Of a DNA stretch of 64,000 nt, positions 1 to 64,000 are shown piece by piece. The notes beneath the pieces were generated by a model that searched no databases, was not told the origin of the DNA, and saw only the letters and a program-made list of their open reading frames with translations. Position numbers and translations under genes: made by a program. The first letter of the stretch is position 1; every line of letters starts with the position of its first letter. The stretch is taken from assembly GCA_963849325.1 (NCBI GenBank), contig CAWKHF010000004.1, positions 416,001 through 480,000 on the forward strand. The letters run 5' to 3'. This DNA comes from an uncultured Planctomycetota bacterium. Lineage in GTDB: Bacteria > Planctomycetota > Planctomycetia > Gemmatales > Gemmataceae.

Positions 1-18
1 CCCCTCAGGAGAGTCTCC

Positions 19-942
19 ATGCCAAGGTTCGTCAACCGGAAGTGCTGGCGTGGTTTCACGCTGATCGAGTTGCTGGTGGTGATTGCGATCATCGCCATCC
101 TGATCGGCTTGCTGCTGCCGGCCGTCCAGAAGGTGCGGGAAGCCGCCGCACGCAGCCAGTGCGTCAACAACCTCAAGCAGATGGGCCTGGCTTTGCAGAA
201 CCACCACGACACGTACAACCTCCTGCCCGCCGGTGGCATCAACACCGGCAACGTCGTGATGACCGGCGGATCGCCGGCGATCGGACAGGCCCAGACTTTC
301 AGCTGGGCCTATCAGATTCTGCCCTTCATGGAACAGCAAAACACTTACATCCTGGGCAATGCCGCGGCCAAAATCCTGATCAAACCCTACTTTTGCCCCT
401 CGCGTCGCAGCCCGACCCTCCTGGCCAGCACCGGCTTCGCGGGGTTCGACTATTACGCCAGCGGCGTTGCCCCGACCGGAGGGGCGGCCTCGGGCACCTT
501 CACGATTCCCGGCACGGGCACCACGACGCGCGGCATCATCTCTCCGAACAACATGGCTTGCGTCACCCTGGTGCAGATCTCGGACGGAACCAGCAACACC
601 CTCGCCGTCGGCGAGAAAAGCCTCTGCCCGACCCTGTTGAGCAGCGGCAATGACCACTGCGATAACGAGGGATACACCTGGGGGGCCGATTGCGGCACGA
701 CCACCTGCTGGGATAATAGCGTGGGCTGCCCGACTACCCAACCGGCGCAGGACCAAATGACCGCGCAGACTTGCATTGCAGGCCATTCCAACAGCGGCTT
801 CGGCTCCTCGCACCCCGCCAAGTTCAACGCCGCCTTCTGCGATGGCTCCGTCCAGAACATCAGTTACAGCGTGAGCACGACAGTCCTCGCGGAACTGGCC
901 GGCATCAATGACGGATATGTCATCGCCGCAGGCAGCTTCTGA
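19..942 (+). CDS. DUF1559 family prepilin-type N-terminal cleavage/methylation domain protein
   Basis: [48 protein letters not shown]-terminus; CPSRR, DGTSNT and H-x9-DG ([16 protein letters not shown]) motifs; AGGAG RBS upstream. Confidence 0.95.
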
Positions 943-954
943 ATTTCGTCTCGG

Positions 955-1009
955 CCGAGCCTGAAGCGTAAGCGAAGAGTGCCGTTCTTCGCTTACGCTT
1001 CAGGCTCGG
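955..1009. repeat. REP-like palindrome, family B (CCGAGCCTGAAGCGTAAGCGAAG...CTTCGCTTACGCTTCAGGCTCGG)
   Basis: Near-perfect inverted repeat between convergent genes; second copy at 14054-14108. Confidence 0.85.
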
Positions 1010-1031
1010 ATCGGTTTCGTCCGCCAACGTT

Positions 1032-2213
1032 TTATTTCTCGAATTGAAGCGCTTCCTCAACCTCCTTGACCAACTCCGGCTCGGTGCGGCGGCGTTCGTC
1101 GAGGAAGGCGCGGGTGCTGCTGTCGTCCTTGCCGGACAGTGCATAGCGGACGATGGTGCGCTGCATGAGCGGAGCGTCATAGCCCTTCTTGCCGTACAGG
1201 GCGAGGATGTCGCGTGTGCGGTCGCGGACCTCCCAGCGGCGCATGTCCTCGACGGCGATGTCCGCCAGCTCGCCCTGACCGATCATGGCGTCCAGGCACT
1301 TGAGCACGTTGTCGCGGCTCTCGCGCGGCTGAGCACCGTGGAAGAAACTGACGGTGCGGGCCACGGCCAGGCGAACCGGCAACGGCTTGCGGCCGTCGCG
1401 CAGCAGCGAAGAAGCCAGCTCCCAACCCTCGCGCGGCCGCAGATGGATATAGCCGCCGAGGAGGCCGTCGTAGGCATTGACGGTTCGCTCGCTCGGGTCG
1501 TTCAGCAGCGAATGCAGGAAGCGTGCGTCGGCGTCGCTGCCGCAGGCGCCCAGGAGCAGAGCGTAAACGCTCAGGCGCTCCGCCGGCGTGTGCGTGTCCT
1601 TGAGCCAGCCACGCAGCTTTTCGGGGTCCAGCTTGCGGGCCAGGCGGGCGATGTCCTGGTCGCTGGCCTTGGCGAACTCCAGGAAGGCATCGCGGGCGAT
1701 CTCGGTGTCGGCGTTCTCCAAATAGCGGAAGAAGAAGAGCAGGTTGCCGGTTATGTCCTTCGGGTCGAGCTTCATGACCTGGCGGGCGTAGGCGACGGCG
1801 TCGGCGTTCTGGAGCGGCACGCCGCGGAACGGATCGAACTTGCCCTTGAAAATGTCGCAGAAGACGAGAAAGCGCGGCGGATTTTTGGGATCGCTGATGG
1901 GCAAATAGCGCTCGACGGTGATGACTTTCTTGCCTTCGAGCGCCGGGTCGGAGCGGAGGACGTCGGTGATGCGCAGGTCGGTGGTGCCGGTGCTGCCGCC
2001 GAGGCCCAGCCGTGGGTTTTCGGCGGTACCGATGAGGATGACGCGAGCCGTCTCCAGAGCGGCCTCCTGTCGGAAGGTCGGCGCCTGCCGCAGCGCCGCA
2101 CCGCACAGGCTGCATGCCCGAACCGAGGATGACAAGGTGACAAGGTGACAAGGTGACAAGGTGACAAGGTAAAGGATCGCCAAGGCAAACAGCGAAGAAA
2201 CGGCACGACGCAT
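1032..2213 (-). CDS. Secreted hypothetical protein (signal peptide then CxxCG, helical C-terminal region); paralog of 2256-3452
   Basis: Signal peptide followed by ACSLCG; shares CD(I/V)FKGK.DP.R, FF.YL.NAD.EI..DA..EF and ADxAVxDxR motifs with its neighbour. Confidence 0.8.
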   Translation of the reverse strand: MRRAVSSLFALAILYLVTLSPCHLVTLSSSVRACSLCGAALRQAPTFRQEAALETARVILIGTAENPRLGLGGSTGTTDLRITDVLRSDPALEGKKVITVERYLPISDPKNPPRFLVFCDIFKGKFDPFRGVPLQNADAVAYARQVMKLDPKDITGNLLFFFRYLENADTEIARDAFLEFAKASDQDIARLARKLDPEKLRGWLKDTHTPAERLSVYALLLGACGSDADARFLHSLLNDPSERTVNAYDGLLGGYIHLRPREGWELASSLLRDGRKPLPVRLAVARTVSFFHGAQPRESRDNVLKCLDAMIGQGELADIAVEDMRRWEVRDRTRDILALYGKKGYDAPLMQRTIVRYALSGKDDSSTRAFLDERRRTEPELVKEVEEALQFEK

Positions 2214-2251
2214 AGTCGAATTCTCCTTGTCACCTTGTCACCTTGTCATCC
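2128..2251. repeat. 8-bp tandem repeat (GTGACAAG)n arranged as an inverted pair
   Basis: About 5 copies of GACAAGGT at 2128-2170 and about 3 inverted copies (CCTTGTCA) at 2225-2251; same family at 9161-9249. Confidence 0.85.
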
Positions 2252-2255
2252 GCAG

Positions 2256-3452
2256 TCACTTCGCGGCGGCAGCGGGCGGCGTCTGCTCCAACTTCAGCAG
2301 TTCCTCGGCGTCGGCGACCATCTGGGCGTCCTTCTTGCGTTGTTCCCGTACATAGGCAGCGGCGGCCTCGTTGTTCTTGCAGCTCAGGGCGAAGCGCAGG
2401 ACGGCGCGACGCACGATCGGGATTTCGTAAGCCTTCGTCCGTCGCAGACCCAGGACGCGGTCGGTCATGTCCCAGCACTCGCGCTTGCGCAGGTCGTCCA
2501 CGGCCAGGTCGGCGATGTCGCTCTGGTCCAGCAGCACGGCCATGCCCGCCGTCCGTTCCTTCTTGTTCACCAGGTCCGGCCGCGAGTCCCACAGGAAGCG
2601 CACCGTCCGCAGGGCGGCGTAGCGGACCATGAATTCTTTCTTCTCATCCTTGAGGATGTCGCGCGTGTACTGCCAGCCCTCCTTGGGCTTGAGCATGACA
2701 TAGCCGGCCAGCATCCCATCGACACCGCTGCCGAGGCGCTTGCTGGGATCGTCGAGCATCTTGCGGAGCACCGCGGCATGTTTCTCCGTGCCGCAATGGC
2801 CGAGCATCGACGCATACAGGCCGTAGCGGAAGGCCGGCGTCTTCTCGTTCTCCAGCCACTTCACGATGCGCTCGGCCGGCAGACTTTTGGCCATATCGCG
2901 GTAGTCCTTGTAGTCGGCGTTGCCGAATTCCTTGTAGGCATCGTTGGAGATTTCCAGATCGGCGTTATCCAGGTAGTCGAAGAAGAAGCGCAGCCGTTTG
3001 CCGATGTTCTCGTCCTTGTGGGCCAGGGCGCCGAGCAGATACTTGGCCATGTCGCTGTCCTTGAGGGCCGGCTGCACGCGATAGGGATCAATCTTGCCCT
3101 TGAAGACGTCGCAGTAAACCAGGTAGCGATATTTATCGCCCTCCTGCGGCGGCAGATAGCGGTCCAACCGGACGACCTTGTTGCCGGCGGCGAGCGGGTC
3201 GCCCTTCTTGCCGACCAATTCGTTCTTGATGGCGGTTTCGACGACGAGGTTGGTGCTACCGTCGCCGTTATTGGCCTGCTGGTTCGGATTGGTCAGGGCG
3301 CCGTAGAGGACCATTTTGGCTTGACCCACCTCGCCCGTCAGCGTCGGGCCTTGCATGCCGCAGAAGGGGCAGGCACTCCCCGGTGCGGTCAGCAGCACCC
3401 CGGCGAGAAAGACGATCGGCAGGAGAAGAACACGTCGCGGCAGGCCAGCCAT
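2256..3452 (-). CDS. Secreted hypothetical protein (signal peptide then CPFCG); paralog of 1032-2213
   Basis: Start MAGLPRR with AAGGAG RBS, signal peptide, ACPFCG; motifs shared with neighbour. Confidence 0.8.
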   Translation of the reverse strand: MAGLPRRVLLLPIVFLAGVLLTAPGSACPFCGMQGPTLTGEVGQAKMVLYGALTNPNQQANNGDGSTNLVVETAIKNELVGKKGDPLAAGNKVVRLDRYLPPQEGDKYRYLVYCDVFKGKIDPYRVQPALKDSDMAKYLLGALAHKDENIGKRLRFFFDYLDNADLEISNDAYKEFGNADYKDYRDMAKSLPAERIVKWLENEKTPAFRYGLYASMLGHCGTEKHAAVLRKMLDDPSKRLGSGVDGMLAGYVMLKPKEGWQYTRDILKDEKKEFMVRYAALRTVRFLWDSRPDLVNKKERTAGMAVLLDQSDIADLAVDDLRKRECWDMTDRVLGLRRTKAYEIPIVRRAVLRFALSCKNNEAAAAYVREQRKKDAQMVADAEELLKLEQTPPAAAAK

Positions 3453-3710
3453 GTGCGGAAACTCCTTGCGCAAGGGACCCGAGCAGGAACCTTCTGTATT
3501 ATGTCGTCCAGGACGAGTCGAGAGCAAGGCAAACCCGCGGTGCTGCGATCGGCCGCTAAACACCTCGCCCTTCGCGTTGGTAGGGTTGGGCGAGTCGTCG
3601 GCGTCGGTGAACGCCGTACTGGAGACGAAAGTGTTGCCGTCTTGTGCCAGCGAGTCGCCGTCTTTGGTACCGAATAGGGTACCGTCGAAAGCCCTCTCGT
3701 CGTAAGTCAG

Positions 3711-3783
<73 letters not shown>

Positions 3784-3929
3784 TGCCCTGCCCTCTGAAT
3801 CCGGAGCGGACATCCACGAACACTCTCCGAGGAGTCCGCGAAGTCACCATGCGTAAGCGTACCGTATCCACGCTGCCCGACAAGCCCAGCCCCCCGATGC
3901 CCCAACTATGGACAACGATTCGTCTTTGC

Positions 3930-7288
<3,359 letters not shown>

Positions 7289-7381
7289 GGACCATTCTTT
7301 CCGTGACGCGACAGCCCTGCGTCGGGTCGTCTGCGGACAGACCCAATCGCCGCCCCGATCGACGTGCGGGGGTGGGGCCAG

Positions 7382-8361
7382 TCACGTCTTATCAGTTTGC
7401 GGTCTGCCCGCGTGGAACGCAAGAGGTTTAGCCGCGACGCGCAGCGGAGCGCGGGACGGTTCCGCGCTCCGCTGCGCGTCGCGGCTAAACGAAGAGTAGA
7501 TGCGCTTTAATTGCCGCGTTTGAGTGAGACTGGGGGGAGGATGTTCGCGGCGGGCGCGGTGCGCGCTCGTTTCGCGCAGCCCGGCCGAGAAGGGCGCGGG
7601 GATGTTGCCCGCCGGCGCGGGCTTCTCGTTCTTACCCGGATCGATCGTGCGAGGAGGCGGCAGCAGCAGCGGCCCGCCTTCCTCGGTCGGGCGCGGTGTG
7701 GGAGGGAAGCCGGGTGTGGGGTTTGTGCCCGGCGCGGCGGCGGGACGGCGGTTGGTGGGCGTTACGCGAACGGTGACGTCGCGGTCGGCCCCGAAGACGC
7801 GGCCATCGGGGAGCTGGAACTGAGCGCTGACGTGCAATCGCTCCGTGGACGGCCACACCTTCCACGGCAGGTTCACGACATAGGCGGTCGTCAGCATGCC
7901 ACTACGCCAGGACCGGCGCAGTTGATCGGGCGAGATCTCCCAGGACGATAGAGGGCGCTTGAGGCCTTCCGGCGTGATTTCCTCGGCCAGCACCAACAGC
8001 GCCCCGGCGCCTTGATGCTCTGGTTATCCGGGTCGCGCGGCTCGACCTGGACCTGGAGGGAGTCGTCGCCGGGACAGCTATAGCTACTGCGTCCGCCGGT
8101 CTGTCTTCCCAGCACAAGCGATTTCACCGGATAGGCAGCCGGTGGCGGGCCATCGGAAGGGAAACCGAGTTCGCCGCGGAGGGAACGAACTTCCTGCTGC
8201 AAGGTCTGGTTGTAAATGGAGGCGTGGTCCAACTCGTCGCGCAGCTCGCGCACGTCTTGCTCGCGGGCCCGCAGTTCGCGCTCAACCTGATGACAGCTAC
8301 GGCAACCACTGACCGCCGCAAGCAGCGCCAGGCCGACGTAGAATGCCACGAGGCGACGCAT
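7382..8361 (-). CDS. Putative lipoprotein, frameshifted near 8000; 3' end uncertain
   Basis: Lipobox-like LAAVSGC, coiled coil, then a beta-rich domain continuing in ORF 7382-7996; Pro-rich tail. Confidence 0.65.
7426..7490. repeat. REP-like palindrome, family A (GTTTAGCCGCGACGCGCAGCGGAGCGCG...)
   Basis: Inverted repeat; further copies at 8380-8445 and 11534-11598. Confidence 0.85.
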
Positions 8362-8379
8362 TTCTTCGTTCCGAGTTTT

Positions 8380-8445
8380 GTTTCGCCGCGACGCGCAGCG
8401 GAGTGCGGGTTTGTCCCGCGCTCCGCTGCGCAGTCGCGGCGAAAC
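8380..8445. repeat. REP-like palindrome, family A
   Basis: GTTTCGCCGCGACGCGCAGCGGAG...CTCCGCTGCGCAGTCGCGGCGAAAC, intergenic. Confidence 0.85.
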
Positions 8446-8450
8446 TTTGG

Positions 8451-9068
8451 CTAACTGGTTGGCGGCTTGGCGGCGACCTGTCCGGGCGGCAGACGCTCCA
8501 GGACGTGATCGACCAGGCCGTATTCCTGGGCTTCGCGGGCCGTCATGAAGTTGTCGCGGTCAGTGTCGCGCTCGATCCGCTCCAGCGGTTGGCCGGTCAT
8601 CTTGTGCAGCATCTCGTTCATGATCTTCTTGGTGCGGAGCAGGTGGCGCGTGCGGATCTCGATGTCCGTGGCCGGGCCGCGCGCTCCGCCGAGCACCTGA
8701 TGGATCATGACCTCGGCGTGCGGCAGGGCGTTGCGTTTGCCCTTGGTGCCGGCGGCCAGCAGCGTCGCCCCCATGCTGGCGGCCATGCCGATGCAGTAGG
8801 TCGCCACGTCGCAGGTGACGTAATGCATGGTGTCGTAAATGCTCATGCCGGCCGTCACCGAGCCGCCCGGCGAGTTGATGTACAGGTGGATGTCCGCCTT
8901 GGGATCATCGAACTGCAAGAACAGCATCTGCGCCACGATCAGGTTGGCGCTGTAGTCGTCGACCTCGCCTTGCAGGAAGATGATCCGGTCCTTGAGCAGA
9001 CGGCTGTAGATGTCGAAGACGCGCTCTTCACGACCGCTGCGCTCCACGACATACGGGACGAGTGGCAT
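8451..9068 (-). CDS. clpP: ATP-dependent Clp protease proteolytic subunit
   Basis: [37 protein letters not shown] and RDNFM motifs. Confidence 0.97.
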
Positions 9069-9160
9069 GGCACCAATCTCCAGGCCAACCCGGCTCGCCC
9101 GATTCTTGATCGGCAGCCGGGTTGAGGAAAGATAAGTAATTTCCGTAACTCGATGACTGC

Positions 9161-9249
9161 GGATGACCAGGTGACAAGGTGACAGGGTGACAAGGTGACA
9201 AAGGTCTGTTTTGTCACCTTGTCACCTTGTCACCCTGTCACCTGGTCAT
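9161..9249. repeat. (GTGACAAG)n palindromic tandem repeat
   Basis: GATGACCAGGTGACAAGGTGACAGGGTGACAAGGTGACAAA ... TTTGTCACCTTGTCACCTTGTCACCCTGTCACCTGGTCAT. Confidence 0.9.
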
Positions 9250-9896
9250 GATTTCTTCTCGCTGCTGATCTTGGCCAGCACGTCATCGACCAGGCCGAAC
9301 TCCTTGGCCTCCGGGGCCGTGAAGTAGCGGTTGCGCTCGGTCTCGGCCTCGATCTGTTCCATCGGCCGGCCGGTGTGCTGGGCCAGGATCTCGTTGAGGC
9401 GCTTCTTCTCCTTGACGATCTCGTTCATCTCGATTTCCACGTCGGAAGCCTGACCGCCGATGCCCTGGCTCCAGGGCTGGTGGATCATGACCTTGGCGTG
9501 CGGCAGGGCGAAGCGTTTGCCCTTGGTGCCGGCCGCCAGCAGGATGGCGGCGCCGCTGGCGGCCATGCCCATGCAGTAGGTGGCGATGGGGCATTCGAGG
9601 AACTGCATGGTGTCGTAGATGGCCAGCGTGGCCGTCACCGAGCCGCCCGGCGAGTTGATGTAAAAGTGGATCTCCTGATTGCGATTCTCGTATTGCAGAT
9701 AGAGCATCTGCTGAATGACGAGGTTGGCCGTCATGTCGGTGATGATCGGCTCGTAGACGTTGCCGCTGGAGCAGCCGAAGAAGATGATGCGGTTGTCCAG
9801 CAGAATATCGTTGGTCCCGTACTGCCGCTGCCGCGTATATTCGCGGTAGCGCTGGCCGAGCGGACCCGGCGGGATGGGCTGGTCGAAGTTCAACAT
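9246..9896 (-). CDS. clpP: ATP-dependent Clp protease proteolytic subunit (second paralog)
   Basis: [23 protein letters not shown] motifs; tandem with clpP downstream of tig. Confidence 0.95.
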   Translation of the reverse strand: MLNFDQPIPPGPLGQRYREYTRQRQYGTNDILLDNRIIFFGCSSGNVYEPIITDMTANLVIQQMLYLQYENRNQEIHFYINSPGGSVTATLAIYDTMQFLECPIATYCMGMAASGAAILLAAGTKGKRFALPHAKVMIHQPWSQGIGGQASDVEIEMNEIVKEKKRLNEILAQHTGRPMEQIEAETERNRYFTAPEAKEFGLVDDVLAKISSEKKS

Positions 9897-9915
9897 CGCA
9901 TATTCCTCAATGCCT

Positions 9916-9980
9916 GGCGAGCGAGGGGCGTAAGCCCCCTGTTGAGCGCCTCAACAGGGGGCTTACGCCCCCGGCTCGCC
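9916..9980. repeat. REP-like palindrome, family C (GGGGCGTAAGCCCCCTGTTGAG...CTCAACAGGGGGCTTACGCCCC)
   Basis: Inverted repeat between tig and clpP. Confidence 0.8.
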
Positions 9981-9986
9981 GAAATA

Positions 9987-11514
9987 CTACGCATTCGGAG
10001 AGGCGGAGGACTCTTCCGCCTTCGGCGGCTCGGCCGTCGGGATCCTGCATCTCGCCGGGCACGGCCTGGGCCTCGACGGTCGAGACGGCCGGCTGATCCT
10101 CCTGGCCCAGCGACTCGTCCTCGTACTCGGCGCTGTCGAGGATCAGGTCGAGCGCCTTGCGCTCGATCATCTCGGCGGCCAGGGCGTCGATCAGGTCCTC
10201 GCGCTCCAGGCGAGCGCGAACGCGGCGCGGCGATTCGCCGTCCTGCTCGGCCATGCGCTCGATCTCGTCGTTCAGATCGTCCTCGCTGACGTCGATCTTC
10301 TCGACCTCGGCGATCTTCTGCAGGACGAAATGTTCCTTCAGCGCCAGGGCGGTGCTCTGCAAGATGTCCTGTTCGAGCAGGCGGCGGCGACCCTGGATCT
10401 CCTCGTCGGAGATGCCGTCGGACTTCATCTCCATGATCTTGCGGGCCATCGCCTTGTGGGCCTGGCGGCGCAGCAGGTCGGTGGGCAGCTCCCACGTCGC
10501 GGCGGCGTTGATGTGCTCGATCACCTGCTGGCGGGCCGACTGCCGCTGCTGATACTCCAGGCGGCGTTGCAGAACGACGCGGATCAGCTCGCGCAACTGC
10601 TCCGGCGAGTGGACGCCGAAGGTGTGCAGGAACTCGTGCGTCAACTCCGGCAACTGGACGGTCTTGACGTCCTTGACGGTCAGGATGCCCTTGACGGTCT
10701 TGCCGCGCAGGTCGGCGTCGGCGGCGGCGCTGGACAGCATGATGTCCACCTCGCGCGTGTCGCCGGCCTTGGCGCCCTTGACCTGCTCGGCGAAGTTCTC
10801 GGCCACGCCGTCCTTGAAGGCCAGCTGCTTGTTGACGCGGAACGTCACCTCGTCGAGCTTGCCGATCTGGCGGTCGCCGTCGCGGACGACCATGTCGGCG
10901 ACGAGCAGGTCGCCAAGCTGGGCGTCGCCCTCGGGCTTGGGCACGACCTGGCCGTAAGGCGTCAGCAGCCGCCGCTCCTCCTGGGCCACCTCGTCGTCGG
11001 TGAAGGTGTGGACGGACGGCGCAGCTTCAGACCCTTGTAGTTGGGCAGGTCGAACTGCGGCCGGACCTCGACCTCGAACTCGTAGACGAGCGGCGCCTTG
11101 CCGCGGCAGCTCGATGTTGGCCGGATCGATGTCGGGAGCGCTGAGCGGGGCGATGTCGTGGTCCTCGGCCAGCTGTTCCAGGCTGGCCAGCAGGACCTCG
11201 CTCTTGACCTGATCGCCGACTTCCTTCTGGAAGCGGCGCTCGACGATCTTGCGCGGCGCCTTGCCGGGCCGGAAGCCGGCGACGTTGGCGTCGGCGACCA
11301 GTTCGCTGAACTTCTCGCCGAAGCGATCGTCGATGTCCTTGCGCTCGACGGTGACCTTGATGTGCTTCTTGCACGGCCCAACGTCGCGGATCTCGACGGT
11401 CTGATGCAGCTTGGCCGGCTCCTCCGCGGTGGCGGTGCCCGTCTCCGCGCCGTGCTCCTCGGCGTGTTCGTGCGCGGTCGAGGGAGTGTCTTCCGATGGT
11501 TTTTCGTCAGCCAT
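9987..11514 (-). CDS. tig: Trigger factor (apparent frameshifts near 11030-11100 and near the C-terminus)
   Basis: GFRPGKAP ribosome-binding signature; YEFEVEVRPQFDLPNYKGL in an alternate frame; tig-clpP synteny. Confidence 0.92.
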
Positions 11515-11533
11515 GATTTCCTGCTTTCCTCTC

Positions 11534-11598
11534 GTTTAGCCGCGAGGCGCAGCGAAGCACGCGACAGACTCGCGCTCCGCTGCGCGTCGCGGCTAAAC
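11534..11598. repeat. REP-like palindrome, family A
   Basis: GTTTAGCCGCGAGGCGCAGCG...CGCTGCGCGTCGCGGCTAAAC upstream of tig. Confidence 0.85.
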
Positions 11599-11872
11599 CG
11601 GGAACTTGTTCTTGGGACAAGTCCTTAGCCGAAACAATTCCCCGAACGGAGGCACGCCCGGATGGGATTCATCCGAGGGCCGTGCGTCAAGGGATTGATG
11701 TATTCTAGGCGTCGGCGAGCAAGAAAGAAGGCCCGAAAGAGAACGCCGGACGAAGCCGGCGCCGTCGGCCCTACGGACACTTCCTTGACCGCCTCCGCTG
11801 CCGATGCTAGGGTTTGGCCGCGGACCCGTCTGCCGCTCAGCGGGCCCCCAACCTCCTCCGAGGGCCGCGAGC

Positions 11873-12562
11873 ATGGCCGGAAAAAAGCCGATCCTTATCG
11901 TGGGCACCGGCGAGTTCGCCGAGATCGCCTACGAGTATTTTACCGTCGATTCTCCCTACGAAGTCGTCGCCTTCACGGTCGAGCGCGGCTACCTGCGCGA
12001 GGATCGACTGTTCGAGTTGCCGGTCGTGCCCTTCGACGAGGTTGAAAGTCGCTACGACCCCGCGACACATGGAATGTTCGCCGCCTTCCTGTTCAGCCAG
12101 CTCAACCGCGTGCGCACGCGCCTTTACCGTGCCGTCAAGGCCAAGGGCTACACACCCGTTTCTTACGTCAGCTCGCACGCCTTCGTCTGGCGGAACGCGA
12201 AGATCGGCGAAAACTGCTTCGTCTTCGAGAACAACGTGATCCAGTATCACGTCGAGATCGGCAACAATGTCGTGCTTTGGAGCGGCAACCACATCGGCCA
12301 CCGCACCGTCATCCGCGACAACTGCTTCGTGTCGTCGCACGTCGTCATCTCCGGCTATTGCGACGTGGACGAGAACTGCTTTTTCGGCGTCAACAGCTGC
12401 ATCGGCGATAAGGTGAAGATCGTGCGCGACAGCGTCATCGGCGCCGGCGCGGTGGTAGTGCGGGACACGGAGGAAGGGAAAGTTTACAAGGGCGACCGGC
12501 AGCCGCCGGCCCGCATCGGCAGTCTCGACCTGTTCAAGGTCAAGGAGGAGACGGCCGGATGA
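11873..12562 (+). CDS. Sugar O-acyltransferase, NeuD/PglD-like hexapeptide-repeat acetyltransferase
   Basis: N-terminal Rossmann-like ILIVGTG, then left-handed beta-helix hexapeptides (IGENCF, IGNNVV, IGHRTV). Confidence 0.85.
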   Translation: MAGKKPILIVGTGEFAEIAYEYFTVDSPYEVVAFTVERGYLREDRLFELPVVPFDEVESRYDPATHGMFAAFLFSQLNRVRTRLYRAVKAKGYTPVSYVSSHAFVWRNAKIGENCFVFENNVIQYHVEIGNNVVLWSGNHIGHRTVIRDNCFVSSHVVISGYCDVDENCFFGVNSCIGDKVKIVRDSVIGAGAVVVRDTEEGKVYKGDRQPPARIGSLDLFKVKEETAG

Positions 12563-12687
12563 AGCCGCCCCTCTACGGATCGTTGCGAAAAAACTAAACT
12601 GACGGAAGCAGGATGCGGCGGGCAAGCCCGGTACGGATCGCCCGTTGTCTTGTCTTCATTTGCGCAACGATCCGTAAGGAGCCCTTC

Positions 12688-14010
12688 ATGAGTGTGAACC
12701 TCGACGATACGGTGGACGTTGTCGTCATCGGCGGCGGGCCGGCCGGCAGCACGGTCTCGACCCTGCTCGCCCAGCGCGGCCGCAAGGTCCAACTCTTCGA
12801 GCGCGACCGCTTCCCGCGCTTCCACATCGGCGAATCGCTCATCCCGGAGACGTACTGGGTTTTCCAGCGTCTGAAGATGCTCGACAAGATGAAGGCCAGC
12901 CCCTTCGTCAAGAAGTACAGCGTCCAGTTCGTCAACGCCCGCGGCAAGGAGTCGGCCCCGTTCTATTTCCACGACAACAAGCCGCACGAGTGCTCGCAGA
13001 CGTGGCAGGTGATCCGCAGCGAGTTCGACACGATGATGCTCGACAACGCCCGCGAGCAGGGCGTCGAGGTCCATCAACCGGCCCGCGTGCTGGAAGTCCT
13101 CTTCGACGGCGACCGGGCCGTCGGCGTGCGCGTGCAGGCGGAGGACGGTACGACGCGCGAGGTGCGGGCGAAGGTGGTGGTGGATGCCAGCGGCCAAAGC
13201 ACGATGCTGCAAAATCGCTTCAAGCTGCGGCTGTGGGATCCGGTGCTGAACAAGGGGGCCATCTGGACGTACTGGCAGGGCGCCTACCGCGACAGCGGCC
13301 GCGATGAAGGCGCCACCGTCGTCATCCAAACGACCAACAAGAAAGGCTGGTGGTGGTACATCCCGCAACACGACGACACGATCAGCGTCGGCGTGGTGGC
13401 ACCGTTTGAGTATCTGTTCAAAGGCCGCGGCGGCCACGAGCAGACCTACGAGGAGGAGGTCGCCGCCTGCCCGGCCGTGCAGAAGCGCATCGCGGAGGCC
13501 CGCCGCGCCACCGGCTACTATGCGACCAAGGACTACTCGTATCGCTCCAAACAGGTGGCCGGCGACGGCTGGGTGCTGATCGGCGACGCCTTCGGCTTCC
13601 TCGATCCGCTGTACTCCTCCGGCGTCCTGCTGGCGCTGAAGTCGGGGGAGTTGGCCGCCGACGCCATTGCCGACGGGCTGGCCAAGGGCGACGTCTCCGC
13701 CGCCCAACTCGGACGCTGGGGCGACCTGTTCAACAAGGGCATCGATCGCATGCGCCGTCTGGTCTGCGAATACTACGATGGCTTCAGCTTCGGCCGGTTC
13801 GTCAAGGAATACCCGCACCTGCGCGGCAAGATCACCGATCTGCTCATCGGCGACCTGTTCACCGACAAGGTCGATGAGGTGTGGGGACCGATGGAATCGC
13901 TCTATCCGCCCCAGAAGAAGGCCATCCCGACCTGGGAGCAGGGAATTGCGGCCGAAGCCGCCGGCGACAAGGTGAACGAACTGTACCTCCCGCCGGGGGA
14001 ATCGCGATGA
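12688..14010 (+). CDS. FAD-dependent oxidoreductase, flavin-dependent halogenase-like
   Basis: GGGPAG, FPRFHIGESL, WWWYIP and IGDAFGFLDPLYSSGV motifs; AAGGAG RBS. Confidence 0.88.
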   Translation: MSVNLDDTVDVVVIGGGPAGSTVSTLLAQRGRKVQLFERDRFPRFHIGESLIPETYWVFQRLKMLDKMKASPFVKKYSVQFVNARGKESAPFYFHDNKPHECSQTWQVIRSEFDTMMLDNAREQGVEVHQPARVLEVLFDGDRAVGVRVQAEDGTTREVRAKVVVDASGQSTMLQNRFKLRLWDPVLNKGAIWTYWQGAYRDSGRDEGATVVIQTTNKKGWWWYIPQHDDTISVGVVAPFEYLFKGRGGHEQTYEEEVAACPAVQKRIAEARRATGYYATKDYSYRSKQVAGDGWVLIGDAFGFLDPLYSSGVLLALKSGELAADAIADGLAKGDVSAAQLGRWGDLFNKGIDRMRRLVCEYYDGFSFGRFVKEYPHLRGKITDLLIGDLFTDKVDEVWGPMESLYPPQKKAIPTWEQGIAAEAAGDKVNELYLPPGESR

Positions 14011-15551
14011 GACGAAGAATCTTCATGGTGCCGTGCCCATCCAAATATATTTGTCCGAGTCTGAAGCGTAAGCGAAGGGAACCTCTTCGCTTACGCTTCC
14101 GGCTCGGAGGGGTTCGGCGCAGGCGCGCCGGGCTGCTCGGAATTGCCCTGATAACGGCGCTGTCCTTCGCTGCCCCTACTCGCGCTTCCGATTGGCCTCA
14201 GTTCCGCGGTCCCAACTGTTCCGGCCGTGCTCCCGCTAGCGAGCGGCTGCCCGACCGCATCGGGCCGTCGGTGAACGTGGTCTGGAAGACGGCACTGCCG
14301 CCGGGACACTCCTCTCCCATCGTGGTCGGCGACCGCGTTTACCTTACCGCCGTCCAGGAGAAGCGGCTGCTCACCCTCGCGCTGGACCGCAAGGATGGCC
14401 GCGTTCTCTGGCAGAGAGAGGCGCCGGCCCCTGTGCTGGAGACGGTGCATCGCATTGGCAGTCACGCCCAGTCCACGCCGGCCGCCGACGGTGCGGGCGT
14501 CGTCAGCTTCTTCGGCTCGTGCGGCCTGTTCGGTTACGACCGCGACGGCAAGCTCCTCTGGCACCGCGCCATGGGTCCGTTCAAGAACGACTTCGGGGCC
14601 GGCAGCTCGCCCGTCCTCGCCGGCGACAAGGTGCTGCTCAGTCAAGATCACGACCAGGGTTCCTTCCTCATGGCCCTCGACAAGCGTAGCGGCGAGACGC
14701 TCTGGAAGACGGATCGCTCCGAGTTCCTGCGCGGCTACTGCACGCCGGTGGTCTGGGACGTCGCCGGGCGGAAACAGGTCGTGGTGGCGGGCACGCTGCG
14801 CGTGGCGGGCTACGACCTGGACAACGGCAAGGAGATCTGGACCGTTCGCGGCATCGCCCGCACCATCTGCATGACCCCCGTGGTCGGCGACGATGGCCGG
14901 CTCTACGCGGCAGGCTGGTCGGCGGGCGGCGACGCCGGCGCGCGCATCGAGGTGGAGCCGTTCGACGCCGTCGTCAAGCGGCTGGACAAAAACGGCAACG
15001 GCAAACTCGAGTCCGAGGAGTTGAAGACCGGCCCGATCGCCGAGCGCTTTACCCAGGTGGACGTGGACAAGGACGGCTCCATCACGCGGCAGGAGTACGA
15101 GCGCTTCCGCGGGCTGTTCCGAGAGGGACGAAACGTCGTGCTGGCCATTCGTCCGGGCGGCACGGGGGATGCGACGGACTCGCACGTCGCCTGGAGGAAT
15201 ACTCGATACGTACCCTTCTGTGCCTCGCCGCTGTACCTCGACGGACTGGTGTACACGGTCAAGGACGGCGGCTTCCTGTCCAGCCTGGACGCCCGCGATG
15301 GCGAGTTGGTCCGGCGCGACCGGCTGCCGGGCGGCGGCAACTATTACAGTTCGCCGGTGGCGGGCGACGGCAAGATTTATCTGCTCAATGAACGAGGACG
15401 GCTGACGGTGGTGCAGGCCGGCCGCGACTGGCGGGTGCTCGGCGCCAGCGATTTCGAGGAGGATACCTACGCCACGCCGGCCATCGCGGGTGGACGGATC
15501 TATCTGCGCACCGCCGGTCATCTGTATTGCTTCGGGCTGCCGACGCCGTGA
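14007..15551 (+). CDS. PQQ-binding-like beta-propeller protein with EF-hand-like insert
   Basis: DWPQFRGP, GHSSPIV, YYSSPV and TPAIAGGRIYLRT motifs; DKNGNGKL and DVDKDGSI EF-hand-like loops. Confidence 0.88.
   Translation: MRRRIFMVPCPSKYICPSLKRKRREPLRLRFRLGGVRRRRAGLLGIALITALSFAAPTRASDWPQFRGPNCSGRAPASERLPDRIGPSVNVVWKTALPPGHSSPIVVGDRVYLTAVQEKRLLTLALDRKDGRVLWQREAPAPVLETVHRIGSHAQSTPAADGAGVVSFFGSCGLFGYDRDGKLLWHRAMGPFKNDFGAGSSPVLAGDKVLLSQDHDQGSFLMALDKRSGETLWKTDRSEFLRGYCTPVVWDVAGRKQVVVAGTLRVAGYDLDNGKEIWTVRGIARTICMTPVVGDDGRLYAAGWSAGGDAGARIEVEPFDAVVKRLDKNGNGKLESEELKTGPIAERFTQVDVDKDGSITRQEYERFRGLFREGRNVVLAIRPGGTGDATDSHVAWRNTRYVPFCASPLYLDGLVYTVKDGGFLSSLDARDGELVRRDRLPGGGNYYSSPVAGDGKIYLLNERGRLTVVQAGRDWRVLGASDFEEDTYATPAIAGGRIYLRTAGHLYCFGLPTP
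14054..14108. repeat. REP-like palindrome, family B, inside the predicted 5' end of the PQQ gene
   Basis: TCCGAGTCTGAAGCGTAAGCGAAG...CTTCGCTTACGCTTCCGGCTCGGA; matches 955-1009. Confidence 0.8.
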
Positions 15552-15658
15552 GCCGTACAAACTTCTGCCTCGGAACAGTTTGGCAAATCTGCGTACCATT
15601 CAACCGCTGCTCGCCTACTTCGGCCGCGAGTTGTCCAAGCCATGACCGTAAGAAGCTC

Positions 15659-15789
15659 CAAGAAGAAGAGCCTCACGCAAAGGCGCAAAGAACGCAAAGG
15701 AAAAGAGTAAAGAAAGGTCAAAACGGCTCGCGCCTATTATTTGTCTTTCTTTGCGTTCTTTGCGCCTTTGCGTGAGGCTCTTCTTCTTG
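15659..15789. repeat. Long palindrome, 9-bp-periodic CGCAAAG family
   Basis: CAAGAAGAAGAGCCTCACGCAAAGGCGCAAAGAACGCAAAG ... CTTTGCGTTCTTTGCGCCTTTGCGTGAGGCTCTTCTTCTTG. Confidence 0.9.
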
Positions 15790-15871
15790 TTCGTCGTCTC
15801 GGCGTTCGCTAAGTTAGGGGCGGGACCATCTCGCACCGGTCCACGCCTGCCTTCCCTGCCGAGACGCACTC

Positions 15872-17353
15872 GTGAACGACACTTCCGATTCCGTTGCGGT
15901 CCACGCGGCCCGGCCGACGCGCGTGCGGCACCTGGTCCTGGCGGCGCTGTGCGCCATTACGACCATCAACTACATCCAGCGCAACAGCCTCGGCGGCGCG
16001 GAGACGACGGTTCGCGCCGACCTCGAATTGACGAAACAAGACACCGGCGATGCGATGGGCGCCTTCTTCCTGACGTACGCCCTGTGTCAGGTGCCCAGCG
16101 GCTGGTTGGCCCAGCGCTGGGGCGGGCGACGCGCGTTGACGTGGTATGCGGCGGGCTGGTCGATCGTGATGGCGTTCACGGCCGCGGCCTCGAACTTGCC
16201 CGCCCTTATGAGTGCGCGCTGGGCGATGGGCGCCTTGCAGGCCGGCATTTTCCCCTGCTGCACGATGATCTTGGCCTCGTGGTATCCGGTCACGCGCCGC
16301 GGCTTCACCTCGGCCCTGCTCAACAGCTTCATGCTCAGCGGCGGCGTTCTCGCCTCCTGGATGACCGGCAAGCTGATCGGGCCACTGGGGTGGCGCTGGC
16401 TGTTCTTGCTGTATGCCCTGCCGGGCCTGGCGTGGGCCTACTGGTTCGCCCGATGGTTCCGCAATCGGCCCCAGGAGCATCCCTCGGTGAACCCAGCGGA
16501 GCTAGCGATCATTTCTCCGCGGACCGTCAACGTGCCGGCATCCAACGCCTTCGATTCCGGCCGGCCGGCCCAGAGCTTTGCCGACGCCGCGGAGCCAGAC
16601 GAAAGCATCGCGGCCAACCGAGAGGCGCTCTCGACCGAGCAATCCCCGAAGCCGCTCTGGGTTCGCGAGCGCGACGCCGAAGTCCGCGACCTGGTCCAGC
16701 GCAGTGCTGAAGCCGTCGATTCCCTGGGCCGCGATTTTCCTCAGTTCGGCGCTGTGGTTGATCTGCATCCAGCAATTCTGTCGATCCGGGCGCTGCGCTT
16801 CTTCGACATGTGGCTGCCAACCTACTTGCAGGAAGTGCGCGGTCAATCGGTGAAGGATGCCAATTATTTGACCAGTCTGCCGTTGTTAGCCGGCATGATC
16901 GGCGGTCCCGTCGGCGGCATTCTCTCCGATTTCGTGCTGGCGCGCACGAGAAGTCGCCGGGCCGCTCGGCAGGGCGTGGCCATCGGCGGCATCCTGGGGG
17001 GTCTGCTCGTCTACGTGCTGGCGTATCAAGTCTCGGACTTGACTGGGGCCGTGCTGCTCGCCTGCCTCGGCCTGTTCATCATGACGTTCTCCTCGCCCTG
17101 CGCGTATGCGCTGTCGATGGACATGGGCGGCCGCAATCTCGCGGTGATCTTCGCCATGATGAACATGGCCGGCAACCTGGGTTCGTGGGCCTTCACCAAG
17201 TTCGTTCCGCGCGTCGTGAACGGACGCGGCTGGGAGACTGCCCTGCTCATCTTCGCCGCCATGCACGTCGTCGCCATCGTCTGTTGGCTGCTGCTCAACC
17301 CTAACGGGATTATCGGCGAATCGGCCGACGCCATGACCGCTTCCAAGGAGTGA
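15872..17353 (+). CDS. MFS transporter (anion:cation symporter-like); probable compensating frameshifts mid-gene
   Basis: RPTRVRHLVL, INYIQR, YALCQVPSGWL, GWRWLF, WLPTYL and MNMAGNLG motifs. Confidence 0.88.
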   Translation: MNDTSDSVAVHAARPTRVRHLVLAALCAITTINYIQRNSLGGAETTVRADLELTKQDTGDAMGAFFLTYALCQVPSGWLAQRWGGRRALTWYAAGWSIVMAFTAAASNLPALMSARWAMGALQAGIFPCCTMILASWYPVTRRGFTSALLNSFMLSGGVLASWMTGKLIGPLGWRWLFLLYALPGLAWAYWFARWFRNRPQEHPSVNPAELAIISPRTVNVPASNAFDSGRPAQSFADAAEPDESIAANREALSTEQSPKPLWVRERDAEVRDLVQRSAEAVDSLGRDFPQFGAVVDLHPAILSIRALRFFDMWLPTYLQEVRGQSVKDANYLTSLPLLAGMIGGPVGGILSDFVLARTRSRRAARQGVAIGGILGGLLVYVLAYQVSDLTGAVLLACLGLFIMTFSSPCAYALSMDMGGRNLAVIFAMMNMAGNLGSWAFTKFVPRVVNGRGWETALLIFAAMHVVAIVCWLLLNPNGIIGESADAMTASKE

Positions 17354-17566
17354 ATATCAGGCTGGGCCAGTGGATCTGCTCTCTCGCGGGCGCTCTGGCC
17401 GCGATCTATCGTCTGGCCGGGGCCGCCGATCATTTGCAGCGCAAGTGATCCTCTTGCCCCGTGGAGAGAATCTTCGATTTTTGGTGAACCATTTGCCGCC
17501 GTCCGCGTCTATCCAATGTGTGAGGACGAGCGATCCCAGCAATGGATCGCGGAACCTGGTCCCGAG

Positions 17567-17671
17567 ATGACAATGCATAAGGATTGCGGATTACGAAGGA
17601 AGGACCAATCGGCCAGGCATCTGGCTGATCGATGGGCGAATGGCCTCCCCGCTCATCCTCCGCGCTGGTGA
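17567..17671 (+). CDS. Putative 34-aa leader peptide MTMHKDCGLRRKDQSARHLADRWANGLPAHPPRW
   Basis: Open frame from ATG 17567 to TGA 17669-17671; the stop lies inside the antiterminator 5' arm; RBS weak. Confidence 0.5.
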   Translation: MTMHKDCGLRRKDQSARHLADRWANGLPAHPPRW

Positions 17672-17740
17672 CACCAAGCTCCTTGGGAAAGGCGGCTTGC
17701 GAGGCCAGGTGTCACCACGAGATGCCTGGCCTTTTTGTTT
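17611..17740 (+). promoter_or_regulatory. Candidate transcription attenuator upstream of the tRNA array
   Basis: Mutually exclusive pairings: 17702-17713/17721-17732 (terminator), 17666-17675/17708-17717 (10-bp antiterminator), 17611-17622/17720-17731 (12 bp). Confidence 0.65.
17702..17740 (+). terminator. Intrinsic terminator immediately before the first tRNA of the array
   Basis: AGGCCAGGTGTC-ACCACGA-GATGCCTGGCCT then TTTTGTTT (12-bp stem with 2 G-U pairs plus U-tract). Confidence 0.75.
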
Positions 17741-17813
17741 GGGCTGGTAGCTGAGATGGTTGTAGCGGCGGTCTGAAGAACCGCAGACGAGGATTCGAGC
17801 GCCTCCCGGCCCA
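17741..17813 (+). tRNA. tRNA-Phe(GAA), array
   Basis: GGGCTGG/CCGGCCC acceptor; GCGGT-CTGAAGA-ACCGC anticodon arm; TTCGAGC T-loop. Confidence 0.8.
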
Positions 17814-17898
17814 CTCGGACAAATGGATTCGGTGTTCGGATCAGGAGAACAACCATGCCACAACTTTCTCGCTTCAAACGTCGCGCCCTCCCCTATTG

Positions 17899-17970
17899 GG
17901 GGTCGTGGCGTAAAGGCAGCGCACAAGTCTTTTAAACTTGGAGGTGTGGGTTCGACTCCCACCGGCCCCA
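17899..17970 (+). tRNA. tRNA-Lys(TTT), array
   Basis: GGGGTCG/CGGCCCC acceptor; CAAGT-CTTTTAA-ACTTG; GTGGG-TTCGACT-CCCAC. Confidence 0.88.
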
Positions 17971-17995
17971 ATGCTCTGATGGACAGTGAATAGAC

Positions 17996-18067
17996 AAGTC
18001 CGAGGTGTTAGCGGCAGCATAACCGGCTCCAACCCGGACGGTGAGGGTTCAAGTCCCTCCGGACTTG
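17996..18067 (+). tRNA. tRNA-Trp(CCA), array
   Basis: AAGTCCG/CGGACTT acceptor with G73; CCGG-CTCCAAC-CCGG; GAGGG-TTCAAGT-CCCTC. Confidence 0.8.
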
Positions 18068-18090
18068 CTGATGATTGCTTGGCGACCGAT

Positions 18091-18162
18091 GAGTCCAAGG
18101 TGTTAGCGGCAGCATTTTCGGCTCTTACCCGAACGGTGAGGGTTCAAGTCCCTCTGGGCTCA
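18091..18162 (+). tRNA. tRNA-Lys(CTT), array
   Basis: GAGTCCA/TGGGCTC acceptor; TTCGG-CTCTTAC-CCGAA; D and T arms identical to the preceding tRNA-Trp. Confidence 0.8.
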
Positions 18163-18182
18163 CGGTTTGGATTGTCTTCGTG

Positions 18183-18255
18183 CAGCGTGTGGGGTAGCGG
18201 AGTGCCCGCCACCTCGGGAGGGTGGAGAACGCTGGTTCAAATCCAGCCACGCTGA
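18183..18255 (+). tRNA. tRNA-Pro(GGG), array, C33
   Basis: CAGCGTG/CACGCTG with A73; CCACC-TCGGGAG-GGTGG; GCTGG-TTCAAAT-CCAGC. Confidence 0.8.
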
Positions 18256-18302
18256 CTGTAATCATTGGCCCTCCGCTTCGTATCAGAGGATGGAGAGATC
18301 GC

Positions 18303-18376
18303 CGAGGTGTGGGGTAGCGGGAGTGCCCGCCTGCTTCGGAGGCAGGAGAACGCTGGTTCAAGTCCAGCCACCTCGA
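18303..18376 (+). tRNA. tRNA-Pro(CGG), array
   Basis: CGAGGTG/CACCTCG with A73; CCTGC-TTCGGAG-GCAGG; GCTGG-TTCAAGT-CCAGC. Confidence 0.85.
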
Positions 18377-18428
18377 CTTCGCCGCCCGGGCCGACCGCCC
18401 ACGGCCCGGGCGGCTGGCAGGGGCGAAG

Positions 18429-18502
18429 GCCCAGCTGCGCCAAGCGGCAGAGCGACCCGGCTTAAACCCGAGTGGATGAGGGTTCGACTCCCTCGCTGGG
18501 CA
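18429..18502 (+). tRNA. tRNA-Leu(TAA), array, short variable region
   Basis: GCCCAGC/GCTGGGC acceptor; CCCGG-CTTAAAC-CCGAG; 5-nt variable loop; GAGGG-TTCGACT-CCCTC. Confidence 0.75.
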
Positions 18503-18518
18503 ACGGCACGAATCCTAC

Positions 18519-18592
18519 GGCCTGCAAGCTCAAACAGTTCGAGCAGCCGGTTGTCAACCGGAAGGGTGCGGGTGCGAGTCCCGTGCGGGCCG
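18519..18592 (+). tRNA. tRNA-Asp(GTC), array
   Basis: GGCCTGC/GCGGGCC with G73; CCGG-TTGTCAA-CCGG; atypical T-loop TGCGAGT. Confidence 0.8.
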
Positions 18593-18602
18593 CTGCAACG
18601 AT

Positions 18603-18678
18603 TGCGGAGTGGACTGGAGGCAGTTTCCAGCACGGTCTCATACGCCGTCCGACGCCGGTGCAACTCCGGCCTCCGCAA
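18603..18678 (+). tRNA. tRNA with CAT anticodon (Met, fMet or Ile2), array
   Basis: TGCGGAG/CTCCGCA acceptor; ACGGT-CTCATAC-GCCGT; atypical T-loop TGCAACT. Confidence 0.7.
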
Positions 18679-18695
18679 CTGATTTCGGGTAAGAG

Positions 18696-18774
18696 GGCCG
18701 AGTACGCAAATCCGGCAAAGCGGCCAGGTCGAGAGCCTGGTGATCGATTGCGGGTTCGACTCCCGCCTCGGCTA
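18696..18774 (+). tRNA. tRNA-Leu(GAG), array, C33
   Basis: GGCCGAG/CTCGGCT acceptor; CCAGG-TCGAGAG-CCTGG; GCGGG-TTCGACT-CCCGC. Confidence 0.78.
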
Positions 18775-18863
18775 CTGATGACAGAAGGATGTCCGCGGTC
18801 GGCAGGAAAGACAGGCCGGGCGCCCGCGCCGATTGTCGTCTGTCGCCGGCCCTTCTGCATCGT

Positions 18864-18936
18864 GGTCCCGTAGTTCAACGGCTTGAACACCCGGCCCACA
18901 TCCGGGGACGAGATGGTTCGACTCCATCCGGGATCA
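18864..18936 (+). tRNA. tRNA-Val(CAC), array, C33
   Basis: GGTCCCG/CGGGATC acceptor; CCCGG-CCCACAT-CCGGG; GATGG-TTCGACT-CCATC. Confidence 0.8.
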
Positions 18937-18941
18937 CTGTC

Positions 18942-19012
18942 GGGTTGCTCGTCCAAGGGAAAGACGCCGGTATCGCAAGCCGGAAATCGGGGTTCAACTC
19001 CCCGGCGGTCCA
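18942..19012 (+). tRNA. tRNA-Ala(CGC), array
   Basis: GGGTTGC/GCGGTCC with the G3-U70 Ala determinant; CCGGT-ATCGCAA-GCCGG. Confidence 0.8.
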
Positions 19013-19020
19013 TTGACATG

Positions 19021-19091
19021 GGGCCTATCGTCCAACGGGAGGACGCCAGCTCGGCAGACTGAAAATCCGGGTTCAATCCCCGGTGGGTCCA
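19021..19091 (+). tRNA. tRNA-Ala(GGC), array, C33
   Basis: GGGCCTA/TGGGTCC with G3-U70; loop TCGGCAG, imperfect anticodon stem; CCGGG-TTCAATC-CCCGG. Confidence 0.72.
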
Positions 19092-19687
19092 CTCTCCCTT
19101 GTCACCCCGATGGTGAAATGGACATCATCCCTCGCTTCGAACGAGACGTTCTGGGTTCGACTCCCGGTCGGGGTAATTCCGTATTCTCCCCTCTCCTCCG
19201 GCCAGGAAGCCGCCCCCTGGTGGGGGAATAGCCCGCTTTGCTTCACGGCGTCCAGACCCTCCCGCAGTTCAGTCCGCAACCGACGCTCGATCTCTTCCTT
19301 GCGGGAGTCGTACCCAAAGATTGCCTCAGCGCGTGCGAGGGTCCACCACAGGGAGCGTTCCTCGGCGGATTCACCCGGATACTCGTCGAGATGAATGCGA
19401 TGGTTCGGGGGTCGCTCCTCGTTCAAGGCTCGCAAGGCGGCGGCGGCCTCCGGCAAGGACAAGCGCCCCTCGATCAAATCGACGACGACCGCTTCCATCG
19501 CCTTCGAGTTCGCCTGCACGAGTTCACCATCCTCCTGGAGACGTTCGCGGTCCTGGGCCGTCTGCCACCAGTCGGCGAAGGCTTGTCGGCCGTCAGTGGA
19601 CAAGGCGATGCCGGCGTACAGTACAATCGGCAGCGAGGCCGTGAGCGCGAGAAACCGGAATGCTACCGTCATTCTGCGTACCCCCAA
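19073..19687 (-). CDS. Hypothetical membrane-anchored protein; true 3' end probably upstream of the tRNA array
   Basis: N-terminal TM, then helical LIEGRLSLPEAAAALRAL region; the C-terminus runs antisense into tRNA-Arg, so it is suspect. Confidence 0.5.
   Translation of the reverse strand: MGVRRMTVAFRFLALTASLPIVLYAGIALSTDGRQAFADWWQTAQDRERLQEDGELVQANSKAMEAVVVDLIEGRLSLPEAAAALRALNEERPPNHRIHLDEYPGESAEERSLWWTLARAEAIFGYDSRKEEIERRLRTELREGLDAVKQSGLFPHQGAASWPEERGEYGITPTGSRTQNVSFEARDDVHFTIGVTRESGPTGD
19104..19175 (+). tRNA. tRNA-Arg(TCG), array
   Basis: ACCCCGA/TCGGGGT acceptor; CTCG-CTTCGAA-CGAG; CTGGG-TTCGACT-CCCGG. Confidence 0.8.
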
Positions 19688-20199
19688 AAAGGCAGCGGGG
19701 TCCGACCGTCATTCACCGCTATTCTGATAAACGGCCGAAAGAGCTGTTTGGAGACAGGGCAGGATGCGATTCTCCGCGCCGACGCGAAATGAACTCCGGA
19801 TGTCGAGCCGGTTGAGAGAGGAAGAGATGGTGAAAAAGGATGCGAGCGGAGGCGACAGAACGGCAATTGAACTTTTTATCGCCGGCATCCAGGGCTGGGA
19901 AGCCGGCTTGCGGCAGATTATCTCGGGGAAATCGAGCAGCGACACGCAATCGTAAATCATTGTGTGATCTTTGCTTCCGAACAGACTCTCGGCATGGAGG
20001 GCCGACCGCGCGGCAGTCTACCCAGAAATCGACTCTTACGAATCTCATCTCCCGCGCCGATTCCTCCAATCCGCTCATCCCCCTCTGATCGGCGTATTCG
20101 GCAGGACCATACCGCTCCTTTCCTCTTGCCGCCAGTACGAGACGGTACGAACATGAGGATATGGCCTTCCCCTGGTGGTTCCTCCTCGGTCTCAACCGC

Positions 20200-20769
20200 A
20201 TGAAACTCTTCTCCGCGATCCGTTGGGTTCTCCGCCTCCTCTTGCTGCCCCGCAGCCAACTCGTCCTGGAGAATCTGGCCCTGCGTCAACAACTGGCCAT
20301 CTTCAGCCGACAGCGGCCACGACCATCGCTGCGCCGCCGCGACCGACTCTTCTGGATCTGCCTATCGCGGTGGTACTCAGGGTGGCGCTCAGTATTGGTC
20401 CTCGTACAACCGGACACGGTCCTCCGCTGGCACCAGCAGGGCTTCCGTCTGTGGTGGCGCTGGAAGTCCCGGAGGAAGCGAGCGGGGCGTCCGCCGCTGG
20501 ACAAGGAAGTCCGTGACCTCATCGGCCGCATGGCTCGTGAAAACCCGACCTGGGGCGTTCCGCGTATCCGGGCCGAACTGCGCCTGCTGGGCCATGACGT
20601 CGCCGAAGCCACCGTGGCCAAGTATCGGCCGCAGCCACGTCATCCCAAGCCGCCGTCGCAGACCTGGCGGACATTCTTGAGGAACCACGCCGGCACGCTG
20701 GCTTCGATGGATTTATTCGTGGTGCCCACGATCACATTTGATCGGCTCTGCTTGCCCATCGCGTCGTAG
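20200..20769 (+). pseudogene. Truncated rve-type integrase/transposase
   Basis: LENLALRQQL, VQPDTVLRWH, RMARENPTWGVPRI and TWRTFLRNH...MDLFVV motifs; ends just after the first catalytic Asp. Confidence 0.8.
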
Positions 20770-20821
20770 CCAGCGCTGCCCGTTCGAGTGGAAGTCAGCG
20801 TCATTCGCCCTGGACTCCTTC

Positions 20822-21121
20822 TTATCCTTGTCCGTCACCGTTGTAAGAATAGGTGTAGGTAGCGATCGGACCTCGCGTGTCCTCCGCGAGGGGCGCCAGC
20901 GGGAGAGGGAGGGTGGAATACTCTTCCACGCGAACGAACCCGCTCATGCCATCGTAGGTATAGCTGTAGGCGGAATCACATTCGCTCCGCTCGCGGAGGT
21001 CGGCCGCGGGGGGTCGTCGGGGAGCGGTGGCGGTTCGGGCCGGACGCGGGCAGAGCCAGGCGGTCAAGCCAGCTAACACGCTGCCCAGTAGGCGGCGGCG
21101 AGAGAGTCGATCTGTACTCAT
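20822..21121 (-). CDS. Small exported protein with twin-arginine-like signal and YD-like motifs
   Basis: GGAGGA RBS; SRRRLL plus hydrophobic stretch; YSYTYDG and YTYSYNGDG. Confidence 0.65.
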   Translation of the reverse strand: MSTDRLSRRRLLGSVLAGLTAWLCPRPARTATAPRRPPAADLRERSECDSAYSYTYDGMSGFVRVEEYSTLPLPLAPLAEDTRGPIATYTYSYNGDGQG

Positions 21122-21193
21122 GGCAAATCCTCCAGAAAAGCAACGGTTCCTGAGACGAATGACGCTGACTTAAGACCTACTTTCCGTGAAAAC

Positions 21194-21420
21194 CTAACAC
21201 GCATTGTCAATGGGCGCTCCATAGCCGTGTGGATTTCTTCGTGGAGTGATCACGCCTTGCAACGTCTTACGCTTGTCCGCAGGCGACGGCCGACGCTCCT
21301 CCCTGTCCCACGGCGAACGGCTCCGATCCACCAACTCGGCCTCGTCACGCGACGACGCCCACGCCTCCACCACTCTGTACAGTACCCGGTTGGCCAGCGT
21401 GCCGGAGAACGGCGCCGGGA
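21194..21420 (-). pseudogene. Transposase C-terminal remnant
   Basis: VEAWA...ELVDRSRSPWDREERRPSPADKRK resembles the C-terminal tail of planctomycete IS transposases; abruptly fused to the stalk remnant. Confidence 0.5.
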
Positions 21421-22167
21421 AGGCGGGTATGCCGCTGGTGCCGTTGGCGTCCGTGTATGTCCCCGAACCCGAGTACGACCACGAGGTGCCGCCGCTCTCC
21501 GAGCCGTCCAGGTCGTCGTCGTCCTCGCCATCGCTGCTGTCCGAATAGTTGTCTTGCAGCGTCGTCGTGCCGCTGCTGCTGGTCGTGCGTGTGTAGGCGC
21601 CGGTGGAACTGTTGCCCGATTCGGTGATGGTGCTGTTAGTGGTGCTGGTCTCGGTGTAGGAAGCGCTGCCGCTGGACGTGATGGTCGTGTCCTGGATGGT
21701 GATGCTACTGCTGCTGCTGCCGCTGCCAGAATATGCGCCGTCGAGTCGTTGCCCGACTGCTGCCACGACTGCGTCGCGCTGCTGCTGGCGCTCAGGGTCG
21801 AGGTGCCGGCGCTGTTGGTCGCCGTCTGCTGCACGCTGCTATGGGTCGTGGTCGTGGTCGTCTGGCTGTTGTCGCCGGTGGACTCGTCGTCGCTGTTGCT
21901 GCTGGTGCCGCTGGTCGTGCTGGTCTGCGTCAGGGTGAAGTTGGTGTTCGTGGCCAGGTCTTCGCCGCTCTCCGTGATGGTCGTGCCGCCGCCGCTGGTC
22001 GTGGTCAGCGCATCGCTGCCGGCGTCGTCGTCCTCAACCCAGTTGCCCGAGCTGTTGATGGTTTCGACGCTGACGGGGTTGCCTGTCGTGTCCATCCAGC
22101 CGCTCTCGATGATGGTGCCGCTGCCCGATACCGCTCCCGAGACCGTGAACGAACCGGAGCCGGAATA
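21421..22167 (-). pseudogene. Second orphan cassette: truncated stalk remnant of the giant toxin, no toxin domain retained
   Basis: Near-identical to 28050-28690 and 25150-25790 (GNPVSVETINSSGNWVEDDDAGSDALTTTSGG); starts right after the immunity gene stop. Confidence 0.85.
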
Positions 22168-22170
22168 GCC

Positions 22171-23885
22171 TTATTTGTTGATCTGCACAGTCTGAGCAAT
22201 TACATAATACTCTAGCTCGGAAGGCATTGATCGGTTCTCAGGGCGTAGGTGTTCAGGCAAGGAATCAGATGACGGTCCAATAGCTTTCCACTGACGTGTC
22301 ACCCTCGGCAGTGATTTCCAATTTAACGGTTTCAATCCAACGTAATCACTATATTCGTAATGTGCAATTTCTATATTTGATAAAAAAAAGTGCAAAGTAT
22401 AGCTTGGAGCCTCGCTTTTTCCGATAGGAAACACAAAGAAGAGTTTTCGGTATTTACCACCATATTCTGGTGATAAGTTCACATGATGGAATACCATCAG
22501 CCCCTTTTCATTAGAAATTGGGACAGCATCTTCTCGATAATCAGTTATTGGGTAGCCGAATGCAGTTCCTCCCTCATCATTACTCACCGAGAGCGTGACA
22601 CCACTAATAGGTTGTCCATGTTGGTCCAGAAATGTAACCTGAAACTCAGCTTGGGCAAATCCCCCCTCCCATACTTCTACAATACCGCAACAACACAAGA
22701 ACACCAAACCAATAAAAGCGGCGACGATACCCATTACTGAGTCCAGCACGAGGAAAGATTCCCCTTGTTACTGAACTTGTGTATAATACAGCATGAGACC
22801 TAAAGGAACATCTGCTGAACTCGAACGCCGCCGTCGCCGCGCCGTCGAACTCGTCGAACAGGGCGAATCCCCTACCGTGGTCGCCCGCATCCTCGGCGTC
22901 CGCACCGCCTCCGTCCACCGCTGGCGACGCATGGCCCAACAACCCCACGGCCTGGACGCCACGGCCCATCCCCGGCCCGACGCCCCGCCTCTCCGACTAC
23001 CAACTCCGCAAACTCGAACGACTCCTCCGTCAAGGCGCCAAGAACCACGGCTGGCCCAACCAACTGTGGACCGCCGACCGCGTCGCCCGCCTCATCCGCC
23101 AACGCTTCGGCGTCTCCTTCCACCCCGAACACGTCCGCAAGATCCTCAAGCAGCGCCTGGGCTGGACCAGCCAGAAACCCAAACGCAAGGCCCGCGAACG
23201 CAACGACAAGGAGGTGGAGCGCTGGAAGGGCGATGAACTGCCCCGCATCCTCCGCGAGGCCTGGAAGCGGCAGGCCCACGTCGTCTTCCTCGACGAATCG
23301 GGCTTCCAACTGACGCCCTCGGTGCGTCGGACCTTGGCCCCGCGGGGCCAGACGCCGGTGCTGGACGTGCTGGGACCGGCGCGACCGCATCTCGGCCATT
23401 AGTTGCATCACGCTCAGTCCACTGGCAGGGCCGGCCGGGGCTGTACTTCGAGTTGCTGCCGCTCAACACGACGGTCCATGCGGAGGAGGTGGTGGCCTTT
23501 TTGAAGGACGTTGCGGCGGCAGTTGCGTGGGCCGTTCACGGTGGTGTGGGACCGGCACAACATCCACAGCAAGTCGCGGGTGGTGAAGGCGTTCTTGGCC
23601 GAACATCCGGAGATCGTGGCGGAGGACTTCCCTGGGTACGTGCCGGACTTGAACCCCGACGAGTGGGTGTGGGGTTGGACGAAGTACGGCCGCTTGAGCA
23701 ACCTGGCGGCATGGAACGCCGAGGAGTTATGGGACCACATCGTCATGGCTCTGATCGATCTCAAGTTCCAACCGCGAATGCTGAATGCTTTCATCCAGGA
23801 GGCTGGGATACCTGTGGCGGCATGATAGTATCTTTACCAATGCTGGACTCAGTAGGACAACCCTATGAGTTATTATCCTCGTCAT
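22171..23885 (-). CDS. Putative immunity protein 2 (membrane-anchored/periplasmic), interrupted by IS630 in codon 11
   Basis: Low GC; removing the IS and one TA restores MTRIITHRVVLMGIVAAFIGLVFLCCCG... in frame from ATG 23885 with a GGAG RBS; lies directly after toxin CT2. Confidence 0.75.
22737..23852 (+). mobile_element. IS630-family insertion sequence (HTH plus DDE transposase, frameshifted)
   Basis: Terminal inverted repeats CTGAGTCCAGCA / TGCTGGACTCAG flanked by a duplicated TA; VVFLDESGF, VVWDRHNIH and YVPDLNPDEWVW motifs. Confidence 0.93.
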
Positions 23886-23902
23886 AATATTAACTCCGCA
23901 GC

Positions 23903-25945
23903 CTATTTTCCTCGTTTCTTAGCCATAAGTTCATCATACTTTCGAGCAAGGTAGTCTATGGTGCTCTGCCATTGCTGTGCATCCTTCAAGAAATTATCGG
24001 TGTTGGTTTCGTCGAACCCTTCTCTTCTACCAAGTTCACGAACTATAACATCAACTTGGCGATACAGGAGACGATCCCAATACAATGTCGTAATATGTAT
24101 CGTTTCTCCGGTTGGACTGAACAAATACCGTATATATGCGTCCGTCTCATTTTCTGTCGGTGGCGAGGTATCTTCTTTGAAGGCAATGTGTTCGCCTTTA
24201 TTTATCTGTCGGAAAATTGACTGTATCTTTCCGATATAAAATGATCTCCCAGTATAGTGGAAGAATGTGGGCCATCCACCTTCCGCGACAGGTGGAAGAA
24301 AATCGTGGAACGTCTTGCTGAGGTTTCTATACGTTTTGTCTATACCCGGTTCAGTTGCCATCGGTTGTTTGAAAGTTGCCATACTCTTCAGTTCATCCCA
24401 GTGATCCGTTAACATTGACAGAGCTTTTTCTAGTTTCGTTGACGCTTCCCAAGTATTGTTTATGAGTTGTTTTCTTTGTGCCTCGGTAAAACCGTACCAA
24501 GTTAAGTTAATTGATGTCGGTGGGGCATCGCTGGTCGGGGGGGCATCGCTGAAAGGCTGTCCGAACGGCGAATAATCGAGATTGCCCGGACCTGAGCCCG
24601 ATACCGCGTTGGAGACATTGGCAAAACCCTGCAGCACGCAGTAACGATCCTGTCCGGTCTCGCTCTGGCGAAGGCTGCCGCTCTTCCAATCGCCACTCTC
24701 TTGCAAGCTGTAGTTGTAACTGCCGGGACCATTGGACATGGTAGCGCCGGGGCCGCTGTCGGTCAAGGTGTAACTGCCGCTGCCCGACGCCGTACGCGAG
24801 AAGGTCTGGTCGAACGAGTTGCCTGTCTCGGTCACAATGTTTGTTTCGTTGCCCTGCACCGCCTCCTCGTAGCTGCCGCCGCTGGCCTGGCCGCTCTCCG
24901 TCAGCGTGTAAATGTCGCTGCCCGACTGGCTCATGCTATAGGCGCCCGTGATCGTGTTGGCGTTCACCCAGCCGCTGCTAGTCTGACTGCCCGAGGCCGT
25001 CAACGTGTAATTGCTGCTGCCGCTGGCCGTCTGCGTCATGCTGTAGTTGTCCGTGCTGGACAGCGTGGCGGAGTCACTGCCGCTCTGGATGTTGCCCGTG
25101 TCTTGACGGCTGCTGCTTTGGCTGTCGCTCTCGCTGGTCGTCACCGTGCCGCTGCTGTCCGAATAGCTGTCTTGCAGCGTCGTCGTGCCGCTGCTGCTGG
25201 TCGTGCGGTCGTAGGCGCCGGTGGAACTGTTGCCCGATTCGGTGATGGTGCTGCTGGTGTTGCTGATCTCCGTGTAGGACGCACTGCCGCTGGACGTAAT
25301 GGTCGTGTCCTGGATGGTGATGCTACTGCTGCTGCTGCCGCTGCCGGAATACTCGCCCGTCGTGTCGTTGCCCGATTGCTGCCACGACTGCGTCGCGCTG
25401 CTGCTGGTGCTCAGGGTCGAGGTGCCGGCACTGTTGCTCGCCGTCTGCTGCACGCTGGTCTGGGTCGTGGTCGTGTTCGTCTGGCTGTTGTCGCCGGTGG
25501 ACTCGTCGTCGCTGTTGCTGTTGCTGCCGCTGGTAGTGCTGGTCTGCGTCAGGGTGAAGTTGGTGTTCGTGGCCAGGTCTTCGCCGCTCTCCGTGATCGT
25601 CGTGCCGCCACCGCTGGTGGTGGTGAGCGCGTCGCTGCCGGCGTCGTCGTCCTCAACCCAATTGTCCGAGTTGTCGATGGTTTCGACGCTGACGGGGTTA
25701 CCCTGCGTGTCCATCCAGCCGTTCTCGGTGATGGTGCCGCTGCCGGATACCGCTCCCGAGACCGTGAACGAACCGGAGCCGGCGTAGGAGGCATCGTAGC
25801 TGACGCTGAAGCTGATGGAGGCACTGCCCGAGACGCTGCCGCCGTCGCTCCAATTGCCGCCGATAATGCCGGTGATGCTGCCGGAGGCATCGGCTGTTCC
25901 CGTGACGCTGGCGCTGTCCAGAGAAGCAATGCCGCTGCCGGCGAT
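23903..25945 (-). CDS. Orphan toxin cassette: ~480-aa stalk remnant, junction motif and low-GC C-terminal toxin CT2 (degenerate zincin-like)
   Basis: Homologous to the giant protein up to GNLDYSPFGQPFSDAPP, then an unrelated AT-rich domain; no signal peptide. Confidence 0.85.
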   Translation of the reverse strand: MAGSGIASLDSASVTGTADASGSITGIIGGNWSDGGSVSGSASISFSVSYDASYAGSGSFTVSGAVSGSGTITENGWMDTQGNPVSVETIDNSDNWVEDDDAGSDALTTTSGGGTTITESGEDLATNTNFTLTQTSTTSGSNSNSDDESTGDNSQTNTTTTQTSVQQTASNSAGTSTLSTSSSATQSWQQSGNDTTGEYSGSGSSSSSITIQDTTITSSGSASYTEISNTSSTITESGNSSTGAYDRTTSSSGTTTLQDSYSDSSGTVTTSESDSQSSSRQDTGNIQSGSDSATLSSTDNYSMTQTASGSSNYTLTASGSQTSSGWVNANTITGAYSMSQSGSDIYTLTESGQASGGSYEEAVQGNETNIVTETGNSFDQTFSRTASGSGSYTLTDSGPGATMSNGPGSYNYSLQESGDWKSGSLRQSETGQDRYCVLQGFANVSNAVSGSGPGNLDYSPFGQPFSDAPPTSDAPPTSINLTWYGFTEAQRKQLINNTWEASTKLEKALSMLTDHWDELKSMATFKQPMATEPGIDKTYRNLSKTFHDFLPPVAEGGWPTFFHYTGRSFYIGKIQSIFRQINKGEHIAFKEDTSPPTENETDAYIRYLFSPTGETIHITTLYWDRLLYRQVDVIVRELGRREGFDETNTDNFLKDAQQWQSTIDYLARKYDELMAKKRGK

Positions 25946-26053
25946 GTTTCCGGTGCGATGATCCCTGAATCGCGCTCCTCCATCCGCCACATGACTGCCC
26001 GGATGGCATTTTCGGGAAGGACACGCTCGCGATTACCGGATTCAGGGTTGATT

Positions 26054-26533
26054 TTAATATATAATGAGCTTACCCTCAGGAAAATCTCCTTTCCAACCAC
26101 ATGGGAAATGTCCTTTGACATACCAGTAAGCCTGGCTGGCATAAAATCCAGGTGGATAAACATCTGCGTACTCTGCTTCCATGCACACGCCAACAATATC
26201 CCACTGCACCGTATCTTCAAATACTTTCGGCAGTTTATTTTTGCGAACCACGTCCTCGATCATTTTAAGGACAAGTGGCATGGAATAATGTTTTACTTCC
26301 GTGACAATGTCATTCCATTTCCTAAAACGTTCCATCGATCTTTCGCATAATCGTTCACGGTACTGGTTAGAGGCTTCCAGACAAAGCTCCTCCCATTCAG
26401 AAGATTTGCACGATTCAATCGCCTCCTGCCAAGACGATAATACGATGGCCGCATCCGTATCCTTCACGCCAACGCGTGAAAACCAACGAGCTTCTTCAAG
26501 CTCTCTTAAAGTGGCGATTGTCCTGGGATGCAT
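26054..26533 (-). CDS. Putative cytoplasmic immunity protein 1
   Basis: Low GC; directly downstream of the toxin C-terminus with an AGGAG RBS; C-terminal WYVKGHFPCGWKGDFPEGKLIIY motif of a type seen next to polymorphic toxins. Confidence 0.75.
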   Translation of the reverse strand: MHPRTIATLRELEEARWFSRVGVKDTDAAIVLSSWQEAIESCKSSEWEELCLEASNQYRERLCERSMERFRKWNDIVTEVKHYSMPLVLKMIEDVVRKNKLPKVFEDTVQWDIVGVCMEAEYADVYPPGFYASQAYWYVKGHFPCGWKGDFPEGKLIIY

Positions 26534-26546
26534 AAAGAATATCTCC

Positions 26547-29500
26547 TTATTTTTTTTGCCCCAAGGGGTTCGGTATCCGTGGCACCGGGCCTGTGGGTTT
26601 CAATCCATACAGTCGTTGTTGAGCAGCAGCACGATCCACGAGAATTGATGCCTCCTCAGGAGAATAACCACTATCCTCCAAGGCACGCCGTAAGGCCGCC
26701 AGGTATTCAGAATTCGTCGGTGTTTTCTGGAAACGAGAGCCGCCTTTCCGATATTGCGCCCAGAACTTCTCCATAGACTCATGGAATTTATAATGGGGGG
26801 TTCCAACATCCTTAAAAGCATTACCTCGCATACCGTTGGCCAAACCTTCTTCCTCTGGGATTACACTTTTATATGCTGCGTTTTGGTTAAGATGGTTCGC
26901 CTGCTGATTAGTATCTTTGAGTTTAGTGGTCATATTCTTATAGGAACCGGTCACCAGACCATTTATTATACGTACCGTAATAACCTTTTCTCCTGGTCGT
27001 TTAACTTCAATTAGGGCATCCTTTCCAGCCCGTTTCGCCGTAAGAACTGTGCCGTCTTGGAGCGTTACTCGCCACGTATCACGATCCACACGATCAAGAG
27101 TGGATAGAGTTCTATGCGAACGCCCAAATGACTCAATAGTGCTGACCGCATCCTCAAAACTGTCCTTGGTCCGAGCCGGCGTTGCATAATAGTTGTCCTT
27201 CACCTTTGACACGTTATTAAGAGAGTCACAGCAACATTCAGAACTTTTACTTTATGTTTTAATTTTTTCCCTTCGATGGTATCTTTCGCGGTAACTACCA
27301 GGTCGTGTATAGCAATAAAAAGCTGACCTGGTATCTTTGCTGAGTCAGCTTTGGCGTCGGCCGTTTCAGCTTTAATGGCGGCTGCAGCGTCTAACTGTGT
27401 GGCAGTTCCCAAGCGAGTAACCAACGGCGGTACACTCGGAGGTGCGTCGCTGAAAGGGGTTCCGAACGGCGCGTAGTCGAGGTTGCCCGGTCCCGCGACA
27501 GAGGCGGCGTTGGAGACATTGGCGAAGCCTTGCAGAAGGGCGTAGCGATCGTGTCCGGTCTCGCTCTGGCTCAGGCTGCCGCTCTTCCAGTCGCCACTCT
27601 CTTGCAAGCTGTAGTTGTAACTGCCCGGACCATTGGGCATGGTAGCGCCGGGACCGCTGTCCGTCAAGGTATAACTGCCGCTGCCCGAGTTGCTGCGTTG
27701 GAAGGTCTGATCGAACGAGTTGCCCGTCTCGGTCACGCTATTGGTCTCGCTGCCCTGCACCGTCTCCTCGTAGCTGCCGCCGCTGGCCTGGCCGCTCTCC
27801 GTCAGCGTGTAAATGTCGCTGCCGGTCTGGCTCATGCTGTAGGCGCCCGTGATCGTGTTGGCATTCTCCCAGCTGTTGCTGGTCTGACTGCCCGAGGCCG
27901 TCAACGTGTAATTGCTGCTGCCGCTGGCCGTCTGCGTCATGCTGTAGTTGTCCGTGCTGGACAGCGTGGCCGAGTCGCTGCCGCTCTGGGTATTACCCAC
28001 GTCCTGACGGCTGCTGCTTTGACTGTCGCTCTCGCTGGTCGTCACCGTGCCGTTACTGTCCGAGTCGGTGTCTTGCAGCGTCGTCGTGCCGCTGCTGATG
28101 GTCGTGCGGTCGTAGGCGCCGGTGATGGTGTCGCCCGATTCGGTGATGGTGCTGCTGGTGTTGCTGATCTCCGTGTAGGACGCGCTACCGCTTGCCGTGA
28201 CGGTCGTGTCCTGGATGGTGATGCTACTGCTACTGCTGCCGCTGCCGGAATACGCACCCGTGGTGTCGTTGCCCGATTGCTGCCAGGATTGCGTCGCGCT
28301 GCTGCTGGTGCTCAGAGTCGAGGTGCCGGCACTGTTGGTCGCCGTCTGCTGCACGCTGGTATGAGTCGTGGTCGTGCTCGATTGGCTATTGTCGCCGCTG
28401 GTCTTGTCGTCGCTGTTGCTGCTGCTGCCGCTGGTCGTGCTGGTCTGCGTCAGGGTGAAGCTGGTGTTCGTGGCTAGGTCTTCGCCGGTCTCGGTGATTG
28501 TCGTGCTGCCGCCGCTGGTCGTGGTCAGGGCATCACTGCCGGCGTCGTCGTCCTCAACCCAGTTGCCTGCGCTGTTGATGGTTTCGACGCTGACGGGGTT
28601 GCCGGACGTGTCCATCCAGCCGCTCTCGGTGATGGTGCCGCTGCCTGACACCGCTCCCGAGACCGCGAAGCTTCCCGAACCGGCGTAGGAGGCATCGTAG
28701 CTGACACTGTAATTGATGGAGGCGCTGCCCGAGGCGCTGACGCCATCGCTCCAGTTGCCGCCAATGACGCCGGTGATGTTGCCGGAGGCTTGGGCCGTGC
28801 CCGTGACGCTGGCGCTGTCCAGGGAGGCGATGCCGCTGCCGGCGTTGGCATCGGTATACGTCCCGGAGCCGCTGTACGACCACGAGATCGAACCGCTCTC
28901 CGAGCCGCTGCCGGAGTCGCTTTCCGAACCCGTGGCCAGGTTGTTGTCATCGTCCTCGCTGCCGCCGGCGTGCAGATGACCGCTCTCGGTGATGGTGCCG
29001 CCGCCATTCACAGCCCCTGTCGCCGTGAAGGTGCCGGAGCCGGAATAGGAGGCGTCGTTGGTGGCGGTGTTGGTGACGGAGACGCTGCCCGACATGCTGG
29101 CGGTGCCGCTGTTGCTTTCGCTGCCGCCGATGACACCCGTGATGCTGCCCGAAGCCCAGGCAGTGCCCGTCACCGTACCCGAGATGATCGCCGAGACCGA
29201 GCCGGGTACGAAGAAAAAGACGCCATTGGTGCCATTGCTGTCCGTATAGATGCCACTACCCGAGTACGACCACGAGGTGGCGCCGCTTTCGGAGCCGCTA
29301 CCGGAGTCGCTCTCCGCACCTGTGGCCAGGTTGTCGTCATCGTCCTCATTGTCGCCACTGTTCAGGAAGCCGCTCTCGGTGATCGTGCCGCCACCATTGA
29401 CGGCGCCGGTCGCCGTGAAGGTTCCGGAGCCGGAATACGAGGCGTCATTGGTGGCCGTGGTGGTGACGGAGACACTGCCCGACATGCTGGCGGTGCCGCT

Positions 29501-32500
29501 GTTGCTCTCGCTACCGCCGATGACACCATTGATACTGCCCGAGGCCCAGGCCGTTCCTCCCACGGTTCCCGTGATGATGGCCGAGGCGGAGCCAGGAACA
29601 AAAAACGAGACGCCACTGGTGCCGTTGGCGTCCGTATACGATCCTGAACCCGAGTACGACCAGAACGTCGAGCCGCTCTCGGAGCCGCTGCCGGAATCGG
29701 TCTCCGAGCCGGTGGCCAGGTTATCGTCATCGTCCTCGCTGCCGCCGGCGTGCAGATGACCGCTCTCGGTGATGGTGCCGCCGCCATTCACAGCCCCTGT
29801 CGCCGTGAAGGTGCCGGAGCCGGAATAGGAGGCGTCGTTGGTGGCGGTGTTGGTGACGGAGACGCTGCCCGACATGCTGGCGGTGCCGCTGTTGCTTTCG
29901 CTGCCGCCGATGACACCCGTGATGCTGCCCGAAGCCCAGGCAGTGCCCGTCACCGTACCCGAGATGATCGCCGAAGCAGAACCCGGCACGAAGAACGAGA
30001 CGCCGCTGGTCCCGTTGGCATCGGTGTACGTCCCCGAACCCGAATACGACCATGAGGTGGCGCCGCTCTGGGAGCCGCTGCCAGAGTCGCTCTCCGAACC
30101 CGTGGCCAGGTCGTCGTCATCGTCCTCGCTATCGCCTGTGTGTAGATGACCACTCTCCGTGATCGTGCCGCCGCCAATGACGGCGCCGCTAGCGACAAAC
30201 GTACCGGAGCCGGAGTACGAGGCATCGTTGGTGGCGGTGTTGGTGACGGAGACGCTGCCCGACATGCTGGCGGTGCCGCTGTTGCTCTCGCTGCCGCCGA
30301 TGACACCATTGATACTGCCCGAGGCCCAGGCCGTTCCTCCCACGCTCCCCATTATGACGGCCGAGGCGGAGCCAGGAACAAAAAACGAGACGCCGCTAGT
30401 CCCGTTACTGTCTGTGTACGTCCCCGAACCCGAATACGACCATGAGGTGGCGCCGCTCTGGGAGCCGCTGCCAGAGTCGCTCTCCGAACCCGTGGCCAGG
30501 TCGTCGTCATCGTCCTCGCTATCGCCTGTGTGTAGATGACCACTCTCCGTGATCGTGCCGCCGCCAATGACGGCGCCGCTAGCGACAAACGTACCGGAGC
30601 CGGAGTACGAGGCATCGTTGGTGGCGGTGTTGGTGACGGAGACGCTGCCCGACATGCTGGCGGTGCCGCTGTTGCTCTCGCTACCGCCGATGACACCATT
30701 GATACTGCCCGAGGCCCAGGCCGTTCCTCCCACGCTCCCCGTTATGACGGCCGAGGCGCTGCCAGGCACGAAGAAAGAAACGCCGCTGGTGCCGTTAGCA
30801 TCCGTGTACGTTCCCGAACCGCTGTACGACCAGGACGTGCCGCCGCTTTCGGAGCCGCTGCCGGAGTCGCTCTCCGAACCAGTGGCCAGGTCGTCGTCTT
30901 CGTCCTCGCCGCCGCCGCTGTCCAGGTGGCCGCTCTCGGTGATCGTACCGCCGCCATTGACCGCGCCCGAAGCCGTGAAGGTGCCCGAGCCGCTGTAGGA
31001 GGCGTCGTTGGTGGCGGTGTTGGTGACGGAGACGCTGCCCGACGTGCTGGCGCCGCCGCTGTCGCTCTCGTTGCCACCGATGACGCCGGTGATGCTGCCC
31101 GAAGCCCAGGCCGTCCCTCCCACCGTCCCCGAGATGATTGCCGAGGCGGAGCCAGGAACGAAGAAGGAGACGCCGCTGGTGCCGTTGCTGTCCGTATAGC
31201 TGCCACTGCCCGAGTACGACCATGACGTGCCGCCGCTCTCCGAACCGCTGCCCGAGTCGCTCTCCACACTGCTGCCCGAAGAACCTCCCAAGTCGTCGCT
31301 GCCCGACTCTCCATCGCCGGTGTGCAGGTGACCGCTCTCAGTGATCGTACCGCCGCCATTGACGGCGCCCGACGCCGTGAACGTACCCGAGCCGGAATAC
31401 GAGGCGTCATTGGTCGCCGTGGTGGTGGTGGCGACGCTACCCGACGTGCTGGGGCTGGCGCTGCCGCTGCTGCTGTCCGTATAGCTGCCGCCGATGACAC
31501 CCGTGATGCTGCCCGAAGCCCAAGCCGTCCCTCCCACCGTCCCCGTGATGATCGCCGAGGCGGAGCCAGGAACGAAGAAGGAAACGCCGCTGGTGCCGTT
31601 GGCATCCGTGTACGTCCCCGAACCGCTGTACGACCATGACGTGCCGCCGCTCTCGGAGCCGCTGCCGGAGCCGCTCTCCGCCGTCACACTGCCCGAAGAA
31701 CCCCCGATAGCACCATCGTCAACCTCGCCGCCGCCGGTGTGCAGATGACCGCTCTCGGTGATCGTACCGCCGCCATTGACGGCGCCGGTGGCCGTGAACG
31801 TACCGGAGCCGGAATACGAGGCGTCGTTGGTCGCCGTGGTGGTAGCGGACACGCTGCCCGAGGTGCTGGGGCTGGCGCTGCCGCTGCTGCTGTCCGTATA
31901 GCTACCGCCGATGACGCCCGTGATGCTGCCCGAAGCCCAGGCGCTGCCCGTCACCGTCCCCGAGATGATCGCCGAGGCGGAGCCAGGAACAAAGAAGGAG
32001 ACACCGCTGGTCCCGTTGGCATCCGTGTACGTCCCCGAGCCGCTGTACGACCATGACGTACCGCCACTCTCAGAGCCGCTGCCGGAGCCACTTTCCGCGT
32101 CGCTGCCCGAAGAACCTCCCAGGGTGTCGGTGCCGACTCCACCGCCGCCGCTGTGCAGGTGGCCGCTCTCGGTGATCGTGCCGCCACCAGTGACGGCGCC
32201 GGTGGCCGTGAACGTACCCGAACCACTGTAGGAGGCATCGTTGGTGGCCGTGGTGGTGATAGAGGCGCTGCCCGAGGTGCTGGGGCTGGCGCTGCCGCTG
32301 CTGCTGTCCGTATAGCTGCCGCCGATGACGCCGCTGATGCTGCCCGAGGCCCAGGCCGTCCCTCCCACGGTCCCCGTGATGACGGCCGAGGCCGAGCCAG
32401 GAACGAAGAAGGAAATGCCGCTGGTCCCATTGGCATCCGTGTACGTCCCTGAGCCGCTGTAGGACCATGAGGTGGCGCCGCTCTCCGAACCGCTGCCGGA

Positions 32501-35500
32501 GTCGCTCTCCGAGCCGGTGGCCAGGTCGTCGTCATCGTCCTCGCTGCCGCCGCTGTGCAGGTGGCCGCTCTCGGTGATGGTGCCCCCACCATTGACGGCG
32601 CCCGAAGCCGTGAACGTACCGGAGCCGCTGTAGGAGGCGTCGTTGGTGGCGGTGGTGGTAGCGGACACGCTGCCCGAGGTGCTGGGACTGGCGCTGCCGC
32701 TGCTGCTGTCCGTATAGCTGCCGCCGATGACGCCGGTGATGCTACCCGAAGCCCAGGCCGTACCCGTCGCCGTACCCGAGATGATCGCCGAGGCCGAGCC
32801 AGGAACGAAGAAAGAGACGCTGCTGGTGCCGTTGGCGTCCGTGTACGTCCCCGAACCGCTGTACGACCACGAGGTTGCGCCACTCTCGGAGCCGCTGCCG
32901 GAGCCACTTTCCGCGTCGCTGCCCGAAGAACCTCCAAGGGTGTCGGTGCCGACTCCACCGCCGCCGGTGTGCAGGTGGCCGCTCTCGGTGATCGTGCCGC
33001 CGCCATTGACGGCGCCGCTGGCGACGAATGTACCGGAGCCGGAGTACGAAGCGTCGTTGGTGGCGGTGGTGGTGGTGGAGACGCTGCCCGACATGCTGGC
33101 GCTGGAGCTGCCGCTCTCGTTGCCGCCGATGACGCCGGTGACGCTGCCCGAAGCCCAGGCCGAACCCGTCACCGTACCCGTTATGGTTGTCGAGGCCGAG
33201 CCGGGTACGAAGAAGGAGACACCACTGGTGCCGTTGGCGTCCGTGTACGTCCCCGAACCGCTATACGACCATGACGTACCGCCGCTTTCGGAGCCGCTGC
33301 CGGAGTCGCTCTCCGAGCCGGTGGCAAGGTCGCCCTCATCATCCTCGCCGCCGCCGGTGTGTAGATGACCGCTCTCCGTGATCGTGCCCCCGCCGTTGAC
33401 GGCGCCGCTGGCCGTGAACGTACCGGAGCCGGAATACGAAGCATCATTGGTGGCGGTGTTGGTGGTGGAGACACTGCCCGACATACTGGCGCTGGAGCTG
33501 CCGCTCTCGTTGCCGCCGATGACGCCGGTGATGCTGCCCGAGGCCCAAGCCGTGCCCGTCACCGTACCCGAGATGGTCGCCGAGGCGGAGCCGGGTACGA
33601 AGAAAGAGACGCCACTGGTGCCGTTGGCGTCGGTGTACGTCCCCGAACCGCTGTAGGACCATGAGGTGGCGCCGCTCTCCGAACCGCTGCCGGAGTCGCT
33701 CTCCGAGCCGGTGGCCAAGTCGTCCTCATCATCCTCGCCGCCGCCGGTGTGTAGATGACCGCTCTCCGTGATCGTGCCACCGCCGTTGACGGCGCCGGTG
33801 GCCGTGAACGTACCGGAGCCGGAATACGAGGCGTCGTTGGTGGCGGTGGTGGTAGCGGACACGCTGCCCGACGTGCTGGGGCTGGCGCTGCCGCTGCTGC
33901 TGTCCGTATAGCTGCCGCCGATGACGCCCGTGATACTGCCCGAAGCCCAGGCTGTACCCGTCACCGTACCCGAGATGATCGCCGAGGCCGAGCCAGGAAC
34001 AAAGAAAGAGACACCGCTGGTGCCGTTGGCGTCCGTGTATGTCCCTGAGCCGCTGTAAGACCACGACGTACCGCCGCTCTCCGAACCGCTACCCGAGTCA
34101 CTCTCCGCGCCGCTACCCGAGCCACTCGCCGAACCGCTGCCCGAACCGCCGATGGCGGCCGTGCCAACATCGCCGCCGCCGCTGTCCAGGTAGCCGCTCT
34201 CCGTGATCGTACCCCCGCCATTGACGGCGCCACTAGCGACGAACGTACCGGAGCCGCTGTAGGAGGCATCGTTGGTCGCCGTGGTGGTGATGGAGCCGCT
34301 GCCCGAATCGCTCCAACTGGCGCTGCTGTTCTCGCTGTCGCCCCAACTGCCGCCAATGACGCCCGTGACCAGGCCCGAAGCGTAAGCCGTACCCGTCACG
34401 CTCCCCGAAATGATCGTCGAGGCCGAGTCGGGAACGAAGAAAGAGACGCCGCTGGTACCGTTGGCATCCGTGTAGCTGCCGCTGCCCGAGTACGACCACG
34501 ACGTCGAGCCGCTCTCCGCACCGCTGCCCGAGCCGCCCTGCAGGACCCAATCACCCGAATTGGCGTCTATGCCACTGGTGTTGCCGGCGCTGTCGCTGCT
34601 GTGCAGCTGGCCACTCTCGGTGATCGTGCCCCCGCCCGTCACCGCCCCACTGGCCGAGAAGTTGCCACCGCCGCTGTAGGAAGCATCATTGGTCGCGCTG
34701 CCGCTGGCCGAAGCGCCGCCCGCATAGGTCCAGGCCGCGTTGGCGGCCTCCGTCGCCGTCCAGCTGCCCTGGTTGACGCCCGTCGCCTGACCCGAGGCGT
34801 AGGCCGTACCCGTCACGCTACCCGTTATGCCGGCTGAGTTGGAACCCGGCACGAAGAAGGCAACGCCGCTGGTCCCATTGGCATCCGTGTAGCTGCCGCG
34901 GCCACTGTACGACCACAACGACGAGCCGCTCTCCGAGCCGCTGGCCGAGCCGCCCTGCAGGAGCCAATTGCCCCCACCGGCGTCCGCCTCATAGGTGCCG
35001 ACATCGCTCCCGTCGGCATGCTCCGCGCCGCTCTCCGTGATCGTGCCGCCACCCGTCACCGCCCCCGCCGCCGTGAAGCTACCCCCGCCGCTGTAGGAAG
35101 CGTTGTCCGTCCCACTGCCACTGGTGGAAGCACTGCCCGCATAGCTCCAGCTCGCGCTGCCACTGCCGTTGCCGACCTCCGTCGCCACCCAACTGCCCTG
35201 ACCCTCGCTGCTCTCCTGACCCGAAGCGTAAGCCGTACCCGTCACGCTCCCCGTTATCGCCGCCGAGCCGGAGCCAGGAACGAAGAAGGAGACGCCACTG
35301 GTCCCATTGGCGTCCGTGTAGCTGCCATTGCCTGCGTATGACCACGACGTCGAACCGCTCCCGGCGCCCGTCGCCGTGCCGCTCTGGAGCACCCAACCGC
35401 CCGAACTGGCACCCACCTCATACGTGCTGACGCCGCTGGCACTGGCCTGCTGCTGGCCGCTCTCGGTGATGGTGCCGCCGCCCGTCACCGCCCCCGTCGC

Positions 35501-36982
35501 CGTGAAGCTGCCCGCGCCCTTATACGACGAACCGGCGCTGGCGCTGGCGCTCGCCGAACCGCTGCCCGAATAGGTCCAACTGCCGCTGCCGACCTCCGTT
35601 GCCGTCCAGTTGCCGTTGGCATTGCCATCGCCCTGGCCCCAGGCCGTGGTCGTCACCATCACGCTGGCATTGATCGTCGTCGAGGCCGAACCCGGCACCA
35701 AGAAAGCAATGCCGCTGCCGGCGCTGCCGTCCATCGAACTGCCGGCCCCCCCATACGACCACAACGACGAGGCGCTTTGCCCGCCGCTGGCCGAGCCGTT
35801 GGCCAGCGTCCAGTTGTCGTTGCCGTCACTGACCTCCTGCGAGATCGCCTGCGCCGAGGAGACGTTGACGCCGTTTTCACTGACGGCACCGCTGGTCGTG
35901 CTGGCATAATAACTGCCGCTGCCGTTGTACGAGATGCCTTGCGATTCCTTGGTCGTCGTGGTCCAGCTGCCGTTTCCCCAGGACGACGGCGCGGCCGAAC
36001 CGCTGCCGACGCTGTTGCTGCTGCCGCCACCGGCCGAGAACGTCGAGGACATCCAGATGTCGTCGTAGCCGGTTTGCGTGCCGCTCATCGACGCGGCCAT
36101 GCCGGACGGAAGATTCGGACCCGAACCCCAATACGTTCCCTTGCCGCTGGCGCTGTACGATCCCGAAGCGTTGCCGGTATCGCTCCACGAGTCGCCGCCG
36201 GCGGCCGAGCCGCTGCCGAACACCGCGGTATTGGACAGCGTGCGATTGTACGAGTCCTGATTGGCCCACACGTCGGTTCGGGAGCCGTAGTCGCCGGGTG
36301 GGGCGATGGAGATGTCCTGCGAGCCGGTGGCCTTATCGCTCTCATTCAGGCTCAGGGTGAAGGCCGTCCCGGTGGGCGTGGTCGTGGCCGCCAACGAGTA
36401 CCCGGCCGCCCCGGAGGCGGCGCCGGTGTTGTAGGTAAAGGTAAAGGTCTCGTCATAATAATAGGAGCCGCTGCTGCTGCCACTGCCGCTGCCCAGCGGT
36501 CCGCCGCTAATGGTCAGCGTACTGGTGGAATCGTCCGTGGTCGTGGTGGTGGTGTCGGAGTAGGCGGAACTGGCGGCGGGTGCGTAGAAGGGGTTGGCGG
36601 CGTTGACGGACAGTCCCGAGCGCAGCGAGACCGTGGTCCCGGGCGTGAACTCCCAGGGACTCAGACCGCCTTCGGGCATGGTGGGGTTATAGACCGGCAC
36701 GGAAGCCGGTGCCAAACTGGGCATGGACGGTGCGAGGAGGTCCGGCAAGCTGCTGGTGCTCAGCAGGAACCGATCTTCGAGGATCTCGAAGGCCGGTTGA
36801 AAGCTGAGCCTTCGTTGGCGTGTCTTGGCCGTGCGTCGGGGAGTTGGAATCTGTCGCAGGGTCTCGCGGAGTGCGTGCCAGCTTTGGTCGCGCCAGGCGA
36901 AGAGGAAGTCGTAGAAGCGGTCCAGGCGTCGATGCAGCCATGCTTTGGCGCGAGCGATCTTTCCCATTGCCACGCTCTCCAC
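26547..36982 (-). CDS. Giant (~3,480 aa) secreted polymorphic toxin: planctomycete signal motif, G/S/T repeat stalk, C-terminal putative nuclease CT1; one frameshift near 27225-27260
   Basis: RRLSFQPAFEILEDRFLLS motif; ~17 repeats; GNLDYAPFGTPFSDAPP junction; ORF 26547-27212 stays open upstream (DSLNNVSKVKD) and overlaps the end of ORF 27200-36982; His-containing QANHLNQNAA...PHYKFH. Confidence 0.85.
28800..35750 (-). repeat. About 17 tandem ~390-430-bp coding repeats
   Basis: GGGTITESG recurs 17 times plus one divergent copy; several blocks are near-identical at DNA level (28951-29194 vs 29731-29974; 30031-30350 vs 30421-30740). Confidence 0.95.
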
Positions 36983-37466
36983 GTCGATGAAGTCATCTCA
37001 GCTGTTCGGAATGAGCAGGAACCGGCCAACACCCTACTGGCGGGAAGACGCCGCCAGCAGTTCGAGTCCTTAGCGATTTAGCGGTTGCCGTAGAGAAGAA
37101 GAGCATCAACTACTTGCGGAAAGAGCTTGGGCTGTATTCGCTCCACGGTCGAGACTCGAAGGGTTTTCGAGTCGCAGATGCGCTCTACTTCTTCAATGAA
37201 TGCCCCTTCCAACTCGAGTTTTTCATAGGTCCGGTTGGCGGGAACAGGAAGGTCTTCTGGAAGGCTCTGCAAATAGGCAAGGACATTTCTGGTATGAATA
37301 GGATGCTACTGACCACCGGACCAAATAGCAACCTATCTTTCCTGTTTTCTCTCGGACGGCAAGCCGAACGGAATCGAGGTCCACGCTCATGTCCCGAACG
37401 GATGACGATAAACCGTCCAGATGCAGCGGGAGACGGCGTTGCTGCGCTCGTCCTCTGCCTCAGCAG

Positions 37467-38315
37467 TCATCCGCCGCTGGCAAACGGGTTGGGGTAGCCA
37501 AGCCGGTCGGCCATCGGCCCCACGACCTGCTGGAGCCGTTCCACTTCTTCGCGGGTGATCCATCCCGGAGGGGAGACTCCGACCCGGATCTCTCGGACGG
37601 CCGGGTTCGGCTCAAAGCCCAGGTAGGCCGCCAAAGGCTTCAGATCGAAATCACTGCGGATGAGGAATTCGTAACGGATCGGAAAGCCGTCCACTTTCTC
37701 GAAGCGATCACAGCAACTCTCGACAATGCTCGACCAGTGGGCACCGAACTGCTCCGGAGTGGTGATCTCCGGCTCGGGATAAAAGCGGACCCATCGTGCC
37801 TGGCTCCGCCGGTAGGAAGCCCAGCATTCATAGGGGTTGCGGACCAGGAACAGGAACTTGGCCCTGGGAAACAGCCAGCGCAAGTAAATCGCATGTTCCA
37901 TGCCGTAGCGCACTTCCTTCAGACCCCAGCGGACATAGCCGCGTGCCTGGCTGGGCTCGGCAAACAGCTTGCGGAAGAACTCGACCTGCGCATCCAGCAG
38001 CGACTGCACCGGAGGATAGAGATTGGCCGTCCACATCGCGCCCAGCGGCTCCCGCCAGCACGGGGTGCTGATCAGCGCATTCTCTTCCGGCCAACTCTCC
38101 GAGAAAAAGCCGAGCGGCTGGGCCAGATGAGCGATGAGCCCGCCCGAGCCATACGGCTCCCCCCACACGAGGCATTGGCCCATCAGCATCCGTTGCAACA
38201 GCGTCGAACCGCTGCGCCACCCGGCCGCCAACACAAATACCGGTTCCTCCTGGGCCGAGGAGGCGACTGCCGGCCAGCGCCGTTTAATGAAGTCAATGGT
38301 TTCGTCCAGCTTCAT
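37467..38315 (-). CDS. Sulfotransferase family protein
   Basis: VFVLAAGWRSGSTLLQRML 5'-PSB loop; WGLKE; FPRAKFLFLVRNP; IRYE. Confidence 0.85.
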   Translation of the reverse strand: MKLDETIDFIKRRWPAVASSAQEEPVFVLAAGWRSGSTLLQRMLMGQCLVWGEPYGSGGLIAHLAQPLGFFSESWPEENALISTPCWREPLGAMWTANLYPPVQSLLDAQVEFFRKLFAEPSQARGYVRWGLKEVRYGMEHAIYLRWLFPRAKFLFLVRNPYECWASYRRSQARWVRFYPEPEITTPEQFGAHWSSIVESCCDRFEKVDGFPIRYEFLIRSDFDLKPLAAYLGFEPNPAVREIRVGVSPPGWITREEVERLQQVVGPMADRLGYPNPFASGG

Positions 38316-38571
38316 CCCTTTCTCTCCCCGGCCACCCCTTGGCCAAACGATCTTTCCAAAGTCGCGTTCTCCCTCTTGCCAACCATGCCGACCGCCCTGA
38401 TAATTTACCTAGAATTACGGGCGGTGTCCTTCGCTTTAGCTCCGGTTGTTTCGTTCACTCCCTGGCGCGACTGTTCGCTGCTCGTGGCTGCCCGTCGCCC
38501 GTGCAGCGTGCCGGCTGGCTCGAAGGGAACAGCCCTGTTGTGCCTTGCCGCCCCCGGCTCATTTTACTTCT

Positions 38572-39985
38572 ATGTCACGCATTCTTCTTGTGGTCGGTGC
38601 GGGCCGTTGCGGCCTGATCTCTTTTCTGGGCTTGCTCGCCAAGCAGCCCGGCACCAGCGCAAGCCTCGAAGAGCCGCCGCTGCTCCCCTGGAAGCGCGCT
38701 GCTGGCGACCAGGTGATCCGAGAGCGCTTCGCCCGTTTTCGGCGCAAGCGGCAAGCGAAGGTCCTCGTCGATGCCGCCAGCTTTTACCTGCCGTACCTGG
38801 CGGATGCCATCGCCGTCGAGCCGGACATCCGCATTGTCGGGTTGAAACGGCCTCGCGAGGAGGTCGTGGCCAGTTTCGAGCGTTTCCTGGATGAGTACAA
38901 CACCTTTCCCACCAACCATTGGGCCGAGGAGCCGACCGACGGCTTCACGCACGACTTGATCTGGACGCGGACGTTCCCCCAGTATCCCCTCGCGGACCGC
39001 GTCCAGGGCCTCGGCCGCTATTGGGACGACTATTACCAGGCTCTCGGGGAGTTGGCGGAGCGTTATCCACAAAACGTGCGCATCTTCGAGATGCACGGAA
39101 GTCTTGAATAGCGAGTCGGGCCAGTCGCAGGCGTTAACGTTCGCCGGGTATCCCGCCGAACAGCAGGTCATGCAACGTCGGTGTCCGCGCCCATCGCGTC
39201 AAGCCGCCTCCCCAGCGACCGCAAGCCAAACGTACCTTGTCGCGTGGCAAGCCGACCTGGGGGCTGAGCCACCCGCTCGACCCGGCCCGTTGCGTCGTGC
39301 TGGTCCCCTTCCTGGGTTCGATTCTGCCGCAATGCGAGGCGGGCCTGCGCGAGCTGGAAAAGCGGGGCTATCAGGTCCGCCGCGTCGGCGGCTTCTCGGC
39401 CATCGACCAGGGCCGCAACCAACTCGCCACCGACGCCCTTCTCGACGGCTTCGAGGAGACCATGTGGATCGACGCCGATATCGAGTTCCATCCCGACAGC
39501 GTGGACCGACTCCGCGGCCACGGCCTGCCCGTCGTCTGCGGCCTGTACCCGCAGAAGAAGTTCCGCGCCCTGACCAGCAAGCCGTTGCCGGGGACCGATT
39601 AGATCACCTTCGGCCAGAAAGGCGGCCTGGTCGAATTCCAGTACGTGGCCGCCGGCTTCCTGCTCGTTCGCCGCGAAGTCTACCTCAAAATCCAGTACCA
39701 GCTGGCCCTGCCGCTGGCCAACGAATGCTTCGGCTCGCCGGCCGTGCCGTTCTTCCAGTCGCTGGTCGCATCCGTTCGAGGACGGCCACTGGTATCTGGC
39801 CGAGGACTACGCCTTCTGCGAACGCGCCCGGCAATGCGGCTTCCGAGATCATCGCGGACACCACCATCCGCTTATGGCACATCGGCACGTATCCATACGG
39901 CTGGGAGGAATCGGGCAACGATCGGCAGCGGAGCGCGTCGTTTACTCTTCACGTTCGTGGAAAGCCCTCGAACCAGAAGCCGTAA
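38572..39985 (+). pseudogene. Sulfotransferase-like plus GT-A glycosyltransferase fusion with several frameshifts and an in-frame TAG (39600-39602); may be intact if these are errors
   Basis: VVGAGRCG P-loop-like start; IDQGRNQLA, WIDADI (DxD), AGFLLVRREVY, AEDYAFCER and RLWHIG motifs. Confidence 0.72.
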
Positions 39986-40349
39986 TTCGGTCGTAATCGA
40001 GACGGGGTTTCTCCCCTCCCTCTGGCACCAGGACGGGCCATTGGAAAGGATGAACTCCGGGCACAGGAGCTTCCTACGGATAACTCTCGTAGCCCGCGAC
40101 CGCAGCAACCCGCTGCAATTCCTTTCGGAAAAGGATGCTAGGGCTGGCCGCCACGAGATAGCGTTACCGTCCAGGCGGGAACTCGATCCACAAATATTCC
40201 CCCTCCACGCTGACAGGATGGGAGCGATGATTCCTTCGGAAAACCGCAACAGACAAAGAAGGAAGAAGGGAATAGGAGTCTCTGGTTCCGCCCCCGGAAG
40301 GCTTCCGAGAGGCAGGTGAAGTTTCACCCGCGAGTTCCGCGTCCAGGAA

Positions 40350-43300
40350 TCATTCCAGGGCGGGGCCTTCGCTCTGTGCTGCCGCTCCCAAGCGAGGCGT
40401 TCCTGGAAGGTCAACGGCGGTTTGCCAGGTGAATTCGGGGCCGATTCCCGCACTACCCCCGCCTCTGTCACCGATGTGACATCGGCTCGCAGCGCTCCAT
40501 CCGATGACGGCGGTGATTCCATCCGGCGGCGAATGCGAGCGGTGATAGGTTCCTCGGCCGCTGCTTGCTTCCGTTGCCCGCGCTGTGGCGTGGCCTCGAT
40601 GGTGTGGGCGGCCTTCAGCGTCTTGATCCTATCGGCCAGCTCGTCAACCCTCGGCCCTTTGCCGTTGCCCTCCTCGTGGGCCGCTGCGGACAGGCCGGCT
40701 TTGAGCTGGTCACGCAGCTCGGTCAATTCCGAGAAATATCTGTCGTGCGGGAAGGACTTGCCCAGCCGTTCTCGATAGTCCCGCAGCTGGCTCTCGGCGA
40801 TGGACAGGTCTTGCCGGACGCGAGCGCATTCGGAACCGTAGCCGCCGGCCAGCCGTTCCAGGGCGTTGAGGACGGCACGCGGCCCTTGGTGGTCGCGCGA
40901 CAGCTCAGACTGACGGGTCATCGTGCCTTCCAGGTATACGTCCGGCGGGAATTGCGGATGTAGGACCAGGCCGAAGCGCAGACCCCGGTAGGTGCCGACG
41001 GGAACGCGGGTGGTGTCGCGGACGTGACGGGGCAAGTGGTCGAGCTGATCCGCCAGGACGGCGGTTACGTCCTCGCGGGACCAGGAACGCTTGCCGAGAG
41101 TGATCGGATCGCCGGCATGGGCCGTGGCGGTCGCCTCGTCGGCGGTGAGCTTCGACAGCCGTTCGGTAAGGTTCTCGATGGTCGAGGGCAAGTCGCGCAC
41201 GCTGCGGCGGGCGACGTATTGCTCGTCCAGGTGGTTCTTCTTCAGGAGGTTGAGCCGTTGCAGTTCGGCGTCGGCCTCGGCCAGTGTCAGCACGGCCGGG
41301 TTGCCCGAGGCAATCGCCTTGACCTCGGCATAGGAGAGTTCCTGACCGCCGATGTCCTCGGCGCGGCGGACGGCGCTCTCGCCGGTGATGACCTGGCCGA
41401 TAAAGCGGGCCTTGGTCTCCAGGGCTTGCCACATATAGGCGTCAAAGGAGCCTTCGGTGACGTAGCGGTAAATGGCCACTTCCTCGTTCTCGTTGCCTTG
41501 ACGCAGGATGCGGCCGTCGCGCTGCTCGACCTCGGCGGGTTTCCAGGGGCGTCCAGGTGATGCAAGGCCACCAGGCGTTTTTGGACGTTGGTGCCGGTGC
41601 CCATCTTCTGCGTACTGCCCAAGAGCACACGCACCGACCCCTGCCGTACTTTCTCGAAGAGGGCCTGCTTCTTGGCGTCGGATTCGGCATCGCCGATGGT
41701 GGCGATCTGCTCGCGGGGGATGCCGTGGGCGACCAGCTTCGCGATGATTTCGTCATAGGGCGAATAGCCCCACGGAGGTCGGGTTCACGCCCATGTCGGC
41801 GAAGATCATCTGCGTGCCGCGGTTGGCGGTAGTCTCCTTCCAGATGGAAAAGACGTTCTCGACCAGACGGTTGACCTTCGATTCCGGGAAATCCGGAGCC
41901 GTGGGCGACAGCATCCGGGCATCGGTGGCCAGCTTGCGGCCGTCGGTGGTAATGGCCAAGGCGTTATCGACGCGCGGGTCCACCTTCTGGGACCGCAGCC
42001 GCTCGTAGCGTTCCACCAGCTCCTGTTGCAGCTGGTGCTGCTCGTCGGACATGGGGCAGGCTACGATGATGGGCTTGCCGCCTTTCAGGCGCGGACGCGG
42101 CAGGTTCAGCATTTCCGCCGTCTGCACGTCGGAGAAGGAGCGGAACATCTGCTGGAGTTCCGGCAGGTTGGTGAAGCGGGCGAACCGGCTGCGCGGCCGC
42201 AGGCCCGCGCCGTCCGGCGAAATCTCCATCGTGTCCACCACCTCGCCGAAGGTGGCCGCCCAGGCGTCGAAGTGGTCGATGCCGCGGCTTTGCAGCCCAT
42301 GCGGATCGAGGAAGCGCTGCATCGTGTACATCTCGACCATCGTGTTGGTGATCGGCGTGCCGGTGGCAAAGGTGACGCCGTGGCCGGGATGCTGTTCGTC
42401 GAGGTAGCGGGCCTTCATGTATACGTCGAAGGCGCGTTCGCTGCCGCCGGTCTGGATGCCGGCGACGCGCTCCATCTTGGTCGGCGTCTCCAGGTTCTTG
42501 AAGTAGTGCGCCTCGTCGATGAAGACATGATCGATGCCCAACTCGTCGAAGACCAGCCCGTCGTCCTTCTTGTCCTCGGCCAGCAGGTCTTTCAGACGCT
42601 CGACGCGGGCCGCCTTCTGCTTCTCGATGGTCTTGATAAGGTTGCGGTTGGCGCCCTTGGTCGGCGGCGTGCTCGCGGAGCAGCTGGTCGTATTCGGCGA
42701 TTTGCTCGGTCAGGAACTTCTCCTGGTAATCCCGCGACATGCCAATGCGCTCGAAGCTGCTATGGGTCACGATGATGCCGTCCCAATCGCCGCTGGCGAT
42801 CTTGGCGGTCAGCATCTTGCGACGGTCACGGGTCAAATCCTCCTTGCTGGCGACCAGCAGCTTGGCATTGGGATAGAGCTGCATGAACTCGCGGGCGAAC
42901 TGCTCCAGCAGGTGGTTGGGCACCACGTACATGGGCTTCTTGATAAGGCCAGCCTGCTTCATCTTCATGCCGGTCGCGGCCATCGTGAAGGTCTTGCCGG
43001 CGCCGACGACGTGGGCGAGCAGCGTGTTGCCGCTGCTCATACCGCGCCAAACGGCATCGTCCTGGTGCGGCCGCAGGTGGATGGTCTGATTCATGCCGGG
43101 GAAGTCGAGATGTGAGCCGTCAAACAGCCGGGGCCGCAAATTGTTGTAGGTGTCGTTGTAGATGCGGACGAAACGCTCGGTGCGTTCGGGGTCGGTGAAC
43201 ACCCAGGAGCGGAAGCGTTCTTTGATGAGCTTTTGTTTCTCGCGGGCGGCCATCGTCGCTTCCTGGTTGACGACGCGCTCCTCGCGGTCGCCGTGGTCGA

Positions 43301-45600
43301 TGGTGTCGTAGATGGTGGGCGACTTCATGTTGAGGGCCAGTTCCAGCAGCCAGGTGCCGTTAGCCCTGGACGTGCCATACTCCGACGTGGCGGCCACGGA
43401 CGCCTTGGCGGCGTAGCCGGCGTCGAGGCTCCACACGGCGTCTTTTTTCAGGTGGGCGACCGGGACCGAGGACGGATCGACGTGGAACAGGTCGGCCGCG
43501 AATGCCTGGATGTCAGCTGGCCGGTATCCAGGGCGCGCCGAGGTTGGCGTCGATGTCGCCGGGCAGCACGTCCTCCGGCTGCACTTGCCGCAAGGCGTTG
43601 ACGTTGCGGAGGTATTGCGGCCCGGCCCGCTCGGCGGCGGCGAGTTTCGCCCGCACGTTGCCGGAGAGATAGGCGTCGGCCGTGTGCCAGGTTTTCGATT
43701 CCGGGTCGGGGAAGATCAGGTCGCCCAGCTCGGCGATGACCTGCTCCTCGGGCTTGCCGTAGAGGGACGCGATGATACGGCAGGTCCACCATGCCGCGCT
43801 GGTTGAGGGAGACGAGCAAGCCCTTCCTCGGCGGTCTGACGTGCGTGACGGGCGGCTTCTTGCCCACAACGTCCCGTATCATGATGGCGGCTTTGGCCGC
43901 CTTGCCCGTCACTTCGTCGTAGTCCTCCAGGGACATGACCAGCATGGCGTCCGGGTCTTCCCTGAATTTCACGAGGTTCGGCATCCGGCGGATGACCGTG
44001 CCGTCGGCGGTCTCGCCGAAGGTTGTCTTGTTGATCGGGCCGTAGGTGGCCGACGAAGCGGTCATAGGCCCAATTGAGCTCGCCGGCGGGCGTCGTCGCG
44101 GTGCGCTTCGGGCCAGCCCTCGTTCTGGGATTGCAGGACGCGGCGGGCGCGGTCGCGCAGGCCGATCAGGGCAGCCAGCCGCCTGCCGGTCATGGTGCCA
44201 TCGGCTTTCAGGGTGGTGCCGCCGTAGACCACAGGCACTCCCTGCCCGCCTTCCGATTGGTAAATGACGCGGTCGTCGCCGACGAAGAAACTGCCTTCGC
44301 TGATGTGCCGCTCGGGCGGCGGCGGAATGAAGGCCGGGGCCGGTTGCTCCTCGGCCTGCGACGGCTGGATCGGGTGCGAATTCGGGCAGGCGATCGATGG
44401 CTTCCTTGAGCTGGCTCGGCCAGCTCGCCATTGCCGTTGACGCTGTAGCCCTCGCCGTAGAGCGTGTCCTTGCGGCTCCAGGTGCCGAGGACCATTTCCG
44501 GATGGTTCAGGAAGTAGCGGTTGACCGGAACTTCTGCGCCATCGATGTCCAGCGGGGCGATGCCCAGCCATTCGGGATCGACATGGTGGGCGGGTTCGCC
44601 CCGGTGCACGCTTGCGAAGAAACACGATGTCGGTCACGACGGCGGTGCCTTCCCGCTTGAACGCATCGGATGGCAGGCGGATGCGCCGACGAAGTCGGCC
44701 TTGGAGGCGAGGTATTCGCGGATCGCGGCATTCTGCTTATCGAGGGTGAAATGCGATGTGACCAGGGCCAGGACGCCGCCGGGCTTCAGGGCGTCAACGG
44801 ATTTGGCGAAGAAGTAATCGTGCAGGGAGAGCTTCTGGCCGCGGTAGTCGAGCTTCAAGTCGGCGAAGGGCACGTTGCCGATCACGGCGTCGATGCGGCC
44901 CTCGGGCAGCTTGGTGTCGCGGAAGTTCTCGATGCGGATGTCCTGGTCGGGGTGCAGCGCCTTGGCGATGCGGCCGGAGATGGAGTCCAGTTCGACGCCG
45001 ATGAAGCGCGTCCCTTCCCTGCCCGGCTCATGAAGTTGCCGATGCCGCAGCCTGGCTCCAGTATCGTGGCGCCTGCCGGCACGCCGAAGCGGCCGATAGC
45101 CTCATGAATGGCGGAGATGACGGTCGGCGAAGTGTAGAAGGCGTTGAAGGTCGTGCGCTTGGCGCTGTCGTATTCCTCGGGGGTCAGCAGGGTCTTCAGT
45201 TCTTCGCCCAGGGCCTGCCAGCCGGCGTCCTTGTACTTGCCGTTGACAGGATCGGGAAAGATCGACAGGGCCACGGGCCCGAAGCCGGCGAAGCGGGCAA
45301 GGGTCTGCTTCTCCTCGGCCGTGGCCGCTCGCTGCTCCTCCTCGACGGTTTTCAGCGTGCGGATGGCGGCGAGAATGTCGCGGGCCTTGGCCTTTTCGCC
45401 GCTGGCAATGGTCACGAGGGGAGAAGGATGCTCCGCTGGGGAGGCGTGCGTGTCCGAACCATTGCGCGCTTCCGCCGGAGGTGGCGTCTCCTGCGATACA
45501 GCTGGCTCCGGCTCGGCGGGGGTGGGGCTGGAAGGAAGGGAGTCAAACAGGGTCGGCTGGCGCCGTGCTGCTCTTACCCGCGCGGCGTGCGACGGCAGAG
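40350..45600 (-). CDS. Large adenine DNA methylase/SNF2-like helicase fusion of mobile elements (DarB-like), multiply frameshifted; ends approximate
   Basis: AFYTS, ILEPGCGIGNF and IGNVPF MTase motifs; AHVVGAGKT, IDEAHYFKN, ATGTP and GTGTNVQ helicase motifs. Confidence 0.88.
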
Positions 45601-45903
45601 AAACAGCATCGCCGCGTCGAGAACGAGCGGCTCGCTCTCGTTCGGCGGCGACGCGGAGGGCAAACGATTTTCCAACTGCTTGAGGGCTATCTCCAGCGCT
45701 TCCGAAGCGATCTGGCTCGGGTCGCTGTCCGGCCTCAGTTGGGACAGCAGGTCCTTCCAGGCTTCGTGGTTCCGCTTCAACTCCCTGGCATAGAGTTCCA
45801 TTGCCGGCAGAAGCTGGCGGTCCTTCCGCAGCTGCTCGTGCATCTGCGGCCGTTGTTGCAGAAGTTCGAGAATGATCGTCTTGTACTGCATGGGCACCTC
45901 CAT
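45574..45903 (-). CDS. Hypothetical protein upstream of the helicase
   Basis: MQYKTIILELL...SEALEIAL helical protein; GGAGG RBS; overlaps the helicase start. Confidence 0.65.
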   Translation of the reverse strand: MEVPMQYKTIILELLQQRPQMHEQLRKDRQLLPAMELYARELKRNHEAWKDLLSQLRPDSDPSQIASEALEIALKQLENRLPSASPPNESEPLVLDAAMLFLCRRTPRG

Positions 45904-46299
45904 CGGGTTCTTGGGGTATGGTATCTTGTCGGTCAGCGGGTTGGGCTGGCTCGGCTGGGAATAAGGAAGGTTGCCGGAAGTCCGGCGGTTTGCCGCGCCA
46001 TCGTCAGGAGCCTTCCATAGAACCTGGCTCCCGATCCCCGGCCCGACTGCCCGGCGCTGTCTGTGCCGGCCGCGTCATCGTGACCAGCCCTGCCCGCGGC
46101 CGTGGCCGTGCGAGCCGAAGGCGTCTTTCCAAGCCTGGCTCACCGCCACGCCGGCCATGACGATCAGGGAACCGAGGGCCACATACTGAAGAATCAGGGC
46201 CATACGGTCGTTGCCGCAGTTTTTGGACAGGGTCTGGGCCTGCGGGCCAAGCTCGTGCAGGGAATAGGTTGGCGGCACGGTCATGGAGCAGCGGCCGCC

Positions 46300-46764
46300 T
46301 TAGAAGGGAACTTCCTGGCTGGTGTCGATGCCCTTCTGCTGACGGACCATCTGACGGACCTCCTGATAGAGTCGCTCCGCCTCGATGCGCGTGGTCATGG
46401 CCGAATCGGGCCGGACGGGATGCGTCCAGATTCGGTCCAGCGGGTTCCAGCGGTAGCCAGCCTCTTTGAGCGTGTCGATGACCTCTTGGTTGGGCTTGTC
46501 CTGCAGGCGGCCTTCGCCGAACTTGAGGGCCATCTGGCGGTCCTGCTTGCTCTCGAAGAGGCGGACGCCCGCCAGGGTATCGATGGCGATCAGGTACGGA
46601 TCGGCTGCGGTAACTCGCTTCCTTTGGCCAACACGCTCGGCGAAGCTGGGCTGGTTGTCATTGGCTGCTGGGGCATTGTCCTTGGCAGCGGCCGGCGGTT
46701 GTTCGACCGCCGTGTTAGCTTCGGCTTGCGGTTCTTGATCGGGTGTGCGTTTACGATGGGACAT
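46300..46764 (-). CDS. Hypothetical plasmid protein
   Basis: AAGGAGG RBS; KP..EV...LKEAGYRW motif; EVPF C-terminus. Confidence 0.7.
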   Translation of the reverse strand: MSHRKRTPDQEPQAEANTAVEQPPAAAKDNAPAANDNQPSFAERVGQRKRVTAADPYLIAIDTLAGVRLFESKQDRQMALKFGEGRLQDKPNQEVIDTLKEAGYRWNPLDRIWTHPVRPDSAMTTRIEAERLYQEVRQMVRQQKGIDTSQEVPF

Positions 46765-47647
46765 GGGTTAATCCTCCTTGATGTGAATAAGGGTTAATTC
46801 CTTAACCCTCGTTAACGATTGTAGCACAGTTGCAGACGCTCGCGCAAGAGGCTGGCTGCGGGTCTCCGCATGTGGGCTGGCAAAAAAGCGAGGATTTCTG
46901 CGGTTTCCTGCCCGTTAATGCCTCGGTCAGCCGCCGTTTTGCTTGATTCTTGCTGACCGCCCTTTGTGCGGAAATCGAGGCTTTCCGTCGGCCGCCGCCG
47001 CCCATCGCCCCAACTTTTTCGGCCCGGATCCAGGGCGCGGTCAGGGATGCCGCGTCCTGGGGGGACGGAAAAGTTGAAAGGCGGCCCTTCGTGGCAAGCA
47101 ATGGGGTGCGATGTTCGGGCCTTGGTGTGGCGATCTTGCATACGGAGGCGCAGGGATGCCAGAAACGCCCTGCCCGGTGGGTTGGATAGCCTGAAGCCGC
47201 TTCACGTTTCCTGTCCCCATTTGCCTGCGAATTTGGGCCGGGTGACTGCAAGGGGTACTATCTTCCCCTGAATGCCACGTGCTTGTGCCGGTTCCCGTGT
47301 CTTACCCTCTGGTGGACGACAGGGAAGCCGTGAAGGGCATTGCTGAATGCTTGTTTCTCAAGCGCTTCCGAAGGTTGCCGGCCTCGCGCGCGATGATCTT
47401 CAAGAGCACAGAAGTGCGCCGCCTCCGCCTGCGTGCTGGGATCGCGCTGCGGCGGCGCGTGAGCGTTGCTGGGTATTGATATATAAGAAGGGAGAACCCC
47501 TCAACCGTTTGAGATTCCTCGAACCGAAACGACAGGTTCTGTCGGCACACCGTCAGGATCAGTCGGGCGACCGACAAAAACCGCTTGCGCTTTTGTCGGT
47601 ACTCTGCCAAGGTCGTGACAGTCAACCGACAACTTGAGAGGGCCAAA

Positions 47648-48265
47648 ATGGCGGAAGATCGACAGAACCCGGCGTCTCCGGCGAGTAACCTGATTACCAC
47701 CAAGCGGGGCTTCCCCGTTTACCGCACGAACCCCAGCGTTCCCAGCACGTCGGGGCTGCCCACCCGCACCCGGCGGATTAACGTCCCCGGCGGCAAAGGT
47801 GCGGTCATCGTGGACAACAGCACCGGCGAGCTGAAGGGACTCGGTGGGATGGGATTCTGGTGGGAAGAAGAAGTCGATACCACCCGGTTCGTCAAGCTGT
47901 TCCTCGACGGTATCAAGCAAGCAGCGGGCCTGTCCAAGACCGGCATTCAGGTCTTTGAGCTGGTCTACAAGGAAATGCGGCTCAACCCCGGCTCGGATGA
48001 GATCAAACTCAACCAGTACGTGGCCCGCGACTATGGCATCAGCGACCGCACCTACCAACGCGGCGTGCGGGAGTTGCTCGAAAAGGAGTTTCTCTTTCGC
48101 AGCCCGAGTGACGGCGTTTTCTTCGTCAACATCCGCTTCATGTTCAACGGCGACCGTCTGGCCTTCGTGAAGTCCTACCATCTCAAGGACGGCGCCCCCC
48201 GGCAGCAGGAGCTTCCGCTTCTCGACGCACCGGCTCTTACCGAGAAGTCGGGTACACATTCGTGA
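47648..48265 (+). CDS. Plasmid replication initiator-like protein (RepL/RepA HTH type)
   Basis: VDTTRFVKLF, ISDRTYQRGVRELLEKEFL and FFVNIRFMFNGDR; adjacent to the par locus. Confidence 0.7.
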   Translation: MAEDRQNPASPASNLITTKRGFPVYRTNPSVPSTSGLPTRTRRINVPGGKGAVIVDNSTGELKGLGGMGFWWEEEVDTTRFVKLFLDGIKQAAGLSKTGIQVFELVYKEMRLNPGSDEIKLNQYVARDYGISDRTYQRGVRELLEKEFLFRSPSDGVFFVNIRFMFNGDRLAFVKSYHLKDGAPRQQELPLLDAPALTEKSGTHS

Positions 48266-48306
48266 GGACGGTGACGGCGTAGCCCCGCCGTCGTATTTGC
48301 GGAAAG

Positions 48307-48579
48307 TTACAGAATCGTGTTTCCGGATCCCTTGCTGACGGGATCGCCAGCGGTAGCCGTGCCCTGCTGATCCTTGGGCGGAAAGCGTTTCTCCAGAAGT
48401 CCTCGTACCACCTCGGCCATGTTCGCCCCTTCCAGAGCACACTGGCTCTTGACCCGCTGATGCAGGGACAGGGGAATGTCGATGGTCAACCGCTTCGTCG
48501 GCTCCCCCGATACCCATTCATCCGGCGAAGTCGCTGTGCGGCTGATGGTCGGCTTGCCGCCGAACGTCACCTTCTTCAT
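48307..48579 (-). CDS. ParG-like ribbon-helix-helix partition protein
   Basis: KRLTIDIPLSLHQRVKSQCA RHH; translationally coupled to parA. Confidence 0.8.
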   Translation of the reverse strand: MKKVTFGGKPTISRTATSPDEWVSGEPTKRLTIDIPLSLHQRVKSQCALEGANMAEVVRGLLEKRFPPKDQQGTATAGDPVSKGSGNTIL

Positions 48580-49211
48580 ACGGCCAACTCCATGATCTCA
48601 TCGACCAGTCCCATGAGTTCCTTGCCAGCCGGGTGGTCCGGGGCCGTCTCGAAGACGGTCTGCCCCTGGGCCGCAGACTCCGCCAGGGCAATACGCTGGC
48701 AAATGGCACTCTTCAGGACGGGGATCGGGTAATCGGCCAGGGCGTCCACGACATCCCGGCCCATCGCCGTATTCACGATTTTGCGATTGATCGCAAATGC
48801 GGATTTCAGGTTCGGCTTGAAGACCGTGGCTTCGTGAATCAGGTCGATGATCTCCTTGGCAGCCCATACGTCGTAAGGCGACGGCTGCACGGGCACCAGC
48901 ACCAGGTCGCTGGCCATGATGGCGGAGCGGGCCACGTCATAGACGCGCGGTGGGCCATCAATAATGACTGCATCAAAGCCTTGGGCAAGGCTGGGAAGCT
49001 CCTTGTGGATGGATGCTTTGGGCAGGCCGGCGACCGGGAACAGCGGTTCGCCCCGCCGGGCGGCTGCCCAATCCAGGGCTGATCCCTGGGGGTCGGCATC
49101 GACGAGCAGAACGCGGCGCCCGCGGCGCGACAGGGCGTCGGCGACGTGAATGGCGAGCGTGGTCTTGCCGACCCCGCCCTTTTGGTTGAGGAAACTGACG
49201 ATCATGAACAC
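48576..49211 (-). CDS. parA: ParA/ParF partition ATPase
   Basis: NQKGGVGKTT, DADPQGS, IIDGPP and PVQPSPYDVWA motifs. Confidence 0.93.
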   Translation of the reverse strand: MFMIVSFLNQKGGVGKTTLAIHVADALSRRGRRVLLVDADPQGSALDWAAARRGEPLFPVAGLPKASIHKELPSLAQGFDAVIIDGPPRVYDVARSAIMASDLVLVPVQPSPYDVWAAKEIIDLIHEATVFKPNLKSAFAINRKIVNTAMGRDVVDALADYPIPVLKSAICQRIALAESAAQGQTVFETAPDHPAGKELMGLVDEIMELAV

Positions 49212-49816
49212 CTTCCAGAAATGCGGTTATGCGGAATTGTGCTTCTCCGTGTAGCACCATTTGCGGGAATGGTCAAACACGGATTTGCGGCGATGTGGGG
49301 AATCGTAACTGCGGAAGTGCGGAAAGGAGATCTTGTGCCGGCGCTGACTCACGCCCCCTGACGGGTGCCGGCGTGCTGACCGGCCAGGCGTCTGACCTGA
49401 CCGCTGGAACGGTTCCATTCTGCCTATGCCGTGCATAGGGAAGACGCCTGATGCGCCGTGAAGAAAGGTGATGACCCTCAGCAGGTGCAATTCCTGCCCG
49501 GCCAACTCGGTCGCTCCAGCCGGTAGCTAACGGAGCGGCGGTGGAGGTAACGATACCGTCGAAGCCTTCGTGACAACGCCTCGTCTTTGCGAGGCGGCGA
49601 GTCCGTGGGTCGTAACACACGTAAACGCCGAGCAAGCCCCGAAAGTCCCTAACGTGGGACCGGCCCTGCCCCGGTCATCCCGTCGAAGCGCCGCTTGGCC
49701 AGAGCGGCACATCCGGCTTCATCCAGTGTGATGCCGAAATACTGGTAGACGAGGACGCCGCGCTGTGGCAAACGGTGAACTACACTCATTGAGCAGGAAG
49801 CAACTAGGCTCGTTTT

Positions 49817-50479
49817 ATGGAGGATAAAGTGCCAGATGAGACCTTGCACACGAAGCTGGTTGAAGCGGCCCGCCGCGGTAGGCTTGGCGATGCCAAGGCC
49901 GCCATCGAGGCGGGGGCCGATGTCAACGCCCGCGACCCGTATTTGCCCTTTTACACTCCCCTGCACGTAGCCGCCGGATTCAGGCCCCATCGACAAATCC
50001 CCTCGCAAGGTTACACGGACATTGCCCGCCTTCTGATCGAGCACGGCGCCGATGTCAACGCTCGGACCGACGGGGAGTCTACCCCGCTACATCTGGCCGT
50101 CGCGAACGGCCACCTCGACATCGCGCGTCTGCTGATCGAGAAGGGAGCCGATGTCAACGACGGCGGGCTGCTGCACTCCGCCGCCGCGAACGGCCACCTC
50201 GACGTTGCGCGTCTCTTGGTCGAGAAGGGGGCGGACGTGAATGCCCGGAACGAGGGTGGAAGGACCGCCCTCCACTCCGCCATCGCCGGTGGCCATCTCG
50301 ACATCGCCCGGTTGTTGATCGAGCATGGGGCGGATGCCGAGGCCCGTGACGGCCAGGGACGCACGCCGGAGCAGTGGGCGATCGCGGCGAAGCAAGATCG
50401 GGTTGTGCAGGCGATGGATCGCGCCGCAAAACCCGGGCGGGCTGGCCGCGCCAGGCCAAGCCCGGATATCGGTCGGTAA
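49817..50479 (+). CDS. Ankyrin repeat protein
   Basis: TPLHLAVANGHLDIARLLIEKGADVN-type repeats. Confidence 0.93.
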   Translation: MEDKVPDETLHTKLVEAARRGRLGDAKAAIEAGADVNARDPYLPFYTPLHVAAGFRPHRQIPSQGYTDIARLLIEHGADVNARTDGESTPLHLAVANGHLDIARLLIEKGADVNDGGLLHSAAANGHLDVARLLVEKGADVNARNEGGRTALHSAIAGGHLDIARLLIEHGADAEARDGQGRTPEQWAIAAKQDRVVQAMDRAAKPGRAGRARPSPDIGR

Positions 50480-50788
50480 GCGAAAGTCGGAGGCCCTCCC
50501 GGCTGATGTTGCGCGGCTGGGATAACCGTCCTGGCAATGAGCAGCATACCCGCTCGGCGGTCTCGCGGTCCTCGAACTCGCCGACCAGCAGGAGGCTGGG
50601 CAGCTCATAGGGGTATGCAGCAGGGCGGATGGGGCAGGACCATACGAGGAAACAACGGCGACCGCAAGCCGGTCGGGGTCAACCGGCGGGAGAGCGAAGG
50701 GCAAGACCTGGGAGCAGATTCAGAGGCCCAGACGCGAGCGTGGCGAGCTTTGACGGATGACCTAGCCGCTTTGTACGGGCCCTGGTGA

Positions 50789-51331
50789 TTATTTGTCCTT
50801 CTTGCCCGTTTGATCTTGCGTCTGAGCCGGGCGGGCATGGTGTTCCCCGGAGATAATACTTGCGAGCGTGGCAATCTTATCCCTGCCGCGGTTATAAGCA
50901 TCCGTACCTCTTTCGGGGCGCGTCCGCTGGCCATAAATTTCCATATTGATGCGTTCCTGCGCCTCAGTGTCGAGTCTTGCGTAGCTGGCAAATGCTCGTG
51001 CGGTTACAAAAGCGCGGCGGTATTCTGCCCCGGTGATTTCAGTGACGTTGTCGGTAAAGCGGCGGTTTTCCGAATCGTAGGTGGCAATTCGCACCGTATC
51101 CCTTGCGCCATAGCGCCGGAACTGGCGATATTCATCGCTATCCTTGGTCCAGATGTGCGCGGCCATTAGGTCGATAACATAATCCTTGGTTTCGGATTCG
51201 GTCCGGTCGATTTGGGCCTCGGTGAGACCTTGGTCTGCGGCTACAGCCAAAGGAAGCAAACCGGGCACCAGAAGGGCCGGACCCAGGAGAAGAAGCGGCA
51301 ACGCCAGGACGGTCCGTCGGGGGTTTCCCAT
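50789..51331 (-). CDS. Secreted hypothetical protein
   Basis: MGNPRRTVLALPLLLL...AVAA signal peptide; GAGG RBS. Confidence 0.6.
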   Translation of the reverse strand: MGNPRRTVLALPLLLLGPALLVPGLLPLAVAADQGLTEAQIDRTESETKDYVIDLMAAHIWTKDSDEYRQFRRYGARDTVRIATYDSENRRFTDNVTEITGAEYRRAFVTARAFASYARLDTEAQERINMEIYGQRTRPERGTDAYNRGRDKIATLASIISGEHHARPAQTQDQTGKKDK

Positions 51332-51534
51332 CGCAGGCACCTCGAAATTCAGGGGCCGGGTCAACGCAATCTCCGAATGCCAGAACGATTGTACCGCCTC
51401 TGGCTGGCCGGAATCAACCGTTGGCTGGCGGGTGGCAGGGGTCACCGGGCCCGGTTTCCGAGACCGTTCCCTGCCCTTGACGCCTCTGGTAGCTTGCTGG
51501 CGAGTATTCCCGGTGGCTCGGGGTTTGCGGGGAC

Positions 51535-52608
51535 TCATCGCTCCAGGGTGCCCTTGACGATGCCCTCGCGGACGAGGGCGCGGAGCAGGACGTTGCGAGC
51601 ATGCCGCCCAGCATCTCCACCCTCCTGCGGTGATGATGCCTTGGGTACGGGTGCGTTCTGATCGGCGTGCCCAAGCGCGTTGGCCAGTTGCGCCTCTACC
51701 TTGTGGCGAGGGTACTGTAGAAAGGCCGGGCCGGAGGGACCTTCGCCAGTGACATGAGCTGAGATGTCGCGGAGGGTGAAGTTGTCGTCGGCCAAGGTCA
51801 TGATGACCGGGTTTCTCAGCAGGAAATCGATAACACCGGCATGGAGGGGATTGCCGTTTGTCGCTGTGGGCTCGCGTCGGCTGCCCCGCTTGGGCGGGAC
51901 GAAGATGCGTCGATCTGCCAGGTCCATCACAGCGTCGATGTGGCCGATAACTGTTGCCGGGGAGAGAACAAACAGCGTGGGCATGCGCAGCGCGGCATTC
52001 AGGTATTGCGACGGGGTCATACCCTCACCCCGGAAGCGCTCGACGACCGCGCGGATGTTGTGTTCGACTGTCTCGGGCGACGACGTGAACAGCGAGGGGT
52101 GCATCAGGGCAACTCGCAAGTAAGCGCGGTCTGTCAGGCCCTCCTCGGCGAACCGCTGCACCAGGTCCGTGATGTTCCCCGTCAAGGTCCAGGGCGTCTG
52201 GATGAACAGCGAGGGTTTCTTGATGGCCGCCTTGAGATAGGCAGCGGTTGTCAGCCCATCGGCGGCGAAGAGATCAACGACGCCCTGAATGTTCCTGGCA
52301 ATGGCCTCGGGGCTGGTGGCCAGGATATCGGGCCGCCGGACTATCGCGGTCAGGTAAGCTTGGGCCGTCAGGCCATCCTGCTCGAATCGTTGCACAACTC
52401 CTTGAACTCGTTCGGCCAAAGGGAAGGGAGACAGGTTCTGATGCGAGTTCGTGGACGCAAGTTTGCCGCCACAAAAATCAATGAAGTCGGGCTGGTTCAG
52501 GAGGCGCTGAGCGAACGTGTTCTTCTGGGCATCGGTCAGTGCCAGTTCGTTGAGTTCCTGCCGTATCCAGGCCAGGATGGCATTGGAATGTTCGTCTCCT
52601 TCACCCAT
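51535..52608 (-). CDS. 39-aa helical repeat protein, mTERF-like
   Basis: Four full repeats plus one partial: SP..i..Ni..vV.rF..eGlT..aYL.aa...P.lf. Confidence 0.75.
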   Translation of the reverse strand: MGEGDEHSNAILAWIRQELNELALTDAQKNTFAQRLLNQPDFIDFCGGKLASTNSHQNLSPFPLAERVQGVVQRFEQDGLTAQAYLTAIVRRPDILATSPEAIARNIQGVVDLFAADGLTTAAYLKAAIKKPSLFIQTPWTLTGNITDLVQRFAEEGLTDRAYLRVALMHPSLFTSSPETVEHNIRAVVERFRGEGMTPSQYLNAALRMPTLFVLSPATVIGHIDAVMDLADRRIFVPPKRGSRREPTATNGNPLHAGVIDFLLRNPVIMTLADDNFTLRDISAHVTGEGPSGPAFLQYPRHKVEAQLANALGHADQNAPVPKASSPQEGGDAGRHARNVLLRALVREGIVKGTLER

Positions 52609-52679
52609 TCGTGCTGGTCTGTTGCTGGTTTACGTTTGTTAACCGTAGCGCAGTTTCGGCCTCCATGCAAGGTGCTTTG

Positions 52680-53125
52680 CTATGCGATCGGAGCGCCGGT
52701 GGGATTTCTCCGAGCAATACTCGGGGGTTGAGCGTGTAGCGAGTGGCTTTTGCACCAGCGGGCCGGAGGGGGCGATAGCCGTCGCGACAGCGACCGAGCG
52801 GATGCAGAGTCCAGAGGCACGCGGTCGCCAGGACGGCGAGGTGCCCGTTGGAGCGCGTGGTCGAGCGCGTCGAGAATCGTGGCGGTGTCGCCTCGCAGCA
52901 CTGCCCTATCGCCCTGCACAATGCCGAGGTCTTTCAGCATCCGGCTGAAGCGTTCTTCGCGCAGGGCGTTGCCCGCGCAGGCACTTCCAACTCCCGAACG
53001 TGCGTGATCCGCCTGCTGTCCTCTTCGAGCTTGGACGTGGCCACGAAATCGCAGGGCTTCAGGCCGTGACGCTCGGCGAGTGCATTGACACGCGTCAACA
53101 CAGCGACATCCTGGTTGTCGATCAT
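52680..53125 (-). CDS. Hypothetical protein, frameshifted
   Basis: MIDNQDVAVLTRVNALAERHGLKP continues in ORF 52680-52940; GGAGG RBS; coupled to the response regulator. Confidence 0.5.
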
Positions 53126-53565
53126 GAGTTTCCTCCGTGATGGTTGGGGAACGGTCTGCCGGCGCCTGCCGGTCCCGGACTGTCCCGGGTAGACAGGAGC
53201 AATAACCGACTCACCCAAGAGGCCATGTCATGGGCCGTGAACGGCTTGGGAAGGAACAGCGTGGCCCCGGCCGCTTGCGCTTCCTTGGCGCTGGAATGCT
53301 CCTCGTGGCCCGAGATGGCAATGATCGGGGTGGTGGCATAAGCAGGTAAACGACGCACCTGCTTGATGAGTTCCGTCCCGGACATTCCGGGCATGACCAG
53401 GTCCACAATGAGAAGGGCCAAGGCGTGTTCCTGCGCCTGCGTGAAGGCCCGGCTGCCGTTGGCAGCGCCCGCTACGTAGACCGGCAGGTCACGAAGGGCG
53501 AAGCGGATCAAGCTGATGATGAGCGCGTTGTCGTCAACCACCAGGACGGAGGCGTTCTCCTTCAT
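53122..53565 (-). CDS. Single-domain response regulator (CheY-like)
   Basis: VLVVDD, DLVMPGMSG, ISG and LPKPF motifs. Confidence 0.88.
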   Translation of the reverse strand: MKENASVLVVDDNALIISLIRFALRDLPVYVAGAANGSRAFTQAQEHALALLIVDLVMPGMSGTELIKQVRRLPAYATTPIIAISGHEEHSSAKEAQAAGATLFLPKPFTAHDMASWVSRLLLLSTRDSPGPAGAGRPFPNHHGGNS

Positions 53566-53662
53566 GAAGCACGGTTCCCTTTCGCATAAAGCCGATGTCC
53601 CAGACTGCCATAGAATCGTTAAGCAATCGTTTCCTTTTGCAAAGGAATGGCCTCGACGCTCC

Positions 53663-54571
53663 TCACCGCATCTGAATCCGGAGGGAGCACGGCCGGGCGG
53701 TGCCCGGATGGTCTTCGGTCACGTTGTATCTCCACTCGCGGCGTTGCTGGCTGGGGGTGGCTACGACACACGCGGGCTGTGTGCCGCTGTGGGCCTGCGA
53801 GGGTTCCTCGTTGACACCGGCCAACCCCCGGGCCTGGACGATACCGTTGTTGGGAAGTCCGTCATCGATTTTGCTGTCCAGAGCCAAGGCCAGGGCAGGG
53901 GCGAGACCCTGGCTGCCGGATTGATAGGACGGCAGGGGCGTGGCCCGCACCTCCGTCACCGGCAAGAGCTGAAAATAGTTGGCTCCGCGGAAGGCGTAAA
54001 CGATGAGGTACTGGCTGGGAGCGAGGCGGGCGGCGGGAAGCAACGCCTCCACCTCCGTGCAGTTGCCCGCGACTTGGCCCGATGTTTCCACGATCCGGGC
54101 GTGGCCTCGCCGGCCAAACGATCCCGACACCAGGTTGGCGTCGGAGAGATGACGCCAGAAGGACAGCGTTTCCCCAGCCGGCCCGGTGGCATCCGCGGCG
54201 CCGCCCTCGACGAGGCCGTTGCCGTCCTGATGGCCCTGGCTGCCTGCCAGCGTGGTCTCGGAGAAAAAGCCAAACGCCGACGCCCGGCTGGCAGGGATGT
54301 CTCCCGGCAACGCATTGTACTTCATGCGGAAGGTATTGACGGCCGAGGTAAGCGTCTCCAGTTGGGCGACGGTAGCACGCACGTGCGCGGCCTGGAGGAG
54401 ATCGGTCATGCTGAGCACTCCTGCCACAGTCAGACCGACGACGGTGAAGACCACCGCCATCTCGATCAGCCGGGCTTCGGCGAGGCGTCGTGTGAGCGAT
54501 GGCTGGGTGTCATCCTCTGCCCCGTCAACGAGGACCAGCGCGCGGTGAACCGTGGAGTGGGGGTCACTCAT
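53663..54571 (-). CDS. Pilin/pseudopilin-like protein with a degenerate prepilin cleavage site
   Basis: ARLIEMAVVFTVVGLTVAGVL...AVNTFRMKYNALPGD, FWRHLS.A.L and LDSKIDDGLPNNG motifs. Confidence 0.75.
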   Translation of the reverse strand: MSDPHSTVHRALVLVDGAEDDTQPSLTRRLAEARLIEMAVVFTVVGLTVAGVLSMTDLLQAAHVRATVAQLETLTSAVNTFRMKYNALPGDIPASRASAFGFFSETTLAGSQGHQDGNGLVEGGAADATGPAGETLSFWRHLSDANLVSGSFGRRGHARIVETSGQVAGNCTEVEALLPAARLAPSQYLIVYAFRGANYFQLLPVTEVRATPLPSYQSGSQGLAPALALALDSKIDDGLPNNGIVQARGLAGVNEEPSQAHSGTQPACVVATPSQQRREWRYNVTEDHPGTARPCSLRIQMR

Positions 54572-55017
54572 CCGCGCGAAAGGTCATCGTCGGCGTTGCG
54601 TCGTTGGTAGATGCGACCGACATGGCTGTGCCTGGCGACGTCCAGGAGGAAGAGAGCGAGTCGGGTGTGGCCGGACGAGGAAGCCCAATCGAACGGGGTG
54701 TAGCGCCACTTGTCCTGGGCCGCGGGGTCAGCGCCGCGTTGGAGGAGCAGCCGCGCCAGGTCAACAAGACCGTTTCGGGCCGCTCCATGCAGGGCGGTCT
54801 GTTGCTGATGGTCTTGGGCACGCAGGTCGGTGCCTTGGTCGATCAGCAGGCGGGCCAGGTCGCCCTGCCGCGCCTCGATGGCACAATGTAGCGGCGTCCG
54901 CTGCCATTGGTCCCTGGCATTAATGTCCGCCCCCGCGGCGAGAGCGACCTGCGCGTCCTCGGCGTTGCCGCTGGCCGCGGCCTGGAAGAGTTGGCTGGTC
55001 GCTTCCTCCTGTGTCAT
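54568..55017 (-). CDS. Ankyrin repeat protein
   Basis: GADINARD..RTPLH, TALHGAARNG and GADP...D...TP repeats; AAGGAGG RBS. Confidence 0.9.
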   Translation of the reverse strand: MTQEEATSQLFQAAASGNAEDAQVALAAGADINARDQWQRTPLHCAIEARQGDLARLLIDQGTDLRAQDHQQQTALHGAARNGLVDLARLLLQRGADPAAQDKWRYTPFDWASSSGHTRLALFLLDVARHSHVGRIYQRRNADDDLSRG

Positions 55018-56171
55018 CTGTCCTCCTTGACGTGCCCATCCATGCTAACGGAAAAGAGTTAACAAACCTTTACCGCCAGCGCCTCCGCAGCGCGAGTGTC
55101 GAGGGACGACTCGGCTGGCCGAGCGAATGACAGGGGCGTGGTATAAGCCGCTTCTATAGGAAGAGACGATCCACCGTCCCCAGGCTGCCATCGCGGAAAC
55201 GTCACAAATATCTGATTGCATCCGTGCGCGTTCCGTCTTAAACATGCACGCAAACAAATGTACGAGGCAACCATGTCCCACTCGAATAGCCCTGCTGAAA
55301 AGATCCCCGATGAGGAACTACGCGCCTTCGCTGCTGACAAAGCCGCTGGCCAACGCACGGTCTTTATCACCCTCGACTTGCCCACCAGGCACGTCGATTT
55401 CCGCACCGTAGCCACTGGAGACGGTTCTCGCCAAATACCCACTCGCGTTCGTCCCCCAACCGAGGCCGAACAAGAAGAAATGGCGCACGGATCGCCGAAG
55501 CTCGCGCGTTCCTCGCTGAGGTCTTGAATGAGGACCCTCAATGGATGGCTGCCGCACGGGCCTTCGTCGTGAAAGTGACCAGCGAGCAGCTCTCCACGAT
55601 TGCCGGTTCGCCCTTGATTCAAGAGATTCTCCCGAACCGCCAGCTTCGCGGCCGCGGCCATTGAAACGTGGCTTGGTCGGATCAAAGAGGGGACTCTCCA
55701 CCGGACGACACTTCCCCCAGCCGGAAGTTGGGTGCGACATCGTGGTCGTCGCTCTCGCGGCTCGCCGAGTTGTTGTTGCTGCCTGACGCCACAATGACGA
55801 CGGAGGCTATCGCTCTCAGCACGCCCCAAGGGGCCAAACAGGAGCCCACCCGCGATGGCGGGTCACTACTCGCGTGAGGGGAGCACGCGAGGGGAGCCAA
55901 GCGAGTAGTGAGGGATTGGCGGTGAGAGCAAATCAAGACTTGCAAGGGCCCTCCGGAGCGTGCATGGTGCGGGAATGCAGAAGCGAAAGAAGTCGAAAAT
56001 CCTTTCCTGGATCGAAGTAGCGATCGCCCTGGTAGCTGTGGGATTGTTCGCCGGCATGTTCCGGCTGGGCCTGGCCTTGCGGCAGCTTATCCAGTGACTC
56101 CCGGTCGGAGGCCCGAACGATCCGGTCGGAGAGTCGGCCCCAAGGGCCGCTGGCGGCTTTCGCCACGGACT

Positions 56172-57146
56172 CTATTTTCCCCGCCCAGCTTGCGGTGCCG
56201 CCGCGGGCGGCGCAGACCCTTCGGCAGGCGCCAAGGTCTCGATTTGATGGACGAGCCGGTTGAACCCGGTCAGGGTGGCCTTATCCAGCGTGTTGTCCAG
56301 AACGGCGGTGGTCAAGTGGTCCTGGAGCGCTTGCCTGGCCCGGAGGAGAGCTTTGCTGTCCTTGTGGTCTAGTGCCTCCCGCGCATCCCGCAAGTCCTTT
56401 TGCAGTTCCTCCGGCAGCGTGGCTTGGCTCAACTCGTCCAGGCTCTTGAACACGGCCGCTTGTTGCTCCGCCTTCACTTGGGATCGCTGCTCCTGCCATT
56501 GCCGGAACTGATCGACCGCCTGGACCATTCGTGGGTCTTTGGGGTCGGGCGGGGTGAAGCGGGCAAGGTTCTCTCGATAACTACCGCTCACCTCCGCGGT
56601 GACGTCCTGGATCACCCCCTCGTAGTACGAGGCCGGATGATGGCCTTGAATCGGGAAGGTCAAGTAGGGCAGCCCATTGGTCTTGCTGGTGCCGGTGCTG
56701 GTCGCCTCCCGGAGTTCCTCGGGAAGTTCGGCTTTGGCCGCCGCCACGGCCTCGGGGCTGTTGAAATACAGGGTGACGCTCGGCGTCGGTTCGCCTTTGA
56801 GGTGGTCTACCCGGACGTGGGCGTGCCTGTCCTTCTTGATCAGACCGTTTACTTGTGCGCCGATGCCGAGCTTTCTGGCATAGGCGGAGAACTCTGGCGG
56901 GGTAAGAGTAATGTGGGATGCCAAGTATTTTCGGCCGCGACCATTTTCCTGGAGGCTGCTGTCCAGGCCGGATCGTTGGAAGAGACGGTGAGCGGTTTGG
57001 ACATCCCCCTCTTGGAAGGACGAGTAGCTTATTTTATACTGGCCGGCGCCATCCCGCCGGACCCCCAGGTCGATGGTCTCCGGAAGGCGCAGCGTTTTTT
57101 TCAGGAGATCGGCCAGACTTCTTTCAGTTTTGGATTCGAGCGGCAT
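56172..57146 (-). CDS. Hypothetical protein
   Basis: 324-aa ORF with GAGGAG RBS and AT-rich upstream region 57181-57220. Confidence 0.7.
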   Translation of the reverse strand: MPLESKTERSLADLLKKTLRLPETIDLGVRRDGAGQYKISYSSFQEGDVQTAHRLFQRSGLDSSLQENGRGRKYLASHITLTPPEFSAYARKLGIGAQVNGLIKKDRHAHVRVDHLKGEPTPSVTLYFNSPEAVAAAKAELPEELREATSTGTSKTNGLPYLTFPIQGHHPASYYEGVIQDVTAEVSGSYRENLARFTPPDPKDPRMVQAVDQFRQWQEQRSQVKAEQQAAVFKSLDELSQATLPEELQKDLRDAREALDHKDSKALLRARQALQDHLTTAVLDNTLDKATLTGFNRLVHQIETLAPAEGSAPPAAAPQAGRGK

Positions 57147-57521
57147 GGTACTCCTCTGCGAGAGCGGTGGTTACGACTATCAAGCATACATTAAAACATA
57201 TAAATAATTATTAATATTAGTTTCGGCAGAGGCTCGGCTTCGGTTTCCGTCGGTTAACCCTAGCGCGATTGGAGCCTTCGCGCAAGCCGCTTTGCGGCGG
57301 GGGCGGAGGGTCTGCCCGAACCAGGTGTCTGTCGAGGGGAGCCGAGGGCCGGTCGCCACCCGATTTCCAGGTGAAAGAAAGCGGCGGTGCCGGGGGTGGC
57401 GTTTCGGTGGCGTGACGGTGACATGGAGAAAGCCACAATTCTCGCCAAGCGAGTCTGGCTGCGGTGGAGCACATCATCGTTAACATTCCGTTAACGAAAG
57501 TGTGATAGCGTAAAATGAGGC

Positions 57522-60218
57522 ATGATCCGCATCACACAACAGGATTCTGCCAAGGACGCCAAACGCTATTACGCGACGGCGGATTATTACAGCGAAGGAC
57601 AGGAACTGGTCGGTCTGTGGGGCGGTCAAGGCGCCGCCCGGCTGGGGCTGGAAGGGACGGTAGACCAATTCTCGTTTGAGCGCTTGTGCGACAATCTTAG
57701 CCCCAGAACCGGGGAGCCGCTGACGGTGCGAACGCGCGCCGATCGGACCGTGGGCTACGATTTCACGTTCTCCGTCCCCAAGTCGGTGTCGCTCCTGTAC
57801 GCGCTGAGCGGCGACGAGGACATCATGGGTGCCTTCCGGTCGGCCGTGGATGAAACCATGCGGGAAATGGAAGCAGAGATGAAAACCCGCGTCCGCAGGG
57901 GACGCAAAGACGAGGACCGGACCACGGGCAACATGGTCTGGGCGGAGTTCATCCACACCACCTCGCGGCCGGTGGACGGCCTGCCCGACCCGCAGCTGCA
58001 CGCCCACGTCTTCGTGTTCAACACCACTTGGGATCAGGAGGAGGAACGCTGGAAAGCGGGCCAGTTCCGCGAGCTGAAGCGGGATGCTCCGTACTTCCAG
58101 GCGGCCTTCCGGGTGCGGTTGGCGAACCGGCTTCAGGCTCTGGGCTTCGGCGTGGAGCGCAAGCGGGATGACTTCGAGATTGCCGGCGTGCCCAAGGACA
58201 TGCTGAAACGCTTCTCGCGGCGCACGGCGTTGATCGAGAAGGTGGCCGGGGAGCGGGGCATCACCGATCCCGACCGCAAGGCGGAACTCGGGGCCGAGAC
58301 TCGCGAAAAGAAGGGGGCGGCCCTTGGCTGGGACAGTCTCCGCAAAAAATGGAACGCCCGCCTGAGCGACAAGGAGCGGGAAGCGATCACGGCCGTTCAC
58401 CGCCGGGAACATCCCGCTGCCCGGCCCGAGCGGGGCGAGGGCGTGGCTGTGGATCATGCCCTGGAGCACAGTTTTGTGCGTGAGGCCGTGGTGCCCGAAC
58501 GCAAGCTGCTGACCGAAGCCCTCAAACGCGGCATCGGCTCCGTCAGGGTCGAGGGCGTGACCCGCGAGATGGCGAAGCGTCCCCTGATCCGCAGCGATGT
58601 CGCCGGACGCATGATGGCGACGACGAAAGAGATGCTGGCCCTGGAATCACGCCTGACCGACTTTGCTCGCCTCGGGCGGGGACGGTGCCGGCCGCTGGGC
58701 GATCCGGAGCGGCCTTGCTCGCGCGACTGGTTCAACGACGGACAGAAGGCGGCCGTCCGCCACGTGCTCGGCTCGCGTGACCGGGTGATGATTATCCGGG
58801 GTGTCGCCGGCACCGGGAAAACGACGTTGGAACAAGAGATTGGCGAGGCGTTGGCCGAGGCCGGCAAGCCGGTCGTTGCCTTGGCTCAATCGGTCAAAGC
58901 CAGCCGGGAAGTGCTGCGGCAGGAAGCGGGGTTTGCGACCGCTGATACGGTGGCCATGTTTCTCAAAGATGAGAGGATGCAGGAAGCGGCGCGGGACGGC
59001 GTTATCCTGGTCGATGAGGCCAGCCAGCTCGGCACGCGCGACATGCTCCAGGTCTTCGAGGCGGCGGAGCGGCTGGGCGCCCGCGTCCTGCTCGTGGGCG
59101 ATAAACGGCAGCACCGCAGCGTGACGGCCGGGGAGCCGCTCCGGCTGCTGGAGGAGAGGGCCGGGCTGCCGGTGGCCCTCGTCACGGACATCCTGCGGCA
59201 GCAGGGCAACTACAAGAAGGCAGCCGGGCTGCTCAGCGAAGGCCGCACGGAGGAAGCGTTCGAGGAGCTGGACAAGCTCGGCTGGATCAAACAGGTGCCC
59301 GACGGCGACCGCGACAAGCAGCTGGCCTCTGCCTACCTGGCCGCTGTTGCGGAAAAGAAGCGGGGCGGGGCCTACAAGTCGGCGCTGGTGGTATCGCCGA
59401 CCCATGTGGAGGCGGAGCGCATCACGGCCGCCATCCGCGACGGTCTCCAGGCGGATGGCAAGCTCCGCGGGGAACGGGTCATCCGCAGGTGGGTTCCCGC
59501 GCACCTGACCGCTGCCCAGAAAGCGGACCCTACCGAATACGAGCCGGGCTATTTGCTTCAATTCCATCAGAATGCCAAGGGCTATCCGAAAGGCTCTCGC
59601 CTGCTGCTGGACGAAGGAGCGGAGCCTCCGACCCGGTTGGCCCAGCGCTTCGAGGTTTACCGGCCGGCGCAGCTCGCTTTGGCGGTCGGCGACCGCGTGC
59701 GCGTCACGGCTGGCGGCAAGACCAAGGACGGCAAGCATCGCTTGAGCAACGGCTCGCTCTTCACGGTCCAGGGGTTCAGCCGGCAAGGGGACATCATCGT
59801 GGATCGTGGCTGGGTCATCGACCGCGATTTCGGGCACCTGACGCACGGCTACGTCGTGACCAGCCACGCCAGCCAGGGCGTCACGGTGGACAAGGTGTTT
59901 GTCGGCGTCTCCAGCGACTCCTTCCCGGCGACGTACCAGCGGACGGCCTACGTAGCAGTGACGCGCGGCAAGGAACAGGCGCAGATCTTCACCGACGACC
60001 GCAAGGAGCTGCTCAAGGCGGTCAGCCGGCTCGACGAGCCGCTATCCGCCACCGAACTCCTGGAGTCTACCCACGACAAGGCGAAGGTGCGGGATGGGCT
60101 GACCAAGCCGCTGACGCTGGCCCGGCGTCTGGCCACGTTGATGCCGCACCATCCAGCATGGCGGACGGAAACTACCAGAAACCTGCCTTCGGAACGGGAC
60201 AGGAGCCATGACCGATAA
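57522..60218 (+). CDS. MOBF (TrwC/TraA-type) relaxase-helicase
   Basis: N-terminal YYATADYY, YDFTFSVPKSVS, HTTSRP..DPQLHAH; helicase GVAGTGKT, VDEAS and HGYVVTSHASQG motifs. Confidence 0.95.
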   Translation: MIRITQQDSAKDAKRYYATADYYSEGQELVGLWGGQGAARLGLEGTVDQFSFERLCDNLSPRTGEPLTVRTRADRTVGYDFTFSVPKSVSLLYALSGDEDIMGAFRSAVDETMREMEAEMKTRVRRGRKDEDRTTGNMVWAEFIHTTSRPVDGLPDPQLHAHVFVFNTTWDQEEERWKAGQFRELKRDAPYFQAAFRVRLANRLQALGFGVERKRDDFEIAGVPKDMLKRFSRRTALIEKVAGERGITDPDRKAELGAETREKKGAALGWDSLRKKWNARLSDKEREAITAVHRREHPAARPERGEGVAVDHALEHSFVREAVVPERKLLTEALKRGIGSVRVEGVTREMAKRPLIRSDVAGRMMATTKEMLALESRLTDFARLGRGRCRPLGDPERPCSRDWFNDGQKAAVRHVLGSRDRVMIIRGVAGTGKTTLEQEIGEALAEAGKPVVALAQSVKASREVLRQEAGFATADTVAMFLKDERMQEAARDGVILVDEASQLGTRDMLQVFEAAERLGARVLLVGDKRQHRSVTAGEPLRLLEERAGLPVALVTDILRQQGNYKKAAGLLSEGRTEEAFEELDKLGWIKQVPDGDRDKQLASAYLAAVAEKKRGGAYKSALVVSPTHVEAERITAAIRDGLQADGKLRGERVIRRWVPAHLTAAQKADPTEYEPGYLLQFHQNAKGYPKGSRLLLDEGAEPPTRLAQRFEVYRPAQLALAVGDRVRVTAGGKTKDGKHRLSNGSLFTVQGFSRQGDIIVDRGWVIDRDFGHLTHGYVVTSHASQGVTVDKVFVGVSSDSFPATYQRTAYVAVTRGKEQAQIFTDDRKELLKAVSRLDEPLSATELLESTHDKAKVRDGLTKPLTLARRLATLMPHHPAWRTETTRNLPSERDRSHDR

Positions 60219-60773
60219 ACCAACCTTTCAGGACCGCTTAAAGGGGATTATTCACTCCCCGATGTCCACCGATCCGGATCGTTGGCAGGAAGTCATGCAC
60301 GCCAAAGAGCGTGCGGCGTCTCCCGCCAAGAAAGAGGCGGAAGGCGAGGAAACGGAGGTTTCCTGCGGGGCGTTCGGCTACCTGCGGGGAATCCGCGATG
60401 TGCCGGGTGCCTTGGAGCTGCGCTTCCGGGACGGCAATAGCACCTGGTTCCCCTACGGCTGGCTCGGTCCCTGGCACTACAACCCGTCCGAGGGGCTGCT
60501 CCTGAAGTTCTCCGGGGACCTCGTGTACCTGGTTTTGATCCGGGGCAGCAATCTCGATAAGCCCTTGAACGAAGGGGCCATCAATTGACCACCGGGGGCC
60601 TGCAACGCCATCGCGTCGTGTGGATTCGGGAGATGAGCGAGGAGGACATTCGGCAGGTGGGGGAGAACGGGCCGACCATCGACCGGATCGAGGTCGCGGA
60701 ATTCGAGTCGCAGGCAGCGCTGAAGGAATGGCTCACCGCCAAGGCTCCGGCGTTCGTGCGGGGAGAGGGATGA
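60208..60773 (+). CDS. Hypothetical protein downstream of the relaxase, frameshift near 60585
   Basis: ORFs 60208-60588 and 60585-60773 read as one protein; AGGAG RBS. Confidence 0.6.
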
Positions 60774-60785
60774 ACGGAGGAACCT

Positions 60786-61019
60786 ATGGATGATACGGAC
60801 GCAGCGCTGGCCTGCATCCTGGCGGATTGCCAGGACGCGGACGACATGGCGTGGTACATTGGCAAACTTGCCACCCTCGTGCAGCATCTTACCTGCTGCA
60901 TGGCGAGAGAGGTCGATCAGACGGAAGCCGGCATACGGACGCTGTACGCGACTTGGGCGGACATGACGGTCGAACAGTTGGCCGACCCCAGACGATTCCC
61001 CAGCAGCAAGCCGCACTGA
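60786..61019 (+). CDS. Small hypothetical protein
   Basis: GGAGG RBS; operonic with upstream genes. Confidence 0.5.
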   Translation: MDDTDAALACILADCQDADDMAWYIGKLATLVQHLTCCMAREVDQTEAGIRTLYATWADMTVEQLADPRRFPSSKPH

Positions 61020-61276
61020 CCCACGAAGCCGCTGTCAAGGAAGGGCAGACGCAGAATGCTCCGATGTTCTTGCGGTAAGAAAGATAGGCATTGGCAGACG
61101 GCACGCGGAAGCGTGCCGCACCGGGAGGGGCTTTGGCCTGTGGTCCGCGATCTTCATCGCCCCGCTGCTCCCGATACAGAGCCGGTAGCCACGGGAAAGA
61201 GCCAGGGATCGTTGGTAGCGAATCCTTAACCATTTCCCGTCATAGTTCGGACCAGGACTAATTGCTGGTGACGGTG

Positions 61277-63004
61277 ATGAGAAGGTGCTTACGACGAACG
61301 ATACTCGGTACGGCGGGGCTGGCAGGGAGCCTCGTGTACCTGACCGAGCCGGGCGATGCTTGGGCCGCTGCGACGCCGGTGGTGCCCGGCAGCGCCGATG
61401 CCGGCCGAGTCCTGGAAAACCTCCAGCCGGTGCCGGAGCCAACGCTGGCGGCTCCCCCTGTCACGGTAGCACCCCAGCTCGGCCTGCCGACGCCGCCCGG
61501 TGCCGCCCAGGCACTCTTCTTGCTCAACGATGTCCGCGTCGAAGGAGCAACCGTCTATGACAACAGACAGCTGGCGGCCATCTTCCGGCCCTATCTGCAC
61601 CAGTACCTATCCGTGCGGAAACTCTATGCACTGACCCAGCCCATCACCCAGCGCTACCACGAGGACGGCTACGCCTTATCCAAGGCCGTCGTGCCGCCGC
61701 AAAACTTAACCGAGGGGAGAGTAAGGATTCAGGTAGTCGAGGGCTACATCGATGCTGTGCAGACGCAAGGCCCCTTTCGCCACTCGGATGCGGCCGATAC
61801 CATTATCGACCGGATTAAGAGCTATCGGCTGCTGAAAGTCAAGGATCTCGAACGCGACATGCTCCTTCTCAATGACCTGCCCGGCGTATCGGTCCGGGCG
61901 GTGTTGAAGCTCCCGGACCCAAGCGGCGGCATCCCGCCGCCGGGAGCTTCGGACTTGCTTCTCGTCTTCACCGATGTGGCGGCACCTGCCAGCGTCAGCC
62001 TGGACAATTACGGCTCACGCTATACAGGTCCCTACGAGGCATCGTTTCAGGCTGGGCTGAACCATGACGTGTTCGGACCCTACCAGCAGACGGTCGTCAG
62101 CGGCGCGACGGCGCTACCCCAGTCGCACGAACTGCAAACCATCCAGCTATCGCATCGCCTGCTGCTCGACGGTCAAGGCACCAGCGCCACGTTGCAGGCG
62201 GCCTATGCCCATACCGAGCCGGGCTATCAGCTGACTTCCAGTGAGATCGTCAGCGACGCTTATAACTATGGTGTCTCCGTGTCGCATCCGCTGCTGCGGT
62301 CCCGGTCGCAGAATTACTACGTATCCGGGGACGTGGTCATCAAGGACATCACGGCCGACGCGCTGGACACGCCCTTGTATCACGACAAGCTCACCATCGT
62401 CAGCGTGGCCGGCAGTGGCGAGGTAGCCGATCCGTGGGGCGGGGCCAATCTCGCCCAGGTGAAGCTGAGCCAGGGTCTGAATCTGTTGGGAGCCACTCGG
62501 ACCGGCACGCCGGACTTGTCGCGGGCCAACGGCCACAGCGATTTCATTCGTTTGTCGGCCACACTCAGCCGGCTTCAGGCGGTCACGGATACCGTCCGGC
62601 TCTATGCCGCCGGCAGTGGGCAGTATAGCTGGTCCCCGCTCTTGTCGTCGGAGCAGTTTGGTTACGGAGGCCAGCAGTTCGGCCGGGCCTATGACCCCGC
62701 GGTCCTGACGGGAGACGACGGCGTGGCTGGCCTGGTCGAGCTACGCTACTCTCCACCGCTCTCGATCCCCCATGTCAGCTCCGAGCTGTATACCTTCTAC
62801 GACATCGGACGGGTGTGGACTTACCACGATACGGCAAGCATGCAAGGTGGTGCTTCGGCCGGCATCGGATGGCGCTTTGCCTATGGACCTCATCTGTTCG
62901 CCAATCTGAGCCTGGCCCAACCGCTGACCGGCAGCGTGACCGCGCCGGCGTATGGCAACGGCAAGGCGCCCAGGGCATTATTCTCCCTCAATATCAAGAA
63001 TTAG
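61277..63004 (+). CDS. TpsB (ShlB/FhaC/HecB family) two-partner secretion transporter
   Basis: POTRA motifs (VEGATVY, ITQRYHEDGY..SKAVVPPQ, VVEG, LLLNDLPG); DNYGSRYTG; GYGGQQFGRAY; barrel C-terminus. Confidence 0.92.
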   Translation: MRRCLRRTILGTAGLAGSLVYLTEPGDAWAAATPVVPGSADAGRVLENLQPVPEPTLAAPPVTVAPQLGLPTPPGAAQALFLLNDVRVEGATVYDNRQLAAIFRPYLHQYLSVRKLYALTQPITQRYHEDGYALSKAVVPPQNLTEGRVRIQVVEGYIDAVQTQGPFRHSDAADTIIDRIKSYRLLKVKDLERDMLLLNDLPGVSVRAVLKLPDPSGGIPPPGASDLLLVFTDVAAPASVSLDNYGSRYTGPYEASFQAGLNHDVFGPYQQTVVSGATALPQSHELQTIQLSHRLLLDGQGTSATLQAAYAHTEPGYQLTSSEIVSDAYNYGVSVSHPLLRSRSQNYYVSGDVVIKDITADALDTPLYHDKLTIVSVAGSGEVADPWGGANLAQVKLSQGLNLLGATRTGTPDLSRANGHSDFIRLSATLSRLQAVTDTVRLYAAGSGQYSWSPLLSSEQFGYGGQQFGRAYDPAVLTGDDGVAGLVELRYSPPLSIPHVSSELYTFYDIGRVWTYHDTASMQGGASAGIGWRFAYGPHLFANLSLAQPLTGSVTAPAYGNGKAPRALFSLNIKN

Positions 63005-63139
63005 CCGTAGGTTGTTTGGCCTCGGCGGCAGCGTATGTGCTGGAGGTACGGGACTTCTTGTGTTTTATTAACGAATAGTAAACTTGTCTTATATATAGTT
63101 ATTATAGAGAGTATCGAGGTGCGAAGGAGCCCGCCTATA

Positions 63140-64000
63140 ATGGTCAACGCAAGACACGGATTCGCTCCAGCAGCAATGCACAGGAACACGGCCTTGTGTT
63201 CGCGGGCGTTCTTTCTTCTGGGTGTGCTGGGGTTCAGCCTGCCCTCCCCTGCTCAGGCCAATCCGCAAGGCGGACAGGTCGCGGCAGGTCAGGCCAGCAT
63301 CACCTCTAGCGGCAACACGCTGAACGTCACGCAAAGCACGGACAAGGCGGTCATCGATTGGCGCAGCTTCAACATCGCGGCCGATGAACGGACTGCCTTC
63401 CATCAACCGTCCTCCTCCGCGATGGCGCTCAACCGCGTCAACGACCTCAACCCTTCGCAGATTCTGGGGACACTGACGGCCAACGGTCATGTCGTGCTGG
63501 TCAACCCCAATGGGGTGTTCTTCGGACCCAGCGCGAAGATCGACGTGGCGGGTCTGGTCGCCACCACCGCCAACATCGCCAACAACGATTTTCTCGCCGG
63601 CAAGCTGAACTTCAATCAGCCGGGCAACCCCCAGGCGGCCATTATCAACCAGGGCACGATCACGGCCCAGGAGGCAGGGCTGGTGGGATTGGTGGCGCCC
63701 GTGGTGGAAAACGAGGGCGTCATTACGGCCAAGCTGGGCCAAGTGACGTTGGCCTCCGGGGACAGCTTCACGCTGGACATGGCGGGCGACCATCTGATCG
63801 AGGTGGCCGTGACCAGCGAGCTGGCACAGCAGTTGGCCAGCAACAGCGGTAAGATCGCGGCCGATGGCGGAACGGTGATGTTGACGGCGGCGGCCGGGCG
63901 GCAGCTCGTGGATGGGGTCGTCTCCAACAGCGGGGCTATCGAGGCCAACAGCATCGGGGGGACCAACGGGCATATCGTGCTCTATGCGGAAGGCGGCAAC
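63140..64000 (+). CDS. TpsA filamentous haemagglutinin-type exoprotein, N-terminal part (runs off the window)
   Basis: AAGGAG RBS, ATG 63140, signal peptide ending AQA-NPQGGQVAAG; IDWRSFNI, LNRV and LVNPNGVFFG TPS motifs. Confidence 0.92.
   Translation, partial: MVNARHGFAPAAMHRNTALCSRAFFLLGVLGFSLPSPAQANPQGGQVAAGQASITSSGNTLNVTQSTDKAVIDWRSFNIAADERTAFHQPSSSAMALNRVNDLNPSQILGTLTANGHVVLVNPNGVFFGPSAKIDVAGLVATTANIANNDFLAGKLNFNQPGNPQAAIINQGTITAQEAGLVGLVAPVVENEGVITAKLGQVTLASGDSFTLDMAGDHLIEVAVTSELAQQLASNSGKIAADGGTVMLTAAAGRQLVDGVVSNSGAIEANSIGGTNGHIVLYAEGGN

Follow-up and report, generated by a model that had tools for sequence, protein, structure and literature searches.

What decides whether a long run of redundant tRNA genes is transcribed? 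The question is raised by a 64,000-nucleotide stretch of planctomycete DNA, here called the window, in which 13 tRNA genes follow directly on a short open reading frame (ORF) and an intrinsic terminator. The leader in front of this tRNA operon is probably a ribosome-mediated transcription attenuator. It has three features of one, namely a conserved, in-frame short ORF, a terminator on the same transcript and an antiterminator which overlaps the end of the ORF. The original prediction of ribosome-mediated attenuation is supported as far as sequence comparison goes, by the position of the ORF stop, the competing helices and the search for a second promoter.

The array and its leader in the window

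The array has the order Phe-GAA, Lys-TTT, Trp, Lys-CTT, Pro-GGG, Pro-CGG, Leu-TAA, Asp, Leu-GAG, Val-CAC, Ala-CGC, Ala-GGC and Arg-TCG, with all 13 genes head to tail in 1.4 kb. ARAGORN and Rfam place the start of tRNA-Phe(GAA) at the same base, 17741. ARAGORN finds 92 tRNA genes in the window genome (G000), in which the window is C4:416001-480000. For 12 of the array tRNAs a single-copy gene with the same anticodon exists elsewhere in the genome, and the array copies share only 43-64 identical positions with these counterparts. The sole tRNA-Leu(TAA) gene of this 85%-complete assembly is in the array. The window array is a divergent, redundant set of the long-tRNA-array kind. The genome has two other long arrays (C1:515629-516193 and C12:838476-839555) and a Pro-Ser-Ser cluster; the leader is absent from both of these arrays. 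In the portions available, two reports list Planctomycetes among the phyla with long tRNA arrays (PMC4758250, PMC8421152), and the first sets a threshold of 20 genes for an "array unit", which the 13-gene cluster of the window does not reach. The available part of another report terms planctomycete tRNA clusters degenerate and possibly dispensable (PMC4807772). The leader has an MFS transporter gene (15872-17353) as its upstream neighbour, and a transposase-like HTH ORF lies on the 3' side of the array.

Table 1. Features of the leader and tRNA array, in window coordinates.
Feature	Position	Strand	Description
Promoter-like motif GTGAACC-N15-CGTCTA after a T run	17484..17511	+	From motif comparison; presumed transcript start
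Leader ORF	17567..17671	+	34 codons and UGA (17669-17671); alternative start at 17573
Hairpin within leader ORF	17608..17629	+	AUCGGCCAG-GCAU-CUGGCUGAU; seen in folds
Antiterminator arm TGGTGACACC	17666..17675	+	Holds the leader stop UGA (17669-17671); pairs with 17708-17717
Spacer hairpin, antiterminator arm to terminator	17676..17698	+	Seen in folds
Intrinsic terminator	17701..17740	+	13-bp stem, 7-nt loop, TTTTTGTTT tract
Array of 13 divergent tRNA genes	17741..19175	+	ARAGORN; Rfam scores 41-67 bits

The terminator consists of GAGGCCAGGTGTC (17701-17713), the loop ACCACGA, GATGCCTGGCCTT (17721-17733) and the TTTTTGTTT tract, and the terminator scan counts 7 G-C pairs among the 13 of the stem. 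It ends at the base before tRNA-Phe, as had been predicted. As a class, terminator-like sites are not enriched in 16500-20500, where 3 are found and 3.1 are expected from shuffles. At the position of the spacer hairpin, alignments with relatives show hairpins of other sequence.

Both strands of the terminator have a second possible partner. The reverse complement of the arm TGGTGACACC (17666-17675) matches GGTGTCACCA (17708-17717) in the 5' strand and the loop at every base, so the perfect 10-bp pairing claimed for it is real. A run of this length compares with a mean of 5.5 in shuffled arms and is reached by 1 of 100. The segment GGCCAGGCATCT (17611-17622) is the exact reverse complement of AGATGCCTGGCC (17720-17731). 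The scripted score gives this second pairing an 11-bp run against a shuffle mean of 6.4, which 0 of 100 shuffles reach. This segment is the 5' half of the hairpin within the ORF, and the 3' arm of the terminator is its alternative partner. The claim of a pairing with the 3' arm holds in the window and fails as a family feature, since it beats shuffles in only 8 of the 79 listed leaders described below, 5 of them from the clade of the window.

Folding of 17660-17719 yields the antiterminator (-26 kcal/mol) and folding of 17660-17745 yields the terminator (-37.2 kcal/mol). The segment 17600-17745 folds with both alternative pairings together (-65.5 kcal/mol, z -2.2). Taken singly, the window sequence has modest folding z scores, from -1.6 to -2.2; the weight of the case lies in the comparison with relatives.

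Translation from 17567 gives the peptide MTMHKDCGLRRKDQSARHLADRWANGLPAHPPRW and a stop, with the C-terminus ...GLPAHPPRW. Translation and coordinates confirm that a 34-codon ORF has its stop inside the antiterminator arm. The in-frame ATG at 17573 aligns with the start codon of close relatives. The ribosome binding site had been called weak, and indeed none of GGAG, GAGG and AGGA precedes the ATG of the window leader; in this genome one of them lies upstream of 602 of 1922 long ORFs (31%, against a background of 15%). A search of 17354-17740 against Rfam (E up to 1) finds no family in the leader, the T-box (RF00230) included, and a scan of 15000-21000 at the same threshold returns only tRNAs and chance matches.

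In the mechanism proposed here, transcription would begin at the GTGAACC...CGTCTA motif and the nascent RNA would include an ORF of about 33 codons. From the last codons of this ORF through the UGA and for a further 4-12 bases, the RNA would make up an arm that complements the 5' arm and loop of an intrinsic terminator some 30-35 nt downstream. If the ribosome were delayed, stalled or absent, the free arm would pair with the emerging 5' arm as an antiterminator, RNA polymerase would read through and RNase P would excise the tRNAs. A ribosome on the UGA would cover the arm, so that the terminator would form, the transcript would end in the U tract and the array would be off. Since a ribosome on the UGA would mask the arm, expression of the array should be low while translation keeps pace with transcription and should be induced when ribosomes are late. 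The inferred direction of control would then be off with a ribosome on the UGA and on with a late one. Translational stress is a plausible physiological signal, under which the array might supply backup tRNAs. The conserved C-terminal residues and the UGA-C context may help to hold the ribosome on the stop.

Conservation of the competing helices

A BLAST query with 17354-18100 against 41 genomes, namely that of the window and 40 relatives, gives matches in 17, the window genome counted. A leader, terminator and tRNA-Phe are found together in three genomes of the same genus (L003-L005) and in two of other genera (L007 and L009). Two further genomes (L006 and L008) are leaderless, with a T-run-GYGAACC-N15-18-CGTCTA motif immediately before tRNA-Phe; in those with a leader, the motif is found upstream of it. 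The first six leaders have an ATG frame of 32-34 codons with the stop TGA within CGC-TTG-TGA-C. Their C-termini read HPLRL-stop, with HPPRW-stop in the window. The leaders of L007 and L009 have no other sequence similarity to that of the window and retain the frame, the length and the end. In the arm/loop pairing the window has GG..CC and the relatives have TG..CA, a compensatory change.

A pattern made from the tRNA-Phe gene alone was used to scan a collection of species representatives, which gave at least 119 stretches. Those listed are nearly all from Planctomycetota (Pirellulaceae, Planctomycetaceae, Gemmataceae and Lacipirellulaceae), and two are otherwise labelled. Together with the earlier loci they make at least 127 loci, at least 126 of them distinct; since the sequences are related, locus counts overstate independence. 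A simple hairpin finder recovers the terminator in 103 of the 126 distinct listed loci. About 11 of the 23 that it misses have, by eye, a terminator with a bulge or a broken T run. GTGAC lies 25-70 nt before the stem in 86 of the 103 listed terminator loci; 15 of the remainder lack GTGAC (several keep TGAC) and 2 have too little flank. In most listed loci the stop codon is 29-41 nt upstream of the terminator stem. Therefore, going by the size of a ribosome footprint, a ribosome on the stop should cover the 10-15-nt arm and leave the terminator uncovered. The spacer from terminator to first tRNA varies from 8 to 163 nt among listed loci and is 8-11 nt in the window and 16 others. The terminator thus abuts the tRNA in the window as claimed and in some listed loci only, so abutment is not general.

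The helices were compared in an alignment of 79 listed leaders, from 18 nt before the stop to 8 nt past the terminator. These leaders were chosen by a GTGAC requirement, so the invariance of GTGAC in the alignment is by construction. The terminator helix is paired in 97.0% of cells, against 24-52% in slid controls. Ten of its 13 pairs have changed on both sides, and 0 of 500 shuffles reach it by any measure. For the antiterminator (columns 16-30 with 92-106) the paired share is 84.6% of cells, compared with 29-43% in slid controls, and none of 500 shuffles attains its covariation score or percent paired. Two count-based measures of antiterminator covariation are within the range of the shuffles, 66 and 84 of 500 of which reach them. 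The clearest covarying pair of the antiterminator is 24/98, which is C-G in 65 leaders, U-A in 8 and U-G in 4. The arm and the 5' arm pair over a contiguous run of 8-12 bp, and in 65 of the 79 listed leaders this run outdoes at least 95 of 100 shuffles. The loop bases of the terminator that lie opposite the GU of GUGA are conserved. The expectation that both the terminator and the pairing of the stop arm with the 5' arm would covary is thus borne out in this alignment, the count-based antiterminator measures excepted.

The order of folding also bears on the mechanism. When only the RNA preceding the 3' arm is folded, the antiterminator results in 77 of the 79 listed leaders; with the segment complete, the terminator results in 73 of the 79. 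Since the antiterminator folds first and the terminator forms when the segment is complete, the choice between them should be kinetic, as in known attenuators. The terminator is thermodynamically favoured even without a ribosome, which counts against the attenuation reading. An anti-antiterminator (region 1) was not found in the leader.

The leader frame and competing explanations

The leader frame is open in a specific phase. An ATG ORF of 28-47 codons ends at the TGA of the GTGAC in 79 of the 86 listed loci, whereas the same test finds 1 of 86 in each of the other two frames. The three frames are open for at least 28 codons in 85, 39 and 27 of the 86, respectively. The stop inside the antiterminator arm, which the original prediction had expected to be conserved upstream of homologous planctomycete arrays, is therefore kept in those 79 loci. 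In a set obtained by covariance model, 26 of the best 29 loci have an ATG frame of 28-50 codons that ends at TGAC. Of the 74 listed leaders with a codon in the start column, 73 have ATG there.

The consensus of the 79 listed leaders is M-x-x-x-R-x-S...E-R-x-G...F-A-G-Q-P-A-N-x-L-P-A-[HY]-P-L-R-L-stop, and a Rhodopirellula-type variant ends in AYPRLM-stop. The last five residues are conserved while the N-terminal and middle parts vary widely. One Ser column switches between codon families, with AGT in 26, AGC in 7, TCC in 18, TCA in 5 and TCT in 1 (AGY 33, TCN 24). The Pro at -4 uses all four codons (CCT, CCG, CCC and CCA) and the Leu at -3 uses five (CTG, CTA, CTT, TTG and TTA). The alignment also has in-frame insertions of unrelated sequence. 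Single-base differences between pairs of listed leaders are synonymous in 9971 cases and non-synonymous in 16331 (38% synonymous). Counting against a coding role, codon periodicity is weak, with summed column entropies of 40.0, 42.9 and 45.3 at codon positions 1, 2 and 3. The Shine-Dalgarno core is found in only 16 of the 79 listed leaders. The segment TTCGCCGGCCAACCGGCGAA, read as FAGQPAN, is itself a perfect hairpin, which counts against conservation of the peptide only, and CGC TTG TGA lies inside or beside the pairing arm. Judged from the alignment, part of the "peptide" conservation is RNA constraint. On the same comparison, the constraint on the middle of the leader is chiefly one of RNA, and that on the N-terminal part chiefly one of length. 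We infer that the leader frame is translated, and the last five residues are likely to be under selection at the peptide level.

The codons of the window leader may bear on what the attenuator senses. In codon adaptation this leader ranks at the 7th percentile of gene windows, and TTA, AGG (twice), ACA and CGA (twice) occur in it. No tandem regulatory codons are found in the window leader. Among the listed leaders an Ile column is ATA in 36 of 36. The occurrence of ATA and TTA was compared with that of tRNA-Ile(TAT) and tRNA-Leu(TAA) in the array in 29 loci, which gave too few cases. By hand count, 18 of the 34 window codons have a cognate tRNA in the array, which is unremarkable. Codon adaptation of the 79 listed leaders by the weights of this genome was discarded as meaningless at other G+C contents. 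The poor codons, the TTA and the tRNA-Leu(TAA) found only in the array give hints of feedback on tRNA supply which are not significant. It is a tentative possibility that the leader is a sensor of tRNA supply in an autoregulatory loop around a second, divergent tRNA set. Depletion of or damage to particular tRNAs, with anticodon nucleases, starvation and antibiotics as examples of a cause, would then slow the decoding of rare codons such as UUA, AUA and AGG, among others. The ribosome would arrive late, which would open the antiterminator and lead to the production of replacement tRNAs. If true, tRNA genes would for the first time be known targets of leader-peptide attenuation, with conservation throughout a bacterial class, and the "degenerate" planctomycete tRNA clusters would be a regulated backup decoding system.

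A TnaC-like regulated arrest on the stop codon is an unlikely alternative to simple timing of ribosome arrival. Here [H/Y]-P-L-R-L and UGA-C would slow or condition release, and the time spent on the UGA would report a small molecule, the activity of release factor 2 or another factor instead of arrival time. In E. coli, termination is poor at a UGA with C as the next base, and a UGA is also where TnaC stalls. The conservation of the last five residues at the peptide level, with synonymous changes while the rest varies widely, fits such an arrest, as does TGAC, which several listed loci retain without the preceding G. However, a search of Pfam and NCBIfam with 4 leader peptides gave no relevant match and no similarity to a known arrest peptide family. 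The last two codons and the UGA are also bound by RNA pairing, so part of their conservation needs no peptide function. The arrest has no candidate ligand, and the architecture works without it.

A further alternative is that the leader is an independent gene for a small protein with its own terminator, and that arrays are transcribed from unrecognised promoters or by unregulated leakage. The linkage test (INDEPENDENTLY) used a covariance model of the 79-leader alignment that contains no tRNA sequence. In the window genome it finds the window copy and one weak match, C5:673928 (25 bits), which has no tRNA nearby and was set aside as probably an ordinary terminator. At E up to 0.01 it matches in 63 of 101 genomes of one family, often several times per genome. 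Each of the best 29 full-length matches (49-77 bits) is followed immediately by tRNA genes in the same orientation, and 28 of these 29 show at least two tRNAs within 1.5 kb. The first tRNA after the best 29 is of 11 kinds (Phe, Glu, Lys, Gly, Ile, Pro, Trp, Gln, Asp, Ser and Cys). In an even sample of the phylum, 4 of 151 genomes are matched at E up to 1e-5, namely the window genome and 3 of 6 genomes from one other family of the same class. Within the class the element is thus a leader found specifically at tRNA arrays, and its association is not limited to tRNA-Phe.

The transcript presumably starts at the GTGAACC-N15-CGTCTA motif, whose role as a promoter for leader and array is suggested by where it occurs. 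By a strict pattern, 50 of the 79 listed leaders have the motif at a distance of 35-116 nt before the ATG, and further ones have near-matches or short flanks. In the window genome it precedes all four tRNA clusters and tRNA-Arg(CCT) and no other single tRNA; these make up 13 of the 92 tRNA genes and 5 transcription units, and the background frequency of the motif is 0.008 per 300 nt. The form GYGAACC...CGTCTA presumably resembles promoters of ECF sigma factors (GAAC...GTC). A search for the regulon with the strict motif gave mostly intragenic chance matches and was abandoned. A promoter of the array downstream of the terminator had been named as evidence against attenuation; the motif is absent between terminator and tRNA in 102 of 103 listed loci, and in the single listed locus that has it the terminator is not of the leader type. 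In the window the spacer is so small that it has no room for a promoter.

These results make the independent gene very unlikely. In its favour, the gap between terminator and tRNA is 25-163 nt in many listed loci, the other two arrays of the window genome lack the leader, and planctomycete promoters are to our knowledge uncharacterised, so the motif search could miss one. Against it, the spacers of 8-11 nt in the window and 16 listed loci leave no space for a promoter, and the stop codon is part of a helix which both competes and covaries with the terminator. The constant position of the best 29 matches before tRNA genes of such different kinds also argues against it, as do the leaderless relatives, in which the upstream motif lies directly at the tRNA.

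The evidence for transcription itself is limited to relatives. Contigs of relatives from two soil metatranscriptomes span the terminator and tRNA-Phe, and one runs from the leader to tRNA-Lys. These contigs are compatible with read-through transcripts, for which they are weak evidence, and may derive from DNA. Among the sequencing runs searched for words of 17300-18300, none holds at least half of them (shares 0.06-0.17), and the raw-read RNA run X22 has 0 reads on the stretch.

The interior of the ORF is structured. Against dinucleotide shuffles its mean z is -1.97 in the 79 listed leaders, with 43 below -1.64 and 3 above 0. This agrees with a possible pause hairpin. RNAalifold on the whole leader finds the terminator as the only consensus helix. 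Across the element family it finds no conserved interior helix; the interior hairpins differ between lineages and do not align. A switch of RNA only, in which a ligand, a protein or a tRNA picks the helix and the open frame is a by-product of G+C-rich RNA, is the most improbable of the explanations, since the structured interior, the weak periodicity, the scarce Shine-Dalgarno core and the "residues" that are hairpin arms would suit it, but the frame-specific ORF with its ATG column, the Ser codon switches, the in-frame insertions of very different sequence, the lack of a shared interior helix and the lack of an Rfam family, T-box included, in the leader speak against it.

Relation to known systems

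The geometry of attenuation is that of the trp, his, leu, thr and pheA leader peptides of enterobacteria. These amino-acid attenuators share with the planctomycete element a short translated leader, mutually exclusive antiterminator and terminator helices, a U-tract terminator before the genes and a terminating ribosome whose place on the stop covers the antiterminator strand. They regulate enzymes, whereas the planctomycete element precedes tRNA genes. In contrast to the trp type it has no codon run for a single amino acid and no anti-antiterminator was found in it. Its leader is also longer (about 33 codons), has a conserved C-terminal motif and is hosted by Planctomycetia.

The tna operon shares a conserved leader peptide that ends at a UGA, with occupancy of the stop deciding downstream transcription. 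In tna the stalled ribosome blocks Rho and the genes are on, whereas in the planctomycete element the ribosome should favour the terminator and turn the genes off. TnaC and the planctomycete leader have no sequence similarity. T-box leaders (RF00230) also link a terminator/antiterminator switch to the tRNA economy; they are untranslated and precede synthetase or amino-acid genes, unlike the conserved ORF and tRNA genes found here.

Term-seq work has reportedly described antibiotic-responsive uORF attenuators of resistance genes. As far as the available text of one report describes them, uORF attenuators of the B. subtilis vmlR type share the principle that an unfinished uORF frees the antiterminator and that translational stress induces the genes (PMC9226507). 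The difference is that a tRNA set is downstream here instead of a ribosome-protection or efflux factor, and that the planctomycete leader has no known arrest motif. The Anabaena trn operon is likewise a redundant, divergent array beside a housekeeping set, according to the portion of PMC8421152 at hand. In the available parts of PMC8421152 and PMC10272220 this array is normally silent and is induced by translational stress, and the latter describes its repression by TrcR. Anabaena uses a ribbon-helix-helix repressor at the promoter, whereas the planctomycetes would use a cis-acting leader ORF and terminator. The words "attenuat", "leader" and "terminator" have 0 occurrences in the available text of PMC8421152.

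A search of the open-access literature found nothing on attenuation or leader peptides for tRNA arrays, in agreement with the original prediction that no such control had been described. In the literature searched, leader-peptide attenuation is known for amino-acid biosynthesis, resistance and pyrimidine genes, all of which are protein-coding operons. The element appears to be a case of leader-peptide attenuation with a new target class, widespread in Planctomycetia and undescribed. It would place textbook attenuation logic before tRNA operons, and do so in a phylum where little is known of gene regulation. It would also be a parallel to the stress-induced array of Anabaena by a different, cis-acting solution.

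Since the element is conserved in at least 63 of 101 genomes of one family, it argues that the clusters are used, conditionally, against the view that they are degenerate. The question of what tRNA arrays are for becomes testable in cultured carriers of the genera Rhodopirellula, Stieleria and Rubripirellula, such as Rhodopirellula europaea 6C, Stieleria magnilauensis and Rubripirellula obstinata; Neorhodopirellula pilleata is another carrier. Apart from its place in the switch, the conserved leader peptide [H/Y]PLRL-UGA is new and may act as a motif for pausing at termination.

Promoter-like motif of the tRNA clusters

The genome that holds the window (G000) has a promoter-like motif, T-run-GYGAACC-N15-18-CGTCTA, upstream of every tRNA cluster and of tRNA-Arg(CCT). 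The motif is absent before all other single tRNA genes of this genome. The GYGAACC...CGTCTA pattern is similar to ECF-sigma promoters, which suggests that the tRNA arrays of G000 may form a regulon of an alternative sigma factor.

Features in the window and elsewhere in its genome (G000)
Feature	Location	Strand	Remarks
Promoter-like motif	window 17484-17511		T-run-GYGAACC-N15-18-CGTCTA
Promoter-like motif	C1:516264	-	same pattern
Promoter-like motif	C12:839603	-	same pattern
Promoter-like motif	C5:1105954	+	same pattern
Promoter-like motif	C2:9995	+	same pattern
tRNA array, 7 genes	C1:515629-516193		outside window
tRNA array, 13 genes	C12:838476-839555		outside window
Inverted repeat, 44 nt	window 15659-15789		98% complementary, 43 nt between arms; gap before MFS gene
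ORF with HTH_32/HTH_21 domains	window 20161-20769		transposase-like; ~1 kb downstream of array
Weak tRNA-like match (Tymo_tRNA-like)	window 18611-18680		Rfam 22 bits, E 0.22; tRNA-Asp/tRNA-Leu(GAG) gap

Arrays without a leader

Both G000 arrays outside the window have the promoter-like motif and lack the leader as well as the terminator. Going by the tRNA genes that ARAGORN lists, 19 amino acids are covered by the three arrays of G000 combined, with Met alone missing. Natural leaderless variants also occur in the same genus as the window, at loci L006 (genome G007) and L008 (G003). In these the promoter-like motif is followed directly by tRNA-Phe, the ORF and terminator are missing, and L006 has the same MFS gene upstream as the window. 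These two loci are natural controls that could be of use to experiments.

Leader codons and array tRNAs

The window leader contains a TTA codon (17591-17593), which makes up 1% of the Leu codons in G000. The array behind the leader carries tRNA-Leu(TAA) (18429-18502), and no other gene for this tRNA was found in the assembly, which is 85% complete. In the alignment of 79 leader peptides from the matches listed, all 36 Ile codons of the Ile column are ATA. tRNA-Ile(TAT) is rare in bacteria. It is present in several arrays (L138, L142, L146, L150 and L010), and PMC4807772 remarks on it in planctomycete tRNA clusters.

Spacers, labels and surroundings

Four relatives' loci (L067, L100, L116 and L117) have an extra G+C-rich hairpin of ~30 nt (GCCCGGCCTGCCGGCCGGC) between the stop arm, where the leader ends, and the terminator. 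The insertion results in a stop-to-terminator distance of 64-66 nt, and both arm and terminator are retained despite it. Six others (L020, L026, L039, L068, L076 and L079) have 80-106 nt between the terminator and tRNA-Phe, consisting of repeats of short words such as TTAGC and CTAA. Such long spacers were seen in some Stieleria/Rubripirellula-type loci.

Among the matches listed, L075 and L085 carry labels outside Planctomycetota (Candidatus Entotheonella and a Bryobacteraceae MAG), and have an array-type tRNA-Phe with a leader-type terminator. Binning contamination or transfer is the likely explanation.

The transposase-like ORF hints that the window array adjoins mobile DNA. Rfam matches to microRNAs on both strands before the MFS gene are spurious products of the inverted repeat. 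The gap between tRNA-Asp and tRNA-Leu(GAG) in the window array is 102 nt, and the tRNA-like match within it is possibly the remnant of a former tRNA gene.
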